Origin: a virus | Taxonomy: Duplodnaviria; Heunggongvirae; Uroviricota; Caudoviricetes | Virus record (IMG/VR): IMGVR_UViG_2740892218_000001 | Span: 1 to 20,634 of that record | DNA: 20,634 nt | Direction: 5' to 3' (one strand) | Program-made: the position numbers and the translations under genes | Part shown: positions 1 to 20,634 of the stretch, one piece after another | How positions within the stretch are numbered: position 1 is the stretch's first letter | Layout of the letters: each line of letters begins with the position of its first letter | Notes under the pieces: generated by a model | What the model was told of the DNA's origin: nothing | What the model saw: the letters and a program-made list of their open reading frames with translations, nothing else | Databases searched by the model: none

Positions 1-287
1 TTCTCAGGGTTGATGCTGAACAGCCATCCATTTAACTTCTTCAAAGGAAGGCAGAGTAGCTTACGAAGCTTCCCATCAGCGGCAACCATGTTCATATGAA
101 CACAGTTGAATTTGCTAATCTGCTTCATGAGTTTTGTTTGCTGCGTTGACCAGCTCATTCCAAGGTTTTCAACGATTGGCTTCATCGCAACGTATGCAAC
201 TCCGGCAGCCATGGCGGTGATAATTTGCTGACCGTTGAATGGTACGTAAGAGGTGTTCACTGCTTCTAAAATTGCTATACTATTCAT
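1..287 (-). CDS. ant: Antirepressor Ant, N-terminal part only (gene runs off the window start)
   Basis: Minus-strand translation from ATG at 287 reads [46 protein letters not shown]..., matching the P22 Ant N-terminus as recalled; GGAG RBS about 10 nt upstream; sits downstream of arc as in P22 immI. Not in the ORF track because it has no in-window stop. Confidence 0.85.
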
Positions 288-355
288 GTTGGTTTTTCTC
301 CACGGATTTACTGACAACCGAAGCCCTGACTGTTCCCGCAGTTGGGGCTTCAACT

Positions 356-517
356 TTACGCGCCAATGCGCCCTTCCCTCTTAAAGCTTTCCATTACTCT
401 CTGATAAATCTCAGAGTTAACAGACCGACCATTCTCTTCCGCCACCTTGCGTACCAAATCTAATACTTCTTTAGGCCACCGCAAATTGAACTGCGGCATC
501 TTGCTCATTCCTTTCAT
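356..517 (-). CDS. arc: Arc repressor (ribbon-helix-helix), 53 aa
   Basis: Internal Met of ORF 356..580 gives [53 protein letters not shown], near-identical to P22 Arc as recalled; the 580 start would include the operator, so the internal start is used. Confidence 0.9.
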
Positions 518-531
518 ATTCACCTCACAAT

Positions 532-552
532 ATAGGTCCACGGTGGACCTAT
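532..552. promoter_or_regulatory. Mnt operator: perfect 10-1-10 palindrome ATAGGTCCACGGTGGACCTAT
   Basis: Exact inverted repeat read directly in the mnt-arc intergenic region; matches the P22 Mnt operator as recalled. Confidence 0.75.
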
Positions 553-559
553 TGAGAAT

Positions 560-580
560 ATAGTAGAGTGCTTCTATCAT
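560..580. promoter_or_regulatory. Arc operator (ATGATAGAAGCACTCTACTAT on the minus strand)
   Basis: Plus strand atagtagagtgcttctatcat; partially symmetric (TAGA..TCTA half-sites); matches the P22 Arc operator as recalled; lies between the divergent arc and mnt starts. Confidence 0.7.
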
Positions 581-607
581 GTCAATACACTAACTTGGAG
601 TGATGGC

Positions 608-859
608 ATGGCTAGAGATGATCCGCACTTTAACTTCCGTATGCCTATGGAAGTAAGGGAGAAATTAAAATTCAGGGCGGAGGCGAATGGGAGATCAATG
701 AACTCCGAGTTGTTACAAATCGTCCAAGATGCTCTATCAAAACCATCGCCTGTGACTGGATATCGCGACGATGCAGAACGACTCGCTGATGAGCAGTCAG
801 AGCTTGTTAAGAAGATGGTGTTTGATACGCTGAAGGATTTGTACAAAAAACCCACCTGA
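608..859 (+). CDS. mnt: Mnt repressor (ribbon-helix-helix), 83 aa
   Basis: MARDDPHFNFRMPMEVREKLKFRAEANGRSMNSELLQIVQDALSKPSPVTGYRDDAERLADEQSELVKKMVFDTLKDLYKKPT, near-identical to P22 Mnt as recalled; divergent from arc. Confidence 0.9.
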   Translation: MARDDPHFNFRMPMEVREKLKFRAEANGRSMNSELLQIVQDALSKPSPVTGYRDDAERLADEQSELVKKMVFDTLKDLYKKPT

Positions 860-869
860 AGGTGGGTTT
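845..869 (-). terminator. Stem-loop (aaacccacc / tgaa / ggtgggttt) with a U6 run on the minus-strand transcript; candidate intrinsic terminator between the convergent mnt and YafO-like genes
   Basis: Perfect 9-bp inverted repeat at 848-856 / 861-869 with a 4-nt loop; on the minus strand it is followed by TTTTTT (845-850). The mnt stop codon sits in the loop. On the plus strand no U-run follows. Confidence 0.45.
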
Positions 870-1317
870 AGTCAAACATAGTGTTTCTAAAGTCTCTCGC
901 ATACCCTGCCAACACTCTCATTCTATTATGATTGTTAGCAGACATGTGAGCTACAGGATGAAAAAGAGCAATCAATGAATACCTGTTCTCATCAAAAAGA
1001 TTTTGTGCATAAACGAGAGCGGTATTGGAAGTTTTATGCCACTGCAACTTTTGCGGTGTGCTGATATCTGTGCCTTTTTTTATTGGCTCAAATTTATTTT
1101 CACCAATTGCTAAATGAAGGTGCATAAGGCCTGCATCTTCAATATCAGGAGGTCGATGATAAGAGGTGTCTCTGCCAAAATAGCTGGGCAACGTTCCCGT
1201 AGACTTGTAGATGATAAAATCATCTACAAGTGTTTGTTTTAAATCAGGAAACTCAACAAAAACCGGGGAGAAAAAATAGTCAAAACTATCCTGATTATAT
1301 TCCACGGTTACTTGCAT
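868..1317 (-). CDS. YafO-family toxin homolog (type II TA toxin family; ribosome-dependent mRNA interferase in E. coli YafO), 149 aa
   Basis: Translation carries the motifs DFIIYKSTGTLPSYFGRD, HLHLA, LVYAQNLFDE...LIALFHP...NNHNRMR, which align with E. coli YafO (DFISYKRDGVLPDIFGRD, HIHLA, LVYCQGAFDE...LIAILKP...DNNQMHK) as recalled from memory. GAGG RBS 5 nt upstream of ATG; AT-rich relative to the structural genes. Confidence 0.65.
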   Translation of the reverse strand: MQVTVEYNQDSFDYFFSPVFVEFPDLKQTLVDDFIIYKSTGTLPSYFGRDTSYHRPPDIEDAGLMHLHLAIGENKFEPIKKGTDISTPQKLQWHKTSNTALVYAQNLFDENRYSLIALFHPVAHMSANNHNRMRVLAGYARDFRNTMFD

Positions 1318-1325
1318 GTTTTACC

Positions 1326-1892
1326 TCAGTGGAAGTTACCAGAGTGAAACACACGAGTCCCGTGCTCAGCAAGCGCACGCAAACCAGCCATATCTACGGA
1401 ACTATCAAAAACAACCGGAACACATGAGCGTTGTTTAATAAGACTATTCAGGTTAGTTACGGCAGATCTAGCATCAGCAACAACGATATAGATATCTCTT
1501 GCGATCTCTTTAAAATCAGCAGAAGCTTCTTTGAATACCGATTTCATTGCCCCTTCAAGTCCTCTCAATTGATGCTCTATCAATCGAGATTTTTCTGGTT
1601 CAATGATAGACAACACATTGTCTACATTTTCATCGGTAGCGTTTGCAAGAACACGATAAGCATATTTCAGCATTCGAGACAATTCTTTAATCGAAGACAC
1701 CGCCTCATGAAGCTCATCATTGGTCCGTTCACTGCTGAGCGAGGATTGATGGTAAGCGTGCTGAACATTATCAGTGACAACCACCTCACAACTGAACGCA
1801 GAAGCTTGCTGTAATAGCAAACCTATTGCGACCCCAGCTTTGGCAGTGTTCAAGCTAAACATTTCATCAATCCCATTAGTCTCATTGCTCAT
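1326..1892 (-). CDS. Hypothetical 188-aa protein, upstream partner of the YafO-like toxin; no family recognised
   Basis: ATG at 1892 (MSNETNGIDEMF...) preceded by AAGGAGG with a 5-nt spacer; the track's TTG start at 1922 would include that RBS. Its TGA stop lies inside the RBS of the downstream toxin gene (8-nt gap), indicating translational coupling. Contains an R-x4-H motif (RALAEH) near the C-terminus. Confidence 0.6.
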   Translation of the reverse strand: MSNETNGIDEMFSLNTAKAGVAIGLLLQQASAFSCEVVVTDNVQHAYHQSSLSSERTNDELHEAVSSIKELSRMLKYAYRVLANATDENVDNVLSIIEPEKSRLIEHQLRGLEGAMKSVFKEASADFKEIARDIYIVVADARSAVTNLNSLIKQRSCVPVVFDSSVDMAGLRALAEHGTRVFHSGNFH

Positions 1893-1918
1893 ACAAACCT
1901 CCTTCTTATCGGAGATTA

Positions 1919-1959
1919 TCAATAGCTATGCATCTATTGAATACACGCTATGCTCAATA
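1919..1959. promoter_or_regulatory. Candidate operator: TCAATAG-N8-CTATTGA inverted repeat centred on ATGCAT, plus a third TCAATA half-site and a GCTATGC direct repeat
   Basis: Read directly: tcaatag (1919-1925) / ctattga (1934-1940), tcaata (1954-1959), gctatgc at 1925-1931 and 1947-1953; sits 27-67 bp upstream of the 188-aa gene start in the divergent intergenic region. Confidence 0.3.
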
Positions 1960-2063
1960 ATTCTACGTCACGTGATATCATTATGCAACCATCGTTCTAT
2001 CACCAGTAGATGATGCCTCTCCATACATCATCTGGTATCCTGCACAAAACTAAGGAGGTTGGT

Positions 2064-2453
2064 GTGAAGCGATTTCTTGCTGCTATGTTCTTATTCATAT
2101 CTTTTGGGGCTACAGCAGAGTGCTGGGTCGTTGGAGATATGCGCGGAATAAGCTATTCAGAACGCAATAATTTCCATCCGGTAGAAGATGGTTTTAGTGG
2201 AACATTCACCATTAAGACAAGCGGTGAAGATGCCAGCATCACATATTCTGGTACAGATGCGGGCGGCATGGCTTACAAAGCATTGTCTAAAAACTCCATC
2301 ATAGGAATCGGCGCGAATGGCGAAACTCAACGCGTTATCGACTCATGGGTAATACATCCTACTGGAACAGTTTTAATGTCAAAAACCATTTCCGGTTATG
2401 GAAATATGGATTCAACCAAAGCTTTTGTTGGAAAAGTAAAAAGAAAATGTTAG
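2064..2453 (+). CDS. Small secreted protein of unknown function (about 129 aa, N-terminal signal peptide), divergent from the toxin operon
   Basis: AGGAGG at 2053-2058 then GTG at 2064; VKRFLAAMFLFISFGATAEC looks like a Sec signal peptide (basic n-region, hydrophobic core, ATA-E cleavage context); mature part is Gly/Ser/Thr-rich with Cys near both ends. The upstream part of track ORF 2010..2453 overlaps the RBS. Confidence 0.55.
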   Translation: MKRFLAAMFLFISFGATAECWVVGDMRGISYSERNNFHPVEDGFSGTFTIKTSGEDASITYSGTDAGGMAYKALSKNSIIGIGANGETQRVIDSWVIHPTGTVLMSKTISGYGNMDSTKAFVGKVKRKC

Positions 2454-2477
2454 CGATTGAATCCAATTTCCCATACG

Positions 2478-4388
2478 TTACTGCTGTGTTGCCTCAGTAG
2501 CAAACAGCGGCCTGACGGCATTTGCAGCGTTACTTAACGCTCTTTCATAGGCTGGTGTTCCAGCTTTAGTGTTTGCCAGACGTAAGAGCGCATTCCTTGC
2601 TGCTTTGGACTCGTACAAGCGCATGATTGCACCGAAACCAGCCTCAAGTCCCAGTGATACACCAAGGGTTGCAGTTGCGCCAATCGTTCTAATCCTGTTA
2701 GCTTGCGATTGTCCTGTCTGTGTTACTACATTTGCGGCGTCCGACCTTGCTGTTTGCTGTAGAACTTCATGAAGAGCATCAAGCTCTTTCATGTGTCTCC
2801 CACTGAATATAGTGTTATAGATCTGACCGTCAGATTGCGACTTCAACTTATTTAACTCGGTAAGAAATTTTGTTGGCGAGTCTCCTGCTTTTTCTGCAAT
2901 CTTGCTGATATAAGCAGCACGCATAGCGTTCTTTCCATCTTCACTAAGAGCAGGCCATATCCTCTTAATATCTGATGGTTTTCTGCTGAATACAACGCTG
3001 TTTATTAGCTCTGGAGTAAACTCTTTTTTAGCTTTGTTGAGATTATTCGCAATCCTTTTATTGAGAACTTTATTGAAGACGTTGGAGTAGTCAGAGTTTG
3101 CTTTGACGTATCTGGCGGCCTCTCCAGCCCCCAAATACCGCGCTGCGTTATTCCTCAAATCTGCCCCCATTGCCCTCTCCACGGCATCAGTTGCGGCTTT
3201 CGCGCTATTAGGAAAAACCATGGCATCTCCCTGAATACTTTCCCTCAAGGCTGACCGCAACTCTCTCAATAGACCAAAATCTATATCTGGTTTAGCAAGT
3301 TCTTCTCGCAAATCGGATAACCCGCGAATCAAATCCTTATTTGCCACTTTCCCAAGCCTGTTAGCTCTGGTAAGTACGTTGTCGATAACCTTAATAGATT
3401 TTGATGTGTCAACAGGTGTGTCTCCCATTTTGGTTGTAATGTCTTCAATAACGCTTCCGGCCGAATCCTTCCTTGACTTCAGAGAACCATACAGATCGTC
3501 AACAACAACTGATGGGCTATATTCACCATATTTCTCAAGCTGTTTTTTAACTAGCTGACTTCTTTTTGCATATTGCTCAGCTCGCTTTGAGCCTGTTCCC
3601 AGCAAAGCCCCCTCAGCATCCTGAGTAAGACCACGAGTGAAAGCATTTTTCGGCGGGATTACATCAGATGTCATTGGTGTCACGCCCATCGATTCTGATG
3701 TGGCAATTTTCTTCGCCACTTCTGGTGCAATATCACCTTTAAAGGCAGTTATTCCACGCTCAAGCCCTTTTGCAACAGTATTAACAGCACCACCTGTTAG
3801 CATGCCAACACCTATATCTGTTGCCAGTTTTCCCGCATCATTTTTCTCACTGTTTGCGGCGAGCGATCCGACTGCGTTTTCTGCCAGAAGACGGGCTGCG
3901 CCTTGAGTAATTCGACCAGCAAGTGTTGGCGCCTGAGTTGAAGCGCCGCCAACGCCAACAGTAGTCAGGTAAGGCAATGCCTCCGCAAACACCCTACCTT
4001 CTGTCGTTTGTGGAGTCAGAGCACCTTGCTGAAGTCCAAACGCCTGCTCTAATCCCTGAGTTGTTACTCGTGGCGCTGGTTGATATGTTCCATCGCCAAT
4101 ACCGAGTTTACCGCCAGCCCATGCCGCCGCGCTTGTTACAGCATCGGCAACTGATGCTGGTATATTTGCCACATTTACACCAGCCTGCACCAGTCCGCGA
4201 CCAGTTTCTTTTACTGCTTCGCCGAGGTCAGACATAAATCCATCTTGCTGTTCTACAGGCTGCTTTTGGTTTTGAGTTGGTTGATTACTGGAGGACAGAA
4301 TCTGAGCGATGCGACGTGCTCCCTCAGTATCACCAGCAGCATCAGCATTCCTTAACGCCGTCATCAATTGTTCACGACTATAAGCCAT
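2478..4388 (-). CDS. Ejection (internal) protein, P22 gp16-like, 636 aa
   Basis: Position (last of the 4-10-26-14-7-20-16 block), size, and TAATG stop/start overlap with the upstream gp20-like gene; Ala/Gly-rich composition typical of ejection proteins. Confidence 0.75.
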   Translation of the reverse strand: MAYSREQLMTALRNADAAGDTEGARRIAQILSSSNQPTQNQKQPVEQQDGFMSDLGEAVKETGRGLVQAGVNVANIPASVADAVTSAAAWAGGKLGIGDGTYQPAPRVTTQGLEQAFGLQQGALTPQTTEGRVFAEALPYLTTVGVGGASTQAPTLAGRITQGAARLLAENAVGSLAANSEKNDAGKLATDIGVGMLTGGAVNTVAKGLERGITAFKGDIAPEVAKKIATSESMGVTPMTSDVIPPKNAFTRGLTQDAEGALLGTGSKRAEQYAKRSQLVKKQLEKYGEYSPSVVVDDLYGSLKSRKDSAGSVIEDITTKMGDTPVDTSKSIKVIDNVLTRANRLGKVANKDLIRGLSDLREELAKPDIDFGLLRELRSALRESIQGDAMVFPNSAKAATDAVERAMGADLRNNAARYLGAGEAARYVKANSDYSNVFNKVLNKRIANNLNKAKKEFTPELINSVVFSRKPSDIKRIWPALSEDGKNAMRAAYISKIAEKAGDSPTKFLTELNKLKSQSDGQIYNTIFSGRHMKELDALHEVLQQTARSDAANVVTQTGQSQANRIRTIGATATLGVSLGLEAGFGAIMRLYESKAARNALLRLANTKAGTPAYERALSNAANAVRPLFATEATQQ

Positions 4389-5773
4389 TACTGCCCTCCG
4401 AGATATTTGCTAATTAATTCGTCATCGGACAATTGCTGTTGAGGTTGGCTATCTCCATAACTTGAGGAAAGAAAACGTTTTGCCGCAGAGTTCAATGATT
4501 CACCCTTCTTAACATCCATCCCCATGATGTTTCGGTTGCGATCAGATTGTCCTGGGCTACCGTTTGCACTCATCCACTCTGACCTAAACTCGTTGAACTT
4601 CGCGTTATTACTTTCCATTTTTGCCATACCCCTTAACCATCGAGCCATGACCATTGGATTATCCGTTTCGCTTGGAATGCCTTTCCTTGCAAACTCAATA
4701 TCCTTATCTGATGCAGGGCCGGGAGGGAGAAGCTTGGTTGCCTGCGCATTGGCTAGTTGGTTGAATCTAATCCGCATATCTCGGAGGTAGTTATCTTGCC
4801 CCGTAAGCTTAGAGAACATATTTTCAGCGTTACCGAACAAACCAGGAGTTGGCTTCTCCTTCTCCAGCGTGTCAGCGAGCGTTGTCATTGAATCGGCAGC
4901 ATTACGACTAGCTGCCGCATCACCTGCTGATTTTTCTATAGCCTTTTCCATGTTCACTGATAATTTTGGCGCTGCATTAATAAGTTCCTCGGCCTTTTTT
5001 TGTGCCTGTTGTACTTCAAAACCGAATTTCTGCTTATCAAGTGCCAGTCTTTCTGCTGCAAGTCCGTGTCCGGTCATTGCAGACTGATAGGAAAGGTTTT
5101 GCCCCCTAATAGCCCTCGCATTCGTCATGTCATTATTGCGAATGGTTTCGTTAATTCTTTGCTGCTCCTGCTGACGACCAATCATCTTATCCTGATAATC
5201 CAGCATTTTATCCGGGCCAACAGCCCCTAGCGTCATAGTAGTCAGCATGTGTGATAGCTGCTCTGGATTCTGGATACCTGTCTGAATCATCCAGTCAGCA
5301 TTCGCCCCCACGCGATTTAACCTGTCCTTGTTGTCAGTAATGAATTTACTGTAGGCTTCCGGTCCCTGAGAAAGAGCGACGTTAGCCCTCATGGCTAAAT
5401 CGCCCATATCGTTGCGTTGCTGCTCATTAAGACCGGAAAACGCCTGTTGTGCCTGCGCAACAAACGCTGGATTTTCCTGGGCAAACTTAAATAGTCCCGA
5501 TGGATCACCAGAAGCCCATGCATCAGCGTGAACCTTATTGAACGCACTAATAGCTTTCTGTTGCTGTTCCTGATTGTAAATATCAGCAACTCCAGCCAGA
5601 CCACGTAACGCGGTCAGACCAACGTTATTTGCACCTGAGCGAGCCAGTTCATTGTTTTCGCGGATCAGACCAAGCGTTGCGTTAATGTCGCTTGCCTTTG
5701 GTGCATTCTCGTTTTGCGTACCGATGCCAGCCAGAAACCCACCAGAATTAATACCCTGTTGCCACGTAGCCAT
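4388..5773 (-). CDS. Ejection protein, P22 gp20-like, 461 aa
   Basis: Position and size match P22 gp20 (about 471 aa); conserved gene order; tight coupling with neighbours. Confidence 0.75.
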
Positions 5774-5782
5774 GATTACCCC

Positions 5783-6475
5783 TTAAAACAACGAGCCAAG
5801 CAGACCAAGACCAGCACCGATACCAGCACCCCACGGAGTTGATAGCTCGAGAGCACTGGCTATGCCACCACCCAAAAGCGCACCGGATGCAGCACCACTA
5901 ACCCCCTGCTGCAATGCTGACGGTCGGTTGGCGTTTGCCGCAGCCAGCGCCGCGCTTTGCTGTGAAATCTGACTCATGTTGTTGGCATATGTTTGCCCGG
6001 CGTTTGCCTGCCCCTGAAGAGCGCCAAGACCGATATTTGCCAGGTTGTTGTAATTGTTCATTTGTCCAGATAGCCATTGCTGACCAAGCGTTGGTGCGAT
6101 TGTTGCTAACTGATTACTGGTTGCGGTGGAACCCAATCCACCTGTTGCTTCCGCTGCCGCCAGACTCTGATAGCGAGCCTGACCTGCAAGGTCTTTATAC
6201 TGCTGAGAGTTGTAATACTGGTTAAGCGCCTGACCTTGCCCTTCCAGAGACGATAAGTTCTCGAGGCTGCCGACATACTTATCAGCCAGAGGAGTAAACG
6301 GCTTCAGGTTGTTCATGATGGTGTTGAACTGCTGATTTTGCAGGTCTGCGGCATACTTCTGAGCTTCTGCGGCATACTTTGCGCTTTTATCAGAACTGCC
6401 ACCTTTCCCGCCTTTTTCAGGGCACCAAGGTTCCTCGCCGCGCAGTTTTCTGCCCAGCTTAAATGCATATAACAT
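5783..6475 (-). CDS. Ejection protein, P22 gp7-like, 230 aa
   Basis: Size and position match P22 gp7 (229 aa); Gly-rich hydrophobic C-terminal segment. Confidence 0.75.
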   Translation of the reverse strand: MLYAFKLGRKLRGEEPWCPEKGGKGGSSDKSAKYAAEAQKYAADLQNQQFNTIMNNLKPFTPLADKYVGSLENLSSLEGQGQALNQYYNSQQYKDLAGQARYQSLAAAEATGGLGSTATSNQLATIAPTLGQQWLSGQMNNYNNLANIGLGALQGQANAGQTYANNMSQISQQSAALAAANANRPSALQQGVSGAASGALLGGGIASALELSTPWGAGIGAGLGLLGSLF

Positions 6476-6477
6476 GG

Positions 6478-6933
6478 CTATCTCCCGTGATTCAGGAAGT
6501 CGATTAGTTCTTCGCGTGTGGCGCTGTAAAAAGTCACGTCATCCACGCCTTTAAAGTATTTCTTGATGGTTCCGACACGCTTAAGGCCAATCATTGCGCA
6601 GTAAATCTGCCCGTGGCGGAATTTGCGTGCGGCGAACGATGTGACGCACTGAACGGTGGTGTTAGTCAGAATGTATCGCCAGAACGCCAGCCCGATTTCC
6701 TTGCTGAAGCCACGAACCTCTGGCAGGTACATGGCGTGGCAATCGAATGTCAGCGGCTGAATCTCCTGATAGTAAACAATGCCGCCAAACTGACCGTACA
6801 CGTTAACCTCAAAGTAACGGCATTCAGGCTTGTAGTCGTATCCATCACCGTTGTTGCTTCCGGCGATAATGTCTGGGTGATTTCCCACGGCTTCTATCAG
6901 GTCGATGTTTCGCGTTGGTTTGAACTGAATCAT
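6478..6933 (-). CDS. P22 gp14-like protein, 151 aa
   Basis: Located between needle and gp7-like genes exactly as gene 14 in P22; start abuts the needle stop. Confidence 0.6.
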   Translation of the reverse strand: MIQFKPTRNIDLIEAVGNHPDIIAGSNNGDGYDYKPECRYFEVNVYGQFGGIVYYQEIQPLTFDCHAMYLPEVRGFSKEIGLAFWRYILTNTTVQCVTSFAARKFRHGQIYCAMIGLKRVGTIKKYFKGVDDVTFYSATREELIDFLNHGR

Positions 6934-7781
6934 TACTGCTCCGCGATTATCTTGATGGTTGTGGCAGTAAACGCCGCACCATTTGACTGGATGGTTAACG
7001 TACTGCCATTTGTGGCAAGAAAGCCGTCTTTATCCACGCTGAAAAACGTAGCTAACAGGATGTTATCGGTTGTTGTCGCCGCATTACGACTGCTGACCAA
7101 CGTGTCAGGAACAGAGCCGGAAAAGGTTAGCTGCATTGACCTGTTGGCGGTTCCGCTGGGCCACGTCCCGACGATCGACAGCTTGAAGAACAAGGTTTTG
7201 TTCTCGTTGAACACAACCATCTTGTTGTTAACGGTGTCGAAGAATGGTGCCAACGTGCCGGATGACGGCGTGAGCGTTTTCAGCAGGCTAACAAGGTTAG
7301 TAGGCGCTGTCGGGATGGTTACAGATACGCCAGAGTAAACAACCTCTGACTTCTTGCGAGTAGTGGCATACTCAAGAGCATCGATGCGCGTTTCATGGTC
7401 TGAAACCTGCGACTCCAGCGACTGAACTCTGGTATCAAGCGACGAAATATCGCTTTCATTCTGAGCTATTCGTGTTTCATGTTCCTGAAGAGTTGATTCT
7501 GCCTGGCTGATTCGCTCCTCATGATTAACAAGCGTTGCTTCCGCAGCAGAAATTCGCTGCTCATGGTCAGCGAGAATCACATCCTGCTCATCGTTCCTGA
7601 CTTGTGCGTCATAAGCGCCCTGTCCGGCCTCGTTGGCCTTGTTCGCCACGTTACCAACATCAGTGCCCTGCGCGATAACGTAAAGCAGATATGACTGCGA
7701 GAAGATATTGCGTGGAAGAACTGATGTGTCGAGCCGCGTAGCCTGGATGATTACCGGCACATTGAGATTCGAATCCGCCAT
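6933..7781 (-). CDS. Tail needle (gp26-like) with a C-terminal knob extension, 282 aa
   Basis: N-terminus [43 protein letters not shown]... matches the P22 gp26 N-terminus as recalled; central repeats ([36 protein letters not shown]) indicate a trimeric coiled coil; about 110 beta-rich C-terminal residues are absent from the 233-aa P22 needle and resemble the Sf6/HK620-type knob. Confidence 0.8.
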
Positions 7782-9199
7782 TACTCAATCCTTATCTGGC
7801 AGCCAGACAGAGTGACAGGTGACTTCGTGATAACGCGCAATTTGAAGCCAATGTTTTTCCTGATGCGCCCTACTTTCTTCCACAAAACGCGTTTGTCGTA
7901 AACGAACGGTTCATTCTGCTCAATCATCTGCTCACGACCGTAATTTATGCCGTCAGTGGTTGCAGAGAGAAAAAGGCGGTCAGCATACTGCGCAACGCCA
8001 GTGGATGATTCCACCTCCAGATCGAAGCATCTGGCGTTATCCGCTTTGAACAACGGAGTAAACAGCAGGTGTTCTTGCTGTAGCCCATACTGGCTGCTGA
8101 TATCGAACTGCAATTTCCCGGTAACCGATTCCAGCTTATCGCCGCACGTTATCTGATTGCCTTCGTAAATGAAGTCGATAGCGCGGTACACATCGTCATA
8201 CAGGCCTGTTTTCAACACACACCATTGCGGACCATTGGCGCTTGAAGATGCGTCGTACACGAGAACATGGCGCGGAAGGTGGATAATCAGCAACTCATGA
8301 GCATCAAATCTCAGCGATTCCATCACACCATCAGCCAGTTCATCAGCAGTGTAGGAGCGGAGGATTTTCTCAATGCTCGCGCTGGCGATTGGTGACACCT
8401 GACCGGAGCCGATGATATACACAGACGGCGCACCTGTTGCCGGATTGCTGATAAACGCATAGGAATCAGCAAACGGCGTTTTGCAGTAAGTTCCGGCAAT
8501 ACCTTTCTGCACCATCAGCGATGGCTGTGCGACATACAAAGCAGCACCAACGGTGGTTGCACCAGTCAGGGAAAAATACTCAATCGTCGATGAACCAAAA
8601 CAGACGATGAAGTCTCGCCATGTTCCGATGCCAATGATGCCGTCAGGCTGAGACTCGGCACGATATTGTGCGCTGTAACGGTCAGGATGCGATTCGTCTT
8701 CAAGGTCAGTGATGAACCATGAATCAGTGCCGTCTTTTGACCACGCATAACGCCCACGCAAGCGTGTAATGTCGCGAACTGAACCTAACTCATACTGAGT
8801 GAATCCACTGTCTGTAGGCCAGTTTGAGACGGTTTTAACCGTGCCATCATAACGATACTCTACCAGTTGACCATTAACACCTACAGCCTGAGATGTTCGA
8901 CCATGCGCCATTGATACGCGACCACTTCCGGCAACATCACCAACCTCGCTTTCGCCCTTATACAACTTGCCACCGCAAACGCGATAAACAGCATTCTGCG
9001 CCATGTTGTACTCGACACCGCGCGATACACCATTCACATCAGAACGTTTGGCAATGCCCGGGAATGAGCGAAGATATCCGCTGCTGTTGAGTATTTCTTT
9101 GGGTGTAGCCAGCATATTCACTGGCAGATAGTCGATATAGTCGGCGTTTCTAAAGTCTTTGCCGACACCTTTCATAAGCGGAAGTTGCTGAATCGGCAT
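7781..9199 (-). CDS. Tail hub protein, P22 gp10-like, 472 aa
   Basis: Same length as P22 gp10 (472 aa) and same position between gp4 and the needle. Confidence 0.8.
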
Positions 9200-9700
9200 T
9201 TATTCGCTCCCGTTATCGCAAGGTTCCTTCCGGTGGAAGTAATTCCAACCGTTCCACTTCGCCAACTGATTACCGCTACCAACAGGCATACGGTTTGGAT
9301 AACCGGACTTACATTTAGCAGCTTTTGCTCTGTCCATTGCAGACAGTTTGACGAGTCGCTCTTTCCCGTATCTGGCAGTGGTTATAAGTTTTGCAGACGC
9401 TTCCAGCGCATAATCTGGAGCAATGCGGCAGGCAAGGTTGAAAATGACGGCATTTATAGCGTTATTTGATAAGCCGTGCTCATCGCCCGGATCTGGAGCG
9501 ACATCTGCATCAGCAAAAATGTAGCCAACGTTGATCCCAGGTGACGCATCACCGCCAAGCCATTCAGCCATCATCATTTCAAGGTCGTTAACGCCGTCTT
9601 CCATAGACTGCGGTTCGACATCGGTTAACGTGGCATTTGATGCCACACCGAGCTTACGTAATGCCGCAAGAACTAAATCACCCTTCGTTGTCAGGTTCAT
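9200..9700 (-). CDS. Head-to-tail adaptor, P22 gp4-like, 166 aa
   Basis: Internal Met of ORF 9200..9775 gives [47 protein letters not shown]..., matching the P22 gp4 N-terminus and its 166-aa length as recalled; the track's longer N-terminal extension is rejected. Confidence 0.8.
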
Positions 9701-9914
9701 CTGCTGCCGCCTTAGGTTTTCGACCACGCTTTTTACGCTGTTTTTCTTCTGGCTCTGGCTCCGGCTCTGCAACATCCTTCAAAAGGTCATCAGGATGTGA
9801 AAACCAGCCAGCATCCAGATATTCCTGAAGCTCTTCGGCTTTCACGATTTCAAAGTCGTATCCAACGCCTTTCCATTTCTTCATGTCTCCATGACGAAAG
9901 ATCATGTGTGTCAT
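9678..9914 (-). CDS. Small hypothetical protein (78 aa) between coat and gp4, with a charged C-terminal tail containing KKRGRKPK
   Basis: ATG at 9914 preceded by GGAGA with a 6-nt spacer; overlaps the gp4 start by 23 nt; a small gene at this position is recalled in Sf6-type genomes. The ORF 9678..9962 start would overlap the coat stop. Confidence 0.4.
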
Positions 9915-9958
9915 GCTTGTCTCCAGATAAAAAAGGGAGCCGAAGCTCCCTCTGGTTA

Positions 9959-11254
9959 TCACGCAGTCTGGTTAGGCAGACCAACACCAATTGCCTCTGG
10001 TCGTACAGCACATGCTGAATACCACACAGCAATACGGCACTTACCAGACAGAGTGTTGATATCACCCTGCGTTGCGAAGATGCCGTTAACACCAATACCA
10101 GGAATGCTGAAGGAAGAAGTTTTCATGCCAGCAAACAGTTCATGGGTTACCGGAATCGGCTGAGACAGCAGGCGGATTGAGTCATCAGCCCAGAACACGT
10201 TAGCGGTGGTTGTTGCCACGTTCAGAACGTTTACCGGAGTGGTATCAGCAAGAGAGGTGTTTACGTTAGCGTAAGCCTTCTCTTCTTTTGTCAGTGACGC
10301 GTCATCCAGCGCAATCGGCTTCGGCGTGATTTCGATGTGAGTACTATCGATCACTCGGGTGATTGAGAAAGTCGCATCATCAGTCAGCACGTTCTTCGCC
10401 ATCTGAGATAGGAATTTCACACCAGTGAAGCTGATTTTGTCGCCGCGCTTAAATCCGGTGGTAGATGATACGGTCACCGTTGCAACACGGTTGTCGACGT
10501 TCTCTTTGTTACCATCGGTATCAAGGGTGTATGCCTGCGGCTTAAACTTCTGCGCACCAGAAACAGTTACACCAGTAGCGGTTGACTTGGTAACTGCCGG
10601 AAGTTTCGGTGAGCGAAGAATTTCATCAAAGCCAGCAATCTGACGCTGAATAGTACCGTTACGATACGCTTCTTCAGGAACGCGCCCAAAGATGTCACCA
10701 TCTACCAGGTTGCGGCCTGCTTTGCGGTAATCGTCAGGGTTCAGGAAGTAACTGATGCCCATATCGCGGTTTAGCTCACGGGAGAACATCAGGCGCTCTG
10801 CATCAGACACAAAATCCCAGCCAGACAGGCCAGTAGATGGACCAATTGCGCGGGTATCGTGAACAACAAGCGAGCCCATTTCAGTTGCCTGTTTGGCAAT
10901 TGCTGACTCAATGTTATTCGCCAGTTTTTTGGCGGATGCCTGGATGCGGCGACGGTAAGAACGCTCATCACGCAGGTCATCTGCACGAAGCTCGAAAAAA
11001 TCGTTATCCGGGTCGCCCATGTTGCATTTCACGGAGAGTTCCAGAATCCCGGTTGCGTTGCCAGTTAAATCCCAGCCAGTCTGGGTTGGCGCTTCCTGCT
11101 CAACAGGCATCCACACGGTGTTGCTTGAACGTTGCATGGATTCTGCCGGAGGGGTGTATTTTGTCACTTTGGACGCCATTGGCGTCAGGTTCTGGACGGT
11201 TTCGATGATTTCATCGATAGCGTAAGTAACTAACTGCCCTTCTTTGAGAGTCAT
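9959..11254 (-). CDS. Major capsid (coat) protein, P22 gp5-like, HK97 fold, 431 aa
   Basis: [54 protein letters not shown]... and ...[39 protein letters not shown]...[14 protein letters not shown] closely parallel P22 coat as recalled. Confidence 0.92.
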
Positions 11255-11321
11255 ATATTGAATACCTTACTTTCTTTATGTGCTATACTATTGTTATATC
11301 AACATATAGCGCATTAGGGTT

Positions 11322-11843
11322 ATGAGCATGGAACTGAATGAATACTTCGAATACCGCGATGGTTCTTTGGTTTGGAAAGCCAGAAGCTCTGAGTTTTTCA
11401 ACAACAAAAAGAATCGCAACTATCACAACGTTTGGAATGCAAAACACGCTGGGAAAGTTGCTGGTCTTTTAGAAAGCAATGGATATATCCGCATAAGAAT
11501 TAACGGCATTAAGTGGCTAGCACACCGCATCGTATGGGTAATGTTTAACGGAGATATTCCAGAAGGCATGGAAATTGACCATATAAATGGGATTCGCCAC
11601 GACAACAGAATTGAAAATCTTCGTCTTGTGAAAAAATCAGCAAACCAAAGGAATAGAATCAAACTATCTAAAAATAACTCCAGCGGAATATCTGGAGTTT
11701 ACTTTTGCAACACGCGGAAAAGATGGATCGCTCATAAGCGACTGCTTAATGCAAGAGTGCAAAAAGTATGTTCTTCATTCGAAGAGGCGAAAGAAGTAAT
11801 CAGAAAGTTTGACGAGGAAAACAACATCACGATATCGAAATAA
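11322..11843 (+). CDS. HNH homing endonuclease with C-terminal AP2-type DNA-binding domain (free-standing HEG), 173 aa
   Basis: HNH motif region EIDHINGIRHDNRIENLRLVKKSANQRN and AP2-like segment SGISGVYFCNTRKRWIAHKRL; AT-rich; opposite strand to the whole structural operon; stop codon abuts the scaffold stop. Alternative start ATG at 11328 has better spacing to AGGG. Confidence 0.75.
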   Translation: MSMELNEYFEYRDGSLVWKARSSEFFNNKKNRNYHNVWNAKHAGKVAGLLESNGYIRIRINGIKWLAHRIVWVMFNGDIPEGMEIDHINGIRHDNRIENLRLVKKSANQRNRIKLSKNNSSGISGVYFCNTRKRWIAHKRLLNARVQKVCSSFEEAKEVIRKFDEENNITISK

Positions 11844-12755
11844 TTATCGAATTCCTTTATTCAGTTGTGCCTTAAGCTTGCGGTACGTCTCTACATCCCC
11901 TTTGTTTGCTGCCGCCTCCATCTGCTTTTCAATCGCAGAGATATTTGCAGCAACAGCATGTCCCTGAATGGGCTCATCAGGTAACGGGGCTTCTGAAACA
12001 GGCTTGGCTCGAGGCTTGAGAGTTAAACGTTCTGACAGTCGAGTGAGTTCAATCAGCGCTGATTGCCCGTCCATCGCCAGCAACTGGCGTGTTTTCTCAG
12101 GATTAGCACCAAGGTGATACATGAGAGCAGCGGATTTCTCCGGGAAGAGGCGCATGATGTCGGCACCGACTGCTGGCGGCACCAGTTGCATGAATGCATC
12201 CTCTTTCTCCTGATAGTCAGGGATATTGAGCTTTTCCGCTGCGTCGTAGTGCTTACGGGCTGCCTCGACGTATTGCGCTGATTGCTGGGTGAACTCCTGA
12301 GTTTTGCGACCCTGCTCGGCGACAGCCTGGCTTCGTGCGTCCATAGCCTTGATCTGCCATTCACTGTTTGCCTGCTGGAAGGCAGCCAGTGCGCGGCTCT
12401 GGTCATAGTCGTACTTAGCCAGTGCATCTTCGGAAAGATAATCGTTAGGGTCTGGTTGTTTTGGTAACTCAGGGTTCACCCGCAGGTGCTCCGGCAACTC
12501 TCCACGCTTAACCGCTTCCATCTGTTGCTCAAGCTCACGCTGGCGTTTGCGTTCGATGCGGCGACGGGCAAATTCAGCATTAGTTGCCGGGTCTTGTTTT
12601 GGTTTCTCATCGTCTTTCAGGACAATCTCGAAGCCTTCTTCCTGACCTGCGTTGTCGTTGGCATTATCGACAACTAAGCCATCAGCAGATGCCGCTGCAT
12701 GATTGCCGGGCAGGGTTAATTCTTCAGAAGCCTGAATGTCGGTGGTTTTGTCCAT
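11844..12755 (-). CDS. Scaffolding protein, P22 gp8-like, 303 aa
   Basis: Same length as P22 gp8 (303 aa) and long near-identical stretches as recalled ([115 protein letters not shown]). Confidence 0.9.
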
Positions 12756-12768
12756 GATTAACTCTCTC

Positions 12769-14937
12769 TTATTGAGGTGTCTCGGCTACTCCGCCGGAGG
12801 GGATTTGAACTTGACGCATAAGATTCGCGAAATCCATGCGTTGTGAATGAGTCTGGTCTGCATCTTTAAGAAGCAGCTCAGCGTTAGCACGAGCATCTTT
12901 GCTGCGCTGTTGCTGGAATTGACCTACGAGCTTGAGGTACTCACGCAGTTCTGCCTGCTTATCAAGGTCCATATTGTTGAAGATTTCTGCAATCTTCGCG
13001 GCGTTGAGTTGGTTTTGGGCTTCAACCTTGGCGGCTTCAACCTGAATCTGCGCCTGTTGGTTCTCTGCCTTGAGCAATTCAGCCTGACCTTGCAGAAGGA
13101 TGCCCTGCGCCTGAATTTGCTCTGCTGATGGCTGCTGCGGCTGCTGTTGAGCCTGCTGTACCATCTCCATCTCTTCAGGTGTTTCTGGTTTCTTCAGCCC
13201 CATCATCACCAGTTGCTTGTTCGCGTACTCTCGCATCATCTCGACGCCTTTACCGTCAAGCAGCGTGAAGTATTGCAGCATCAGCATCTGGAACTCTGGA
13301 GTACCTTGCGGAACCTTGGTTAGCAACTCCTGAATCTCTGCGCGATTCTGTTCCTTCATGCTCTGGAAGGATGGTCCGACGTCTGTATAGCACTCATAGC
13401 GACCGCGAATATCGTTGAGTGTGACCACATTGCCAGACTGGTAATCTACAACTTGCGCATAGAGTTGAACGTCTTTCTCGCTTCCATCTTCAAGTGTCAG
13501 CGTTACATGACGAGGAACGTCATAAATATCGTTGACCATTGAGGCATAAATCTCGCCATCACGTCGCATTGCGGTAGCCAGGTTATCCTGAAACACGTAT
13601 GTCTCAAGGTCTGCCCGCATGTTCAGTTGATTGACGGTATCGAAAGCGACCTGAGAGTTTGCTGCCTGCGCATCCACACCAAGACTAGCCACCTCTTTCA
13701 CTGCGTTGGTGGCAGCCTCAAGCATGTAAGCGTTGGCTTGCGGCACTTCAGGGTTTTCCATGTAGGAGATTGGACCAATCGGCAGGTCGTTGCCGTTTTC
13801 ATCGGTCCTGTTCTGCAGATAGTACGGATAGTCATCATTTCCACCGTACATGTATTCGTAGCCTTCGATTTGCTCAGGGAAGAAGGTCGGTTTCTTCTTC
13901 GGTGAACGAGCAACAATATCGGCGTTGAATGACATGATCATGTTACGAAGGCGTTGACCGTCTTTCGTCAGCCTTACCACTCCTTCGTAGCACTCCTTGT
14001 CACCAGCGAATGACCATTCGCCATACACTGGAACGATTGGAATATGCTCTCCGGCTATCTTCTCGCGGTCTTTCAGTATCTGCGTGCAGGTGATGATCGA
14101 CTTATACACACGCCGACGCTTCACCTTGCGCTCTGCTACCTTAATGAATCCACGATTAGCCAGGTCGTCGATGACGTCTTTGATATCCTGCTGGTAATAG
14201 CTGACCGGCTCACCTGTCAGCGGGTCGCGGTAGATGAAGACTTTCTCCTTCTTCTCTTCTACCTCGTAATACTCAGCGACGTAGACGACATCATTCGATA
14301 CCCACGGAAACAGCCATGTGTCGTTCGGATTCTGGAAAGATGGCAGGGTGTCAGGATCAATACCGTAATCCTCTGCGAACTCTTTCCAGCCATTGCGCGA
14401 CAAGGCGTTAATCACCGTGCAATGCTTAGCGTCGCTCTTATCCATCTGCTTGCTGTTTGCGTCCCATATGACGTGTGAGCAGGCTTCATGGATTGGCAGG
14501 CGTCGGATTACCTGATTGTTGCTTGTTGGATCGTTGTCTTCGTACTGCGTGACCAGACGCCATGCACCAACGCCAGACTCTATCTGCTCACGAACGCCAA
14601 CGTTAACAGCAATCTTTGCCGTGTTATGGCGCATATCAGTACGATACATTCCCATCAACACATCGGCAGCATCAGGATTAGCGCCGTCTTTTGGTCTGAA
14701 TAGAACGTCGATAGGGTTCCGGCGCATCTCTGCGACCAGTTTCCTGACCACCGGGCGAACAACATCGAATTGTCCGCGATATTGCAGGGTGGTGTAGTTT
14801 GATAGCCAGTCATCCCATTGCGACACTCGGCTAAAATACAGGTCATTTGTCGCCTCGGTTCTGGCCTCATCGCTTGCTGCCCAATCCCTGTCAAACCGAA
14901 GGAGAATGGTTCGCAATTTGTCGTCTTGGTCGGCCAT
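12769..14937 (-). CDS. Portal protein, P22 gp1-like, 722 aa
   Basis: N-terminus [67 protein letters not shown]... closely parallels P22 portal as recalled; size (P22 725 aa) and Gln-rich C-terminal helix region fit. Confidence 0.92.
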
Positions 14938-16397
14938 TATCTACCTCTGGAAATTGGACGAATTGGAGCCGGTAATGGCTTAGTTGGTTTGTTTTTGACT
15001 ACCGGGAATGCAAACGTCAGGGCTAACGCATCAGCGCGGTTTGGTGAAGGAACCCCACGGCGCTTCATGTCATCTTTGGCCTCAAGGACGATGCGCCCAT
15101 CGAGCTTAACCCTGTACTCAGGAGCAACGATTTCGTCAGCTGTTTGCTGATCATCGATACTTCCCCCTTCTTTGAGCCATGACTTCATTGAGTTCCACAT
15201 CTCACCGCGCTTGTTCAGCATGCCGGGGTCTTTGGATTCACCCCCAAAGTTAACCAGCTGCCACTTCCTTCCCCACGACCTACCTATTGAGTGAATTCCG
15301 GTGCCATACCCGAAGTCTATGAACACTGCATCTGCCTTATGCTCATCCTCAAATCCTGCGACGATTTGCGCGAACTTAACGTCGTCATCTGTTTTCGGGT
15401 AGGTGCCAAGCAGGCGCGCATGAAGACCCTGGCGAAGGTAAATTGATGCCTCATCACTACCTGTGTAAGCAGGGTCAACGCCGATTATTTTGGATGCGAA
15501 TGTGTAAGAGCCGGGCTCAAGCGTGCGAGACATGGCCTCATCCACATATGCCTGAGGTATGAACTGGACTTCTGATGTCGATGGGAATAGACCGCGAACA
15601 CGTACTTTAAAGAAGTCGCTGTCTTCACCGTAATCCTTGCGCCACTCTTCGATGAGCTCTTTGTTGGTCATCTTTGCCAGGCGGCTATCAATTTGACGTC
15701 GACGCCATCGGTGTTTGAACTTGCGGAAGCACTCTCGGAATCGACCGGTGTTACGCGTCGGGTTCCCAAATGCAAACCAGAAAGGCTCGCCGTCAGTAAG
15801 GCCGCCCTCTGCTACTTCCCAAATTTTGTCAGGAACCGCTGAGGCTTCATCGAAGATGTAGAACGGGCTTGAGTTAGCTGCATGCAGGCCAGCAAATGAC
15901 TCGCTGTTCTCTTCCCGACACGTCTGGCCGTCACAGCGCCATGATTCCATGTGATCCACATGGTAGATGTTCATGTTGCCTTTGCCGTTGTTGTACTCAA
16001 ACCAGTGACCGGTGATGCACCGCTTCTTCCACTTGCCCAGCTCGCCCCATGTTTTGGTGCGAAGCTGTTCAGAGGTATTAGCTGTCACGACGCCCTTGCA
16101 GAAAGGACGAGTGCTGAGGATGTACAGAATGACCCAGGCAGTTAGAGCACTTTTACCGATACCGTGACCAGAGCTGGTAGCGCAACGATAGGCTTCAACA
16201 GGTTTAACACCGTCGAAGTTATTAGTCCTGATTGCGTCTCCCCAATCTGTCAGAAACTCTTTCTGCCATTCATCGGGGCCGTCAAAGCCATCAAGCTCAC
16301 CAGTTCCCCAATCAAACGCATACATAACGAAGCCAAGCGGATCGTAAAAGAATCGACCCATATCATCGGCAAGCATTGCCTCGAATTCTGACGACAT
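14937..16397 (-). CDS. Terminase large subunit, 486 aa
   Basis: Position upstream of portal with TAATG overlap; Walker A-like GHGIGKS segment; size typical of P22/Sf6-type TerL. Confidence 0.88.
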
Positions 16398-16834
16398 TAC
16401 TCACCTCTCGCGCGTTTTCTGGCCTCCTGAATGCGCTGAATCAGGTTAACCTCTCCGGTGTGTTCAACTTCTTGCTTATCGCGCCATTTATCCTTCTGTC
16501 GGTTCTTAAGCCAGAAAATGGCAGCGGTTGTATCAGGCGGGTAATACTTCTCAAGCGGAGTTTCGACAATTCTGTTTTCAATAACACGAATATCGATGTC
16601 TGGAGCCACGAAGCCCATAGCGCGTTGATAAAGACGATCACTAACTTCTGCATCAGCGACGGCCTTACCCTTTTTTATGGACTCCGAAAACTTAGGATAA
16701 TCAAGCTTCCACTTGTTAATAGTTGACTCACTGACTTCGAAGAAATCAGCAAGCTCTGCGTCTGTATAGCCCAGCAAGCACAGTTTGCGTGCCTGTTCGG
16801 CGTACGCCTCTTGATACTTTGTTGGGCGCGCCAT
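16397..16834 (-). CDS. Terminase small subunit (HTH-type, Sf6 gp1-like), 145 aa
   Basis: Immediately upstream of TerL with TAATG overlap; N-terminal HTH-like region (LGYTDAELADFFEVSESTINKWK) resembles Sf6-type small terminases as recalled; not P22 gp3-like. Confidence 0.7.
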   Translation of the reverse strand: MARPTKYQEAYAEQARKLCLLGYTDAELADFFEVSESTINKWKLDYPKFSESIKKGKAVADAEVSDRLYQRAMGFVAPDIDIRVIENRIVETPLEKYYPPDTTAAIFWLKNRQKDKWRDKQEVEHTGEVNLIQRIQEARKRARGE

Positions 16835-16836
16835 GT

Positions 16837-17079
16837 TTATGCTCCGGTAGTGAACAGGTCTAACGCTTCCTTCGATTTACGCACCGCTTCGATAGTGCGG
16901 GTCGTGATATCTGAATTAGCGCCGCCTGACTGGAAGTGAATTTTGAATAGCTCAAGCTTCAACTCGTCAGTGCCGATGAATTGAAATGCTTCCTCTGCGG
17001 CTGCGTTCTGGTTCATGACCAGTTTGTAAATCTCTAACTGGAATTTCTGTTCTTCAGTCATGGGAATAATCTCTGCCAT
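16837..17079 (-). CDS. Small hypothetical protein, 80 aa (position of P22 orf80)
   Basis: GGAG RBS upstream of ATG at 17079; tightly packed upstream of terS; same size and position as P22 orf80 as recalled. Confidence 0.5.
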   Translation of the reverse strand: MAEIIPMTEEQKFQLEIYKLVMNQNAAAEEAFQFIGTDELKLELFKIHFQSGGANSDITTRTIEAVRKSKEALDLFTTGA

Positions 17080-17114
17080 TGTTGGCTCCGTTTATCCGTT
17101 AAAAGGGATATCAG

Positions 17115-17408
17115 TTAAGTTATCCCGTGTAGGGTATAAGCCATTATCAAGCCCACCAGTAGATGGGCTTTGTAATGGAGAGCCGTTGTGAAAGTGGCTC
17201 TCAGACTGTCATTTTTTCCCTTTCTGTTTACCTGCCCACTGTTTTGCAATGTACAGGCAGTCATCGAAAATTCGGCCTTTTCTGCTGGCTTGTGAACAAC
17301 GGCGAGTTCCACCGCCATGTCAGCGCCAGTCATAGCCGCGTTTTGGTCGTATCCAAACTTTATTAACTCGGTTGTTACATTTTTATGTATGAAATCAATC
17401 GGAGTCAT
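17115..17408 (-). CDS. Hypothetical protein, 97 aa
   Basis: Start overlaps the upstream gene stop as ATGA (17405-17408), suggesting translational coupling; no recognisable domain. Confidence 0.4.
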   Translation of the reverse strand: MTPIDFIHKNVTTELIKFGYDQNAAMTGADMAVELAVVHKPAEKAEFSMTACTLQNSGQVNRKGKNDSLRATFTTALHYKAHLLVGLIMAYTLHGIT

Positions 17409-18001
17409 GCTGGTTTACCATCAGGGAAATCCCCCATGTCACATAGCTTGAACTGAATCAGATCCTTCACAAGCTGCTCAGCCTTTTTAATGGCCTTCTT
17501 CTCTTTCTTCCGACGAGTCATGAGAGCGCTACCTGCTTGACCGTGCATTTCAAATGAGAACTTCTCAGCAGCCGCGACACGGTTTTGCATTTCGCTGATT
17601 GCCATATCGGTCAGGCCAGAGAAATCGAGAAGGTTAATGTCCTTCCCCCCCTCAAGCTCAGTCATGTGGTCATACACCTGCGCCTGAAGCTCATAGCTGT
17701 AGCTCATTGCCATGAGGCAAGCTTCACGCTTGGGAAAATTGTAAATATCCCTCTCCACAACACCACCTGTTCCGTTGATATAGGTATCAGTTGCAAAAAA
17801 TTTTGCAGCTGCATCCCCGAGGACCTTGGGTACTTTCTTCATGAAACTGCGGTGTTCGAGTTTGCGATATTTCTTACAGGGGAACGCAAGCCCCTCCGCC
17901 TCCGCTTTGGATTTCCGATCAGCATTAATGTAATCCACCATCTCAAGACTGCTCATGGTCGGGTATTCGCCAGAAGGAAGAACGGTTAATGATTTGTTCA
18001 T
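17405..18001 (-). CDS. Hypothetical protein, 198 aa, possibly Rha-like regulatory protein (position of P22 orf201/rha)
   Basis: AAGGAA RBS 8 nt upstream of ATG at 18001; position between lysis cassette and terminase genes matches P22 orf201 as recalled; family assignment is from position and size only, not a confident motif match. Confidence 0.4.
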   Translation of the reverse strand: MNKSLTVLPSGEYPTMSSLEMVDYINADRKSKAEAEGLAFPCKKYRKLEHRSFMKKVPKVLGDAAAKFFATDTYINGTGGVVERDIYNFPKREACLMAMSYSYELQAQVYDHMTELEGGKDINLLDFSGLTDMAISEMQNRVAAAEKFSFEMHGQAGSALMTRRKKEKKAIKKAEQLVKDLIQFKLCDMGDFPDGKPA

Positions 18002-18146
18002 GTCGGTATTTCCTTTAGAAAGTTGAGCCTGTTCGCACAGAAAAGCCGTCCCCGAGAGGTCCTCACCTATACGGCAGTTCTCAGGCTCAGCTTTCTGAAA
18101 GACTCGGGATTGTTACGCGCTGCGATACGCTGTGAAATTCAGATGT

Positions 18147-18171
18147 AAAAAAAGCCCCGCATCGCGAGGCT
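18147..18171 (-). terminator. Candidate intrinsic terminator downstream of Rz (AGCCUCGC-GAU-GCGGGGCU followed by U7)
   Basis: 8-bp stem with one mismatch, 3-nt loop, then TTTTTTT on the minus strand (plus-strand A-run 18147-18153). Confidence 0.45.
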
Positions 18172-18202
18172 CATTAAATTGACTTTGTGATTTGCAAAAA
18201 AA

Positions 18203-18640
18203 TTATTTCAGGCATTGCGTCCTGATGTATTCCTGCAGGTAGTTAACCTGCGCGGTTATCCTGTCGATTCCACTTCGGAGACGGTAATAATTGAGTTCAG
18301 CATCTGCTGTAAGTCTTGGGCTTTCTCCATCGCCCATGCCGCTGGCTCCGGTCGTTGACTTTGCACAGGTGGCGGCGACTTGCAGGCGCTTACGACCAGC
18401 AGAAACATCAGCACGGAGACTTTCGATAGTCGCGTTAGCATCAGCAAGCTCCTTTGTATATCTGGCATCGAGTTCTGCTACATCACGTTGACGCTTCTGC
18501 ATATCAGCGATTGTGGATGTGGCCTTATCGCGCTGCTCTTTGTAGGTAATGGCGTTATCACGGTAATGATTAACAGCCCATGACAGGCAGACGATGATGC
18601 AGATAACCAGAGCGGAGATAATCGCGGTGACTCTGCTCAT
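18203..18640 (-). CDS. Rz: Spanin inner-membrane subunit Rz (i-spanin), 145 aa
   Basis: [34 protein letters not shown] matches the lambda Rz N-terminus as recalled, then diverges; ATGA overlap with the R stop. Confidence 0.85.
18256..18441 (-). CDS. Rz1: Spanin outer-membrane lipoprotein Rz1 (o-spanin), embedded in the +1 frame of Rz, about 61 aa
   Basis: Internal ATG at 18441 preceded by AAGGAG with a 7-nt spacer; [20 protein letters not shown] gives a lipoprotein signal with lipobox-like VSAC; mature part is Pro-rich ([16 protein letters not shown]), as typical for Rz1. Confidence 0.65.
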
Positions 18641-19113
18641 ACCTCAATCTCTCTGACCGTCCCGCCCGCTTCTTTGAATTTTGCAATCAGGCTGTCAGCC
18701 TTATGCTCGAACTGACCATAACCAGCCCCCGGCAGTGAAGCCCAGATATTGCTGCAACGGTCAATTGCCTGACGGATATCACCGCGATCAATCATCGGTA
18801 AAGCGCCACGCTCTTTAATCTGCTGCAATGCCACAGCGTCCTGGCTTTTCGGAGAGAAGTCTTTCAGGCCAAGTTGCTTACGATAGGCATCCCACCAACG
18901 GGAAAGAAGCTGGTAACGTCCGGCGGCTGTTGATTTGAGCTTTGGGTTTAGCGTGACAAGTTTGCGAGGGTGATCGGAGTAATCAGTGAATAGCTCTCCG
19001 CCAACAATGACGTCATAACCATGATTTCTGGTTTTCTGTCGTCCGTTATCAGTTCCCTCTGACCACGCCAGCATATCGAGGAACGCCTTACGTTGATTAT
19101 TGATTTCCACCAT
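18637..19113 (-). CDS. R: Endolysin R (lytic transglycosylase), 158 aa
   Basis: [62 protein letters not shown]... is near-identical to lambda R as recalled. Confidence 0.95.
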
Positions 19114-19420
19114 CTTCTACTCCGGCTTTTTTAGCAGCGAAGCGTTTGATAAGCGAACCAATCGAGTCAGTACCGATGTAGCCGATGAACACGCTCGTTA
19201 TATAAGCGAGATTGCTACTTAGTCCGGCGAAGTCGAGAAGGTCACGAATGAACCAGGCGATAATGGCGCACATCGTTGCGTCGATTACTGTTTTTGTAAA
19301 CGCACCGCCATTATATCTGCCGCGAAGGTACGCCATTGCAAACGCAAGGATTGCCCCGATGCCTTGTTCCTTTGCCGCGAGAATGGCGGCTAACAGGTCA
19401 TGTTTTTCTGGCATCTTCAT
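19097..19420 (-). CDS. S: Holin S (class I) with dual-start motif, 107 aa
   Basis: [62 protein letters not shown]... is near-identical to lambda S as recalled; Met1-Lys2-Met3 dual start and the upstream sdi hairpin (CCCCTTATTGGGG, plus 19424-19436) are present. Confidence 0.95.
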
Positions 19421-19662
19421 GTCTTACCCCCAATAAGGGGATTTGCTCTATTTAATTAGGAATAAGGTCGATTACTGATAGAACAAATCCAGGCTACTGT
19501 GTTTAGTAATCAGATTTGTTCGTGACCGATATGCACGGGCAAAACGGCAGGAGGTTGTTAGCGCAACCTCATGCCACCCGCTTTCACGAAGGTCATGTGT
19601 AGAAGGCCGCAGCATAACTATCACTGATGAATTCAGGATAGCCAGTGGCTACGGCTCAGTTA

Positions 19663-19738
19663 TGGTGCTGGTTAACGGACTTGAACCGCTACCCATTCGC
19701 TTACAAGGCGACTGCTCTACCATTGGAGCTAAACCAGC
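19663..19738 (-). tRNA. tRNA-Thr (anticodon UGU), 76 nt with encoded CCA
   Basis: Folded by hand from the minus strand: perfect 7-bp acceptor stem (GCTGGTT/AACCAGC), U8, 4-bp D stem (GCTC/GAGC) with a GG-containing loop, anticodon loop CTTGTAA, T-arm AGCGG-TTCAAGT-CCGTT, discriminator A, CCA. Confidence 0.75.
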
Positions 19739-19743
19739 ATGTT

Positions 19744-19818
19744 TGGCGGGGCAGCGTGGACTCGAACCACGATAAGAAGGTTAACAGCCTTCCGTAATGA
19801 CCTTTATACGACTGACCC
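19744..19818 (-). tRNA. tRNA-Asn-like (anticodon GUU), atypical and possibly a pseudo-tRNA, 75 nt
   Basis: Perfect anticodon stem (GAAGG/CCTTC) with loop CTGTTAA and perfect T-arm (CGTGG-TTCGAGT-CCACG); anticodon and T loops match E. coli tRNA-Asn as recalled; but one U-C mismatch in the acceptor stem and only a 3-bp D stem. Confidence 0.5.
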
Positions 19819-19822
19819 AAAT

Positions 19823-19864
19823 AAAAAAAGCCACCGTTGCAACTTAAGAGTCACTAACGGCAGC
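19823..19864 (-). terminator. Candidate tR'-like terminator of the short late leader transcript (hairpin followed by U7)
   Basis: Minus strand GCUGCCGUU...AACGGUGGC pairs over 9 bp (two G-U pairs) around a 17-nt loop containing a CTTAAG palindrome, followed by TTTTTTT; lies about 35-75 nt downstream of a TTGACA hexamer at 19898-19903. Confidence 0.35.
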
Positions 19865-19909
19865 TTATGCGAATAGTGTTGCTCATTTGCTCAATGATGT
19901 CAACACGTT

Positions 19910-20398
19910 CTATGCTACATGTTTAATTTTCTCTACACGTTTCCGGTTTTTAAACGCACTATCCAGAACCGGGTAAATCATAAACAACGAAGCATTGAGG
20001 ATTTCGTCAACTTCCCGGCGACAGGTTGCGAGCGATGGTTTTTGAATACGCCCGCCGCCCCGGCATAACATCTTGCGAGGTCTTGCGACACGATGATAGT
20101 AAGATGCAATGGCATGCTTGGAAGATCCATGAGCGTAGTAGCTGAGGAGGATGCCAAAGGCTTTCTTGTCAATGTACATGACGGAATCGACGACCTGAGA
20201 AATCAACATTCCATCATCATCATTACACATTGGCCTTGTCATAACTCTTCCCGGCTCTACGCTCTCCATGAACTTCGCTATTACGCTGCTCATGCGCTTT
20301 TCCAGACGACCTGAATAAACCCATGCGCCCCACAGTTCAAGCCAGCCATTCAGCCAATCGTGCTGTTCTTTGGTGAGGTTTAGTTCTCTTATGCCCAT
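19910..20398 (-). CDS. Q: Late-gene antitermination protein Q (Q21/933W-type family), 162 aa
   Basis: Position immediately upstream of tRNAs and the S-R-Rz cassette; N-terminal LELWGAWV segment resembles the ERWGAW motif of 933W/phage 21 Q as recalled; GGGAGAA RBS upstream of ATG. Confidence 0.7.
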   Translation of the reverse strand: MGIRELNLTKEQHDWLNGWLELWGAWVYSGRLEKRMSSVIAKFMESVEPGRVMTRPMCNDDDGMLISQVVDSVMYIDKKAFGILLSYYAHGSSKHAIASYYHRVARPRKMLCRGGGRIQKPSLATCRREVDEILNASLFMIYPVLDSAFKNRKRVEKIKHVA

Positions 20399-20440
20399 GC
20401 GACTTCTCCCTTGTTATCTGGAATGTTTTTTACTGAGAAC

Positions 20441-20634
20441 GTCATGCGGCCTCACTTCTGCTATTTCGCAGGTCTTTGAGTTTCTGTTGGTACTCTGCCT
20501 TGATCGCCTTGCACTCTTCGATAGTCCAGCGATGGCGGTTATGGTTTGATTCGATTTCGTCTACTGCTTCCTGCCCGATGCGGTTAATCAGTTCGACGCG
20601 ATACGGAACGAGATTTCCGCTTTTGTGCTGGTTG
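20441..20634 (-). CDS. Partial CDS (C-terminal 64 codons; start lies beyond the window end), unknown nin-region-type protein
   Basis: Open minus-strand frame to the window edge ending at TGA 20441-20443: ...[63 protein letters not shown]; not in the ORF track because it has no in-window start. Confidence 0.35.

What the first reader, a model, noticed from the sequence alone, without database searches (positions are those of the whole stretch)
868..1892. Unrecognised 188-aa protein translationally coupled to a YafO-family toxin, in the slot where P22 carries sieA
Between the last ejection-protein gene and the immI region, where P22 has sieA, this phage has a two-gene operon: an unrecognised 188-aa, probably alpha-helical protein (1326-1892) whose stop codon sits inside the RBS of a 149-aa YafO-family toxin homolog (868-1317). 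In E. coli, YafO is partnered by the small Phd/YefM-type antitoxin YafN; here the upstream partner is twice that size and unrelated by eye. The upstream protein carries an R-x4-H motif (RALAEH) near its C-terminus, the spacing of the HEPN RNase signature, though this is a weak hint. Both genes are AT-rich relative to the flanking structural genes, suggesting an acquired moron. The pair could be a new toxin-antitoxin pairing or a prophage-encoded abortive-infection or exclusion module.
Basis: partly seen in the sequence, partly recalled or inferred. Interest (0 to 1): 0.88.

Follow-up and report, generated by a model that had tools for sequence, protein, structure and literature searches.

The report
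Prophage YafO toxin with new partner
A P22-like phage carries a self-contained two-gene cassette, a YafO-type RNA-cutting toxin preceded by an uncharacterised 188-residue helical protein that always travels with it in many different phages, most likely a new kind of antitoxin for a known toxin, though no experiment shows this yet.

Summary
ORF 868-1317 (-) is a YafO-family toxin (Pfam PF13957, 79 bits against a cut-off of 25; its model's best matches are RelE-type toxins). ORF 1326-1892 (-) is a 188-aa helical protein that matches no Pfam, NCBIfam or PADLOC family. Its TGA stop overlaps the toxin's GAGG ribosome-binding site. The cassette has a conserved promoter and a strong terminator, and its 40.6% GC compares with 48.3% for the window.

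The partner belongs to a fast-evolving family of about 170-205 aa. It lies directly upstream of a YafO toxin in all 22 loci examined. These include P22-like, HK639, lambdoid, P2-like, Proteus myovirus and Pseudomonas prophages, and SSU5-like phage-plasmids. Both genes are under purifying selection and diverge together.

The best reading is a type II-like toxin-antitoxin moron with a new antitoxin family in place of YafN. Its likely role is abortive infection or element maintenance.

The RALAEH "HEPN" motif is not conserved and the fold is a generic helical bundle. P22's sieA position is occupied by the divergent gene at 2064-2453, not by this pair.

One feature is unexplained: many family members start with a signal-peptide-like N-terminus. 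This is a new variant of a known kind, of moderate interest.

The parts
1960..1988 (-). Putative sigma-70 promoter of the cassette: TTGCAT (1988-1983), 17-nt spacer, TAGAAT (1965-1960)
   Evidence: Read. The TTG of the -35 and the TAnAnT of the -10 are kept in six P22-like loci (alignment A4). Upstream non-coding identity is 68-76%, while synonymous sites of the genes are saturated (pS 0.73-0.75). The consensus scan missed it because the -35 matches only 3 of 6. Inferred, not mapped.
1893..1959 (-). 5' leader with the Shine-Dalgarno AGGAGG (1903-1898)
   Evidence: The RBS and start codon are conserved in all aligned loci. They form a 16-nt inverted repeat with the RBS and start of the divergent gene.
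1326..1892 (-). 188-aa helical partner protein ('A'), the presumed antitoxin, phrog_8416. Layout: N-terminal hydrophobic helix (residues 11-35), variable linker (36-53), helical bundle (54-156), then a highly conserved but low-confidence C-terminal tail (157-188).
   Evidence: dN/dS is 0.07-0.20. No Pfam hit for any of 21 family members.
1318..1328 (-). Coupling junction: TGA stop of A (1328-1326) overlapping the GAGG Shine-Dalgarno (1327-1324) of the toxin; 8-nt gap
   Evidence: A gap of 8-18 nt, or a 10-nt overlap in one locus, is kept in all 22 loci.
868..1317 (-). 149-aa YafO-family toxin ('T'), RelE/ParE (BECR) superfamily
845..869 (-). Intrinsic terminator: 9-bp stem AAACCCACC/GGUGGGUUU, loop UUCA, U-run. 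It overlaps the toxin stop codon and the mnt stop codon on the other strand.
   Evidence: Fold energy -13.6 kcal/mol, z=-3.6, 0 of 200 shuffles as stable.

Best explanation
The cassette is a self-contained, horizontally mobile prophage moron: promoter, A gene, T gene, terminator. It most likely encodes a type II-like toxin-antitoxin pair.

T is a YafO-family RelE-fold endoribonuclease. By homology with E. coli YafO, it would cleave translated mRNA and stop protein synthesis.

A is a member of a previously undescribed helical protein family that takes the place of the Phd/YefM-type antitoxin YafN. A is made first and in at least equal amount because T's ribosome-binding site overlaps A's stop codon. 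A is inferred to neutralise T by direct binding. The likely binding element is A's most conserved segment, the C-terminal region 'ARSA..LN.LI.Q....P.VF.S..D...L..LA.HGT', which AlphaFold models with low confidence, as expected for a part that folds on its partner.

In the lysogen the pair would be expressed constitutively. Loss or sequestration of A would then free T. That could follow shut-off of host gene expression by a superinfecting phage, or loss of the element. The result would be abortive infection or post-segregational killing.

Shown here: gene structure, family membership of T, strict A-T linkage and co-divergence, purifying selection, and mobility among phage moron sites.

Inferred: toxicity, neutralisation by A, the binding region, and the biological role.
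For: T is a YafO_toxin member. Its predicted fold matches HigB, RelE, YafQ and YoeB best. It keeps the residues invariant across the family, including K-12 YafO. YafO is an experimentally shown translation-dependent mRNA interferase neutralised by the upstream YafN (PMC2814082).

A is directly upstream of a YafO toxin in 22/22 loci, with an 8-18 nt gap or a 10-nt overlap. This holds for every one of the 16 phage records that contain a YafO homolog. It also holds when the search starts from toxin homologs.

The contexts differ widely:
- the P22-like region between gp16 and mnt;
- HK639, between the tape-measure and minor-tail genes;
- a Proteus myovirus tail cluster;
- a P2-like int/OLD/Ogr region;
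- the int-proximal end of a lambdoid phage;
- the Q-holin slot;
- Pseudomonas phages;
- SSU5-like phage-plasmids.

A and T identities co-vary (Pearson 0.90), and A diverges faster: 67/88, 55/83, 35/62 and about 19/35-40 %. That pattern is usual for antitoxins. Both genes are under purifying selection. All 55 E. coli genomes that carry the cassette have it full length. One GenBank record already labels a homologous pair 'antitoxin/YafO toxin'.
Against: A is larger than T and has no recognisable DNA-binding domain for autoregulation. No clear operator palindrome was found.

Many family members begin with a signal-peptide-like segment. If that segment works as a signal peptide, most of A would be outside the cytoplasm, which is hard to reconcile with a classical antitoxin.

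The toxins are acidic (pI 5.2-6.4 in most loci), unlike typical RelE toxins.

Neither protein matches a PADLOC defence model, so the defence role rests only on genomic position.
Confidence: 0.7

Rival explanations
1. Export-controlled or membrane-targeted partner. The N-terminal segment of A is a real Sec signal or membrane-targeting sequence. Either A is continuously removed from the cytoplasm, so that export rather than proteolysis makes the antitoxin short-lived. Or A sits at the inner membrane and releases T when an incoming phage perturbs the envelope during DNA injection.
For: The N-terminal segment is the most hydrophobic 19-mer in nearly every family member. Many branches show an n-h-c layout with Pro at -5/-6 and A-x-A, for example MNHFKAMSLATMCGVLTQPAALA|EAF and MKFNIQYLHAAVVMVLSSLQPQAKA|AE. 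A crude rule flags 11/26 family members against 7/146 control ORFs (Fisher p=2e-6), and the listed controls that pass look like membrane, secreted or lipoprotein N-termini. The cassette neighbours the sieA-position gene and the DNA-ejection genes.
Against: No dedicated predictor was available. In the window's own clade the segment follows an acidic 10-residue extension (net charge -3) and passes the rule only from the internal Met11. G24-L25-L26 are invariant among the nine closer family members of alignment A3, which is atypical for a plain signal peptide. The phage-plasmid branch lacks the segment. The KD19 value of 1.63 is borderline for a membrane helix.
Confidence: 0.15
2. A is not an antitoxin. 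It is an independent exported or membrane moron product, or a sensor or activator of T. T would then be kept harmless in another way: low intrinsic activity, cross-neutralisation by a host antitoxin, or dependence on a trigger.
For: A lacks every hallmark domain of known antitoxins. It is larger than T and has a signal-peptide-like N-terminus in many members.
Against: Strict adjacency, translational coupling and co-divergence hold over 22 loci and down to about 16-19% A identity. These are hard to explain without a direct functional dependence. T is only 37% identical to K-12 YafO, so rescue by YafN is unlikely. No third conserved gene accompanies the pair.
Confidence: 0.1
3. A is a HEPN-type RNase and the pair is a two-nuclease module.
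For: RALAEH gives an R-x4-H spacing in the window protein.
Confidence: 0.02

Closest known systems
E. coli K-12 yafN-yafO type II toxin-antitoxin locus (YafO: translation-dependent mRNA interferase; YafN: Phd/YefM antitoxin)
   Same: The toxin is homologous: same Pfam family, 37% identity, same invariant residues. Gene order is partner first, toxin second, with a very short gap.
   Different: The partner is unrelated: 188-aa helical bundle against 97-aa Phd/YefM (hhalign probability 0.3). The toxin has about 12 extra N-terminal residues and scores below the NCBIfam YafO equivalog cut-off (79 against 153 bits). The pair has its own promoter and terminator inside phages, whereas yafNO sits in the SOS-regulated dinB operon (PMC2814082).
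Partner swapping in type II TA systems (Panacea/PanA antitoxins, PMC8832971; RelE/ParE superfamily review, PMC11980606)
   Same: A known toxin fold is combined with a non-homologous neutralising partner. The modules are phage-borne and are candidates for anti-phage defence.
   Different: A has no Panacea/DUF4065 or any other Pfam domain. In every locus seen, A pairs with one toxin family only, so there is no evidence of promiscuity.
P22 SieA superinfection exclusion
   Same: Same neighbourhood (between gene 16 and immI). Expressed from its own promoter as a lysogenic-conversion-type moron.
   Different: No sequence relation (hhalign probability 0.2). sieA's exact position and leader are used by the divergent 129-aa gene at 2064-2453, not by the pair.
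Prophage or plasmid RelE-fold TA modules that act in abortive infection or maintenance (e.g. the HigBA-SecB TAC module cited in PMC11980606; P1 phd-doc, from general knowledge)
   Same: A small RNase-type toxin with an upstream partner, carried by temperate phages and phage-plasmids.
   Different: No defence or stabilisation phenotype is known for this pair, and there is no chaperone gene.

Membership tests
YafO toxin family (Pfam PF13957) | Score above the Pfam gathering threshold over the full domain | tested here: met
   79 bits against 25; residues 37-145 match model positions 3-101 of 101.
YafO toxin family (Pfam PF13957) | Equivalog of E. coli K-12 YafO (NCBIfam NF007377 cut-off) | tested here: not met
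   79 bits against a cut-off of 153. It is a family member, not the K-12 ortholog.
YafO toxin family (Pfam PF13957) | Residues invariant across the family, including K-12 YafO | tested here: met
   The G-x-D of F-G-R/K/T-D, the H-x-H, L-V-Y and A/P-H are all kept. Their catalytic role is not established in anything I could read.
RelE/ParE (BECR) superfamily | RelE-like alpha/beta fold | tested here: inconclusive
RelE/ParE (BECR) superfamily | Growth arrest through mRNA cleavage | not testable with these tools
   Needs expression and RNA-cleavage assays.
Type II toxin-antitoxin system | Bicistronic operon; partner immediately upstream and translationally coupled; linkage conserved | tested here: met
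   The 8-nt gap has an SD that overlaps the stop codon. 22/22 loci keep the pair with an 8-18 nt gap or a 10-nt overlap. The two genes co-diverge, r=0.90.
Type II toxin-antitoxin system | Antitoxin binds and neutralises the toxin | not testable with these tools
No experiment exists.
Type II toxin-antitoxin system | Antitoxin carries a DNA-binding domain (RHH, HTH, AbrB, Phd/YefM) for autoregulation | tested here: not met
   No Pfam hit for 21 family members. No match among PDB sequences. The fold is a generic helical bundle. No operator palindrome was found.
YafN / Phd-YefM antitoxins | Homology to PF02604 or to YafN | tested here: not met
   hhalign probability 0.3. YafN itself hits PF02604, and A does not.
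HEPN RNases | Conserved R-x4-6-H motif on a four-helix HEPN fold | tested here: not met
SieA superinfection exclusion | Homology to P22 SieA, or occupation of its exact locus | tested here: not met
   hhalign probability 0.2. The sieA leader and start codon belong to ORF 2064-2453.
Catalogued anti-phage defence systems (PADLOC-DB 2.0) | Match to a defence-system protein model | tested here: not met
   No significant hit for A or T. The only hit is a weak ZorA tail match, E=0.007, 13 bits.

The most novel reading that the evidence does not exclude
The A family is a new class of toxin partner whose N-terminal signal-like segment sends it to or through the inner membrane. The level of cytoplasmic antitoxin would then be set by export or membrane association rather than by proteolysis. 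A phage-borne YafO RNase would fire when an incoming phage shuts off host expression or disturbs the envelope during DNA injection. This would be a membrane-coupled abortive-infection switch carried next to the ejection-protein and sieA-position genes of P22-like prophages.
Probability: 0.12. Interest if true: 0.85.

Novelty: new variant of a known kind. Interest (0 to 1): 0.5.

Why it matters
YafO is one of the classic E. coli mRNA interferases, but only the chromosomal yafNO pair has been studied. This analysis indicates that on mobile elements YafO toxins are partnered by a different, unnamed protein family. That held for all 16 phage records with a homolog. The toxin also occurs on 619 plasmid records, and the cassette itself is in 55 of 5426 complete E. 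coli genomes, including ExPEC/APEC strains S88 and APEC O1 and the type strain. Genome annotation, and papers on Pseudomonas and Salmonella prophages, currently list these toxins as orphans or pair them with the wrong gene (PMC10449497, PMC9836087).

Defining the partner would give annotators a new antitoxin family. It would also give a testable candidate for the unexplained phage-resistance phenotypes of some lysogens. If the signal-like N-terminus proves functional, it would be a new way of controlling a toxin.

Tried and rejected
- HEPN reading: rejected. The motif is not conserved and the fold is generic.
- Relation of A to YafN or SieA: none.
- The afdb50 fold library: unavailable.
- The search for related loci with family alignments: failed for lack of a conserved 7-10 residue block. 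Single distant members found nothing in viral contigs or genome contigs. Their contexts were covered instead through phage-record loci.
- Operator search in the promoter region: no convincing palindrome. The 8-nt match to the arc operator half-site and the 7-nt match to the mnt operator are within chance.
- Rfam: nothing in the cassette beyond terminator-like partial hits.
- Literature searches for a described partner or defence role of phage YafO modules: nothing found. That library lacks most subscription journals, so absence there is not proof.

Full report
**What is there**

On the minus strand the window carries a compact cassette.
- A putative sigma-70 promoter: TTGCAT-17-TAGAAT, 1988-1960.
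- A leader of about 60 nt with AGGAGG (1903-1898).
- A 188-codon ORF, 1892-1326, called A here.
- An 8-nt gap in which A's TGA overlaps a GAGG Shine-Dalgarno sequence.
- A 149-codon ORF, 1317-868, called T here.
- A 9-bp GC-rich hairpin with a U-run, 869-845.

The hairpin folds at -13.6 kcal/mol, z=-3.6. The cassette is 40.6% GC against 48.3% for the window, placing it in the lowest 0.8% of windows of the same size.

The flanks are as follows. On one side lie a gp20 homolog (Inj_translocase) and the gp16-position protein. On the other lie mnt, arc and sar RNA.

**The toxin**

**The partner**

A has no hit in Pfam, NCBIfam or PADLOC, and belongs only to PHROG 8416, 'unknown function'. An exhaustive profile search of 1.84 billion representatives found just 23 clusters. 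All but three short hits are 167-190 aa, plus one of 249 aa. None of the 21 aligned members hits any Pfam family.

The strongest family conservation is in the last 50 or so residues: ARSA..LN.LI.Q....P.VF.S..D...L..LA.HGT. The R and H of RALAEH are not conserved. R172 is C or K in close relatives, and H177 is Y or S elsewhere. The HEPN hint therefore fails.

**Linkage**

Every relative of A that I could place has a YafO toxin immediately downstream. The gap is 8-18 nt, or in one case a 10-nt overlap, across 22/22 loci. The contexts differ widely:
- P22-like prophages of E. coli and Salmonella, in the same region;
- HK639, between the tape-measure and minor-tail genes;
- Proteus myovirus tail clusters;
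- a P2-like int/OLD/Ogr region;
- the int-proximal end of lambdoid PhiR40_1, where the depositor wrote 'YafM antitoxin / YafO toxin';
- the Q-holin slot and a head-tail junction;
- three Pseudomonas phages;
- SSU5-like phage-plasmids.

The converse also holds. All 16 phage records with a YafO homolog have an A-family ORF upstream by HMM.

A and T identities co-vary (r=0.90), and A diverges faster: 67/88, 55/83, 35/62 and about 19/35-40 %. Both genes are under purifying selection, with dN/dS of 0.07-0.20 for A and 0.03-0.16 for T. The 118 nt upstream of A stay 68-76% identical in loci whose synonymous sites are saturated, which points to a constrained promoter and leader. The cassette is present, always full length, in 55 of 5426 complete E. 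coli genomes, including S88, APEC O1 and ATCC 11775. YafO homologs lie on 619 plasmids, mostly non-mobilizable replicons; the listed records are mostly about 110 kb.

**Position relative to P22**

In P22 the order is gene 16, then sieA on the opposite strand with its own promoter, then t_mnt, orf59a and mnt. The window's divergent ORF at 2064-2453 (+) shares 33 identical nucleotides of leader, RBS and GTG start with sieA, but encodes an unrelated 129-aa protein with a signal peptide. The A-T pair lies between that gene and mnt. 'In the sieA slot' is therefore only approximately right.

**Interpretation**

The simplest account is a type II-like toxin-antitoxin moron in which a new helical family replaces YafN. 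The operon structure, strict linkage and co-divergence are shown here. Toxicity, neutralisation through the conserved C-terminal tail, and a role in abortive infection or element maintenance are inferred.

The role rests on the module's repeated appearance at moron or defence-type positions, on its presence in phage-plasmids, and on published hints. One such hint is the mTmII prophage, which carries yafO and reduces phage sensitivity by an unknown mechanism (PMC9836087). Pseudomonas prophage surveys list the toxin as an orphan (PMC10449497). I found no paper describing the partner.

**An unexplained feature**

The N-terminal segment is the most hydrophobic stretch in nearly all members. In many branches it looks like a Sec signal peptide: a basic n-region, a 9-13-residue h-region, and Pro plus A-x-A. 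A crude rule flags 11/26 members against 7/146 control ORFs, p=2e-6.

In the window's clade the segment follows an acidic 10-residue extension and carries an invariant GLL motif. It may therefore be masked or repurposed there. No dedicated predictor was available. If the segment is functional, the partner would be exported or membrane-targeted, which has no precedent that I know of among type II antitoxins. Other possibilities are a hydrophobic degron, a toxin-docking helix, or simply a core helix of the bundle.

**Verdict**

The feature is real and non-random. It is a new variant of a known kind: a known toxin family with a new, uncharacterised partner family, widely spread among temperate phages. 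Interest is moderate at 0.5. It would be higher if the signal-like N-terminus proves functional.

Noticed in passing
window 2064-2453 (+): A 129-aa ORF with a GTG start and RBS AAGGAGG at 2052-2058. It has a clear signal peptide (MKRFLAAMFLFISFGATA|E), belongs to phrog_2651 and has no Pfam hit. It shares P22 sieA's leader, RBS and start codon but not its protein, so it is the true occupant of the sieA position. The gene at this position differs in every related locus (75-297 aa).
   Followed up: partly
window 1889-1904 and 2052-2067: The RBS plus start codon of the A gene and of the divergent gene form a 16-nt, 88% complementary inverted repeat. Each is AAGGAGGTT(T/G)GT(A/G)TGA on its own strand.
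   Followed up: no
window 1994-2002 (-): TGATAGAAC lies just upstream of the putative -35. It is nearly invariant in six P22-like loci, and its first 8 nt (TGATAGAA) match the left half of the window's own arc operator (560-580). Chance is about 0.07. Possible cross-talk with immI was not tested.
   Followed up: no
window 288-355 (+), 531-553, 560-580: sar antisense RNA (Rfam RF00262, 95.6 bits), and the mnt and arc operators of a P22-type immI region, nearly identical to P22.
   Followed up: partly
L012 4893-5675; L013 4643-5116 and 1389-3146: In Proteus-type loci a PF12869 (tRNA_anti-like OB-fold) gene sits just upstream of the A-T pair in two unrelated prophage contexts. L013 also has an OLD-family nuclease and an Ogr/Delta gene nearby, as in a P2-like defence hotspot. 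The unit may therefore be larger than two genes.
   Followed up: no
window 2478-4388 (-): The 636-aa protein at the gp16 position has no Pfam match, although relatives at the same position hit PF26808 (Phage_P22_gp16). It appears to be a divergent ejection-protein variant.
   Followed up: no
window 868-1317 (-) and homologs: The YafO-family toxins of these modules are acidic (pI 5.2-6.4 in most loci). They carry about 12 extra N-terminal residues that K-12 YafO lacks, possibly the surface specific to the new partner.
   Followed up: partly
L014 1000-1431: A 143-aa YafO ORF follows the A homolog but was not called as a gene in the source collection. Apparent 'orphan' A genes in gene-call tables can be artefacts.
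   Followed up: yes

Follow-up and report, generated by a model that had tools for sequence, protein, structure and literature searches.

The three genes that separate mnt from gene 16 in the window, a 20,634-nucleotide stretch of P22-like phage DNA (IMG/VR record IMGVR_UViG_2740892218_000001), probably constitute two independently assorting accessory modules, a reading to which we give a probability of roughly 0.65. Module A is a toxin–antitoxin (TA)-like pair of leftward genes, ORF2 and ORF1. Module B is a single rightward gene, ORF3, for a Hex-family protein that is predicted to act in exclusion at the cell envelope. We propose that the modules meet one another and the phage core at the hairpin of the mnt terminator, the 34-bp sieA initiation block and the end of gene 16, all of which are short, conserved junctions.

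Gene content of the interval

The genes of the interval and its flanks are as follows.

288–355: sar RNA (Rfam, 95.6 bits)
356–517, − strand: arc, P22-like flank
608–859, + strand: mnt, left boundary, immI region
868–1317, − strand: ORF1, 149 aa, predicted YafO-family toxin
1326–1892, − strand: ORF2, 188 aa, predicted helical-bundle protein, ATG start at 1892
2064–2453, + strand: ORF3, 129 aa, Hex-family protein with predicted signal peptide, GTG start at 2064
2478–4388, − strand: gp16-type ejection protein gene, right boundary
4388–5773, − strand: gp20-type gene, P22-like flank

An earlier note on this DNA described P22-like core genes enclosing three additional genes of atypical composition, and our analysis bears this out. 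The product of mnt is P22-like and matches both Pfam Arc (E 4e-30) and Repressor_Mnt (E 7e-19), and arc, the sar RNA and the gp16- and gp20-type genes were also identified. The gp16-type gene shares 98.7% DNA identity with the injection protein gene of phage Emek, and PF26808 (Phage_P22_gp16) is recorded for an identical copy in locus L028. All three genes of the interval are real. ORF2 starts at ATG 1892 and ORF3 at GTG 2064, each preceded by an AAGGAGG ribosome-binding site; starts at 1922 and 2010, respectively, are wrong. The GTG start gives ORF3 the same 129-aa length as in the annotation of phage Emek. GC content is 40.8% in the interval and 48.3% in the whole window, and no other 1586-bp segment of the window has a lower value. 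Purifying selection is strong on ORF1 (dN/dS 0.03) and ORF2 (dN/dS 0.07–0.085) in comparisons of homologues with 54–85% amino-acid identity, for which dS is saturated. Close homologues of ORF3 occur in 147 E. coli genomes and three phage records.

Mosaic structure and linkage

Alignments divide this part of the window into three segments of different affinity. Positions 1–868 align to P22 with 89% identity, and homology to P22 stops at 868. Positions 842–2068 are 97% identical to E. coli prophages of the CUS-3/S88 type, with homology beginning at 842/843. Positions 2027–4500 match Salmonella phage Emek at 98.7% identity. Overlap between these segments is confined to two short elements:

848–869: hairpin AAACCCACC-TGAA-GGTGGGTTT, a perfect 10-bp inverted repeat
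2033–2066, + strand: 34-bp block comprising the 5ʹ UTR, AAGGAGG ribosome-binding site and GTG start, 100% identical to P22

The loop of the hairpin holds the mnt stop codon, the stem overlaps the ORF1 stop codon, and a run of six Ts lies 3ʹ of it on the − strand. A convergent terminator hairpin common to mnt and the leftward operon, as anticipated in the earlier note, is thus found here: the element resembles an intrinsic terminator for ORF2–ORF1 and is predicted to be a weaker terminator for mnt. It is also the left recombination junction of module A. The 34-bp block is the P22 sequence directly upstream of sieA, with the sieA GTG included (blastn against P22-pbi, L004, positions 3918–3951); it is also kept in three other loci (L007, L010 and L011) and is the point at which module A adjoins the sieA-slot gene.

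Do the three genes nevertheless form a single system? The earlier note had proposed that they act together in the lysogen, and a three-component defence system driven by a shared divergent promoter region would account for their adjacency, their common low GC content, the 171-bp divergent control region that they have in common, and the recurrence of the same arrangement in three contigs. However, those three contigs, which come from two related sequencing runs, are the only ones with this gene combination, and elsewhere the pair and ORF3 occur apart and in differing contexts. Of 5,426 complete E. coli genomes, the pair is present in 55 and ORF3 in 147, and in none are the two adjacent. In E. 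coli prophages in which the pair is found at 97% DNA identity, the occupancy of the sieA slot takes four different forms (a 109-aa protein with three transmembrane segments, a 149-aa protein with one, no gene, and others), and the pair also moves without ORF3 among unrelated prophage types. Conversely, ORF3 in other E. coli P22-like prophages is accompanied by quite different leftward cargo, and members of the Hex family are also found beside cI repressors. Moreover, the recombination junction falls exactly at the ORF3 start codon. On these comparisons, the interval resolves into two modules and a single three-gene system is largely refuted; we consider such a system very improbable.

The view that the whole island replaces sieA holds for one module only: ORF3 has the position and orientation of sieA, but the ORF2/ORF1 pair sits where P22 has orf59a and a leftward HExxH ORF. 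That the interval between gene 16 and mnt is a variable cargo site is supported. It is an exchangeable accessory region of P22-like phages and the home of sieA, which is present in only 22 of 66 P22-like phages (PMC10883804).

A YafO-family toxin gene with a new partner family

ORF1 matches PF13957 (YafO_toxin) with an E-value of 3.1e-22 and a score of 79 bits (cut-off 25), over profile positions 3–101 of 101. It belongs to phrog_1651, and an identical E. coli protein is named “YafO family toxin” in RefSeq. Its match to NCBIfam PRK09885 (E 4e-22, 79 bits) is far below the equivalog cut-off of 153; hence, we regard ORF1 as a member of the YafO family and not as the orthologue of K-12 YafO. The motifs DF..YK..G.LP..FG.D and L.H.HL are retained in ORF1 homologues, conserved His residues lie in the motifs L-M-H-L-H-L and P-V-A-H, and the protein is predicted to be a ribosome-dependent mRNA endonuclease.

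ORF2 is considerably more obscure. Its family has only 23 representatives among the 1.84 billion searched; ORF2 and 20 homologues have no Pfam match at E ≤ 0.01, and ORF2 has no relative in NCBIfam and no sequence relative in the PDB. The predicted fold is a helical bundle, in which we found no recognisable DNA-binding domain and no known antitoxin domain or fold. ORF2 represents a new family that is unrelated to YafN/Phd, and its C-terminus (…LAEHGT..FHSGNFH) is invariant. Its length of 188 aa would be unusually great for an antitoxin.

The linkage of ORF2 to ORF1 is close. In all ten homologue lineages checked, starting from either gene, the two genes are adjacent, with spacing between a 4-nt overlap and a 12-nt gap. 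A PF13957 gene lies directly downstream in all three close lineages found with ORF2 (P0003, P0004 and P0006; 54–66% identity) and in all four distant ones (18–34% identity). Each of three homologues found with the toxin (56–70% identity) has a 190-aa gene 8 nt upstream, and these upstream genes match the ORF2 profile at 1e-60 to 1e-67. The pair occupies at least six contexts: the P22-like 16/mnt interval, lambda-like tail genes, the gap between a Q-type antiterminator gene and a holin gene, a Mu-F/tape-measure region, a myovirus baseplate region, and an integrase/DinI region. In the window, the two genes are translationally coupled, with 8 nt between them and the TGA stop codon of ORF2 overlapping the GAGG ribosome-binding site of ORF1. 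Two small, co-oriented, adjacent genes, coupled or overlapping and with the partner first, are the generic layout of type II TA loci. Toxins are usually more conserved than their partners in TA pairs, and the same is true here, with a dN/dS of 0.03 for the toxin and ~0.08 for the partner. ORF2 is most likely the cognate neutralising partner, or antitoxin, of ORF1.

Comparison with YafN–YafO, from the dinB-yafN-yafO-yafP operon of E. coli, reveals both similarities and differences. As in that system, the toxin falls in PF13957, the two genes of the locus lie a few nucleotides apart with that of the partner in front, and the toxin is the slower-evolving component. In contrast, the partner here is a helical protein without similarity to YafN/Phd, ORF1 has an N-terminal extension of ~30 aa in addition to its sub-equivalog score, and the pair is prophage cargo outside a dinB operon. 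The control region of the pair (1893–2063) also differs in that a search there gave no LexA-box-like site better than chance, and LexA/SOS control of the kind seen for dinB-yafNOP was rejected. A second point of comparison is provided by Pseudomonas prophages and R-tailocin clusters, in which YafO-family genes have been described as cargo that sits amid the structural genes of phages and lacks a recognised antitoxin (PMC10449497, PMC4684702). The setting of these “orphan” toxins resembles that of two of our loci (L016 and L017). Those reports did not identify a partner, whereas a conserved upstream partner family is defined here.

An alternative explanation is that ORF2 is exported or membrane-associated and is not an antitoxin, with the YafO-like protein controlled in some other way. 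Export would be incompatible with the role of a classical cytoplasmic antitoxin; the toxin may then be inherently inactive before a trigger arrives, or ORF2 could serve as a membrane-coupled sensor that releases or activates it upon envelope perturbation. The N-terminus of ORF2 in the window is indeed signal-peptide-like (K-AGVAIGLLL-QQASA, followed by F), distant members have a canonical-looking signal peptide (e.g. MNHFKAMSLATMCGVLTQPAALA followed by EAF), and a variable, low-confidence linker comes after this stretch. The lack of a known antitoxin fold or DNA-binding domain would also be explained. However, 13 of 17 columns of the N-terminal stretch are invariant in close homologues, compared with 41% overall, whereas the true signal peptide of ORF3 varies freely. 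Mean hydrophobicity over 19 residues is only ~1.1, AlphaFold2 models this part as a helix with fair confidence (pLDDT 77–83), and the invariant, coupled order of the genes, antitoxin first, is that of classical type II loci. We therefore consider export of ORF2 unlikely, and favour the antitoxin assignment.

What might an ORF2 antitoxin and an ORF1 toxin do for the phage? Module A is a self-contained two-gene cassette that supplies its own predicted promoter and terminator for ORF2 and ORF1. In a lysogen, the two proteins would be made together, and ORF2 would keep ORF1 inactive. Loss or titration of ORF2, upon phage infection or loss of the prophage, would free ORF1 to cleave mRNA, and the outcome could be abortive infection or prophage addiction. 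PADLOC-DB v2 has no model that matches ORF1 or ORF3, and ORF2 has only a weak, coiled-coil-type match to the tail of ZorA (E 0.0085). Since PADLOC has no model for either protein of the pair, a defence role for the pair is suggested by analogy only.

A Hex-family protein in the sieA slot

ORF3 is homologous over its full length to Hex of phage 434 (BLASTP: E 3e-13, 28% identity, 129/134 residues), and a tblastn search of 2.3 Gb also matched it to the Hex family (E 8e-6). Hex of phage 434 has its counterparts in gp38 of Sf6 and in the homologues of HK446, HK633 and Sf101. ORF3 has a signal peptide with a predicted cleavage site between …GATA and ECW, and the mature chain has one cysteine at each end. 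The predicted structure is an 8-stranded β-barrel, for which fold matches are generic. We propose that ORF3 is exported to the periplasm by means of a Sec signal peptide, and that it forms a small, disulfide-closed β-barrel there.

The genomic position of ORF3 is that of SieA proteins, in the interval from gene 16 to gene 9 of P22-like prophages. ORF3 has the same orientation as sieA, is convergent with gene 16, and is preceded by an identical 34-bp initiation region. Its expression is predicted to rely on the promoter and ribosome-binding site that sieA uses in P22. Eight of nine different sieA-slot proteins from seven prophages, P22 SieA and ORF3 included, have transmembrane segments or a signal peptide. 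ORF3 is not, however, a homologue of SieA: BLASTP gives no match to P22 SieA, the FxRYPxEAxxFNK motif of SieA (taken from PMC10883804) is absent, and the signal peptide is the one hydrophobic segment. P22 SieA is a multi-pass inner-membrane protein with four hydrophobic segments and has no sequence or fold similarity to ORF3, which is predicted to be a secreted, soluble-looking β-barrel. The two have in common the genomic slot, the orientation, the 5ʹ UTR with its ribosome-binding site and GTG, and an envelope location (predicted for ORF3). We propose that ORF3 is an envelope-level superinfection-exclusion factor against P22-like phages and an analogue of SieA.

This proposal draws on what has been described for 434 Hex. 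Hex, which takes its name from the exclusion of P22, is produced from PRM in the lysogen, and Salmonella lysogens with imm434 exclude P22 in a hex-dependent manner (PMC3564112). In that paper's citation of Susskind & Botstein (1980), heterologous exclusion of P22 is known only for 434 Hex. ORF3 and Hex are of the same length class, and both have a signal peptide followed by ECW and a C-terminal cysteine; the positions of hex and ORF3 are both expected to allow expression from the prophage. In contrast, hex is downstream of a cI-type repressor gene in the PRM operon, whereas ORF3 is in the 16/mnt region by the ejection-protein genes, with no adjacent repressor gene and a different promoter. The sequence of ORF3 is also highly diverged, and its likeness to Hex in exclusion is inferred.

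The one biochemical study of Hex assigned it a cytoplasmic role, in which it blocks RecA-stimulated cleavage of repressor (PMC3564112). ORF3 could, by virtue of its homology to Hex, be a cytoplasmic factor of this kind that protects repressor and stabilises lysogeny, with no part in exclusion. In support of such a function, a fragment of Hex acted in vitro as an inhibitor of RecA-stimulated cleavage for both the 434 and the P22 repressor, and induction was 30-fold higher in hex mutants (PMC3564112). However, the active fragment, sHex, starts at E43, which is exactly the predicted signal-peptidase site. Both ORF3 and Hex have N-terminal signal peptides with cleavage sites of the form A-x-A/S followed by ECW, and both have terminal cysteines, which are typical of periplasmic proteins. 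Furthermore, the slot of ORF3 is otherwise filled with envelope proteins, including SieA, and the original phenotype of Hex was exclusion of P22. Together, these observations make repressor protection by ORF3 decidedly unlikely, and they suggest that Hex-family proteins are secreted, at odds with the published cytoplasmic mechanism. Exclusion at the envelope is the function that we favour.

Functional significance of the two modules

An alternative to any beneficial function is that these genes are selfish or hitch-hiking morons that benefit neither lysogen nor phage, such that the pair is purely an addiction module and ORF3 is functionless. TA modules are able to persist selfishly, the gene combination in the window is rare, and no phenotype is known. 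We nonetheless think it quite improbable that the genes confer no benefit: all three have been kept by strong purifying selection through saturated synonymous divergence, ORF3 and the pair each recur in many independent prophages, and the same slot holds a proven exclusion gene in P22.

A more speculative reading, to which we assign little credence, joins several of these ideas. The N-terminus of ORF2 would couple a new type of toxin partner to the inner membrane or Sec, and a YafO-type RNase would be released upon envelope perturbation, such as that caused by ejection proteins when another phage superinfects. Independently, the Hex-like β-barrel would block the periplasmic ejection conduit. 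If this were true, the pair would be a membrane-coupled abortive-infection sensor encoded beside the ejection-protein genes, and 434 Hex would be a secreted exclusion protein and not a cytoplasmic antagonist of RecA.

Our literature search found no paper on the ORF2/ORF1 pair or on a Hex-like gene in the sieA slot. The analysis defines a conserved partner family for the “orphan” YafO toxins of prophages and tailocins, which can be tested as a new type of antitoxin, and it ties the poorly understood exclusion gene of phage 434 to the sieA slot. It also resolves the sieA region into two sub-slots with defined junctions, which should be useful for annotating and mining exclusion and defence genes of prophages. 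We regard the impact as moderate, since this is typical mosaic moron biology and involves no new principle.

Regulatory sequences

The earlier note had also proposed that the interval has its own divergent promoter region. The region exists and contains candidate promoters:

1893–2063: divergent control region of 171 bp, which travels with module A
1988–1983 (−35, TTGCAT) and 1965–1960 (−10, TAGAAT), − strand: candidate σ70 promoter for ORF2–ORF1, 17-nt spacing
1973–1981, + strand: candidate extended −10, TGATATCAT, for ORF3

A strict consensus scan, however, detected no promoter in 1893–2063, and both promoters are predictions only, at the level of consensus. The hexamers keep their positions in L007, L010 and L011, although the proteins there have diverged by 34–46%. 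From the two candidates, transcripts would start at ~1953 on the − strand and ~1988 on the + strand.

For the hairpin at 848–869, Rfam gives a match to the terminator end of its sroH model, and an unrelated locus (L015) has a near-identical hairpin after its YafO-like gene. Two further elements, a perfect 13-bp palindrome at 1203–1231 and the TAGATGAT motif that it has in common with 2007–2033, were considered as an operator or RNA element and rejected. The palindrome consists of self-complementary codons for LVDDFIIYK, is eroded by synonymous changes in homologues with 85% amino-acid identity, and is absent from distant ones; it is probably a by-product or specific to this lineage.

Organization of the interval

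The window belongs to a P22-like prophage and spans its late/immI end. Its left part is laid out as follows, and the remaining virion operon lies beyond the gp20-type gene, on the right side.

Features of the left part of the window
Left end, cut by the window edge: ant' (P22 immI region)
288–355: sar antisense RNA (Rfam RF00262, 95.6 bits, full length)
356–517, − strand: arc
608–859, + strand: mnt
868–1317, − strand: ORF1, 149 aa
1326–1892, − strand: ORF2, 188 aa
2064–2453, + strand: ORF3, 129 aa
2478–4388, − strand: gp16-type ejection gene
4388–5773, − strand: gp20-type ejection gene

With the sar match, the arc–sar–ant arrangement at the window's left edge is shown to be complete. From a reading of the sequence, the starts of ORF2 and ORF3 were corrected to ATG 1892 and GTG 2064, each preceded by AAGGAGG; the resulting lengths are those in the RefSeq annotation of E. 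coli and the annotation of phage Emek, respectively. The earlier note had described P22-like flanks around three ORFs of atypical composition, with a convergent terminator hairpin shared with mnt. This observation is correct: three ORFs lie between mnt and the gp16-type gene, and GC content is 40.8% in the interval versus 48.3% in the window, the minimum among all 1586-bp windows.

Two modules in a mosaic interval

The proposal that the three genes form a single lysogen-expressed system is not supported. Among 5,426 complete E. coli genomes, the ORF2-ORF1 pair occurs in 55, always as both genes, and ORF3 occurs in 147; the pair is adjacent to ORF3 in none. Moreover, each is found with other partners. 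E. coli prophages carry the pair at 97% identity, and the sieA slot, the position between gene 16 and the mnt region where P22 carries sieA, is filled by a 109-aa protein in S88 and a 149-aa protein in PU-1 and is empty in 19SZHZ803Rt; Salmonella and metagenomic relatives have other genes there. In P22-like prophages of E. coli, ORF3 for its part is accompanied by different leftward cargo, e.g. a P22-type HExxH ORF or a lipoprotein. The window's combination appears to be a rare recombinant.

Sequence comparison (blastn against the fetched loci) resolves the interval into a three-way mosaic. Positions 1–868 match P22 (89% identity), 842–2068 match S88/APEC-O1-type (CUS-3) P22-like prophages of E. 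coli (97%), and 2027–4500 match Salmonella phage Emek (98.7%). Overlaps between these segments are confined to the hairpin and a conserved 34-bp block (2033–2066), which is 100% identical to P22 sequence ending in the sieA GTG start and forms the junction between the pair and ORF3, at the ORF3 start codon. Since this block is identical and ORF3 points toward gene 16, as P22 sieA does, ORF3 occupies the sieA slot with the sieA translation-initiation region. Hence, the idea that the cargo replaces sieA holds for ORF3, but ORF2–ORF1 correspond in position to P22 orf59a and a leftward 121-aa HExxH ORF, not to sieA. The idea of a hotspot is reasonable. The content is a YafO-family toxin–antitoxin (TA)-like cassette, in which the partner is of an undescribed family, and a diverged homologue of Hex in place of sieA.

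The exact ORF2 protein and the ORF3–ORF2–ORF1–mnt order were seen in only three contigs, from two related sequencing runs; one of these contigs is L028 (Logan DRR017185, 20,701 bp).

A YafO-like gene and its partner

ORF1 matches Pfam YafO_toxin (E 3e-22, exceeding the threshold), falls under the NCBIfam YafO equivalog cut-off, and retains the motifs conserved across the family. ORF2 had no match in Pfam, NCBIfam, PADLOC or PDB, either singly or together with its family (21 members). ORF2 is assigned to PHROG 8416, a function-unknown group, and its family had only 23 representatives among 1.84 billion in an exhaustive profile search.

The decisive evidence for pairing is linkage. ORF2 homologues at 66, 63, 54, 34, 26, 22 and 18% identity all have a PF13957 gene directly downstream, the two genes overlapping by as much as 4 nt or lying up to 12 nt apart. 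Conversely, toxin homologues at 70, 59 and 56% identity all have a 190-aa gene 8 nt upstream that scores 1e-60 to 1e-67 against the ORF2 profile. The pair is found in widely differing contexts: in the P22-like 16/mnt region, among tail genes of lambda-like type, in the stretch that separates a Q-type antiterminator gene from a holin gene, and in Mu-F/tape-measure, myovirus baseplate, integrase/DinI and siphovirus immI-like regions. Strong purifying selection acts on both genes at saturated synonymous divergence, more so on the toxin (dN/dS 0.03, versus about 0.08 for ORF2). The window's ORF2 ends in a stop codon that overlaps the ribosome-binding site of ORF1. A candidate promoter, TTGCAT-17-TAGAAT, lies upstream of the pair and keeps its position in diverged loci; no LexA box was found in the control region. 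The pair is built like a type II TA cassette, with a putative antitoxin that is not YafN-like. "Orphan" YafO toxins in prophages and tailocins have been mentioned with no partner given (PMC10449497, PMC4684702), and our literature search found no paper on the ORF2/YafO pair.

ORF2 has a signal-peptide-like N-terminal segment (1788–1862, residues ~11–35). This is the most conserved part of the protein in close relatives, with moderate hydrophobicity, and in distant members the N-terminus clearly resembles a canonical Sec signal peptide. If ORF2 were exported, the classical antitoxin model would fail.

The hairpin AAACCCACC-TGAA-GGTGGGTTT at 848–869 has the mnt stop codon in its loop, overlaps the ORF1 stop, is followed by a − strand T-run, and gives a match to an Rfam sRNA model at that model's terminator end. 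This terminator seems to belong to the ORF2-ORF1 cassette. A near-identical hairpin (AAACCCACC-TCCC-GGTGGGTTT) lies 3ʹ of a YafO-like gene in an unrelated prophage context (L015, ~5000–5020).

The YafO-like ORF contains a perfect inverted repeat of 13 bp (ACTTGTAGATGAT-AAA-ATCATCTACAAGT, 1203–1231, loop of 3 nt), which is followed by a T-rich tract on the + strand and encodes LVDDFIIYK through self-complementary codons. TAGATGAT recurs at 2007–2014 in the control region, and the window has 4 copies versus 0.67 expected. Synonymous changes erode the repeat in diverged homologues, and it is therefore probably not a conserved element.

A Hex homologue in the sieA slot

By tblastn against phage genomes, ORF3 has matches of 95–96% in phages Emek and ST-35, and is 28% identical over its full length to the gene that follows cI in phages 434 and HK446 (pairwise E 3e-13 for 434). 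In phage 434 this gene is known as hex, and Sf6 gene 38, to which the Emek annotation refers, shares 98.5% identity with it. Hex takes its name from P22 exclusion, which in Salmonella λimm434 lysogens depends on hex; it is co-transcribed with repressor in lysogens. According to a proposal from a later study, repressor cleavage stimulated by RecA is blocked by a Hex fragment (PMC3564112). ORF3 and 434 Hex share a predicted N-terminal signal peptide with A-x-A/S at its end; in both, the mature chain would start with ECW and has a Cys close to the C-terminus. Among ORF3 homologues, the signal region is variable and the mature part conserved.

The active fragment, "sHex", comprises residues E43–N103 of a 158-aa ORF (PMC3564112). 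Because E43, which is E19 of a 134-aa ORF, is the first residue past a predicted signal-peptidase site (between ANS and ECW), Hex may be a secreted protein. This would sit uneasily with the proposed cytoplasmic action on RecA-mediated repressor cleavage. Phage 434 hex lies at 2429–2905 of its locus (L019), and the window counterpart of the N-terminal part is 2064–2120.

What else occupies the sieA slot? Among proteins from P22, five comparison loci (L001, L003, L007, L010 and L011) and the window, eight of nine different ones have a predicted transmembrane (TM) segment or signal peptide, and all are convergent with gene 16. P22 SieA has four hydrophobic segments; the others include proteins of 109 aa (three TM), 149 aa (one TM), 297 aa (C-terminal TM), 107 aa (N-terminal TM), 111 aa (signal peptide) and 75 aa (two TM). 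The slot seems to be specialised for envelope proteins. Given the distant Hex homology, the signal peptide and the analogy with these envelope-type slot proteins, we infer that ORF3 may act in exclusion at the level of the envelope.

Neighbouring genes in related prophages

On a siphovirus-type contig (L026, 2420–5123, and L027), the ORF2/YafO pair is again convergent with an Arc-family gene of Mnt-like type, behind which come homologues of arc and ant; at times, the pair may move jointly with an immI-like region. A gene for a ClpP-like protease subunit (5442–5978 in the S88 prophage locus, L001) lies between mnt and the YafO pair in CUS-3/S88-type prophages, immediately ahead of the pair and on the mnt strand; the window is without it. 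The P22 HExxH ORF (…AHECAHMAF…; L004, P22-pbi, 3553–3918, − strand) lies between orf59a and sieA and starts right next to the annotated P_sieA promoter. The P22-pbi record leaves this ORF unannotated, and other records of P22 and related phages have a "hypothetical protein" over the same stretch. A 98% identical protein is encoded beside a Hex-like gene in E. coli strain 165 (L020, 3105–3470).

Follow-up and report, generated by a model that had tools for sequence, protein, structure and literature searches.

The 171-bp region that separates a leftward operon for a 188-aa protein and a YafO-family toxin from a rightward gene for a secreted 129-aa protein reads best as a compact mosaic of back-to-back promoters in the sieA slot, in which the inverted repeats are lineage-specific and the operon would be controlled by its promoter and by a leader that masks the SD sequence. 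We put the probability of this reading at roughly 0.6. The inverted repeats, which an earlier note on this DNA had proposed as possible operators, are present but not conserved. The sequences that are conserved among relatives are promoter-like elements on both strands, an anti-SD sequence ahead of the 188-aa gene, and the junction ahead of the 129-aa gene.

The window, by which we mean the whole stretch of 20,634 nucleotides that was analyzed, comes from a prophage or phage of the P22-like (Lederbergvirus) type, and domain matches and comparison with P22 place the part considered here in the immI/sieA region (Table 1). The region is homologous to the mnt-sieA-16 segment of P22, with the 129-aa gene at the position of sieA and the toxin cassette at the position of hkcC, on the same strand. 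Conserved SD sequences, together with homologues, settle both of the start codons that bound the intergenic region. The YafO-family toxin scored 79 bits against an NCBIfam equivalog cut-off of 153 and therefore lies below that cut-off, and the 188-aa protein is presumed to be its antitoxin or partner. The 129-aa protein resembles Sf6 gp38 and Emek orf129. PADLOC 2.0, run on three proteins, returned no defense-system match, a hit to ZorA at E = 0.007 being at chance level, and literature searches turned up no paper specific to the cassette, to its RefSeq accessions, or to YafO in P22-like phages.

Table 1. Positions of genes, sequence elements, and predicted structures in the window
Feature	Positions	Strand	Remarks
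End of ant			leftmost in the window
sar RNA	300-355		Rfam RF00262, E = 2.9e-14
arc		-	Pfam Arc domain
mnt	608-859	+	Pfam Repressor_Mnt domain
YafO-family toxin gene, 149 aa	868-1317	-	PF13957, E = 3e-22
188-aa protein gene, first in toxin operon	1326-1892	-	phrog_8416
Whole intergenic region, 171 bp	1893-2063		between ATG 1892 (-) and GTG 2064 (+)
Predicted 5' leader of operon mRNA, about 60 nt (61-64)	1893-1953	-	start assumed from -10 hexamer
Hairpin B (predicted)	1896-1917	-	anti-SD AAUCUCC (1917-1911) with SD GGAGGUU (1902-1896)
IR1, TCAATAG-N8-CTATTGA	arms 1919-1925 / 1934-1940		perfect, 8 nt between arms
Hairpin A (predicted)	1922-1951	-	12 pairs including 3 G-U, AUAGC/GCUAU base
GCTATGC direct repeats	1925-1931 and 1947-1953		22 bp apart
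Third half-site TCAATA	1954-1959		between -10 and predicted start of P(-)
Candidate -10 TAGAAT of P(-)	1960-1965	-	17-nt spacer; PWM score 10.2
Alternative extended -10 TGATATCAT	1973-1981	+	overlaps P(-) spacer; PWM score 6.2
Candidate -35 TTGCAT of P(-), 188-aa/YafO operon	1983-1988	-	TTGC invariant in 7 lineages
Invariant block directly upstream of P(-) -35	1990-2004	-	reads GGTGATAGAACGATGG; invariant alignment columns
IR2, AGATGATG-N10-CATCATCT	arms 2008-2015 / 2026-2033		perfect, 10 nt between arms
Candidate extended -10 TGG TATCCT of P(+)	2033-2041	+	TGn, A2 (A2037), and T6 (T2041) kept in 7/7 lineages
Junction TGGTATCCTGCACAAAACTAAGGAGGTTGGTGTG	2033-2066	+	extended -10 TGG TATCCT, short leader, SD AAGGAGG (2052-2058), GTG (2064-2066)
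129-aa protein gene	2064-2453	+	phrog_2651; GTG start, signal-peptide-like N terminus
Ejection-protein gene 16	2478-4388	-	

The family of the 188-aa protein is small: out of 1.84 billion clustered proteins, 17 cluster representatives matched at E <= 0.001. We compared cassettes whose 188-aa proteins are 98, 78, 66, 63, and 54% identical to that of the window, together with IMG/VR contigs, and added a set of 55 complete E. coli genomes in which the cassette DNA is about 97% identical; E. coli ATCC 11775 has a copy of this 97% kind. The cassettes of the comparison set all lie between gene 16 and mnt in P22-like prophages. The slot is the same in seven diverged cassette lineages, and at least six unrelated small genes, one of them with a Rap1a domain, were found in it as plus-strand cargo. 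A distant branch of the 188-aa family (35-44% identity) is a moron between the tape-measure and minor-tail genes of HK639-type phages, and is present also in other Enterobacterales prophages.

A direct check of the sequence located every one of the repeats that had been listed earlier. IR1 had been described as centered on an ATGCAT; that palindrome is indeed there (1928-1933), but it sits 1 bp off the dyad axis at 1929.5. The frequency expected by chance was then estimated from 5000 dinucleotide-preserving shuffles of the 171 bp, with loops of up to 20 nt allowed. At least one perfect 7-bp inverted repeat arose in 18.6% of the shuffles, at least one of 8 bp in 5.4%, and at least two separate inverted repeats in 1.6%. 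Real 171-bp segments of the 20.6-kb sequence held at least one inverted repeat in 24% of cases and at least two in 2.5%. Judged by these frequencies, IR1 and IR2 are each unremarkable taken singly, and the pair is mildly unusual. A longer inverted repeat that had not been listed (1889-1904 / 2052-2067, 16 nt, 88% complementary) amounts to nothing more than the divergent ribosome-binding sites, which are nearly identical to each other, and the start codons that go with them. Two 8-bp palindromes in the spacer of the leftward promoter candidate, TCACGTGA (1968-1975) and TGATATCA (1973-1980), occur at about chance frequency and are not conserved, and they were set aside.

The designation of the region as a divergent promoter region was supported: each strand has promoter-like elements, and the critical positions of these do not vary among the seven diverged cassette lineages. 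Conservation among lineages was called from one alignment (A3), and promoters were ranked with a simple sigma-70 PWM. The top minus-strand candidate, both in the window and in six of the seven lineages, is TTGCAT-17-TAGAAT, which we refer to as P(-). The -35 hexamer matches the consensus at three of six positions, which leaves it below the threshold of a stock consensus scan. In relatives the -10 hexamer reads TAAACT, TAGACT, or TACACT, so that positions 1, 2, 4, and 6 are invariant and positions 3 and 5 vary. In one lineage, L011, an overlapping TTGACA-16-TATTAT scores higher than P(-), and it would shift the start of the transcript downstream by about 6 nt, into the 5' arm of hairpin A. We infer from these sequence features that TTGCAT-17-TAGAAT is the sigma-70 promoter of the toxin operon and that transcription starts near 1953.

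In the block directly upstream of the -35 hexamer, GGTGATAGAAC (2004-1994, minus strand) is conserved. Further conserved blocks on the minus strand are CATAGCGT (1952-1945), GCT.T (1926-1922), AATCTCCG (1917-1910), GGAGGTT, and ATG. Inspection of positions 1893-2063 by eye gave no convincing match to a LexA box, to CRP or IHF sites, or to the Mnt operator. The upstream block includes TGATAGAA, the same 8-mer that is present in the Arc operator at 572-579, but the second half of such an operator is missing or wrongly oriented, and we regard the half-site as a coincidence. A 16-codon ORF on the minus strand (ATGATG..., 2032 to 1982), considered as a reason for the invariance of the block, is present in the window, L015, and L011, but L013, L016, and the E. 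coli copies either lack it or do not keep its frame, and it was dismissed as spurious.

The promoter of canonical E. coli yafNO is autoregulated by the DNA-binding antitoxin YafN and bears inverted repeats (Christensen-Dalsgaard et al. 2010, PMC2814082), and the earlier note, on the grounds that type II antitoxins commonly autoregulate through palindromic operators, had offered IR1 as a possible binding site of the 188-aa protein or complex. Classical type II autoregulation would here make IR1 and the third TCAATA an operator for the 188-aa protein or for the toxin-antitoxin complex. The two loci are indeed alike in having a YafO-family toxin gene after a smaller gene, which is the usual type II layout, and in having their own promoter, a predicted one here, with inverted repeats near the start. 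The three half-sites, including those of the perfect 7-bp dyad, fall between the discriminator region and about +35, close to where transcription is predicted to start, and there is precedent for operators that overlap or follow the start site.

Comparison of the cassettes might have borne out such an operator but runs against it. Perfect IR1 occurs only in the window. The sequence is TCAATGG (mRNA sense) in each of the 55 E. coli copies and in those from IMG/VR, a change that breaks the DNA palindrome in one arm yet still allows G-U pairing in RNA. The repeat owes its perfect form in the window alone to one base, A1935 on the plus strand, where every close relative has G (mRNA sense). The third half-site is altered in the close copies as well, from TATTGA to TACTGC or TATTGC on the minus strand. 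In L015, whose 188-aa protein is 78% identical, IR1 has two mismatches; the repeat is absent from cassettes with 188-aa proteins 54-78% identical, and unrelated sequence stands in its place in the lineages at 66-54%. We found no replacement dyad of at least 7 bp at this site in the homologous cassettes. Perfect Watson-Crick inverted repeats in the leader region reach 7 bp in the window and no more than 6 bp in the other eight leaders, and the leader region of L015 has none of at least 4 bp. Moreover, IR1 would be transcribed from the best promoter candidate, at about +14 to +35, and so would lie downstream of it; an inverted repeat of its length is found in 19% of the shuffles.

The 188-aa protein itself also differs from the antitoxins known to act in this way. 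It has no Pfam or NCBIfam match, and its AF2/AlphaFold model (pLDDT 77) is an all-helical bundle whose structural matches are generic helical proteins only. No DNA-binding domain of the RHH, HTH, AbrB/SpoVT, or Phd/YefM type was detected through Pfam, NCBIfam, or the structural matches of the model. In place of a Phd/YefM-type YafN, the operon thus encodes a helical protein of a rare family; an earlier survey had found the YafO superfamily paired with Phd-type antitoxins and had not seen phage members (PMC3141249). A helical protein of this kind could bind DNA through a motif that is not recognizable, and an operator restricted to this lineage would be compatible with the comparative data. With a perfect dyad confined to the window, a predicted position downstream of the promoter candidate, and no DNA-binding domain found, we consider IR1 very unlikely to be an operator of the 188-aa protein or its complex. 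The locus departs from yafNO also in that no LexA box was seen by eye, in that its inverted repeats are not conserved, and in that the features that are conserved lie in the predicted leader.

The predicted leader folds with an MFE of -17.9 kcal/mol (z = -2.98), a value equaled by none of 200 shuffles, and its MFE structure consists of hairpins A and B and not of IR1. Hairpin A, whose first base is 2 nt from the 5' end predicted for the transcript, has its 5' arm at 1951-1940, its loop at 1939-1935, and its 3' arm at 1934-1922. IR1 covers the upper part of the 5' arm along with the loop and the first base of the 3' arm, and further takes in the 3' base of hairpin A and three bases beyond it. 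As an RNA hairpin IR1 has a predicted energy of -5.2 to -6.0 kcal/mol (z = -1.0 to -1.6) and competes with hairpin A, at -9.5 kcal/mol. The idea of a 5' UTR hairpin, which the earlier note had attached to IR2, suits the region of IR1 better than that of IR2, although the conserved hairpin there is not IR1.

The two-hairpin architecture is predicted in all nine distinct leaders, and hairpin A is the MFE structure in eight of them, with modest z-scores of -1.4 to -3.1. Variants within the close clade (G23A, C24U, and A19G) keep or extend the pairing of the leader. In a sequence-only MAFFT alignment, 92.8% of the cells of the complete leader structure pair, versus 33-48% when the partners are slid, and 88.5% of the cells of the hairpin A helix pair. 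In the MAFFT alignment of the nine leaders, no pair of hairpin A or B is changed on both sides, and shuffles attain the score observed for hairpin A in 178 of 500 cases, which is not significant. Apparent compensatory changes in L013 and L016 (G-C to A-U and U-A to C-G) depend on a hand-chosen, structure-guided register, and the covariation support for hairpin A is weak. The sense strand is predicted to be more stable than the antisense strand in seven of the nine leaders, the antisense strand folding better in L016, and this asymmetry fits RNA structure rather than a DNA palindrome. An Rfam 15 scan of positions 300-2600 gave no match at E <= 1 within 1893-2063. Elsewhere in the scanned interval it returned sar and weak, terminator-like matches to sroH.

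The base of hairpin A could alternatively be read as DNA. The conserved dyad ATAGC...GCTAT (1951-1947 / 1926-1922) and the CATAGCGT that is invariant at the start site would then jointly be an operator for the cassette proteins, and its conservation would reflect protein binding and not RNA pairing. Both arms are invariant in all nine leaders while the interior varies, an invariance that exceeds what pairing alone needs, and the dyad overlaps the predicted start site, a typical position for a repressor site. The distance between the arms, however, ranges from 15 to 21 nt among lineages, which is hard to square with a fixed dimer, and the pairing of the interior is kept through G-U pairs that are meaningless in DNA. 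The better folding of the sense strand in most lineages also counts against a DNA site, as does the lack of a detectable DNA-binding domain, and distant homologues are without the dyad while their leaders are still structured. We therefore judge a DNA operator at this dyad to be unlikely.

Hairpin B, in which the SD sequence of the 188-aa gene is predicted to pair with an anti-SD sequence, has seven pairs and an 8-nt loop (-8.0 kcal/mol, z about -3) and is the local MFE structure. All seven pairs are invariant in the nine leaders, so that the predicted pairing is conserved with no covariation possible. When the start-site hairpins of 23 genes of the window are ranked by stability, it comes second, and similar SD-masking hairpins occur at three or four of the 23. 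The arrangement resembles that of SD-sequestering 5' UTR hairpins, such as those of RNA thermometers and of many phage genes, in that an anti-SD sequence 8 nt upstream forms a predicted local hairpin of about -8 kcal/mol and in that the hairpin is conserved across the whole 188-aa protein family. It differs from them in that its pairs never vary and that comparable hairpins are found at a few other genes of the phage. Stem-loops of the ompA type at the 5' end stabilize bacterial mRNAs, and hairpin A is similarly placed, 2 nt from a 5' end that is here predicted from the sequence.

The distant HK639-type branch lends the structured leader independent support. Its leaders are about 88 nt long and cannot be aligned with those of the P22 type. 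An anti-SD hairpin of the form CUCC(U)...(A)GGAG is predicted in 12 such leaders. A second, strong hairpin in these leaders shows compensatory changes at five pairs and in many cases has a U run after it; one passes a terminator scan. When the SD regions of both groups were placed in one alignment, the registers differed and no single shared structure emerged. A search of metagenome and viral contigs with the pattern CATAGCGT-N18-45-AATCTCCG gave nearly all chance matches, and no new leader variant was found after filtering. From these predicted structures we infer that the leader folds in vivo and that the folding has a regulatory effect on the operon.

The right end of the intergenic region has a different distribution from the cassette. 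The 34-bp junction is identical, GTG included, to the sequence upstream of P22 sieA, and it is found also upstream of HK620 hkcB and Emek orf129. It is present in 227 complete E. coli genomes, versus 55 with the cassette, and in 73 phage records, in both sets beside different genes. In P22 and HK620 nothing but the junction separates the divergent start codons of hkcC and sieA/hkcB, which are 30 bp apart. Set beside the region of the putative P22 promoter PsieA and the hkcC-sieA (HK620 hkcC-hkcB) joint, the locus has the 34 bp of P22 sieA in the same place between gene 16 and mnt. Unlike P22, the cargo here is a gene for an Sf6-gp38-like secreted protein and not sieA, and the divergent neighbor is the 188-aa/YafO cassette with its own 140 bp of putative promoter and leader, whereas hkcC abuts the joint there.

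Within the junction, TGG TATCCT is the top plus-strand PWM candidate of the intergenic region, and it ranks first also in the 85-bp fragment of P22; the 85 bp upstream of sieA have been reported to suffice for single-copy expression in P22 (PMC10883804). Its key bases are retained even in the diverged L013, as TGC TACAGT. We propose on this basis that TGG TATCCT would act as an extended -10 promoter, P(+), for the 129-aa gene. The alternative extended -10 lies further upstream, and the TGnTATCAT at that position is found in the window clade, L015, and L016 and not in L011 or L013, that is, in three of five lineage groups. P22 records place PsieA just upstream of the joint, whereas the PWM scoring favors the extended -10 inside it, which suggests that PsieA may be annotated about 30 bp away from its true place.

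Mosaic joints of lambdoid phages can have conserved boundary or linker sequences, which have been described for HK620 and related phages. The junction is like them in being a short conserved stretch between exchangeable gene modules, and it differs in that it would also have a plausible function in expression, containing a -10 element, an SD sequence, and a start codon.

IR2 lies across this boundary. Its left arm is in a hypervariable spacer (about 2005-2026), and its right arm abuts the conserved junction. The right arm is a semi-conserved CATCAT that in P22 and HK620 belongs to the start-codon region of the divergent hkcC; because of this identity, we take IR2 to straddle a mosaic joint, one arm being near-universal sequence and the other part of a lineage-specific spacer. 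The earlier note had proposed IR2 as an operator or a UTR hairpin. If IR2 has a function in this lineage, one option is an operator covering the -35/spacer of the plus-strand promoter; the other is a hairpin at the 5' end of the secreted-protein mRNA, which would require transcription to start upstream, as from the alternative extended -10. Relative to the junction promoter, IR2 lies at about -41 to -16. The repeat is a perfect 8-bp one, of a kind seen in only 5% of shuffles, and it folds stably as RNA on either strand, at -11.2 kcal/mol on the plus strand (z = -2.4) and -13.5 kcal/mol on the minus strand (z = -2.0). It was seen, however, only in the window and in a single contig from IMG/VR (L026). 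The 55 E. coli copies all have an intergenic region with 90.3% identity, versus 97% for the cassette, and in place of the left-arm patch they have unrelated sequence of greater length, for which no structure is predicted (-0.2 kcal/mol, z = +1.6). The spacer varies from 29 to 39 nt across lineages, and the right arm is already accounted for by the CATCAT beside the junction. A role for IR2 as operator or hairpin is thus highly doubtful, its left arm being hypervariable and copies of the cassette that are otherwise 97% identical differing there and failing to fold.

We return to the reading of the region as ordinary back-to-back promoters in a mosaic slot. The left two-thirds (1893-2004) travel with the 188-aa/YafO cassette and would provide it with its own leftward sigma-70 promoter and a leader of about 60 nt. 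Transcription of the operon in the lysogen would be constitutive or weakly regulated, and the structure of the leader would set the stability of the mRNA and limit translation of the first gene. We favor this combination because the predicted promoter is the cassette's own, the leader is predicted to fold, and the IR1 dyad is confined to the window. During lytic growth the operon would probably also be read through from the late operon. The right end (2033-2066) would constitute a portable joint, supplying an extended -10, a leader of about 15 nt, an SD sequence, and a GTG to any cargo gene at the sieA position, the current cargo being the gene for the secreted 129-aa protein.

A broader and distinctly tentative proposal, which we think has less chance of being right than of being wrong, is that the 188-aa/YafO module of both P22-type and HK639-type prophages is controlled mainly at the level of RNA by a structured leader, and not by operator autoregulation, with the 188-aa protein as a new kind of YafO neutralizer. 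The P22-type leader would then combine a 5' hairpin with an SD-masking hairpin, and the HK639-type leader a terminator-like hairpin with an SD-masking one. Such a leader could set or switch the ratio of antitoxin to toxin, for example upon superinfection or during read-through from the late operon.

As originally flagged, the finding adds little, being one of divergent promoters in a well-known variable slot of P22-like phages. The comparative data nevertheless speak against a classical operator and toward a structured leader common to an uncharacterized, prophage-borne, YafO-associated gene pair. In addition, the portable 34-bp joint seems to express whatever cargo sits at the sieA position, and if this is true, genes for lysogenic conversion could be swapped freely in these phages because the joint would express any of them.

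The partner of the YafO-family toxin was found to be a rare, all-helical protein of 188 amino acids, rather than an antitoxin of the Phd/YafN type. The two genes together were found in prophages only, at the P22-type sieA slot, between gene 16 and mnt, and in the HK639-type tail-gene region. No PADLOC defence model matched this module. The pair may constitute an uncharacterised system of the toxin-antitoxin or abortive-infection type.

Examination of the DNA 5' of the module in the HK639-type copies revealed three elements common to them. The first, TTGCTC-N15-TGGTATTAA, resembles a promoter; the second is a leader, approximately 88 nt long, in which a GC-rich hairpin with a covarying stem is followed by a U run, in the manner of a terminator; the third is an anti-SD hairpin. 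This upstream region could serve as an attenuator or encode a short leader RNA. At the other end of the operon in the window, the hairpin AAAAAACCCACCTGAAGGTGGGTTT overlaps the final mnt codons and is followed on the minus strand by TTTTTT, and thus looks like a bidirectional terminator that would also end the toxin operon. A weak Rfam match at this hairpin was to sroH and terminator-like, and a clear one was obtained for sar, the antisense RNA of the immI region of P22.

The translation-initiation regions of the two divergent genes are nearly the same (AAGGAGGTTTGTATGA versus AAGGAGGTTGGTGTGA), and the intergenic region is flanked on both sides by the arms of a long-range inverted repeat (16 nt, 88% complementary). 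Upstream of the operon -35 lies an invariant block that includes TGATAGAA, the same 8-mer as is present in the Arc operator; the window holds four copies of this 8-mer, where chance alone would give 0.67. In the operon promoter, the spacer that separates the -35 from the -10 contains two overlapping perfect 8-bp palindromes, TCACGTGA and TGATATCA, which are not conserved and occur at about the frequency chance predicts. A 16-codon ORF (ATGATGTATGGA...TAA), starting at a relic start-codon position adjoining the joint, is present in three lineages and was judged spurious, since it is absent or out of frame elsewhere.

Coordinates of the features discussed. L005, L007, L009 and L029-L041 are HK639-type module copies; L001 (P22-pbi) and L282 are P22 records.
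Feature	Record	Position	Strand	Rfam match
sar antisense RNA	window	300-355	+	71 bits, E = 2.9e-14
Arc operator 8-mer	window	572-579
mnt-end hairpin	window	846-875
YafO-family toxin gene	window	868-1317	-
188-aa gene	window	1326-1892	-
Inverted repeat	window	1889-1904 / 2052-2067
Palindromes	window	1968-1980
16-codon ORF	window	1982-2032	-
Invariant block	window	1990-2004
Module	L005	2450-3468
Module upstream features	L005	2330-2450
Module upstream features	L030	1373-1404
Module upstream features	L007, L009, L029-L041	upstream of match
PsieA and joint region	L001	2388-2451
PsieA and joint region	L282
Small gene after joint	L015	1918-2265
Small gene after joint	L011	1926-2819
Small gene after joint	L012	2399-2821
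Small gene after joint	L013	2240-2829
Small gene after joint	L016	2518-2841
Small gene after joint	L017	3197-3526

PsieA is annotated in the P22 records just upstream of the conserved joint. When the functional 85-bp P22 fragment was scored with a simple weight matrix, the extended -10 TGG TATCCT within the joint was preferred over the annotated promoter, and by this scoring the annotation may be off by about 30 bp. At least six unrelated small genes, one encoding a Rap1a (T6SS-immunity-like) domain, were found after the same 34-bp joint and beside the same toxin cassette. The sieA slot behaves as a cargo-exchange site.

Follow-up and report, generated by a model that had tools for sequence, protein, structure and literature searches.

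A signal-peptide-bearing homologue of phage 434 Hex in the sieA slot of a P22-like phage: a candidate periplasmic superinfection-exclusion factor

What does a P22-like phage encode at the place where P22 itself carries sieA, and could the product serve the same end? The question is raised by a gene for a 129-aa protein in a stretch of 20,634 nucleotides (hereafter the window), which is the late region of a P22-like (Lederbergvirus-type) phage or prophage. The gene is read from the plus strand, opposite to the head, tail and ejection genes. It converges with the homologue of P22 gene 16, in the position of sieA in P22, and diverges from a YafO-family toxin gene and the 198-aa partner of the latter, both on the minus strand. 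The first-pass annotation had placed the gene opposite to the structural genes, divergent from a toxin operon and in the sieA-equivalent slot, with a GTG start behind an AGGAGG ribosome-binding site, and it was right on each of these points, coordinates included (Table 1). The frame is open upstream as far as an ATG at position 2010, which would give a protein of 147 aa; this start has no Shine-Dalgarno site, and the homologues begin at the position of the GTG. Among 88 copies of the gene, gathered from IMG/VR contigs, public assemblies and phage genomes, the start codon is GTG in 69/88 and ATG in 18/88, and the annotation of phage Emek gives the identical 129-aa orf (orf129).

Table 1. Features of the window around the 129-aa protein gene
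Feature	Position	Strand	Remark
sar RNA	288-355		
Arc	356-580		
Mnt	608-859		
YafO-family toxin gene	868-1317	-	Pfam 3e-22
198-aa upstream partner of the YafO-family toxin gene	1326-1922	-	
Conserved 34-nt 'socket' TGGTATCCTGCACAAAACTAAGGAGGTTGGTGTG	2033-2066	+	Leader with Shine-Dalgarno site and GTG; 100% identity with P22 sieA up to and including the start codon
Candidate extended -10 element TGgTATCCT	2033-2041	+	Read from sequence
Shine-Dalgarno site AGGAGG	2053-2058	+	GTG begins 5 nt further on
Coding sequence, 129-aa Hex-family protein	2064-2453	+	GTG 2064-2066; stop 2451-2453 included
Signal peptide, residues 1-18 (V/MKRFLAAMFLFISFGATA)	2064-2117	+	Predicted SPase I cleavage after A18
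Mature domain, residues 19-129	2118-2450	+	Predicted eight-stranded up-and-down beta-barrel
Cys20 codon	2121-2123	+	Mature residue 2, start of strand 1; invariant in 99/99 representatives
Cys129 codon	2448-2450	+	Last residue, end of strand 8; aligned Cys in 97/99 representatives
24-nt spacer	2454-2477	.	From the stop of the 129-aa protein gene to the stop of the convergent gene 16 homologue
P22 gene 16 homologue (ejection protein gp16)	2478-4388	-	636 aa; convergent neighbour defining the slot
P22 gene 20 homologue	4388-5773	-	
P22 gene 7 homologue	5783-6475	-	

That the gene is real and under purifying selection is strongly supported by comparison of the copies. All 88 are intact, with 42 nucleotide alleles and no internal stops, and dN/dS (Nei-Gojobori, 88 copies) is 0.25 overall, 0.17 in the mature part and 0.50 over the first 18 codons; the signal-peptide region evolves faster than the mature part while keeping its hydrophobicity. 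Salmonella phages Emek and ST-35 carry the gene with a protein identity of 95-96%, and among 5426 complete E. coli genomes 147 have it, in every case on the chromosome and under the label 'hypothetical protein'. That label is the sole annotation found anywhere, as would also be the case for a chance open reading frame or a decaying, functionless remnant. Against such a reading stand the 88 intact copies with their dN/dS values, a family of 117 representatives that are nearly all 120-150 aa long and have invariant residues in common, and a confident AlphaFold model; judged by conservation, it is already refuted.

The 129-aa protein has no match in Pfam, NCBIfam or PADLOC (PADLOC-DB, 0 families at E <= 1), and at first inspection no family had been recognised in it. 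A family does exist, however. In PHROGs, both the 129-aa protein (E 3e-60) and the Hex protein of phage 434 (E 1e-58) match phrog_2651, to which Sf6 gp38 also belongs. By tblastn against phage genomes, the protein aligns over its full length (100% of the query) at 28% identity with the 'repressor protection protein' of 434, with Sf6 gp38 and with matches in HK446, HK633 and Sf101. The 434 match is the gene just downstream of cI, i.e. hex, and the Sf6 match is gene 38. Direct BLASTP comparison with Hex gives E 3e-13, bridging members of the family match both proteins, and hhalign of the two clades returns a probability of 99.7% and E 6.7e-27 over 127 columns. On these alignments, homology to Hex is secure. 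An exhaustive HMM search of 1.8 billion representatives retrieved the 117 relatives, at E <= 1e-3; a word-indexed homology search reached close relatives only (23 clusters), the full family needing the exhaustive search. Named members come from Serratia, Pantoea, Trabulsiella and Cronobacter and are all 'hypothetical'. Pfam found no domain in 50 diverse family members, only scattered noise, and four long multi-domain matches of the HMM search (P0111, P0120, P0127 and P0128) have no informative Pfam architecture. A profile scan of genome contigs with the close alignment yielded a single locus, in Symbiopectobacterium, and the Serratia member P0032, used to scan viral contigs, gave no match.

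Within phrog_2651, Hex alone has been studied. A search for literature on Hex, on the 'repressor protection protein' or on a P22-like exclusion hotspot found nothing beyond one paper on Hex (PMC3564112) and one on SieA (PMC10883804). P22 is excluded by λimm434 lysogens of Salmonella and not by hex- lysogens, the phenotype to which the name 'heterologous exclusion' goes back; in lysogens, hex and cI share a transcript from PRM, and full-length Hex is toxic when overexpressed (PMC3564112). Hex and the 129-aa protein have the same size, a signal peptide followed by an x-C-W start (x-C-W/Y in the family at large), an F-V-G-x-V-x-x-C end and the same PHROG. Both are found in lambdoid/P22-like temperate phages, in slots typical of prophage-expressed exclusion genes. 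However, they form separate clades at separate loci. Members of the Hex clade always lie immediately downstream of a 210-aa imm434-type repressor gene (established by an automated test for 81 of 90 loci and by inspection for the others), on the PRM transcript, whereas the 129-aa protein gene is found in the sieA slot, convergent with gene 16, and not behind cI. The cI/PRM placement is a property of the hex locus and does not define the protein family. Both paralogues occur together on one 41-kb phage contig, indicating that the two are not simply redundant, and with an identity of only 28% the function of Hex may not be conserved between the clades. The 129-aa protein gene is a new member, in a clade of its own, of a known family that has hardly been studied, and it lies in a different genomic socket.

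The place where such a protein acts is suggested by its N-terminus. The residues MKRFLAAMFLFISFGATA, followed by EC, comprise a basic n-region, a hydrophobic core and A-x-A ahead of residue 19, a Sec-type signature with a predicted signal peptidase I (SPase I) site. The signature, proposed at first reading for this one protein, is conserved family-wide. Among 99 full-length representatives, all (99/99) have a hydrophobic nine-residue window before the first cysteine (Kyte-Doolittle mean >= 2.2) and 93/99 a net positive n-region; position -1 (Cys-2) is A/S/G/T in 93/99 and position -3 (Cys-4) A/S/V/T in 83/99, a pattern that fits the A-x-A rule of SPase I. No hydrophobic segment follows the signal peptide in the 129-aa protein.

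The mature domain, of 111 aa, is rich in Gly, Ser and Thr as had been claimed (13.5% G, 10.8% S, 9.0% T), has a GRAVY of -0.28, and carries cysteines at mature positions 2 and 111. These bracketing cysteines, also pointed out in the first-pass annotation, turn out to be a family trait (Table 1), and G28, W95 and G123 are invariant or nearly so among the 99 representatives. The AlphaFold model is an eight-stranded all-beta barrel (pLDDT 86), in keeping with the beta-rich fold guessed from the composition. Since strands 1 and 8 should adjoin in a closed barrel, a Cys20-Cys129 disulfide is predicted to be likely; it would staple the barrel shut. Foldseek searches of PDB and BFVD returned nothing below E 1e-3 and generic eight-stranded barrels only, so that the fold search points to no particular ligand or target, and sequence and profile searches of PDB with the 129-aa protein gave no meaningful match. 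Because the signal peptide and the first cysteine are present in 99/99 representatives and the last cysteine in 97/99, the Hex family is very probably periplasmic. That the 129-aa protein is both exported and folded as an eight-stranded barrel is a prediction in which we have considerable confidence.

An exported phage protein may also mask a phage receptor at the outer membrane, either as a beta-barrel of the Lom/Ail type or as a lipoprotein of the Cor/Llp type. The number of strands is that of the outer-membrane barrels OmpX, Ail, Lom, PagP and OmpW. However, the mature domain is hydrophilic and falls short of their minimum of ~150 aa, its strands are charged on both faces (Lys, Arg and Asp occur on both faces of the last one), and there is no Pfam OMP match. 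Moreover, the usual C-terminal signal of OMPs, a final Phe or Trp, occurs in 0 representatives; in most of them the chain stops at the Cys or 1-3 residues beyond it. The lipobox [LVI][ASTVI][GAS]C with Cys at +1, as in Cor and Llp, is likewise absent, and A/S/G stands at Cys-2. The residue before the conserved cysteine is mostly E/S/Q/N/A/D (E/Q/N/D/K/T in 68/99); being mostly charged or polar, it rules out a lipobox and points to SPase I, not SPase II. Receptor masking, in either form, is highly improbable.

Predicted export also bears on the mechanism published for Hex. In that scheme, a cytoplasmic protein binds the P22/434-type repressor and blocks its RecA-stimulated autocleavage, resulting in less spontaneous induction and a stabler lysogen. 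Indeed, hex- λimm434 lysogens release 30-fold more phage in a recA+ but not in a recA- background, and RecA-stimulated cleavage of both repressors, that of 434 and that of P22, is inhibited in vitro by a purified fragment termed sHex, which also partly complements in trans, 7-fold (PMC3564112). The same activity could be supposed in the window, which is P22-like and encodes a homologue of Hex. It must be noted that sHex consists of 61 residues, E43 to N103 of the authors' 158-aa ORF (PMC3564112). E43 is exactly residue +1 after the predicted cleavage site, which lies between ...TSANS and ECW, and the fragment spans only the first half of the mature domain (strands 1-4 of 8). As the N-terminal half of an eight-stranded barrel, sHex is unlikely to be natively folded; it lacked the signal peptide as prepared, and its activity was seen at micromolar excess. 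Export is nowhere considered in the paper, and the words 'signal', 'periplasm' and 'membrane' occur in it 0 times (PMC3564112). In the family, by contrast, the signal peptide is found in 99/99 representatives, together with a conserved terminal cysteine pair typical of extracytoplasmic proteins, and the sieA-slot clade is associated with gene 16 and the sieA leader instead of a repressor gene. Predicted export argues against inhibition of repressor cleavage as the native activity. Given that signal peptide and cysteine pair are family-wide, a periplasmic location would be the more economical reading for Hex than a cytoplasmic mechanism, and repressor protection by the 129-aa protein appears improbable.

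The second line of evidence is position. Like sieA, the gene lies between genes 16 and 9 behind the sieA leader; the two share leader, Shine-Dalgarno site and GTG, and both products are envelope-targeted, the 129-aa protein by prediction. The likeness to P22 sieA ends at the codon after the GTG, and the two proteins show no similarity in sequence. SieA, of 164 aa, crosses the inner membrane several times and has an FxRYPxEAxxFNK motif on the cytoplasmic side (PMC10883804), whereas the 129-aa protein is a predicted cleaved, soluble beta-barrel with no transmembrane (TM) helix after the signal peptide and no such motif. No SieA homologue was detected in the 88 loci, tblastn with P22 SieA matching the P22 locus only. 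These comparisons strongly support the view that the 129-aa protein gene replaces sieA exactly at the common GTG and is mutually exclusive with it.

The 34-nt leader is present in 61/88 Hex-like loci, behind at least 8 different upstream contexts, and in 14 Hex-like loci the upstream region of P22 is retained in full, with both the tmnt hairpin and the PsieA promoter of the annotation. On the other side, the 24-nt spacer and the 3' end of gene 16 are the same in nearly all Hex-like loci. The gene abuts the convergent gp16 homologue, of several divergent types, in ~70/80 IMG/VR loci, and the C-terminal ~150 aa of gp16 are 90-95% identical among the otherwise divergent gp16 types linked to the Hex-like cassette. 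Upstream neighbours vary, being mnt alone, Emek orf149/161 or a Rap1a-like secreted protein (in the order mnt-Rap1a-gene). In this last subgroup, the gene follows mnt and the Rap1a-like gene after a gap of 15 nt and in the same orientation, an arrangement consistent with co-transcription from Pmnt. In the window, it is the YafO toxin pair that sits between mnt and the 129-aa protein gene; among the loci compared, the pair adjoins a Hex-like gene only here.

In P22, 85 bp upstream of sieA are enough for exclusion (PMC10883804). A strict sigma-70 consensus scan of positions 1800-2600 of the window found no promoter. With that scan negative, the candidate extended -10 element TGgTATCCT is proposed from conservation; the recombination breakpoints of the differing upstream contexts fall just 5' of it. 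The predicted transcription start lies near position 2048, downstream of TGGTATCCT.

The leader serves other genes as well. A scan of IMG/VR for the 34 nt recovered at least 118 loci, in which at least 11 unrelated cassettes begin at the leader's GTG. Counted among the matches listed, these are the Hex-like gene (at least 27 loci); two families with a TM segment plus coiled-coil, of 107-109 aa (at least 24 and at least 15 loci); two-TM proteins of 75 aa and of 62 aa (at least 9 loci each); SieA (at least 8); a 116-aa three-TM protein and a 149-aa membrane-anchored protein (at least 6 each); a 99-aa secreted protein and a 140-aa soluble protein (at least 5 each); a 103-106-aa TM protein (at least 4); and a YobH-like 68-aa protein (at least 1 locus). 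An N-terminal hydrophobic segment is found in 10/11 cassette families among the matches listed, suggesting that they are envelope proteins. Those cassettes that match a PHROG are of 'unknown function', and only the YobH-like one matches Pfam. SieA is the only characterised cassette, and the Hex-like one the only other with a studied homologue. With at least 11 unrelated, mostly envelope-targeted cassettes behind one start, the slot behaves as an exchange hotspot for such proteins, which are presumably expressed in the lysogen. E. coli 19SZHZ803Rt carries the same YafO module, leader and GTG, followed by an unannotated 62-aa two-TM ORF, with no Hex-like gene.

Homology to Hex, which excludes P22, and precise replacement of sieA behind the sieA leader and start both support the proposal that the 129-aa protein is a lysogen-expressed periplasmic superinfection-exclusion factor. 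Taken as a whole chain of steps, we rate the proposal at even chances. Transcription in the lysogen would proceed from PsieA or from the minimal extended -10 element in the conserved leader. The product would be exported by the Sec pathway, cleaved after Ala18 and oxidised by the Dsb system, the Cys20-Cys129 bond tying the first strand to the last, and the processed protein would be soluble in the periplasm. There it would bind a component needed for the genome delivery of incoming phages. Candidate targets would be the ejected gp7/gp20/gp16 (the trans-periplasmic conduit), a virion-borne cell-wall hydrolase or a host envelope factor. The entry of DNA of P22-like phages would thereby be blocked as it is by SieA, but from the periplasmic side.

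Resident phages are known to make proteins of this kind. T4 Spackle (Sp) and P1 Sim are small, have a cleavable signal peptide, act in the periplasm and block genome entry of incoming phages; Spackle is helical and inhibits the gp5 tail lysozyme. Neither is known to be related in sequence to the 129-aa protein; they provide a working analogy for the proposed mechanism. [quoted passage not shown] These sites, set beside the C-terminal 150 aa of gp16 that are linked to the cassette, are suggestive, although the association may reflect physical linkage only.

The main rival to superinfection exclusion retains the periplasmic location and changes the target. The 129-aa protein would then be a lysogenic-conversion protein with a non-phage target, either an inhibitor of or immunity protein against cell-wall-degrading toxins (for instance T6SS amidase effectors, colicin-like bacteriocins or host lysozyme), or a small-ligand-binding barrel of benefit to the host. 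It is favoured by the Rap1a-like neighbour in one subgroup, Rap1a being a T6SS immunity family, and by the fold class of the barrel, but no sequence evidence in its support was found. The resemblance to the PliC/MliC inhibitors and to calycin-type eight-stranded barrels (lipocalins, avidins, the barrel domains of Neisseria NHBA/TbpB/HpuA, the Cap15 barrel) is one of fold class only, with no sequence tie by Pfam on 50 members or by PDB profile search. Membership of MliC/PliC itself was rejected, as there is neither a match to Pfam MliC (PF09864) nor a specific structural similarity. We consider a non-phage conversion function unlikely.

A broader view joins two statements, namely that the Hex family consists of exported periplasmic barrels that stop P22-like phages and that the sieA slot is a plug-and-play hotspot. 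We offer this conjunction tentatively, as rather doubtful in its entirety. If true, Hex proteins would bind the ejection-protein conduit or block another envelope step, constituting a second exclusion system at the same locus, mechanistically distinct from SieA. The cytoplasmic 'repressor protection' would be an artefact of an unfolded, signal-less half-barrel. The 34-nt leader slot, in turn, would be a reservoir of undiscovered superinfection-exclusion mechanisms, holding at least 11 unrelated, uncharacterised and mostly envelope-targeted small proteins.

Podoviruses must build a trans-periplasmic DNA conduit from ejected proteins, and the socket formed by leader and start codon offers a defined place in which to seek new exclusion mechanisms against them. 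Although about 2.7% of complete E. coli genomes and many P22-like prophages of Salmonella contain the 129-aa protein gene, it is annotated only as 'hypothetical'; the link to Hex gives it a testable function. Conversely, the family-wide signal peptide and cysteine pair make the sole published mechanism of Hex directly testable. Exclusion genes carried by prophages determine the range of phages able to infect Salmonella, Shigella and E. coli, with consequences for phage therapy and for horizontal gene flow.

Among the matches listed in a scan of IMG/VR, the 34-nt leader of P22 sieA with its GTG start is followed by small ORFs of at least 11 unrelated types, 10 of which have an N-terminal transmembrane or signal segment. 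Of the cassettes behind this leader in the IMG/VR matches listed, the superinfection exclusion protein SieA is the sole one to have been characterised. Many cassettes have a common 3' boundary, CCATCCRTGGC, placed immediately ahead of the gene 16 stop. We found no description of a sieA-leader hotspot in the literature. The leader and start codon constitute a common "socket" in the window, in L247 (4675-4897) and in the collected loci L248-L365.

In the window, the sieA slot holds a gene for a predicted secreted relative of phage 434 Hex (the Hex-like gene). Its alleles fall into two groups set apart chiefly by their signal peptides, MKRFLAAMFLFISFGATA in the window type versus MKLIIAMAFxVFSFSVSA in the L005 type. 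Identity between the groups is about 90% over the mature domain, which places the mosaic junction within the signal-peptide coding region. The junction correlates with what lies upstream, the sieA leader or Rap1a.

The cassette also co-travels with a particular C-terminal variant of the ejection protein gp16. Two gp16 types are 90-95% identical over the C-terminal ~150 amino acids and only 14-38% identical across the first 250 alignment columns. In P22 gp16, mutations that escape SieA fall in this same C-terminal part.

The experimentally recovered sHex of phage 434 comprises E43-N103 of the 158-aa ORF, its first residue coinciding exactly with the predicted signal-peptidase cleavage site; of the mature domain it spans the N-terminal half only. 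Export of Hex was not considered in the published Hex paper. A 41-kb P22-like contig in IMG/VR, 648276644_000012 (L068 and L155), carries both a cI-adjacent 434-type Hex and the sieA-slot paralogue; their presence in one phage contig suggests that the two are non-redundant in specificity. Two further genomes have both paralogues, on separate contigs.

Between mnt and the sieA slot is the insertion point of a YafO toxin pair, which is found at 97% identity in 55 or more complete E. coli genomes and is absent from all 80 IMG/VR loci with a Hex-like gene. The position ahead of the toxin, where a short YafN-type antitoxin would be expected, is taken by a protein of 188-198 aa that has no Pfam match. 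The region upstream of the lysis genes, close to the window's right end, contains two tRNA genes.

Coordinates of the features discussed
Feature	Position	Strand	Match
sar antisense RNA, adjoining arc	window 288-355	+	Rfam 95.6 bits
YafO-family toxin gene, 149 aa	window 868-1317	-	Pfam 3e-22
YafO partner gene	window 1326-1922	-	phrog_8416
sieA leader and GTG start	window 2033-2066	+	
Signal peptide, Hex-like gene	window 2064-2117	+	
gp16 C-terminal variant	window 2478-2950	-	
tRNA gene 1	window 19666-19738	-	
tRNA gene 2	window 19747-19818	-	
Phage 434 hex	L003:2429-2905		
Rap1a-family secreted protein gene and Hex-like gene	L005, about 5650-5985		PF18602, phrog_3870 (Rap1a-family protein)

In a subgroup with 85-88% identity (L005-L008, L079-L091), the gene order is mnt-Rap1a-Hex-like gene, the last lying 15 nt downstream of the Rap1a-family gene. 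The Rap1a family is one of T6SS amidase immunity proteins. If this is indeed an orphan T6SS immunity gene on a prophage, it would be interesting by itself.

Follow-up and report, generated by a model that had tools for sequence, protein, structure and literature searches.

An Sf6-type tail needle, with a known knob domain, in a mosaic P22-like late region

The window analysed here, a stretch of 20,634 nucleotides that makes up a Caudoviricetes virus record, is a minus-strand late region of P22-like type with the order Q, tRNA-Asn, tRNA-Thr, holin, endolysin, Rz, TerS, TerL, portal, scaffold, coat, gp4, gp10, needle, gp14, gp7, gp20 and gp16. Its late-operon open reading frames (ORFs) are all full-length and uninterrupted, with strong family matches. 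The tail needle gene, homologous to gene 9 of Sf6 and gene 26 of P22, occupies positions 6933..7781 as an ATG-to-TAA ORF of 282 codons plus TAA in the ORF listing. A first-pass annotation had placed a needle of 282 aa, compared with 233 aa for P22 gp26, at this location, and the ORF lies exactly there; its orientation is corrected here to the minus strand, the plus-strand reading of the same interval having stops throughout. The gene sits in the late operon between a gp10-like tail hub gene (7781..9199, minus strand, 472 aa; PF11134 Phage_stabilise, E~1e-299) and a gp14-like gene (DUF2824; 6478..6933, minus strand, 151 aa; PF11039, E=2e-52), and both junctions read TAATG, with the gp10-like TAA stop overlapping the needle ATG upstream and the needle TAA stop overlapping the ATG of the gp14-like gene downstream. 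Tandem Repeats Finder detected no DNA-level tandem repeat in the needle gene, so the heptad periodicity of its product exists only at the protein level.

The sole Pfam match of the needle above the curated cutoff is PF16532 (Phage_tail_NK, 'Sf6-type phage tail needle knob'), which covers residues 108-282 with E=1.2e-117 and 390 bits against a cutoff of 27. The remaining Pfam matches are sub-threshold coiled-coil noise at residues about 50-150, and an NCBIfam scan gave no dedicated HMM match, returning sub-threshold coiled-coil noise only (SMC, RNase Y). In PHROGs, phrog_1030 'tail needle knob' extends across the full length of the protein (E=1e-135), and residues 1-146 also match phrog_1219 'tail needle protein'. 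Among solved structures, residues 130-282 are identical to chain A of the Sf6 knob (PDB 3RWN) at 151 of 153 positions (E=3e-90), and chain A of the HS1 knob (PDB 4K6B) matches equally strongly (E=9e-90), which bears out the earlier proposal of a C-terminal knob absent from P22 gp26. The proposal of a gp26-like N-terminus of ~140 residues with a coiled coil also held: P22 gp26 chains 2POH and 3C9I match residues 1-144 (E~2e-43) in the same heptad register, and the P22 needle N-terminus (PDB 8EAP chain B) matches residues 3-64 (E=2e-27). Chance is far from accounting for scores of this size. Compared with Sf6 gp9 (AAQ12199, also 282 aa, the source of knob structure 3RWN), the whole needle is identical at 278 of 282 residues (98.6%; about 96% at the nucleotide level), the four substitutions being R92S, D100E, S234A and S270A. 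NCBI already lists the identical 282-aa sequence under the name 'MULTISPECIES: tail needle knob protein [Escherichia]'. The gene almost certainly encodes a tail needle of Sf6 type, probably trimeric, that belongs to a P22-like (Lederbergvirus-type) phage or prophage of E. coli/Shigella; nothing was found against this identification.

Global alignments were used to measure identity separately over three modules, namely a plug (residues 1-73; 7563..7781), a shaft (residues 74-139; 7365..7562) and the Sf6-type knob (residues 140-282; 6936..7364), all on the minus strand. The knob boundary follows Leavitt et al. 2013, who defined it as Sf6 residues 140-282 (PMC3741392), and the resulting 143 aa replace the ~110 residues first estimated. 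The N-terminal virion-binding plug, which is conserved across P22-like needles, is identical to that of Sf6 at 73/73 positions, phage Louie at 72/73, the E. coli strain 165 prophage (which has an HS1-like needle of 317 aa) and HK620 at 69/73 each, and P22 at 60/73. Over the shaft, a predicted trimeric coiled coil of heptad repeats with recurring 'HExRI' motifs, identity is 65/66 to Louie, 64/66 to Sf6 and 45/66 to the strain 165 prophage, and just 15-20/66 to HK620, IME10 and P22 (15/66 for HK620 and 20/66 for P22). The knob is identical to that of the strain 165 prophage (143/143) and nearly so to those of Louie (142/143) and Sf6 (141/143); forcing HK620 and P22 into a global alignment yields 27/143 and 26/143, which is no more than noise. 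Without gaps, residues 1-60 are 82% identical to P22 gp26 and residues 61-140 are 39% identical, with the heptad layout of residues 61-139 remaining in register; about 11 heptads have been described for the Sf6 shaft. Since the module identities differ among Sf6, Louie, the strain 165 prophage, HK620 and P22, the plug/shaft and shaft/knob junctions have both served as exchange points.

A TNF-like jellyroll has been described for the knob of this family (PMC3741392), and near-identity to the two crystal structures 3RWN and 4K6B indicates that the knob of the window needle probably forms the same jellyroll trimer. This assignment relies on the crystal structures because our own model was of low confidence in the knob. 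Single-sequence AlphaFold2 prediction of the full needle gave a mean pLDDT of 59, with one helix at residues 42-141 (pLDDT 80-94 over residues 61-130); at low confidence (knob pLDDT about 40-65), the shaft helix stops at residue 141 and beta-strands run from 146 to 281. The knob is rich in T, S, V, L and F and has few charged residues, a composition consistent with a beta-rich domain. Published ligand contacts comprise E146, K200, S248, D250, L255 and K277 for L-glutamate, and a distal phosphate triad S231-R232-N233 (PMC3741392). All nine residues are present in the window needle at the same positions.

The needles of P22 (gp26; 2POH, 3C9I) and HK620 (gp26; 5BU5) share with the window needle a homologous plug, the shaft heptad register, the genomic position and the plug function, but they are 233 aa long and end in a tip unrelated in sequence to the knob. 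P22 gp26 has no knob domain, and its chains 2POH, 3C9I, 4ZKP and 4LIN, like the 233-aa chain 5BU5, align with the window needle only from residue 1 to 137-149, no gp26 or HK620 chain in the PDB aligning past residue 149. The P22-type tip, that is, a homologue of the ~90 C-terminal residues of P22 gp26 (residues 141-233), is not present in the window needle. The knob had initially been described as 'Sf6/HK620-type', and only the Sf6 half of that label survives. The HK620 gene 26 product aligns with the window needle to about residue 148 only, whereas it aligns with P22 gp26 from end to end, tip included, at 61% identity, and HK620 is the type of subtype A of the P22-type tips (B, epsilon34; C, P22) in Leavitt et al. 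2013 (PMC3741392). Grouping HK620 with Sf6 as a knobbed phage was rejected on the basis of this 233-aa needle with its P22-type tip. A reading of the C-terminus as an elongated or diverged form of the folded-back helical and beta tip of gp26, without a distinct knob, has next to no probability. The N-terminal 140 residues are indeed common to the window needle and gp26, and the two tips can be aligned at a short 'TGTAN...LTF' motif, but this reading is refuted by the matches of the knob to PF16532 and 3RWN at E<1e-89 and by a single pairwise BLASTP comparison of residues 140-282 with the last 103 residues of P22 gp26, which yielded 12/30 identities at E=0.15. P22, HK620 and IME10 also have no nucleotide match across 7000-7600 of the window. 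The alignments to P22 gp26 and Sf6 that had been suggested as a check therefore gave no significant similarity to the P22 tip, and the C-terminus does not align to that of gp26.

The first-pass annotation further took the knob to mark the phage as mosaic within the P22-like group. The mosaicism was confirmed by gene-by-gene and 200-bp identity maps, and it is the comparison of neighbouring genes that reveals it; the knob alone is a weak marker, because Sf6-type knobs were present in 69 of 164 P22-like genomes by 2013 (PMC3741392). The needle is flanked by gp10-like and gp14-like genes in Sf6 as in the window, and Sf6 shares its three modules and ligand-contact residues, but the surrounding head genes of Sf6 are wholly unlike those of the window. 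At the amino acid level, identity to Sf6 and P22, respectively, is 99% (gp8) and 93% (gp10) for gp10, 98.6% and 58% (residues 1-137 only) for the needle, 97% (gp10) and 90% (gp14) for gp14, 27% and 85% for the scaffold, and 33% and 77% for the portal, while the coat has no match in Sf6 and is 72% identical in P22. A nucleotide identity map was built in 200-bp bins from a single record for each locus. In it, IME10, HZ41 and the E. coli strain 165 prophage match the head genes (9200-14900) at 95-99% identity, except for an unmatched HNH insert at ~11200-11800 and the last bin, at the portal/terminase junction, which is ~84% identical. At 7000-7600, corresponding to shaft and knob, IME10, HZ41 and P22 have no nucleotide match and Sf6 is 94-98% identical. 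These nucleotide comparisons support a mosaic in which the head genes are of IME10/HZ41 type (P22 lineage), whereas for the shaft and knob of the needle Sf6 is the only match. The window is a textbook case of module exchange in P22-like phages, in which plug, shaft and tip of one gene have separate histories.

The portal/terminase boundary is another sharp mosaic junction. The TerS and TerL genes (14937..16834, minus strand) are unrelated in nucleotide sequence to those of the five genomes compared (P22, Sf6, IME10, HZ41 and the strain 165 prophage), though IME10, HZ41 and strain 165 match the adjoining portal gene at 95-99% identity. The terminase large subunit has no Pfam match and is recognised only by PHROG 5902 and PHROG 2.

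Close relatives of the needle are common. The exact protein is found on 35 contigs in NCBI, up to a 4.9-Mb chromosome, its 90% cluster has 3620 members, and the 432 bp coding for the knob occur at ≥90% identity in 821 of 5426 complete E. coli genomes, annotated as 'tail needle knob protein'. The best overall prophage match to the window is that of E. coli strain 165. Its knob is identical, but its needle (locus L004, 10215-11168) has a shaft that is 35 residues longer and diverged over the shared part, so that in prophages that are otherwise near-identical the length of the shaft changes independently of the knob. Nucleotide matches to the needle gene were found in 14 phage records, among them Sf6, Kapi1, N7, Louie and phiKp_30. 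Louie (PQ850616) shares the needle (279/282), the head genes and an HNH insert between scaffold and coat, but differs in its terminase and ejection-protein genes, and its megablast match spans only 5910-14877 of the window. The needle gene of phiKp_30 (LC768498.2, 33.7 kb) is 96.3% identical at the nucleotide level, and the recorded host is Klebsiella pneumoniae; this record represents either an extension of the Sf6-type needle to another host genus or a mislabelled or contaminating E. coli prophage.

Plug and knob differ in how widely they occur. A tblastn search of the phage collection with the plug domain matched 147 phage records, and among the matches listed all are P22-like/Lederbergvirus or APSE/Sodalis-type relatives. 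The same type of search with knob residues 137-282 matched 292 records, which include Ackermannviridae, T4-like, T7-like and siphophages of Salmonella, Klebsiella, Dickeya, Aeromonas, Edwardsiella and Vibrio; in 2013, only 21 matches outside the P22-like group were reported (PMC3741392). The knob-only homologues (CBA120 and PhiSH19 of the Ackermannviridae, T4-like RB43 and 44RR2.8t, and some T7-like phages and siphophages) are 30-57% identical over ~88-99% of the knob but do not have the gp26-type N-terminal plug, and the glutamate-contact residues have been reported as conserved in such non-P22-like homologues (PMC3741392). Salmonella phage vB_SalP_ABTNLsp11242 (MW790496, a Lederbergvirus) encodes a 288-aa knobbed needle (locus L010, 3575-4441) whose identity to the window needle is 62% overall, ~78% across the knob and ~60% across the plug. 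It does not fit two statements made in 2013, namely that Sf6-type knobs are absent from the P22-like phages of Salmonella and that P22-like knobs diverge by <5% (PMC3741392).

By analogy with characterised phages, the near-identical window needle would behave like those of Sf6, HS1 and P22 with respect to plugging, trimerisation, fold, glutamate binding, loss of the needle during infection and effect on kinetics. Residues 1-73 would insert into the channel of the gp10 tail hub as a plug, so that the packaged DNA stays inside, and residues 74-139 would form a three-stranded coiled coil of about 11 heptads reaching past the tailspikes. Distally, the knob (residues 140-282) would be a TNF-like jellyroll trimer with three L-glutamates at the subunit interfaces and one phosphate at the tip. 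In studied members of the group, the N-terminal part of the needle closes the tail-hub channel and so keeps the DNA in; the needle extends past the tailspikes and is missing from particles that have released their DNA (PMC3741392; PMC9728967, Li et al. 2022). During infection, the tailspikes would digest the O-antigen until the needle tip meets the outer-membrane surface and the needle is released, after which the ejection proteins gp7, gp20 and gp16, whose genes lie immediately downstream in the window, would exit the virion to build a trans-envelope conduit for the DNA. In cryo-ET of P22, as recounted by Subramanian et al. 2022 (PMC9400499), contact between needle and cell surface is followed by a reorientation of the particle, loss of the needle and assembly of a tube from the ejection proteins.

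Within such a pathway, the tip domain probably tunes the kinetics of DNA delivery and would not determine host specificity. Modulation of ejection kinetics is the best-supported role for the knob by analogy with published experiments, in which P22 chimeras with an Sf6 or HS1 knob infected Salmonella normally, point mutants in the glutamate contacts had no phenotype and several tip changes slowed K+ release (PMC3741392), and in which host-range and OmpC-related mutations of Sf6 mapped to the tailspike, not the needle (PMC9400499). The same chimeras uphold the initial view of the knob as a swappable module. Alternatively, the knob could, like those of adenovirus and PRD1, be a host-specific domain that binds a secondary receptor such as OmpA or OmpC and sets the host range. 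All knobbed P22-like phages known in 2013 infected Escherichia or Shigella (PMC3741392), and Sf6 requires OmpA or OmpC as secondary receptors (PMC9728967), but we consider this role unlikely given the tailspike location of the Sf6 mutations and the normal infection of Salmonella by the chimeras, which indicates that the knob gives no species specificity in the laboratory. The knobbed needle of a Salmonella Lederbergvirus also argues against it. There is a slim chance that the knob, in its natural E. coli host, serves as a needle-release trigger that depends on a ligand (L-glutamate or phosphate) or on an outer-membrane protein, a role that P22/Salmonella chimeras would miss. If so, S234A, which lies beside the S231-R232-N233 triad and recurs in the knobs of many E. 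coli prophages, could denote a functional variant of the tip, and the trigger would concern the whole described knob family rather than the window in particular.

It is very improbable that the gene belongs to a decayed prophage remnant and is functional no more. More than 100 E. coli genomes hold a small P22-like remnant with an Sf6-type needle gene (Leavitt 2013, PMC3741392), and the exact protein occurs on bacterial chromosomes, but the late operon of the window is intact from Q to gp16, with full-length ORFs, and the needle ORF, itself unbroken, shares 98.6% identity with its counterpart in a viable phage. We rejected the remnant on account of the intact operon. As for its significance, the Sf6-type knobbed needle is already known, structurally solved and routinely annotated, and there is nothing new in the needle of the window, for which 'tail needle protein, Sf6-type knob' would be a fitting annotation with little significance beyond that. 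The role of the knob and its bound glutamate is a question for the family that the window sequence does not advance.

Three further features of the window lie outside the needle locus. Scaffold and coat genes abut directly in P22, and in the window they are separated by an insert of ~590 bp (11255-11843) that contains, opposite to the operon strand, an ORF for a 173-aa HNH endonuclease (11322..11843, plus strand; PF13392 HNH_3, E=4e-22). The insert is missing from P22, Sf6, IME10, HZ41 and the strain 165 prophage and is 99.6% identical in phages Louie and Dewey; the ORF looks like a free-standing homing endonuclease. An accessory region, bounded by the gene-16 homologue on one side and a P22 mnt-like segment on the other, contains a gene for a YafO-type toxin domain protein (868..1317, minus strand; PF13957, E=3e-22) and, upstream of it, an ORF of 198 aa (1326..1922, minus strand; phrog_8416). 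Neither gene has a match in P22, Sf6, IME10 or HZ41, and together they could be a toxin-antitoxin moron. Genes for tRNA-Thr (TGT) and tRNA-Asn (GTT) lie at 19663..19818 (minus strand) between the Q antiterminator and holin genes, a placement also seen in Sf6 and phage 21, and this region is 98-100% identical to Sf6.

Follow-up and report, generated by a model that had tools for sequence, protein, structure and literature searches.

The 589-bp segment that separates the scaffolding gene from the coat gene in this P22-type late operon is best explained, with a probability of roughly 80%, as a free-standing HNH-AP2 homing endonuclease gene (HEG) whose specific site is the boundary between scaffold and coat in P22-like phages. 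HNH-AP2 HEGs and their clustering near capsid genes have been described (PMC10448857). A gene of this kind beside a phage capsid gene is thus a known phenomenon and no surprise, and existing GenBank and RefSeq annotations call the ORF 'HNH endonuclease'. The insertion itself was not found described in a search of the literature on P22-like phages and homing endonucleases (subscription-only papers were outside its scope), and the gene is not mentioned in the Huey/Dewey/Louie genome announcement or in the BASEL paper.

Position and structure of the cassette

The window, that is, the whole stretch of 20,634 nucleotides that was analysed, contains a P22-type late operon on the minus strand (Table 1). 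Two large ORFs occupy the terminase position, neither of which has a Pfam match, and they are followed in operon order by the portal, scaffolding and coat genes. The AT-rich insert of 589 bp that an earlier note had delimited from the sequence was recovered exactly to the base as the DNA that is missing from close relatives; its GC content is 0.379, compared with 0.507 in the coat gene and 0.526 in the scaffolding gene (range of the flanks, 0.50-0.55). As also proposed there, the insert carries an ORF for 173 amino acids that runs antisense to the late operon, between the minus-strand coat and scaffolding genes. The gene is indeed free-standing, being intergenic, without intron or intein, and flanked by two complete ORFs. 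Its stop codon TAA (11841-11843) directly meets the complement of the scaffold stop codon (11844-11846), with no gap in between, so that the abutment read as 'taatta' holds. The start codon is ambiguous: the Shine-Dalgarno (SD) motif AGGG (11316-11319) is separated by 2 nt from the ATG at 11322, but by 8 nt from an alternative ATG at 11328, which would give a protein of 171 amino acids. A second HNH paralogue was not found in the window. The phages Louie and Dewey, which carry the same cassette, each have another weak HNH match elsewhere in their own genomes.

Table 1. Features of the late operon, the cassette and its surroundings, in positions of the window
Feature	Position	Strand	Remarks
Q-family antiterminator	19910-20398		
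Holin and Rz			downstream of the Q-family antiterminator in operon order
Portal gene	12769-14937		after the terminase-position ORFs in operon order
Scaffolding gene, gp8-type	11844-12755	-	Pfam Phage-scaffold, E = 2e-179
Cassette, 589 bp	11255-11843		DNA without counterpart in empty-site relatives
HNH-AP2 endonuclease ORF, 173 aa	11322-11843	+	sole reverse-running ORF in the late operon
HNH_3 catalytic domain, aa 66-110	11517-11651	+	holds D86, H87, N99 and N108
AP2-type DNA-binding domain, aa ~121-166	11682-11819	+	three beta strands and one helix
Abutting convergent stops TAA/TTA of HNH and scaffolding genes	11841-11846		read as 'taatta'
Spacer between the divergent coat and HNH starts, 67 nt	11255-11321		60-67 nt across lineages
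Palindrome	11278-11314		encloses the -10 hexamer
-10-like element TGcTATACT	11281-11289	+	conserved motif
Coat SD motif TAAGGT	complement of 11264-11269	-	9-10 nt before the coat ATG
Coat gene, gp5-type	9959-11254	-	Pfam P22_CoatProtein, E = 6e-164
Patch of 14 substitutions, coat nt 4-39	11216-11251	-	always accompanies the cassette
Predicted recognition core, immune form, coat nt 10-21 (AAA GAA GGG CAG)	11234-11245	-	comparative inference
Genes beyond coat			in order: gp4-type and gp10-type tail accessory proteins, tail needle with Sf6-type knob, ejection proteins

The encoded endonuclease

The claim that the ORF encodes an HNH nuclease was confirmed by a Pfam match to HNH_3 (PF13392) with an E-value of 3.9e-22 and 78 bits (cutoff 24.8), which covers positions 2-46 of the 46 positions of the profile. 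The protein also matches PHROG 99 'HNH endonuclease' (E = 1e-50); NCBIfam gave no match. In an alignment of 50 homologues the residues D86, H87, N99 and N108 are invariant, and they align with I-HmuI in such a way that the residues of the beta-beta-alpha-metal motif (D-H...N...N) are intact. Among solved structures, I-HmuI is the closest relative both by sequence (E = 8e-4 for the protein alone, 5.5e-8 for the family profile) and by fold. The AlphaFold2 model has a mean pLDDT of 89.1, and the catalytic region reaches values of 92-95.

The AP2-type DNA-binding segment that had been proposed for the C-terminus stands at the level of fold and family, but not at the level of the Pfam threshold for this copy. 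With the AP2 model (PF00847) the whole protein scores 15.7 bits and its C-terminal fragment 17.6 bits, both below the threshold of 33.3 bits, and the sub-threshold match covers only positions 1-19 of the 54 positions of the model. Nevertheless, PF00847 is matched by 21 of the 50 aligned homologues at E <= 1e-3, the best value being 1.4e-11, and in the PDB the AP2 domains of WRI1 (E = 1.6e-5) and TEM1 (E = 1.4e-3) are hit by the family profile. In the structural model, the C-terminal 50 residues are predicted to adopt an AP2-like fold, with a three-stranded antiparallel sheet on one helix that can be superposed on solved AP2/ERF domains. The label 'HNH-AP2' is therefore accepted here, with the understanding that the AP2 domain of this clade has diverged. 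The combination of an HNH and an AP2 domain is a recognised homing-endonuclease architecture (PMC10448857).

Distribution and the empty site

Louie and Dewey carry the cassette at 99% identity, and the protein is 100% identical to their annotated 'HNH endonuclease'. Four further phages, i.e., IME10, CurroJimenez (CurroJimenez_Bas106), APC_JM3.2 and HZ41, have flanks that are about 96% identical and lack exactly the DNA of the cassette; a query of 1501 nt spans 911 nt in each of them. The comparison with insert-free P22-like genomes thus yielded a precise empty site and defined the insertion point: the alignment places the left junction directly after the scaffold TAA, and in the empty sites the scaffold stop codon overlaps the coat start codon as TAATG. 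The same overlap is present in the Salmonella phages ST64T, As3 and SEN22 and in the Proteus phage Brookers. Because the TAATG overlap is common to phages of E. coli, Salmonella and Proteus, the empty state is regarded as ancestral.

The gene is far from universal among related phages. The cassette is present in 20 (about 9%) of the 218 E. coli genomes that share the junction at an identity of at least 95%, among 5426 complete E. coli genomes, and these occurrences are mostly prophages in chromosomes. The non-filled E. coli genomes among the matches listed are precise empty sites, and the rest match the flanks alone. Of about 120-160 records of P22-like phages with matches to diverged forms of the junction, Louie and Dewey alone have a filled site.

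This distribution bears on a possible role of the protein in DNA packaging. In phage HK97, gp74 is an HNH nuclease that acts together with the terminase. A domesticated packaging HNH of that type would be at home in the morphogenesis module, where the portal gene is two genes away and the terminase gene three, and HNH proteins encoded in modules of this kind can act in packaging (PMC10448857). However, the gene is absent from about 90% of the near-identical prophages with the same head module, and IME10, CurroJimenez, APC_JM3.2 and HZ41 are viable without it, with the same portal, scaffold and coat. In addition, the gene does not adjoin the terminase, from which it is separated by the portal and scaffolding genes, and it lies on the opposite strand; the architecture of HNH_3 and AP2 is that of homing enzymes; and one natural copy, in E. 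coli EEC_W5, is frameshifted into pieces of 85 and 102 amino acids. The dispensability of the gene effectively refutes a packaging function.

A simple target-site duplication, for which the earlier note had suggested that the site be checked, was not found. Instead, the cassette is associated with 39 nt of the coat gene that are putatively converted and with a possible relic, bearing the ribosome binding site, that resembles the scaffold 3' end. The sequence that precedes the coat ATG, AAGGTATTCAATAT, resembles the canonical scaffold 3' end, AAGGAATTCGATA. Its counterpart in a diverged lineage, L013, is AAGGAATGCAAT and resembles the canonical scaffold end too, although the scaffolding gene of L013 ends differently. 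The similarity is only suggestive of a relic of the ancestral target that might be carried inside the element.

A putatively converted patch at the coat 5' end

The substitutions at the 5' end of the coat gene alter its 13-residue N-terminus, and beyond nucleotide 39 the sequence returns abruptly to the common one. Every one of the 15 aligned filled loci has the patch, as does each of the 20 filled genomes of E. coli; the four empty phages lack it. Conversion tracts are absent from the scaffold side. The patch is interpreted as a co-converted target allele that would be immune to cleavage. It should be noted that it lies 1-39 nt from the cassette, and thus tight linkage alone could give the co-occurrence without any function in immunity.

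A hybrid coat allele, of the empty type at nucleotides 1-11 and of the cassette type at nucleotides 12-39, is found in eight empty prophages of E. coli, including those of strains 98195 and TO6. These prophages keep the TAATG overlap and have no HNH gene. The hybrids that were examined (five of the eight) have the same junction and similar proximal haplotypes, and therefore the alleles probably stem from one rare event. This event would have been either a repair that copied the target region without the gene, or a loss of the gene. The hybrid coat allele is probably resistant to the enzyme.

Evidence for movement

Among 14 filled loci, nucleotide diversity (pi) is 0.0039 for the cassette (589 nt) and 0.0037 for the patch (coat nt 1-39), compared with 0.0113 for the last 600 nt of the scaffolding gene and 0.0230 for coat nt 40-600. 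The cassette is thus three to six times less diverse than its flanks. Outside the patch, the flank haplotypes are common to filled and empty genomes, and the nearest flank neighbours of the filled loci L014, L024 and Dewey are the empty CurroJimenez, HZ41 and APC_JM3.2. L014 and CurroJimenez agree at 1958 of 1958 positions on the scaffold/portal side, and of their 21 mismatches among 1969 positions on the coat side the patch accounts for 14; to the other filled loci L014 is merely 97.9-98.4% identical. This contrast appears to represent gain or loss of the cassette in one genetic background. Ordinary recombination of the flanks could be an alternative source of the sharing of flank haplotypes. 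Taken together, the low diversity of the cassette, the shared flank haplotypes and the near-isogenic pair bear out the recent mobility that had been expected for an insertion of this kind. All stages of a homing cycle appear to coexist, namely susceptible empty sites, filled sites, putatively resistant empty sites (the hybrids) and a decayed copy (EEC_W5).

In a collection of 5.8 billion proteins, the next-closest homologues are 82, 74 and 59% identical. Each is encoded on a metagenomic contig, antisense between a P22-type scaffolding gene and a P22-type coat gene, and they represent three further lineages. Beyond these three, identity drops to 49% or less, and the homologues are HEGs at other sites in other phages. 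A clade-alignment scan of GTDB representative genomes found no further members at the scaffold/coat site, the relatives there having at most 49% identity and unrelated contexts. The abutting stop codons are also present in the lineages L007 and L008; in L013 the two genes are separated by an 11-bp spacer. Across the lineages, the divergence of the HNH protein (82/74/59% identity) roughly parallels that of coat (89/72/68%) and scaffold (74/74/51%), and because of this parallel the association of the gene with the site appears to be ancient. The parallel divergence would also fit a long vertical residence with occasional loss. In every lineage the GC content of the cassette is 10-14 points below that of the flanks, i.e., there is no amelioration.

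In its strong form, vertical residence would mean that the gene is an ancestral, vertically inherited resident that has been lost from most lineages, and that the endonuclease is no longer mobile or never was. In addition to the parallel divergence, this reading can draw on the frameshifted copy and the gene-less hybrid allele, which show that decay and loss do occur. Nevertheless, it is highly improbable. The empty TAATG state is the ancestral one, and random deletion would not restore the exact overlap; the diversity of the cassette is, in this small sample, far below that of the flanks; the cassette is found on several flank haplotypes, each of which is shared with empty genomes, one of them with 100% identity over 1958 nt; and the composition of the cassette has not been ameliorated in any lineage. 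A homing endonuclease gene that has long been associated with this junction and has moved recently therefore remains the preferred reading.

The predicted recognition site

The diverged lineages narrow down the part of the patch that would matter for recognition. A search of the phage collection for relatives of the lineages L009 and L013 gave best matches of 72-76% identity, so that lineage-matched empty sites were not available and the empty sites of Proteus, Salmonella and E. coli phages were used as contrasts. In the HEG-less phages CurroJimenez, IME10, ST64T, As3, SEN22 and Brookers, codons 4-7 of the coat gene read AAY GAA GGT CAA; in the HEG-bearing or hybrid alleles, i.e., those of the window, of L007, L008 and L013, and of E. 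coli 98195, they read (AAA/CGC/TCC/TCG) GAA GGG CAG. The partition between the six empty phages (from at least four lineages) and the four filled lineages together with the hybrid allele is perfect. It involves one amino-acid position, at which the filled alleles have a non-Asn codon, and two synonymous positions. Synonymous sites elsewhere in the patch vary among the HEG-bearing lineages.

Thus, the recognition core probably lies around nucleotides 10-21 of the coat gene (codons 4-7), and the junction of the hybrid allele, at nucleotides 9-12, may mark the break point. It should be kept in mind that the filled lineages are not independent observations, as the coat 5' end is inherited together with the gene.

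The spacer and the expression of the flanking genes

The coat SD motif, the -10-like element, the palindrome and the HNH SD motif of the spacer recur in four diverged lineages. Variants of the -10-like element are found in the spacers of the diverged lineages, with TGcTATAAT in L007, TGcTATACT in L008 and TATAAT without the TG in L013, and the consensus in three lineages is TGnTATAYT. A two-hexamer sigma-70 scan of positions 10900-12200 called no promoter upstream of the HNH gene and found no -35 element; it is the conserved -10-like motif that suggests the presence of a promoter for the gene. Transcription from this motif would be predicted to begin near 11296. In each of the four lineages that underlie the comparison, the -10 hexamer sits in a palindrome with a stem of 8-10 bp, the sequence of which differs between lineages. 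The z-scores for folding as a hairpin range from -1.8 to -5.4 on either strand, and the palindromes of the four lineages are not positionally homologous column by column. The palindrome could serve as an operator or, in late mRNA, as a structural element immediately before the coat SD motif.

A terminator-like hairpin inside the HNH ORF (11676-11699, both strands) was rejected as a conserved element. It is weakened in L007 and essentially absent from L008 and L013, and is probably a by-product of the codons for the residues SSGISG.

The insertion would have two consequences for the late operon. First, late transcription would have to cross 589 nt of untranslated antisense sequence. Read-through is expected to be tolerable because a homologue of the Q-type antiterminators is encoded in the window. 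Polymerase that has been antiterminated by proteins like lambda Q or P22 gp23 should tolerate untranslated antisense stretches. Second, the insert breaks the translational coupling of scaffold and coat via the TAATG overlap, and the TAAGGT motif of the cassette would replace it as SD motif for the coat gene. The loss of coupling seems to be tolerated, because the temperate phages Louie and Dewey are viable and form plaques (PMC12243541, PMC11990801).

The proposed homing cycle and a possible role in exclusion

The proposed cycle is as follows. Transcription of the HNH gene would start at a -10-type promoter of its own and run opposite to that of the late operon. The enzyme would recognise the coat 5' end of a relative that lacks the cassette, at codons 4-7 with the sequence AAY GAA GGT CAA, a site that would lie 10-21 nt from the insertion point, and it would nick or cut the DNA at this predicted target. 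Recombinational repair with the HEG-bearing genome as template would then transfer both the 589-bp cassette and the initial 39 nt of the donor coat gene, as their co-inheritance suggests. The carrier would be protected by the largely synonymous substitutions within this stretch. Intronless homing, co-conversion and marker exclusion have all been described (PMC2988022).

One alternative is that the cassette is a prophage moron or a defence and exclusion gene, by which the nuclease of a lysogen, made from the gene's own promoter, would cut incoming relatives that lack the immune coat allele. The gene would then persist for the protection it gives to the lysogen or its phage against competitors, and spread by gene conversion would be a by-product. 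Several properties would be expected of such a gene: the cassette is AT-rich, has the opposite orientation and has its own -10-like element, which is conserved in four lineages; it resides mostly in chromosomal prophages of E. coli; and the catalytic residues are intact through a divergence of 59-82% identity, suggesting selection on the protein. The protein also matches homing-endonuclease models that form part of PADLOC. However, these generic 'homing endonuclease' (HEase) models are the only ones matched, and no dedicated defence-system model was found in PADLOC. The two readings are moreover not mutually exclusive, since marker exclusion is the same molecular event as homing (PMC2988022). 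The gene is dispensable, as about 9% of the prophages that have this capsid module carry it and one copy has a frameshift. A role in defence or exclusion is compatible with all observations and is kept as a secondary, non-exclusive reading; as the primary explanation it is rather unlikely.

The same idea can be taken further. The cassette might be a prophage-borne weapon, with the palindrome as an operator for its own AP2 domain or for a phage regulator, a low level of expression in the lysogen that would cut the coat genes of superinfecting HEG-less phages, and the hybrids as survivors that were converted to resistance but did not gain the gene. The autorepression of I-TevI offers an analogy for the palindrome as operator. 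This extension is speculative and is considered unlikely. A homing endonuclease gene, the activity of which might also exclude relatives, is the explanation that is favoured here.

Mechanistic work on phage HEGs has mostly been performed with lytic T4-like phages. For the gene described here, the filled Louie and Dewey and the almost isogenic empty CurroJimenez come from one laboratory and share the same E. coli K-12 host (PMC12243541, PMC11990801), and together they form a ready system in which homing frequency, the length of the co-conversion tract and the cost of the loss of coupling can be determined in a temperate phage. The comparison of filled and empty alleles provides a concrete prediction for such work in the form of the putative recognition sequence at coat codons 4-7. 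For annotators, the cassette accounts for the locally high divergence at the coat 5' end, which could otherwise be mistaken for an unrelated recombination breakpoint.

Comparison with known systems

The nearest solved relative, I-HmuI of the Bacillus phage SPO1, nicks one strand, and because this relative is a nickase the classical double-strand-break pathway is not assured for the enzyme described here. I-HmuI (PDB 1u3e) is an HNH enzyme encoded by an intron, in contrast to the free-standing, intergenic gene in the scaffold/coat junction. Its C-terminal DNA-binding part is not an AP2 domain, and it is about 23% identical to the protein described here.

An architectural likeness exists to the HNH-AP2 HEGs of phages, cyanobacteria and protists, including the 'IPA-HNH' of the Vibrio phage ICP1 (PMC10448857). 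They have the same arrangement of an N-terminal HNH and a C-terminal AP2 domain, and like the gene studied here they lie beside essential phage genes, capsid genes among them. The IPA-HNH domain of ICP1 is divergent, whereas the nuclease domain of the present protein is a canonical Pfam HNH_3; the AP2 domain of its clade has drifted below the Pfam threshold. Furthermore, the host is a temperate P22-like phage or prophage, whereas the ICP1-type HEGs reside in a lytic phage.

The free-standing HEGs of T-even phages (Seg and Mob, e.g., SegF, SegG and MobE; PMC2988022, PMC2790892) are likewise intergenic and likewise present or absent between collinear relatives. They co-convert adjacent markers, and the carrier is protected by differences in the target, as is proposed here for the coat patch. 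The Mob proteins also consist of an HNH_3 nuclease fused to a separate DNA-binding domain. However, the T4 enzymes cut hundreds to thousands of base pairs from their own genes (PMC2988022), whereas the predicted target of the present enzyme would lie about 10-40 bp from the insertion, a short distance that would be more like that of intron-encoded enzymes. A further difference from the T4 HEGs is that the gene described here lies antisense within a single long late operon, where it splits a translationally coupled gene pair.

Coat alleles and HNH gene copies

Eight E. coli prophages that lack the HNH gene carry a hybrid coat 5' end, with nucleotides 1-11 as in the empty type and nucleotides 12-39 identical to the patch, the group of substitutions that accompanies the 589-bp cassette. 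The TAATG overlap of the scaffold stop and the coat start is unbroken in these prophages, and the hybrid allele occurs in coat backgrounds both with and without a 3-nt indel. Judging from the sequences, the hybrid is probably a cleavage-resistant allele that would have arisen via a rare conversion event or via loss of the HNH gene. In E. coli EEC_W5 the HNH gene is still present at the same site, but a frameshift divides it into open reading frames of 85 and 102 amino acids, and therefore it represents a decaying copy; gene calling at this locus also gave no coat gene.

A tblastn search with the HNH protein as query yielded two matching places in the genome of each of the cassette-bearing phages Louie (PQ850616) and Dewey (PQ850600), and thus both contain a second, more distant HNH homologue elsewhere, outside the region homologous to the window. 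No second copy of the HNH gene was found within the window itself.

Putative regulatory elements of the cassette

In all four diverged lineages (the window and the metagenomic contigs L007, L008 and L013) a palindrome overlaps a -10-like hexamer 5' of the HNH gene, and both its sequence and its register relative to the hexamer are different in each of them. The fold z-scores of the palindromes range from -1.8 to -5.4, covering both strands. The palindrome could be an operator or, on the late transcript, an RNA element directly upstream of the coat SD motif.

Two further hairpins have the appearance of terminators. The one inside the HNH reading frame of the window resembles a bidirectional intrinsic terminator, but it is probably incidental, because L007 has a weaker version of it and L008 and L013 essentially lack it. 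In L013, the most diverged lineage, a GC-rich hairpin (CAGGGGC..GCCCCTG) is made up of the spacer between the HNH and scaffold stop codons plus the final codons of the scaffold gene, and TAATTTTG comes after it on the HNH strand. This arrangement is a plausible predicted terminator of the HNH gene; the lineage of the window is devoid of such a hairpin.

Features of the cassette, the coat alleles and other genes
Feature	Location	Strand	Remarks
Palindrome	window 11278-11314		8-10-bp stem; also in L007, L008 and L013 spacers
Hairpin in HNH gene	window 11676-11699		8-bp stem, then T-run on both strands; SSGISG codons
Stop-codon spacer region	L013:3339-3351		spacer of 11 bp
Broken HNH gene	L077:2795-3309		E. 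coli EEC_W5, CM130020
Hybrid coat 5' end	equivalent to window 11216-11254	-	L078-L082: E. coli ECONIH6, 98195, TO6, NMBU_W05E18, UID2309220041
YafO-type ORF	window 868-1317	-	149 aa; matches YafO type II toxin family, Pfam E=3e-22
gp16-position ORF	window 2478-4388		636 aa
Tail-needle protein	window 6933-7781	-	Sf6-type knob domain; Pfam Phage_tail_NK, E=1e-117
Large-terminase-position ORF	window 14937-16397	-	486 aa
Small-terminase-position ORF	window 16397-16834	-	145 aa

Other genes of the window

The two ORFs at the terminase positions have no Pfam match at E<=1e-3, whereas the counterpart gene on contig L008 matches Terminase_6N/6C. The ORF at the gp16 position is likewise without a Pfam match. 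The YafO-type ORF, which may be a toxin-antitoxin moron, lies past the ejection-protein genes, in the region where P22 has immI and accessory genes. The tail needle, with its knob of the Sf6 type, is an example of module mosaicism.

Follow-up and report, generated by a model that had tools for sequence, protein, structure and literature searches.

A phage 21-type late-gene switch joined to a lambda-type lysis cassette with a hybrid spanin in a P22-like temperate phage

We analysed a 20,634-nucleotide stretch of DNA, hereafter the window, which is given as IMG/VR virus record IMGVR_UViG_2740892218_000001 (Caudoviricetes). The interval 18203-20398 extends exactly from the stop codon of Rz to the start codon of Q, with all genes on the minus strand, and in it a P22-like temperate phage carries its late-gene switch and its cassette for host lysis. 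The features of this interval and of its upstream flank are the following.

20442-20634, minus strand: 3' end of ninG (rap), truncated where the window stops; the frame ends with RNSRSEAA and a stop codon
20389-20445, minus strand: ninH' remnant, in which 10 codons of ninH are joined to 8 unrelated ones, overlapping the start of Q
19910-20398, minus strand: late-gene antiterminator Q, phage 21 allele, 162 aa, assigned by similarity to PDB entries 6JNX and 6P18
20073-20105, plus strand: putative paQ-like antisense promoter within Q, by homology to the phage 21 annotation
19875-19903, minus strand: late promoter PR', with the -35 element TTGACA at 19898-19903 and the -10 element at 19875-19880
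19868, minus strand: late transcript start, by phage 21 identity
19861-19867, minus strand: sigma-dependent pause element, by phage 21 identity
19819-19866, minus strand: intrinsic terminator tR', by phage 21 identity
19744-19818, minus strand: tRNA-Asn (GTT), ARAGORN; Rfam RF00005, 54.2 bits
19663-19738, minus strand: tRNA-Thr (TGT), ARAGORN; Rfam RF00005, 61.5 bits
19601-19661, minus strand: 61-bp phage 21/lambda crossover zone directly 3' of tRNA-Thr, common to phage 21, lambda, and Sf6
19097-19420, minus strand: holin/antiholin S (S107; S105 start at 19414, dual-start MKM), by lambda S identity and PF05106
18637-19113, minus strand: endolysin R, lambda-type transglycosylase with Glu19 present, by lambda R identity and PDB 1AM7
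18203-18640, minus strand: hybrid i-spanin Rz, 145 aa (PF03245, E 4e-37)
18537-18548, minus strand: crossover from lambda type to P22 type within Rz, codons 31-35, by informative-site analysis
18256-18441, minus strand: o-spanin Rz1, 61 aa, wholly embedded in the +1 frame of Rz (PF06085, E 2e-20)

The antiterminator is essentially Q21 itself. It is identical to Q21, for which structures have been solved, at 161 of 162 residues (6JNX and 6P18, E 5e-109), and it belongs to PF06530 (E 1e-24; 87 bits against a cut-off of 26), the family named Q21/Q933W by Yin et al. (2019). The sequence-only reading of this DNA had described a Q that is neither lambda Q nor the product of P22 gene 23, and we could substantiate this: Q shows 14% identity on alignment to each of lambda Q and P22 gp23, and BLASTP found no similarity to lambda Q (E 4.5). 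The same reading had called the protein Q21/933W-type, which holds for the family, as both 933W Q and Q21 match PF06530, but not for the allele. Because 933W Q is only 32% identical over 79 aa, the protein is Q21 and not Q933W at the allele level. A 933W-like late region was likewise retained at the family level and rejected at the allele level, the nucleotide matches to 933W being limited to the ninG end and a weak match in Rz. The Q of Sf6 is 85% identical by tblastn (137/162 in a global alignment).

Feature positions in the regulatory region were transferred from the phage 21 annotation (window position = 59409 minus the phage 21 coordinate). PR', the Q-binding element (QBE), the pause element, and tR' are those of phage 21 base for base in the alignment. 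Yin et al. (2019) and PMC8022706 define the QBE as two 8-bp subsites arranged as a direct repeat between the -35 and -10 elements of the late promoter. The corresponding sequence ATTGAGCA/AATGAGCA, as given by Yin et al. (2019) and quoted in PMC8022706, lies within PR' at 19880-19895, between its -35 and -10 elements. By sequence, Q has its cognate QBE, with the sigma-dependent pause element and the terminator following downstream, as expected for a member of this class. A U run follows the tR' hairpin, whose folding energy is -20.2 kcal/mol (z = -4.56). A generic sigma-70 promoter scan did not detect PR', which was placed by alignment to the phage 21 annotation. Within Q, the putative paQ-like element comprises a CII site, TTGCGAGGTCTTGC, at 20073-20086 and a -10 sequence TAAGAT at 20100-20105, both read from the sequence, and its promoter function is presumed by homology.

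Immediately upstream, the ninG end shows 94-100% nucleotide identity to ninG of phage 21, Sf6, IME10, and 933W. The phage 21 record OL657228 carries the same annotated ninH' pseudogene at 38964-39020, and the two sequences stay collinear throughout the remnant. The unrelated codons number eight here, and the phage 21 record counts seven.

Directly after tR', one base on, follows the pair of tRNA genes (19663-19818), annotated likewise in phage 21 and Sf6 and absent from the gene inventory of the earlier reading. No promoter of their own was recognisable for the two genes. Since they adjoin tR' without a recognisable promoter, both tRNAs may come only from the Q21-antiterminated late transcript, a tentative suggestion to which we give slightly less than even weight; an independent tRNA promoter could exist, and PMC8022706 treats the expression of tRNAs in P22-like phages as unresolved. 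If the suggestion is true, the supply of tRNA-Asn(GUU) and tRNA-Thr(UGU) would be coupled to the translation of the late genes, in which ACA makes up 25% of the Thr codons and in which 22 of the 23 Asn codons of the coat gene are AAC.

The lysis genes that follow are of lambda type up to the beginning of Rz. S is identical to lambda S at 106 of 107 residues and to Sf6 S at all 107 (PF05106, E 2e-30), and it starts with MKMPEK, thereby retaining the dual-start motif (Met1-Lys2-Met3) for the antiholin S107 and the holin S105. R is identical to lambda R at 156/158 and to Sf6 R at 155/158 positions. Because Pfam gave no match for R, we confirmed it through PDB, where lambda lysozyme 1AM7 matched with E 2.6e-105, and through PHROGs; the catalytic Glu is found at position 19, as in soluble lambda R-type endolysins. 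The description of S and R as lambda-type in the sequence-only reading is thus borne out.

Rz is composed of two parts. Residues 1-34 are identical to lambda Rz throughout (34/34; P22, 27/34), and residues 35-145 match P22 gene 15 at 106 of 111 positions (lambda, 57/111). The protein as a whole is identical to Sf6 Rz at 140/145 positions. Judged by sequence, Rz is a lambda-type segment of 34 residues, including the membrane anchor, joined to a P22 gene 15-type periplasmic domain, with the transmembrane helix predicted from the 34/34 identity to lambda Rz. The embedded Rz1 carries the lipobox VSAC (LVVSAC) and is identical at 58/61 positions to the embedded frame of P22, at 60/61 to Sf6 Rz1, and at only 23/58 to lambda Rz1. 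An anchored i-spanin and an embedded lipoprotein o-spanin, as in two-component embedded spanins, are therefore both recognisable. That Rz begins lambda-like and then diverges, with an Rz1 unlike that of lambda, had been seen previously; the P22 gene 15 type of the divergent part had not been recognised.

From the near-identity of these parts to experimentally studied proteins and sites, a course of late expression and lysis can be proposed. Q21 would bind its direct-repeat QBE, which in PR' sits between -35 and -10, and load onto RNA polymerase stalled at the sigma-dependent pause element. The Q21-loaded polymerase would then pass tR' and go on to transcribe the tRNA genes, the lysis cassette, and the genes for packaging and the virion. 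Lysis would presumably follow the lambda route, with S105 as holin and S107 as antiholin determining its timing, R breaking down the peptidoglycan, and the Rz/Rz1 spanin bringing about fusion of the inner with the outer membrane.

To locate the breakpoints, we combined BLAST matches, an identity plot in 50-nt bins, and informative-site analysis. The window is collinear with phage 21 from 20634 to 19601 (ninG, ninH' remnant, Q, PR', tR', and tRNAs), of lambda type from 19661 to about 18540 (leader, S, R, and codons 1-34 of Rz), and of P22 gene 15 type from about 18540 to 18200 (periplasmic domain of Rz, Rz1). BLAST, the alignment, and the binned identity plot agree that the phage 21 match stops at 19601 and the lambda match starts at 19661. 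This junction upstream of S was missing from the earlier list of junctions. The other internal junction had been placed near the C-terminus of Rz, which proved incorrect: at sites discriminating lambda from P22, the window agrees with lambda as far as 18548 and with P22 from 18537 onwards, in the N-terminal quarter of Rz. The crossover falls within 18524-18571, the equivalent in the window of a stretch annotated in Sf6 as the "bsq7 boundary sequence", and it leaves the periplasmic domain of Rz with its cognate, interacting Rz1. Further breaks lie at 18149-18210 and at about 17176. Both internal crossovers occur where a short segment is conserved between the parental types, which matches the prediction of homologous recombination at boundary sequences. 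Lambda, phage 21, and P22 are reference types and not the actual donors, and the direction and timing of the exchanges are not recoverable.

Each reference phage shares one part of the interval and departs from it in the others. Phage 21 (OL657228, 38775-39808) shows 97.7% nucleotide identity over 19601-20634, including the ninH' remnant and both tRNAs, but it has the S21 pinholin and the R21 SAR endolysin, unrelated to S and R here (17-23% identity), and lambda-type Rz/Rz1, and it is a siphovirus with cos packaging. The S-R-Rz region of lambda (NC_001416, 44945-46235) is 93% identical over 18392-19661, and 96-100% identical up to about 18540, sharing the leader, S, R, and Rz residues 1-34, whereas lambda has an unrelated Q, no tRNAs, and a diverged Rz periplasmic domain and Rz1. 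P22 shares the body of gene 15 (Rz) with its embedded Rz1, as well as syntenic portal, scaffold, coat, gp10, gp14, and gp7 (72-93% identical), but differs in its lambda-type Q (gp23), its T4-like lysozyme (gp19), its lack of tRNAs, and its terminase (PMC8022706). Q types, lysis cassettes, and tRNA genes vary in just this way among P22-like phages (PMC8022706; PMC2629481).

Sf6 (NC_005344; annotation of Casjens et al., 2004), however, follows the interval as a whole: positions 35471-37673 give one collinear match to 18210-20411 at 94.2% identity. The order is the same, with a Q21-family Q, PR', qut, tR', tRNA-Asn, tRNA-Thr, lambda-type S107/S105, R, and a hybrid Rz with a P22-type Rz1. The Sf6 record itself annotates a phage 21-like Q and PR', tRNAs "similar to phage 21", lambda-like S107/S105, R, and Rz, and the boundary sequence bsq7. 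With gene order, tRNAs, and hybrid Rz in common, the interval might be read as vertical descent from an Sf6-like ancestor without any recombination, the mosaic being an artefact of choosing lambda, P22, and phage 21 as references. We regard this as very unlikely, because in 20134-19835, covering the C-terminal half of Q, PR', and the QBE, identity to Sf6 falls to 66-86% whereas identity to phage 21 stays at 90-100%. The Sf6 Q, at 172 aa, has a diverged C-terminal half, the QBE-like repeat of Sf6 is different, and at least one further exchange separates the window from Sf6. Upstream, Sf6 has full ninH and ninI genes in place of the phage 21 ninH' remnant, and downstream of Rz it carries other genes, with its similarity ending at 18210. 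Discordant topologies of the segments across 18200-20634 are already suggested by the identity plot. The preferred reading thus remains a mosaic produced by recombination.

The region downstream of the lysis cassette leads into the packaging and virion genes and contains the following features.

18152-18172, minus strand: terminator-like hairpin with a T run after the lysis cassette, at a module boundary, from the terminator scan
17115-18001, minus strand: variable filler between the lysis and packaging genes, with a 198-aa Rha/Ant-like ORF (17405-18001) and a 97-aa ORF (17115-17408)
16837-17079, minus strand: DUF2560 gene, homologue of P22 ORF80 and HK620 hkbM (PF10834, E 1e-43)
16397-16834, minus strand: terminase small subunit TerS, by PHROG match
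14937-16397, minus strand: terminase large subunit TerL, by PHROG match

The hairpin (-14.1 kcal/mol, z = -2.1) marks a module boundary where similarity stops at 18210 for Sf6 and at 18149 for IME10. The filler beyond it has no nucleotide match in lambda, phage 21, P22, Sf6, HK620, or IME10, and its PHROG matches, weak ones for the 198-aa ORF, are to anti-repressor and transcriptional regulator families. We rejected an assignment of the 198-aa ORF to P22 ORF201 (rha), to which it shows no BLASTP similarity (E 2.0). In IMG/VR contigs, the filler occurs next to the same Rz at about 98% identity. An exact 46-nt pattern from 18101-18146 was found in 12 IMG/VR contigs, none spanning the whole region, and gave no match in the GTDB species representatives. 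The DUF2560 protein is conserved in P22-like phages and is 96-100% identical to the versions of P22, Sf6, HK620, and IME10.

The terminase, judged by sequence, is of a type different from those of P22, Sf6, HK620, and IME10. TerS gave no tblastn match in the reference phages, neither subunit matched P22 gp3/gp2 at E 1e-3, and TerL aligned with Sf6/HK620 at only 32% identity over 11% of its length (tblastn). Over its first 360 nt, TerS has 95-98% identity to TerS of CUS-3, and TerL has 75% nucleotide identity to TerL of Pseudomonas phage Ab31. Homologues of P22 genes 1, 8, 5, 4, 10, 26, 14, 7, 20, and 16 are all present in the P22 order, with virion protein identities of 52-93% to P22 and 41-99% to IME10. 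Portal, scaffold, and coat are 72-85% identical to P22 at the protein level and show 27-33% identity or no match to Sf6. The earlier phrase "P22-type morphogenesis genes" is accordingly apt for portal, scaffold, and coat but too broad for TerS and TerL, which lack similarity to P22, and for the tail needle, which is Sf6-type. An antisense insertion between scaffold and coat encodes an HNH endonuclease. The immI region was correctly called P22-type, being 89% identical to P22 with the sar RNA included.

The ninH' pseudogene upstream of Q and the antisense endonuclease insertion could be taken as marks of a decayed, non-inducible prophage in which the late and lysis genes are functionless relics. 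This seems improbable to us, given that the late genes from Q to gene 16 are all intact ORFs of the expected length, that viable phage 21 carries a ninH' remnant as well, and that the regulatory sites are those of phage 21.

In E. coli genomes the stretch has matches at a median of 2 places and at 12 at most, and mis-joins at shared segments are therefore conceivable, by which the window would be an assembly chimera of reads from co-resident lambdoid prophages. We consider such a chimera exceedingly improbable. Every junction is found independently in the finished phage genomes of Sf6, IME10, HK75, mEp234, and phage 21, and the junctions also occur in hundreds of complete E. coli chromosomes; the join across 17091-18640 is reproduced in IMG/VR contigs. 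The stretch around the phage 21/lambda junction is covered to at least 80% in 42 phage records, and at the same coverage it is spanned in 533 of 5,426 complete E. coli genomes.

The mosaic proposed in the sequence-only reading is thus real, with pieces matching phages 21, lambda, and P22, since the window is not covered as a whole by any one reference; among phage records IME10 came closest, with 50%, and among complete E. coli genomes the highest coverage was 74%. Uniform likeness to one phage, which that reading had named as evidence to the contrary, is absent from the window but does appear within 18203-20398, where Sf6 is collinear at 94%. The mosaic is therefore a catalogued architecture and not peculiar to the window, and its presence in Sf6 and in widespread prophages indicates that it was inherited and not newly formed here. 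It is lambdoid mosaicism of the textbook kind, already known and ordinary. In the collections searched, the best complete E. coli genome covers 88% of 16300-20634 collinearly, and no one record holds that whole stretch collinearly. The exact combination is therefore unsampled, though each of its junctions is sampled: the set of a phage 21 Q allele, lambda S and R, a hybrid Rz, a Rha-like filler, and a CUS-3/Ab31-like terminase is absent from these collections.

Taken together, we are highly confident that the late operon of a P22-like (Lederbergvirus-type) temperate phage or prophage, with E. coli or a close relative as host, begins in this interval, and that the interval is assembled from interchangeable lambdoid modules. 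Its value lies mainly in correct annotation, namely of the Q21 allele with its cognate QBE, the two tRNAs of the late operon, the lambda-type holin and endolysin, and the hybrid spanin. The region is also a clean worked example of lambdoid modular evolution, in which the crossovers lie in short conserved linkers.

The late-control and lysis region occupies positions 18203-20398, and its ends coincide exactly with the Rz stop codon and the Q start codon. The minus strand carries all genes of the window, and gene order therefore runs from high to low coordinates.

Features of the late-control and lysis region and its flanks
20442-20634, minus strand, ninG 3' end
20389-20445, minus strand, ninH' remnant of 18 codons
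19910-20398, minus strand, Q, 162 aa
19819-19903, minus strand, late promoter region and terminator tR'
19744-19818, minus strand, tRNA-Asn (GTT)
19663-19738, minus strand, tRNA-Thr (TGT)
19421-19662, minus strand, leader of about 240 nt
19097-19420, minus strand, S, 107 aa
18637-19113, minus strand, R, 158 aa
18203-18640, minus strand, Rz, 145 aa
18256-18441, minus strand, Rz1, 61 aa, embedded in Rz
18152-18172, minus strand, terminator-like hairpin
Within 17177-18148, a 198-aa Rha/Ant-like ORF and a 97-aa ORF
16837-17079, minus strand, DUF2560 gene, kept in all P22-like phages

The Q protein is identical at 161 of 162 residues (E about 1e-109) to phage 21 Q, which has been crystallised and imaged (PDB 6JNX, 6P18). 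As the sequence-only reading had stated, it is neither lambda Q (no significant BLASTP similarity, E 4.5) nor P22 gp23 (only 14% identity in the alignment). The proposed Q21/933W-type label holds at the level of the family, since Pfam PF06530, a group named "the Q21/Q933W family" (Yin et al., 2019), takes in both proteins; the allele, however, is Q21 itself, with 933W Q reaching 32% identity across 79 residues. The late promoter region matches phage 21 at every aligned base, and we placed its elements through the annotated phage 21 record by a one-to-one map (window = 59409 - phage 21 coordinate).

Late control elements placed by the phage 21 map
19898-19903, minus strand, -35 TTGACA
19880-19895, minus strand, Q-binding element (QBE), ATTGAGCA/AATGAGCA
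19875-19880, minus strand, -10 of the late promoter
19868, minus strand, transcript start
19861-19867, minus strand, sigma-dependent pause element
19819-19866, minus strand, tR'

The tR' hairpin (-20.2 kcal/mol fold, z = -4.56) has a U run, and tRNA-Asn starts one base past tR'. Within Q, a plus-strand CII-type site (TTGCGAGGTCTTGC, 20073-20086) and a -10 TAAGAT (20100-20105, plus strand) correspond to paQ, an antisense promoter, in the phage 21 annotation. At the QBE position, Sf6 (35955-36010, against window 19880-19935) differs in having another tandem repeat, ATTAGCCA/TTTAGCCA-like, and the C-terminal half of its Q has diverged (66-86% nucleotide identity to the window across 20134-19835). 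The Q protein and its DNA site appear to have changed together between Sf6 and the window or phage 21, the same pattern as reported for phage L, whose Q C-terminal half varies in step with its DNA site (PMC8022706).

Identity plots of the window, the check proposed with the sequence-only reading, against lambda, phage 21, P22, Sf6, HK620, IME10, and 933W (BLAST and 50-nt bins) revealed breakpoints both in the interval and beyond it. Positions 20634-19601 are collinear with phage 21 at 97.7% identity, including the ninH' remnant, which the phage 21 record describes as "10 N-term ninH codons fused to 7 other codons". The similarity to phage 21 ends at 19601 and that to lambda begins at 19661, two bases past tRNA-Thr; the 61 bp in between align in lambda, 21, and Sf6 alike and form the crossover zone from phage 21 to lambda. 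This junction and the tRNA genes were absent from the sequence-only reading.

From 19661 to about 18540, the window is 96-100% identical to lambda. As proposed, S and R are of lambda type, with 106/107 and 156/158 identical residues; R also matches the lambda lysozyme structure 1AM7 (E 2.6e-105) and keeps Glu19. The reading of Rz as lambda-like at its N-terminus, then divergent with a different Rz1, was likewise borne out: residues 1-34 are all identical to lambda (34/34), the remainder only at 57 of 111 positions, and Rz1 matches lambda Rz1 at 23/58. The divergent body and Rz1 are specifically of P22 type, as Rz residues 35-145 match P22 gene 15 at 106 of 111 positions and Rz1 the frame within that gene at 58/61. 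At sites that distinguish lambda from P22, the window equals lambda through 18548 and P22 from 18537 on, which places the crossover at Rz codons 31-35, near the N-terminus and not near the C-terminus as had been supposed. The crossover falls in a stretch that hardly differs between lambda and P22 and that corresponds to the "bsq7; boundary sequence" of the Sf6 Rz annotation. The hybrid Rz also occurs, at 96-98% nucleotide identity, in IME10, HK022, HK75, HK446, HK544, mEp234, mEpX1, and many others.

A separate module boundary lies directly past the Rz stop, where similarity to Sf6 ends at 18210, that to IME10 at 18149, and P22 drops to about 70-80%. Positions 17177-18148 have no counterpart in the seven phages compared, nor does the terminase (14937-16834) match any of them. 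The suggested boundary between lysis cassette and terminase thus exists, but as several junctions rather than one. In IMG/VR viral contigs, the block from Rz through the 198-aa and 97-aa ORFs is joined as in window 17091-18640, at about 98% identity. The similarity of several of these contigs stops exactly at 18640, and the R/Rz gene boundary therefore seems to be one more site of repeated exchange.

The immI region (ant 5' end, arc, mnt, and sar RNA; 1-868) is of P22 type, as claimed, with 89% identity to P22; the sar antisense RNA lies at 288-355 (plus strand; Rfam RF00262, 95.6 bits). The assignment of the morphogenesis genes to P22 type stood for portal, scaffold, and coat, whose proteins are 72-85% identical to those of P22 and 98-99% identical to those of IME10 and are not of Sf6 type, but failed for the terminase and the tail needle. 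The 282-aa needle gp26 (6933-7781, minus strand) is Sf6-type at 99% protein identity and matches P22, HK620, and IME10 in its N-terminal half only (51-59%). The terminase (minus strand) is a mosaic in its own right. Over its first 360 nt, TerS shares 95-98% identity with CUS-3 TerS; the remainder of TerS and the whole of TerL lack close phage relatives in the collection searched, and TerL shows 75% nucleotide identity to that of Pseudomonas phage vB_PaeP_Tr60_Ab31.

Scaffold and coat are separated by a 574-bp insertion (11269-11842) that P22 and IME10 lack and that is low in GC (41-44%). It holds an ORF antisense to the late operon that looks like a free-standing homing endonuclease. Two further genes lie between mnt and gene 16, in a variable slot that holds sieA in P22, and may be toxin-antitoxin or exclusion cargo.

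Inserted endonuclease ORF and possible cargo genes
11322-11843, plus strand, HNH_3 endonuclease ORF, 173 aa (PF13392 E 4e-22; phrog_99 E 1e-50)
868-1317, minus strand, YafO-toxin family protein, 149 aa (PF13957 E 3e-22)
1326-1922, minus strand, 198-aa protein (phrog_8416), just upstream of the YafO-family gene

Sf6 gives one 94.2% match collinear with window 18210-20411, and its record annotates every element, noting "similar to phage 21", "similar to phage lambda", and the boundary sequence in Rz. At least 80% of 18100-18640 is covered in 95 phage records. The stretch 19421-20416, across the phage 21/lambda junction, is covered to at least 80% in 42 phage records and in 533 of the 5,426 complete E. 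coli genomes (best match 98.7% identity, full length). P22-like phages have three Q types and several non-homologous holin/lysin types, and Asn/Thr tRNAs are an optional feature of this position (PMC2629481, PMC8022706). Since this arrangement has been described before and is very common, it is not new. For the whole window, no single phage covers >50% and no complete E. coli genome >74%; for 16300-20634, the best coverage in the collections searched is 88%. The exact module combination is unsampled, which is normal for lambdoid prophages. The mosaic itself is real, and its earlier interpretation is largely right once corrected.

Near-identity to studied components suggests the most likely mechanism. 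Q21 would bind the QBE, load on sigma-paused RNA polymerase, and form the described "nozzle" (Yin et al., 2019), so that polymerase would pass tR' and later terminators into the tRNA, lysis, packaging, and virion genes. Late translation may gain from the tRNAs; of the Thr codons in the late genes, 25% are ACA, and 22 of 23 coat Asn codons are AAC. PMC8022706 describes the expression mode of these tRNAs in P22-like phages as unresolved. S105 and S107 would time membrane hole formation, R would cleave peptidoglycan, and the Rz/Rz1 complex would disrupt the outer membrane. Rz and Rz1 contact each other through their periplasmic parts. Because these parts interact, a crossover at about Rz codon 33 would keep a matched P22-type Rz/Rz1 pair, while the lambda-type Rz membrane anchor would stay beside lambda R.

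Follow-up and report, generated by a model that had tools for sequence, protein, structure and literature searches.

Tandem genes for tRNA-Asn(GUU) plus tRNA-Thr(UGU) in the late operon have been familiar since the work on phage 21 and Sf6, and for annotation this cassette is an ordinary accessory tRNA pair. The GenBank record of Sf6 lists PR', qut, tR', tRNA-Asn, tRNA-Thr, and S107/S105 with the remark "similar to phage 21," and the 2013 genome paper on SfI reported that in SfI, Sf6, ST64T, PS3, and phage 21, an Asn(GUU) and a Thr(UGU) gene lie in tandem downstream of Q (PMC3636060). A "moron" site is recognized in lambdoid phages downstream of PR' (PMC4104026).

Recent work on tRNA-cleaving defense systems bears on the same tRNA species. 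The OLD nuclease of phage P2, classically known for excluding lambda, is lethal because it cleaves the tRNA-Thr(UGU) of the host within paired CNG motifs, on the 3' side of C28 and of C40; tRNA-Thr(UGU) genes of phages protect against this (PMC12445682). For tRNA-Thr6, resistance to OLD needs both an altered CNG motif and the loss of the 27:43 pair (PMC12445682). Extra host tRNA-ThrU, unlike phage tRNA-Thr, gave no protection (PMC12445682; bioRxiv 10.64898/2026.07.10.737580), and thus the sequence of the tRNA matters and not its amount alone. The determinants of PARIS AriB are a cleavage site, U36-A-A-U39-C40 with the cut before N41, together with U16, and replacement of U39 by A abolishes cleavage of tRNA-Lys (PMC12409363). 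Variants of tRNA-Lys, tRNA-Thr, and tRNA-Asn encoded by T5 together neutralize PARIS (PMC12409363). A preprint of July 2026 reported that tRNA-Thr(UGU) of phage HK446, expressed in trans from a plasmid, "provided strong counter-defense" against OLD for HK97, HK542, and Bas34 (bioRxiv 10.64898/2026.07.10.737580).

The DNA analyzed here (the window, 20,634 nucleotides) comes from a P22-like (Lederbergvirus) phage or prophage of E. coli and makes up its late half. With a 601-bp query covering the cassette region (19400-20000), a prophage of E. coli E9 was 99.2% identical, and this prophage has P22-type coat, portal, ejection-protein, and tailspike genes. We examined the two tRNA genes of the window, their place in the late operon, their relatives in other phages, and their likeness to the nuclease-resistant tRNAs described above.

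RESULTS

Both tRNA genes were called by ARAGORN, as tRNA-Thr(tgt) and tRNA-Asn(gtt), and these were its only two calls in the 20.6-kb window (Table 1). Rfam gave RF00005 bit scores of 61.5 for tRNA-Thr and 54.2 for tRNA-Asn, with a gathering score of 29. The two programs confirmed the original prediction, which had placed two tRNA genes between Q and S on the late-transcribed strand and had proposed ARAGORN as a check. In a permissive Rfam scan of 19380-19960, only the two known tRNAs were found, with no third or degenerate tRNA; the scan also ruled out a tRNA-Lys remnant in the leader.

Table 1. Features of the late operon around the tRNA pair (positions in the window)
Feature	Position	Strand	Basis
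Q late antiterminator, phage-21 type, 162 aa	19910-20398	minus	ORF and alignment
PR' (phage 21 pQ) late promoter	19879-19905	minus	placed by homology
Late leader RNA, about 50 nt, ending in tR'	19819-19868	minus	homology and folding
tR' intrinsic terminator	hairpin 19830-19866; U7-A-U3 tract 19819-19829	minus	folding
tRNA-Asn(GUU), 75 nt, encoded CCA	19744-19818	minus	ARAGORN, Rfam
Inter-tRNA spacer AACAT, 5 nt	19739-19743	minus	read off sequence
tRNA-Thr(UGU), 76 nt, encoded CCA	19663-19738	minus	ARAGORN, Rfam
Lambda-type lysis-cassette leader	19421-19661	minus	gap-free alignment to lambda 44945-45185
sdi hairpin, CCCCUUAUUGGGGG	19427-19440		
S holin/antiholin, dual start S107/S105 (MKM...)	19097-19420	minus	first late gene after the tRNA pair
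sar RNA	288-355		Rfam

The two tRNAs have 7-nt anticodon loops (CUUGUAA in tRNA-Thr and CUGUUAA in tRNA-Asn) with U33 and A37, canonical T loops (UUCAAGU and UUCGAGU), and GG (G18 G19) in the D loop. The identity elements of threonyl-tRNA synthetase are G1-C72, C2-G71, G35, and U36, and those of AsnRS are G34, U35, U36, and the discriminator G73; by sequence, each tRNA holds the elements of its own synthetase. The interval is thus predicted to contain two functional, phage-specific elongator tRNA genes. In tRNA-Asn (anticodon arm GAAGG-CUGUUAA-CCUUC, 5-bp stem), the acceptor-stem mismatch and the 3-bp D stem that had been predicted were seen in the Rfam alignment as U4·C69 and U13·U22. In tRNA-Thr (anticodon arm GUCGC-CUUGUAA-GCGAA), the uppermost pair of the anticodon stem is replaced by a G27·A43 mismatch, which leaves a stem of 4 bp, and the D loop reads C14 A15 A16 U17, with C14 where A14 is usual. 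The original prediction had set a canonical tRNA-Thr beside an atypical tRNA-Asn; this contrast fails because tRNA-Thr is itself atypical, and it is G27·A43 that has the known functional meaning.

We gathered 127 related cassettes by the D-arm pattern of tRNA-Asn and counted base pairs on distinct variants. Among 19 variants of tRNA-Asn, six pairs were altered on both sides with pairing kept, in 20 cells altogether (for example, 6:67 A-U/G-C, 7:66 G-C/A-U, and 28:42 A-U/C-G), and 90% of the cells were paired compared with 33 to 53% in slid controls. Among 20 variants of tRNA-Thr, compensatory changes were found in four pairs and 11 cells. For tRNA-Asn and tRNA-Thr alike, the observed covariation score was reached by none of 500 shuffles and the slid controls were far lower. 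The odd positions were also conserved: 4:69 was unpaired in 17 of the 19 tRNA-Asn variants, normally as U·U, 13:22 was U·U in all 19, and G27·A43 was present in 20 of 20 tRNA-Thr variants. The tRNA-Thr allele of the window is the commonest one (61 of 109 tRNA-Thr(UGU) genes). Its tRNA-Asn allele is one base off the consensus, with C in place of the family norm U69; it is a rare variant, seen in 1 of 368 E. coli genomes that carry the cassette and in none of the 127 sampled contigs.

These data bear on the possibility, raised in the original prediction, that tRNA-Asn is a decaying copy, a pseudogene carried along with a functional tRNA-Thr. The 4:69 mismatch, the 3-bp D stem, the Rfam score below that of tRNA-Thr, and the rare extra SNP at position 69 would fit such decay, as would some singleton variants in which the T stem is broken or the 3' end is changed. 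However, the six compensated pairs and the excess of paired cells over the slid controls argue against it, the mismatches are invariant across E. coli, Klebsiella, and other hosts, and the anticodon GUU and G73 are intact. In addition, no member of the arrays is more constant than tRNA-Asn, which persists where tRNA-Thr is decayed or replaced: in the phage L lineage the Thr gene is degenerate, with indels in the D and anticodon arms, and tRNA-Asn is intact, and in Asn-Gly arrays tRNA-Asn likewise outlasts tRNA-Thr. A decaying tRNA-Asn is therefore exceedingly improbable. Neither tRNA gene is decaying, and the odd features are fixed traits of the family.

The order on the late strand is Q, PR', tR', tRNA-Asn, tRNA-Thr, a gap of 242 nt, S, R, Rz, and Rz1. 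In alignment, the 3' end of Q and the DNA downstream of it match the Q/pQ region of phage 21 almost perfectly, and the counterpart of Q in the E9 prophage is annotated as "antiterminator Q family protein." The promoter PR' was placed by aligning positions 19960-19815 to phage 21 (AJ237660), in which it is annotated at 4616-4641; the two sequences differ by one substitution and one 1-nt indel, both within the annotated promoter span. The short leader RNA is the counterpart of the 50-nt "aRNA" annotated in phage 21 and of the "qut site" and "t R' terminator" features of Sf6, and it folded at -20.2 kcal/mol (z = -3.3). A simple sigma-70 promoter and terminator scan called no element anywhere in 19380-20000 and so missed both PR' and tR'. 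The terminator, read by hand, has a 9-bp stem and a 17-nt loop, and the loop limit of the scan was 3 to 8 nt.

Downstream of the pair, 241 of the 242 nt before S showed about 96% identity to lambda, and the final approximately 150 nt, including the sdi hairpin and the dual S107/S105 start, were identical to it. This leader was strongly structured (fold z-score of -5.9). The S protein was 100% identical in 80 IMG/VR contigs, and its copy in the E9 prophage is annotated as "phage holin, lambda family." As predicted, no toxin or other protein cargo follows the tRNAs, and what lies between them and S is an ordinary leader with a lambda-type sdi hairpin; its length, given earlier as 225 bp, is 242 nt. 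Many module combinations occur, and the one seen here joins a phage-21-type Q/PR' to a lambda-type S leader.

Stx phages had been named as the precedent for this arrangement. The comparison holds in general, in that Stx phages have tRNA genes in the same "moron" slot downstream of PR' and tR' (slot described in PMC4104026), and the precise precedent is instead the cassette of phage 21, Sf6, SfI, and HK446. These phages and many Lederbergvirus members have the same genes in the same order and in the same position between tR' and the holin gene, at identities of 98 to 99.4%. Over the 156-bp pair, identity to the window was 99.4% for phage 21, Sf6, and S135, 98.7% for HK446, and 98.1% for SfI. 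The tRNA-Thr of the window is 100% identical to those of HK446, phage 21, and Sf6, and its tRNA-Asn has U4·C69 where the phage 21/Sf6-type reference cassettes have U4·U69. The tRNAs of Stx phages are said to have been described by Plunkett et al. in 1999 as ileZ, argN, and argO, serving rare codons and followed by stx. The window differs from these phages in its Asn and Thr species and in the absence of a toxin gene after them.

Annotations of the cassette exist for Sf6, for SfI, and for many P22-like phages of Salmonella and E. coli. It was found in 369 of 5,426 complete E. coli genomes (about 7%), and at least one strain used for DE3 expression (Origami2-DE3) has it in its DE3 prophage. Among the 80 IMG/VR contigs with the 100% identical holin, the pair was present in 17 and absent in 63. 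In many of the contigs without the pair, homology ended exactly at the outer ends of the tRNAs (19818 and 19661), with a different segment of approximately 190 bp between these points; in lambda, one such alternative occupant of the slot is the stretch of 163 nt that separates tR' from the conserved S leader. In 123 cassette contigs, the pair was joined to at least 11 upstream and at least 16 downstream sequence classes. The spacers AACAT and AATAT are the commonest in the family, with 47 copies each. These results showed that the pair is a dispensable, mobile accessory "moron" cassette inserted directly after tR' of the late operon. The anti-sRNAs AgvB and AsxR occupy the same lambdoid "moron" site; for 12 tRNA-less leaders, no link to AgvB/AsxR was established and no Rfam match was obtained at the gathering threshold. 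The sole match from a permissive Rfam search of tRNA-less leaders was to tmRNA, over 17 nt resembling a T arm, and carries no meaning.

The position of the pair could also suggest a role in RNA processing, in which the tRNAs serve mainly as entry points where RNase P and RNase E would cut off the 5' leader and thereby define where the lysis and structural mRNA begins and how stable it is. The gene for tRNA-Asn starts 1 nt past the last U of the U7-A-U3 tract of tR' and 3 to 4 nt past the run of seven U, which would allow precise removal of the leader, and the distance of 3 to 4 nt to the terminator T-run was found in 109 of the 123 sampled cassettes. In phages without the tRNAs, lambda included, the slot holds other structured, non-tRNA segments. 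However, processing gives no reason for the specific recurrence of Asn(GUU) and Thr(UGU) in unrelated phages or for the conserved anticodons and identity elements, and we regard it as a very unlikely explanation.

We compared the anticodon stems of the two tRNAs with those of the host genes (Table 2). The tRNA-Thr of the window has the same anticodon as the critical host target of OLD, tRNA-Thr(UGU), and shows both published features of OLD resistance: its CNG motif is altered and its anticodon stem is shortened. The tRNA-Asn agrees with half of this rule: its motif is altered, but the stem is a full 5 bp. The AriB site is disrupted in both tRNAs, in tRNA-Thr as UAAGCG together with A16 and in tRNA-Asn as UAACCU with U39 changed to C. 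Both may accordingly be poor substrates of AriB, a reading that extends to tRNA-Thr and tRNA-Asn the effect of U39 to A, which was tested in tRNA-Lys only. The tRNA-Thr is base for base that of HK446, and its gene is therefore regarded as one for a nuclease-resistant replacement tRNA. Two further candidate signs of evasion were rejected. An extra divergence of the anticodon stem is not a sign of targeting since every arm differs from the host genes, and for the avoidance of U39 in eight of nine phage Thr, Asn, and Lys genes, the sample is too small and the genes are not independent.

Table 2. Anticodon stems of host tRNAs and of the tRNAs of the window
tRNA	Stem	Arms	28-30/40-42	36-41	Other
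Host thrU	5 bp	ACUGA/UCAGU	CUG/CAG	UAAUCA	
Window Thr	4 bp (G27·A43)	GUCGC/GCGAA	UCG/CGA	UAAGCG	A16 instead of U16
Host Asn	5 bp		CGG/CCG	UAAUCC	
Window Asn	5 bp		AAG/CUU	UAACCU	

The OLD-resistant tRNA-Thr(UGU) of T4, Bas32, and Bas33 and those termed "Thr6" and "Thr21" resemble that of the window in the altered CNG motif, the lost 27:43 pair, and the anticodon. These genes mostly belong to virulent phages with large tRNA arrays and early or middle expression, whereas the tRNA-Thr gene of the window belongs to a temperate phage and lies behind a late terminator with a single partner tRNA. Of the three T5 species, the window shares two (Thr and Asn) and is without tRNA-Lys(UUU). In both phages U39 is replaced, by G39 in tRNA-Thr of the window and of T5 and in tRNA-Asn by C39 in the window and G39 in T5. 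The P1/P7/D6 pair also comes from temperate coliphages and has the same anticodons in the same order, adjacent with a 2-nt spacer. It is approximately 75% identical, sits in the C1-controlled ban region and not in a late leader, and is without the evasion features, since the CNG pair is retained in its tRNA-Thr stem and UAAUCA in its tRNA-Asn.

Genes for Asn(GUU) and Thr(UGU) recur together in P1/P7/D6, the N4-like phage VEc25, T5, Klebsiella phage Mulock, and the lambdoid and P22-like phages. The array of VEc25 is annotated as Asn, Thr, and Pro, to which ARAGORN added a tRNA-Ser(UGA) between Asn and Thr, and that of Mulock is Asn-Phe-Thr-Arg. Among the sister arrays in the lambdoid slot, one type pairs Asn with Gly(UCC) and another reads Asn-Thr-Arg(UCU). 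The targets listed for OLD include Gly(UCC) and Pro(UGG) (bioRxiv 10.64898/2026.07.10.737580). The recurrence of Asn and Thr may reflect a shared selective pressure.

A different account of the pair is codon supplementation only, in which the tRNAs raise the supply of decoders for late-gene codons and have no tie to defense systems. Codon usage was compared with general host values, with the host ACA value cross-checked against the SfI paper. In E. coli, ACA accounts for about 7 per 1,000 codons. In the 18 late-strand ORFs, ACA accounted for 14.7 per 1,000 codons and 26% of the Thr codons, about twice the E. coli level, and a similar difference was reported for SfI (17.3 versus 7.1; PMC3636060). 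For tRNA-Thr(UGU) the host has thrU as its only gene, and late expression coincides with the bulk of structural-protein synthesis. The comparison of late codons with the host, which the original prediction had proposed, supported codon supply as a role for tRNA-Thr but not for tRNA-Asn: Asn codons were enriched merely 1.1- to 1.4-fold, and the host has four tRNA-Asn genes. The authors of the SfI paper found no Asn bias and called the significance of tRNA-Asn "not clear" (PMC3636060). Moreover, the most skewed codons (AGG, 5.8-fold; AGA, 3.5-fold; AAG, 2.7-fold) have no tRNA in the cassette, the 63 of 80 phages that have the same holin and lack the pair do without this supply, and extra host tRNA-ThrU does not help against OLD where phage tRNA-Thr does. 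Codon supply is a real but partial explanation for tRNA-Thr and not one for tRNA-Asn; as the only function of the pair, we consider it unlikely.

For HK446, the OLD preprint suggested that the tRNA makes up for a host tRNA gene that the integrating prophage disrupts (bioRxiv 10.64898/2026.07.10.737580), and relatives do integrate in tRNA genes, as SfI does in thrW (PMC3636060). The 99%-identical E9 prophage, in contrast, adjoins ybhC and is not within a tRNA gene. The SfI site thrW, which we take to be tRNA-Thr(CGU) from the tRNA naming in the AriB paper, is neither a UGU nor an Asn gene. The early and late modules to which this one cassette is joined are many and varied, and a gene behind tR' should be largely silent in the lysogen, which would be the wrong timing for such compensation. 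This explanation has hardly any probability.

DISCUSSION

We conclude that the pair is probably an accessory cassette that depends on Q and provides replacement tRNAs resistant to nucleases; the supply of ACA decoding is a partial rival. Judging from the anatomy of the operon, the pair would be transcribed efficiently only when Q modifies RNA polymerase at PR' and the polymerase reads through tR'. As is general for such genes, the tRNAs would then be cut from the long late transcript by host tRNA-processing enzymes. Their role under selection is most likely to stand in for the host tRNAs that are destroyed by Toprim anticodon-stem nucleases of competing P2/P4-type elements. For tRNA-Thr, replacement was shown in trans for the identical HK446 molecule (in the preprint), and in the natural context of the late operon we infer it. 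ACA decoding by tRNA-Thr is probably a secondary benefit.

Several points stand against this reading. The rescue by the tRNA-Thr of HK446 came from plasmid expression, and HK446 also encodes Oad2, a protein inhibitor of OLD (bioRxiv 10.64898/2026.07.10.737580). In addition, tRNA-Thr alone rescued neither lambda nor recB toxicity (bioRxiv 10.64898/2026.07.10.737580). Motif absence could simply reflect distance, as no arm of the phage tRNAs matches that of their host counterparts. With regard to timing, the cassette lies behind tR' and late expression is expected, and OLD is triggered by early functions and replication. The P1 pair retains CUG/CAG in tRNA-Thr and UAAUCA in tRNA-Asn.

A further step is to regard tRNA-Asn as a second cleavage-resistant replacement, so that the Asn/Thr pair, with Gly(UCC) in the sister arrays, would form a Q-controlled cassette against P2 OLD, PARIS AriB, and their relatives. 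We put this forward tentatively, as a possibility that is somewhat doubtful at present. It is suggested by the allele in the window, which has neither the U39 of the AriB site nor the paired CNG of host tRNA-Asn. If tRNA-Asn acts as such a replacement, the conserved oddities (U4·U69 and U13·U22 in tRNA-Asn, G27·A43 and C14 in tRNA-Thr) would be part of an evasion design. Against it, 8 of the 19 distinct tRNA-Asn variants (the Klebsiella/Mulock type) have paired CAG/CUG, which is a CNG motif. The main target of AriB, tRNA-Lys(UUU), has no gene in the window (ARAGORN and Rfam) and none in the 127 related arrays, and hence the PARIS system of strain B185 would not be fully countered. In the GenBank record of HK446 tRNA-Asn is unannotated, and the 2026 preprint makes no mention of it.

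Research on defense systems that cleave tRNAs, and on phage tRNAs that escape such cleavage, is moving fast, and a widespread cassette of temperate phages holds two tRNA species that are targeted by OLD and PARIS. This cassette offers a way to ask what the role of tRNA-Asn is and whether tRNAs made late can protect from an abortive system that is triggered early. The thread that is partly novel is tRNA-Asn as a second nuclease-resistant replacement; if this is true, the pair may be a compact counter-defense cassette.

Variable tRNA arrays in the late-leader slot

The tRNA arrays located between the tR' terminator and the S leader varied in content, but all of them were opened by the same tRNA-Asn, with Gly(UCC), Phe(GAA), Thr(UGU), and Arg(UCU) as its partners. 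The Gly(UCC) genes of these phages were mostly similar to host glyT, except that G replaced the A of glyT at loop position 38. The tRNA-Asn of the window carried C69, where nearly all relatives carry U69; the 4:69 position is unpaired with either nucleotide. The exact window allele was found in only one of the 368 cassette-carrying E. coli genomes. C69 was also present in two IMG/VR contigs, both of which differed from the window tRNA-Asn at position 73.

In addition, a chimeric tRNA-Thr was observed in one IMG/VR contig (L206), about 80 nt after tRNA-Asn. Its 5' 26 nt matched the phage allele and the remainder was identical to host thrU, with a glyT-like tRNA-Gly(UCC) 3 nt downstream. This gene may have arisen when a phage tRNA gene recombined with a host one, or may be the product of mis-assembly. 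In Salmonella phage L, the second cassette gene is incorrectly labeled in the record; it is a decayed tRNA-Thr derivative, which retained the acceptor and T arm and contained indels in the D and anticodon arms. ARAGORN made no call for this gene, and the adjoining tRNA-Asn was intact.

Next to the variable slot, the lambda-type leader upstream of S showed strong folding (-92 kcal/mol; z = -5.9 against shuffled controls), which extended past the known sdi hairpin. At the other end of the window lies sar, the antisense RNA belonging to the immI region of P22, which marks the window as a P22-like phage.

Coordinates of tRNA arrays and related features (L numbers are comparison loci, with coordinates within each locus)
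Feature	Locus	Coordinates	Strand	Remark
tRNA-Asn position 69	window	19750	+	G on this strand
sar antisense RNA	window	288-355	+	Rfam RF00262, 95.6 bits
Lambda-type S leader	window	19395-19662	-	
Asn-Gly arrays	L097, L107, L129, L176, L178, L187, L196, L208			
Asn-Phe-Thr-Arg arrays	L104, L145, L162, L186, L190			
Asn-Thr-Arg arrays	L168, L175			
Phage L second cassette gene	L087	1281-1352		record label tRNA-Leu(TAA)
P1 tRNA-Asn/tRNA-Thr	L086	1451-1604		
N4-like VEc25 tRNA genes	L090	1037-1286		
T5 tRNA-Asn and tRNA-Thr genes	L005	2668-2742; 7953-8030		
Alternative slot segments	L007, L014, L013, L010, L017, L009	about 2050-2260 in each		
Lambda slot segment	L219	383-545		lambda 44782-44944
HK446 tRNA genes	L091	1501-1575; 1581-1656		
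E. coli Origami2-DE3 cassette region	L220	1921-3488		

Alternative segments in tRNA-less phages

Phages lacking the tRNA pair carried other segments of ~160 to 190 bp in the slot that separates tR' from the conserved S leader, with lambda's own slot sequence representing one class. In these segments, a long hairpin (GCACAACAGGUAAGAGCA...UGCUCUUUCCGUUGUGC) was accompanied by a closing stem (GUUGUGCUG...CAGCACAAC-CCAA), and the 3' end of one class consisted of a T-arm-like GGUUCGAUUCC and an acceptor-like strand. The alternative segments matched no Rfam family.

The tRNA pair in other phages and in a DE3 lysogen

The combination of tRNA-Asn(GUU) with tRNA-Thr(UGU) was also present in unrelated coliphages, namely, P1/P7/D6, the N4-like phage VEc25, and T5. 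In P1, the two genes adjoin each other in the C1-controlled ban region, and these copies retain the host-like CNG and UAAUCA motifs. The GenBank record of the lambdoid phage HK446 (NC_019714) contains no annotated tRNA gene; ARAGORN placed a tRNA-Asn(GUU) immediately upstream of tRNA-Thr, in the same layout as in the window. In E. coli Origami2-DE3, the DE3 expression prophage carried a phage-21 Q, the tRNA-Asn/tRNA-Thr cassette at 99.4%, and a phage-21-type class II holin and lysozyme. Because the cassette resides in the DE3 prophage of this strain, the one checked, further DE3 lysogens may also hold the two extra tRNA genes.

Follow-up and report, generated by a model that had tools for sequence, protein, structure and literature searches.

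Late-gene switches of lambdoid phages

The closest described system is the late-gene switch of phage 21. Its mechanism has been solved at atomic resolution for a sequence identical to the one considered here (Yin 2019, 10.1101/651190; Shi 2019, PMC6606751), and structures are available as PDB entries 6P18, 6P19 and 6JNX. The Q-binding element (QBE) of 21Q consists of direct TGAGCA repeats located between the -35 and -10 boxes (Shi 2019, PMC6606751). The same system has been described in terms of the 8-bp subsites QBEu and QBEd, the sigma-dependent pause element (SDPE) and a nozzle (Yin 2019, 10.1101/651190). Antitermination requires C:G pairs at positions -21 and -13, Q residues H95, A124, R127 and R128 are positioned to read bases, and a scaffold from which the C residues of +1..+20 were removed yielded a 20-nt RNA without CTP (Shi 2019, PMC6606751). 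Both studies observed in vitro activity of the identical phage 21 sequence, and Q-dependent read-through was obtained on 21PR'-21tR' (Shi 2019, PMC6606751). In both accounts, polymerase that has initiated at PR' pauses as sigma region 2 binds the -10-like element again, and one Q21 protomer each occupies QBEu and QBEd, the upstream one making a ring in the RNA-exit channel around the nascent RNA; in the absence of Q, transcription ends at tR'. According to both, the Q ring blocks pause and terminator hairpins, and the resulting complex is processively termination-resistant (Yin 2019, 10.1101/651190; Shi 2019, PMC6606751). Q21 and Q of phage lambda are analogues and not homologues (PMC9388147).

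Identification of the cassette

The window, that is, the whole stretch of DNA analysed here, comprises 20,634 nucleotides (positions 1 to 20,634 of IMG/VR virus record IMGVR_UViG_2740892218_000001, Caudoviricetes). In a megablast search the segment 19800-20420 matched phage 21 (OL657228) at 98.1% over its full length, and in the alignment with OL657228 every base from the Q stop codon to the start of tRNA-Asn is identical on the minus strand. Positions in OL657228 were converted to window positions by subtracting them from 21921. At the corresponding positions this entry annotates the -35 box, QBEu and QBEd, the -10 box, the start site, the SDPE and the terminator; equivalent promoter, qut, terminator and leader-RNA features are present in AJ237660, an older phage 21 entry, and in the Sf6 genome. 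As judged by these alignments, the cassette is an already known one, the late promoter, QBE, SDPE and tR' of phage 21, base for base. The features are as follows.

19910 to 20398, minus strand: Q antiterminator gene of the Q21 family, 162 amino acids (open reading frame, Pfam PF06530, identity to PDB sequences)
19898 to 19903, minus strand: -35 box TTGACA of PR' (annotated late-promoter -35 of phage 21 in OL657228, identical here)
19888 to 19895, minus strand: QBEu, upstream Q-binding subsite ATTGAGCA (OL657228 annotation and identity)
19880 to 19887, minus strand: QBEd, downstream Q-binding subsite AATGAGCA (OL657228 annotation and identity)
19875 to 19880, minus strand: -10 box AACACT of PR', overlapping the last base of QBEd (OL657228 annotation and identity)
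19868, minus strand: transcription start, +1, an A (OL657228 annotation, in agreement with the numbering of Shi 2019)
19861 to 19867, minus strand: SDPE, -10-like TAAGCT(G), +2..+8 (OL657228 annotation and identity)
19828 to 19866, minus strand: tR' terminator hairpin, +3..+41 (fold, covariation, annotated terminator in phage 21 and Sf6)
19823 to 19829, minus strand: U7 tract of tR', +40..+46 (sequence)
19866 to 19819, minus strand: terminator as annotated in OL657228, transferred to the window
19744 to 19818, minus strand: tRNA-Asn (GUU), from +51 of the PR' transcript (ARAGORN; Rfam tRNA, 54.2 bits; also in phage 21 and Sf6)
19663 to 19738, minus strand: tRNA-Thr (UGU) (ARAGORN; Rfam tRNA, 61.5 bits)
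19421 to 19661, minus strand: leader of the lambda type preceding S, annotated in CUS-3 as 'boundary sequence bsq3' (96.7% identity to lambda 44946-45186)
19097 to 19420, minus strand: holin/antiholin S, lambda-type, 107 amino acids, the first late gene (Pfam PF05106, E = 2.4e-30)

The Q gene is intact in the prophage. It has 162 codons (20398..19910 on the minus strand) and ends with a TAG stop at 19912..19910. Its product matches Pfam PF06530 (Phage_antitermQ, E = 1e-24) and does not match PF03589, and 161 of its 162 residues are identical to phage 21 Q in PDB 6JNX and 6P18. The sole change, E14D, is absent from the DNA-contact residues listed by Shi 2019. A lambda-type PR'/qut, with a non-repeat QBE and a -35-like element beside the pause element, was considered as well; it was rejected, as Q matches PF06530 and not PF03589 and the QBE is a direct repeat. 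Since the two Q proteins are only analogous, the element is a Q21-type cassette and not one of the lambda type.

Inside Q, at 20073-20105 on the plus strand, the window also retains an intact antisense promoter, paQ of phage 21. Its CII-binding site TTGCGAGGTCTTGC (20073-20086) and -10 box TAAGAT (20100-20105) both equal those annotated in phage 21. By itself, the pattern TTGC-N6-TTGC is no rarer than chance in the window.

The promoter and the Q-utilisation site

Q lies on the same strand as the cassette and immediately upstream of it, the -35 box beginning 7 nt past the stop codon. A sequence-only reading of the window had noted the TTGACA just past the Q stop (19898-19903, minus strand), a hairpin followed by U7, and then tRNA genes and S. 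It had read the interval 19823-19909, directly after Q, as a late promoter resembling PR' with a Q-utilisation region and a terminator resembling tR'. The observations are borne out: six bases, AACGTG, separate the stop from the hexamer, which thus starts at the seventh base, the hairpin (19866..19828) is followed by seven U at 19829..19823, and tRNA-Asn, tRNA-Thr and a lambda-type holin S follow. The interval brackets the whole cassette, and the assignment itself is supported by the identity to the phage 21 PR', QBE, SDPE and tR' together with the 161 of 162 residues shared by Q. The same reading had found the -10 box not obvious and the promoter therefore tentative. The promoter assignment is supported, and the -10 box can be identified as AACACT at 19880..19875, 17 bp from the -35 box. 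This box matches the consensus at three of six positions, A2 and T6 among them. At the sequence level the region thus has the -35 and -10 boxes of a sigma-70 promoter with a spacing of about 17 bp.

The QBE consists of two near-identical octamers, ATTGAGCA and AATGAGCA, in tandem within the promoter spacer (19895..19880, minus strand), with the core TGAGCA and a period of 8 bp. The initial transcribed region contains a -10-like element, TAAGCT at +2..+7 (19867..19862, minus strand), which is a predicted pause element. As far as the sequence can tell, the Q-utilisation site is two-part, the QBE repeats in the promoter spacer being one part and the -10-like pause element at +2..+7 the other. With +1 at 19868, positions -21 and -13 are the C at 19889 and the C at 19881, each being the C of TGAGCA, and the first C beyond +20 falls at +21. 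Three statements of Shi 2019 thus fit this numbering, which indicates that the start site is correctly placed.

None of this depends on consensus matching. TTGACA occurs six times in the window, with 14.8 copies expected, and as it is no commoner than chance, the hexamer alone carries no weight. A generic promoter and terminator scan of the region called neither PR' nor tR'. This is explained by the -10 box, with only three of six consensus positions, and by the two-tier hairpin, which exceeds the loop limit of the scan; the scan is thus uninformative and was not counted as contrary evidence. The case rests on the 100% identity to the phage 21 region, which has been characterised by experiment, on the conservation of the layout in 43 genomes and on the covariation in the hairpin.

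The tR' terminator

Past the pause site, and before the late genes, there is an intrinsic terminator. The hairpin has 11 lower pairs, a bulged A, six upper pairs and a CUUA tetraloop, with a G+C-rich core from the G at 19864 to the C at 19830, and is followed by a run of exactly seven U. Its predicted energy is -21.2 kcal/mol (z = -3.65), and none of 200 shuffled sequences was as stable. The 5' arm overlaps the SDPE transcript. As this arm begins at +3, the terminated leader should be scarcely longer than the hairpin itself, about 45-50 nt.

The structure is conserved. RNAalifold applied to ten diverse leaders of the phage 21 layout gave the same two-tier hairpin, with compensatory double changes in five of the 16 pairs. 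A covariance model built from these ten leaders (R1) recovered all 17 loci of this layout with E < 1e-9. A search of Rfam 15 with the region 19000-20634 (E <= 1) yielded only the two tRNAs and one chance snoRNA match, and none for the leader.

Conservation in the Q21 family

A scan with one genome per species produced 43 loci that encode a homologue of Q (49-99% identity), in Escherichia, Shimwellia, Pantoea, Erwinia, Yersinia, Photorhabdus, Xenorhabdus, Serratia, Morganella, Providencia, Proteus, Edwardsiella and others. The same layout recurs in the 43 genomes with the same order and spacing: TTGAC, two repeats, a -10 box, TAAGNT and a terminator. In 38 unique homologous sequences anchored on the -35 box, TTGAC is invariant. 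The QBE repeat with its 8-bp period is kept throughout the family: among these sequences T at repeat position 3 is found in 87% and 100% of the two copies, and C at repeat position 7, corresponding to -21 and -13, in 89% and 89%. The TA of the SDPE is invariant in 40 unique loci, where TAAGNT predominates; the element lies 33-37 bp, mostly 36 bp, from the start of the -35 box.

A hairpin with a U-run is found within about 110 nt of the predicted start in nearly all Q21-family loci, in one of two layouts. In the phage 21 layout the hairpin begins in the SDPE transcript, and the U-run is at about +39..+41 in all such homologues; this is the case in the window, Sf6, Pantoea, Erwinia, Izhakiella, Rosenbergiella and Edwardsiella. 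In the other layout, seen in Yersinia, Photorhabdus, Xenorhabdus, Morganella and Proteus, there is a separate G+C-rich terminator at +52..+109. We also considered a first hairpin starting in the SDPE of the separate-terminator homologues, and rejected it as unsupported after alignment, covariance-model and shuffling tests. Indeed, a MAFFT/RNAalifold consensus over 24 leaders had no structure. Among the separate-terminator homologues, model R1 recovered one locus (L011), two others (L012 and L045) being marginal only (E 0.06-0.07). Shuffling of individual separate-terminator leaders gave a median z of about -1.2, and the SDPE pairing arose by chance in 7-87% of shuffles.

The initial transcribed region is conserved beyond the SDPE. 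In 24 diverse Q21-family leaders conservation reaches 90% or more at each of T+7, G+8, C+9, T+12, T+16 and G+17, and the motif CTTA(A/G)G reappears at about +21..+26, including in genera with a separate downstream terminator. By inference, pause-site constraints together with common descent are the most economical explanation of both. We consider it rather doubtful that this region is an extra determinant of pausing or of Q21 loading, or a stabilising 5'-terminal stem-loop. An extra determinant would be compatible with the in vitro work, since the templates used there were altered or C-less in the initial transcribed region.

Several loci are unusual. In one metagenome-assembled genome of an uncultured Enterobacteriaceae (L046, approximately 1600-1680) there is a single QBE subsite, and the -10 and pause region is shortened; this may be a crippled late switch. 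Short contigs assigned to Segatella copri (L005) and Cellvibrionaceae (L009) metagenome-assembled genomes carry a Q21 cassette with Q 99% and 83% identical, respectively, to that of the window. Most likely these are mis-binned contigs of enterobacterial phages.

Covariation of Q residues and repeat bases

Across 35 loci, the identity of several Q residues is correlated with that of repeat bases. At repeat position 4, all loci with R128 have G (AATGAGC) and all those with N128 have T (AATTAGC). Histidine, tyrosine or leucine at position 95 occurs with A at repeat position 8, and R95 with C. R124 is found where the core GGAC replaces GAGC. The covariation of residues 95, 124 and 128 with the repeat bases supports the repeats in these loci as real Q sites. 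At the sequence level it also hints at a recognition code with discrete specificity classes of Q; the covarying sequences are not phylogenetically independent, and the pattern is thus a lead and not a proof. It was not found in the text of Yin 2019 (10.1101/651190). If real, such a code could help to predict cross-activation among the late operons of different prophages, including stx expression.

Downstream genes and mosaic structure

The late genes downstream are on the minus strand: S, R and Rz, with P22-like virion genes further on. The gene of tRNA-Asn begins 4 nt past the U7-A-UUU tail of the terminator. As it starts at +51, there is no room for a separate tRNA promoter, and the tRNAs should come only from read-through of tR'. 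Cleavage by RNase P at tRNA-Asn would free a 5' fragment nearly equal to the terminated leader. Position 4:69 of the tRNA-Asn acceptor is a U-C mismatch in the window versus U-U in phage 21.

The 242-nt spacer between tRNA-Thr and S folds far beyond its shuffles (z = -6.98). A further G+C-rich hairpin within it, GGCAUGAGGUUG...CAACCUCCUGCC with GUUUUG after it (19575..19540, minus strand), may act as an additional weak terminator or have a role in processing or stability. The lysis cassette (18203-19420, minus strand) is of the lambda type and encodes the S107/S105 holin, the R transglycosylase and Rz. An open reading frame for an Rz1-like lipoprotein is embedded in Rz (18256-18468).

The rest of the window matches the P22-like phages IME10, HZ41 and APC_JM3.2 at 94-97%. 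With its P22-like remainder, phage 21-type Q, PR', tR' and tRNAs, 241-bp lambda-type leader and lambda-type S, R and Rz, the window is thus a mosaic. Many Salmonella P22-like phages match only from +2 (19867) onward, and HK446 and mEp506 only from the U-tract (19828) onward. Given these breakpoints, the transcription start and the terminator end behave as recombination joints. Such alignments suggest that modules were exchanged separately, one being Q together with its promoter and QBE, another the terminator and a third the tRNAs. The 101-bp cassette is present in 745 of 5426 complete E. coli genomes (about 14%), in 385 of them at full length.

Predicted mode of regulation and alternative explanations

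Almost certainly, the element is the phage 21 version of the Q-dependent switch that controls the late genes of a lambdoid prophage. The present analysis covers the identity of its elements to phage 21, the intactness of Q, the fold and covariation of the hairpin and the conservation in the family; the start site, pause, Q binding, nozzle and read-through rest on published work with the identical sequence. By this identity we infer that the cassette would be active in this particular prophage.

The sequence of events would be as follows. The E. coli sigma-70 RNA polymerase would initiate from PR' at A 19868, and rebinding of sigma region 2 to the -10-like TAAGCT (+2..+7) would cause a promoter-proximal pause; in vitro the paused complex backtracks to about +14. 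Without Q, the polymerase would resume, transcribe the hairpin (+3..+41) and the U7 tract (+40..+46) and terminate, releasing a leader RNA of about 45-50 nt, and neither the tRNAs nor the genes for lysis and structural proteins would be expressed. When Q has accumulated, two protomers would occupy the ATTGAGCA and AATGAGCA repeats in the spacer, touching the paused polymerase. The upstream protomer would form a ring, the 'nozzle', in the RNA-exit channel, and as the nascent RNA would be threaded through this ring, hairpins could not form. The modified polymerase would then pass tR' and proceed to tRNA-Asn, tRNA-Thr, S, R, Rz and beyond. Engagement of Q would be needed within the first 40 nt.

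Two other explanations deserve consideration. The hairpin and U7 closely follow the Q stop codon, and they might mainly be the end-of-operon terminator of the early rightward (nin-Q) transcript, TTGACA being a chance occurrence and there being no late promoter; the lack of enrichment of TTGACA in the window and of a promoter call in the generic scan agree with this. However, the identical PR' of phage 21 has been reconstituted in vitro with respect to transcription, pausing and Q loading, and TTGAC, the repeats, the -10 box and TAAGNT stand at fixed spacing in 38-40 unique homologous sequences, which is unlike a chance hexamer. Thus the absence of a late promoter is very improbable. The terminator tR' would also halt non-antiterminated polymerase arriving from upstream, and this role may coexist with the main one.

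It is equally improbable that the element is chiefly a promoter with an attenuator producing tRNA-Asn and tRNA-Thr constitutively, with a secondary role in the control of the lysis genes. PR' is indeed the sole promoter near the tRNAs, as tRNA-Asn starts at +51, and PR'-type promoters are constitutive in lambda, and some leakage through tR' is expected. However, in most cassettes of the Q21 family no tRNA follows the promoter, QBE, SDPE and terminator, and the tRNAs are thus optional cargo; the strong hairpin with U7 argues for low tRNA output in the lysogen. Besides, this explanation differs in emphasis and proposes no other mechanism. Both the early-operon terminator and the tRNA promoter were rejected as sole explanations, and the preferred reading remains the Q-dependent switch of the phage 21 type.

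For annotation, this reading has the late operon begin at 19868 and places the two tRNA genes and the lysis cassette under predicted Q control in this prophage. The prophage thus carries an apparently intact late switch of the phage 21 type, a module common to many Stx2 phages. Nothing is added to the known mechanism of Q21.

Comparison with known systems

Besides the cassette, phage 21 shares with the window the succeeding genes of tRNA-Asn and tRNA-Thr. The differences are few within the switch: Q of the window carries E14D, and between 19930 and 19744 (minus strand) there is a single base change, located in the 3' acceptor arm of tRNA-Asn. They are larger downstream. Phage 21 has the S21 pinholin and a SAR endolysin, unlike the lambda-type leader and lambda-type S, R and Rz found here, and the virion genes of the window are P22-like.

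In genome type the window resembles the P22-like Sf6 and CUS-3, which have the same order of Q, PR', qut, tR', tRNA-Asn, tRNA-Thr and lambda-type S, R and Rz, and a near-identical sequence from the SDPE onward. However, the DNA of Sf6 Q shows only about 85% identity. Sf6 has the repeats ATTAGCC and TTTAGCC and the -10 box CATAAT, and the Q residues are altered to match (R95, N128).

With tRNA genes that follow the late terminator and precede the first late genes, the window recalls the Stx phages of the 933W type; the tRNAs of 933W are presumably ileZ, argN and argO. Many Stx2 phages have a Q that is 96-97% identical to that of the window at the DNA level, whereas the window contains no stx genes.

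The leader of lambda is about 194 nt long, versus about 46 nt in the cassette of the window. The PR'-qut-6S RNA-tR' region of lambda has the same general organisation: a constitutive promoter immediately follows Q, with the QBE in its spacer, the polymerase makes a sigma-dependent pause where it meets a -10-like element, and both an intrinsic terminator and a nozzle in the RNA-exit channel are present (PMC9388147). However, Q of lambda (PF03589) is not homologous to Q21 and binds as a monomer to a non-repeat site (PMC9388147), and it requires NusA and a -35-like element.
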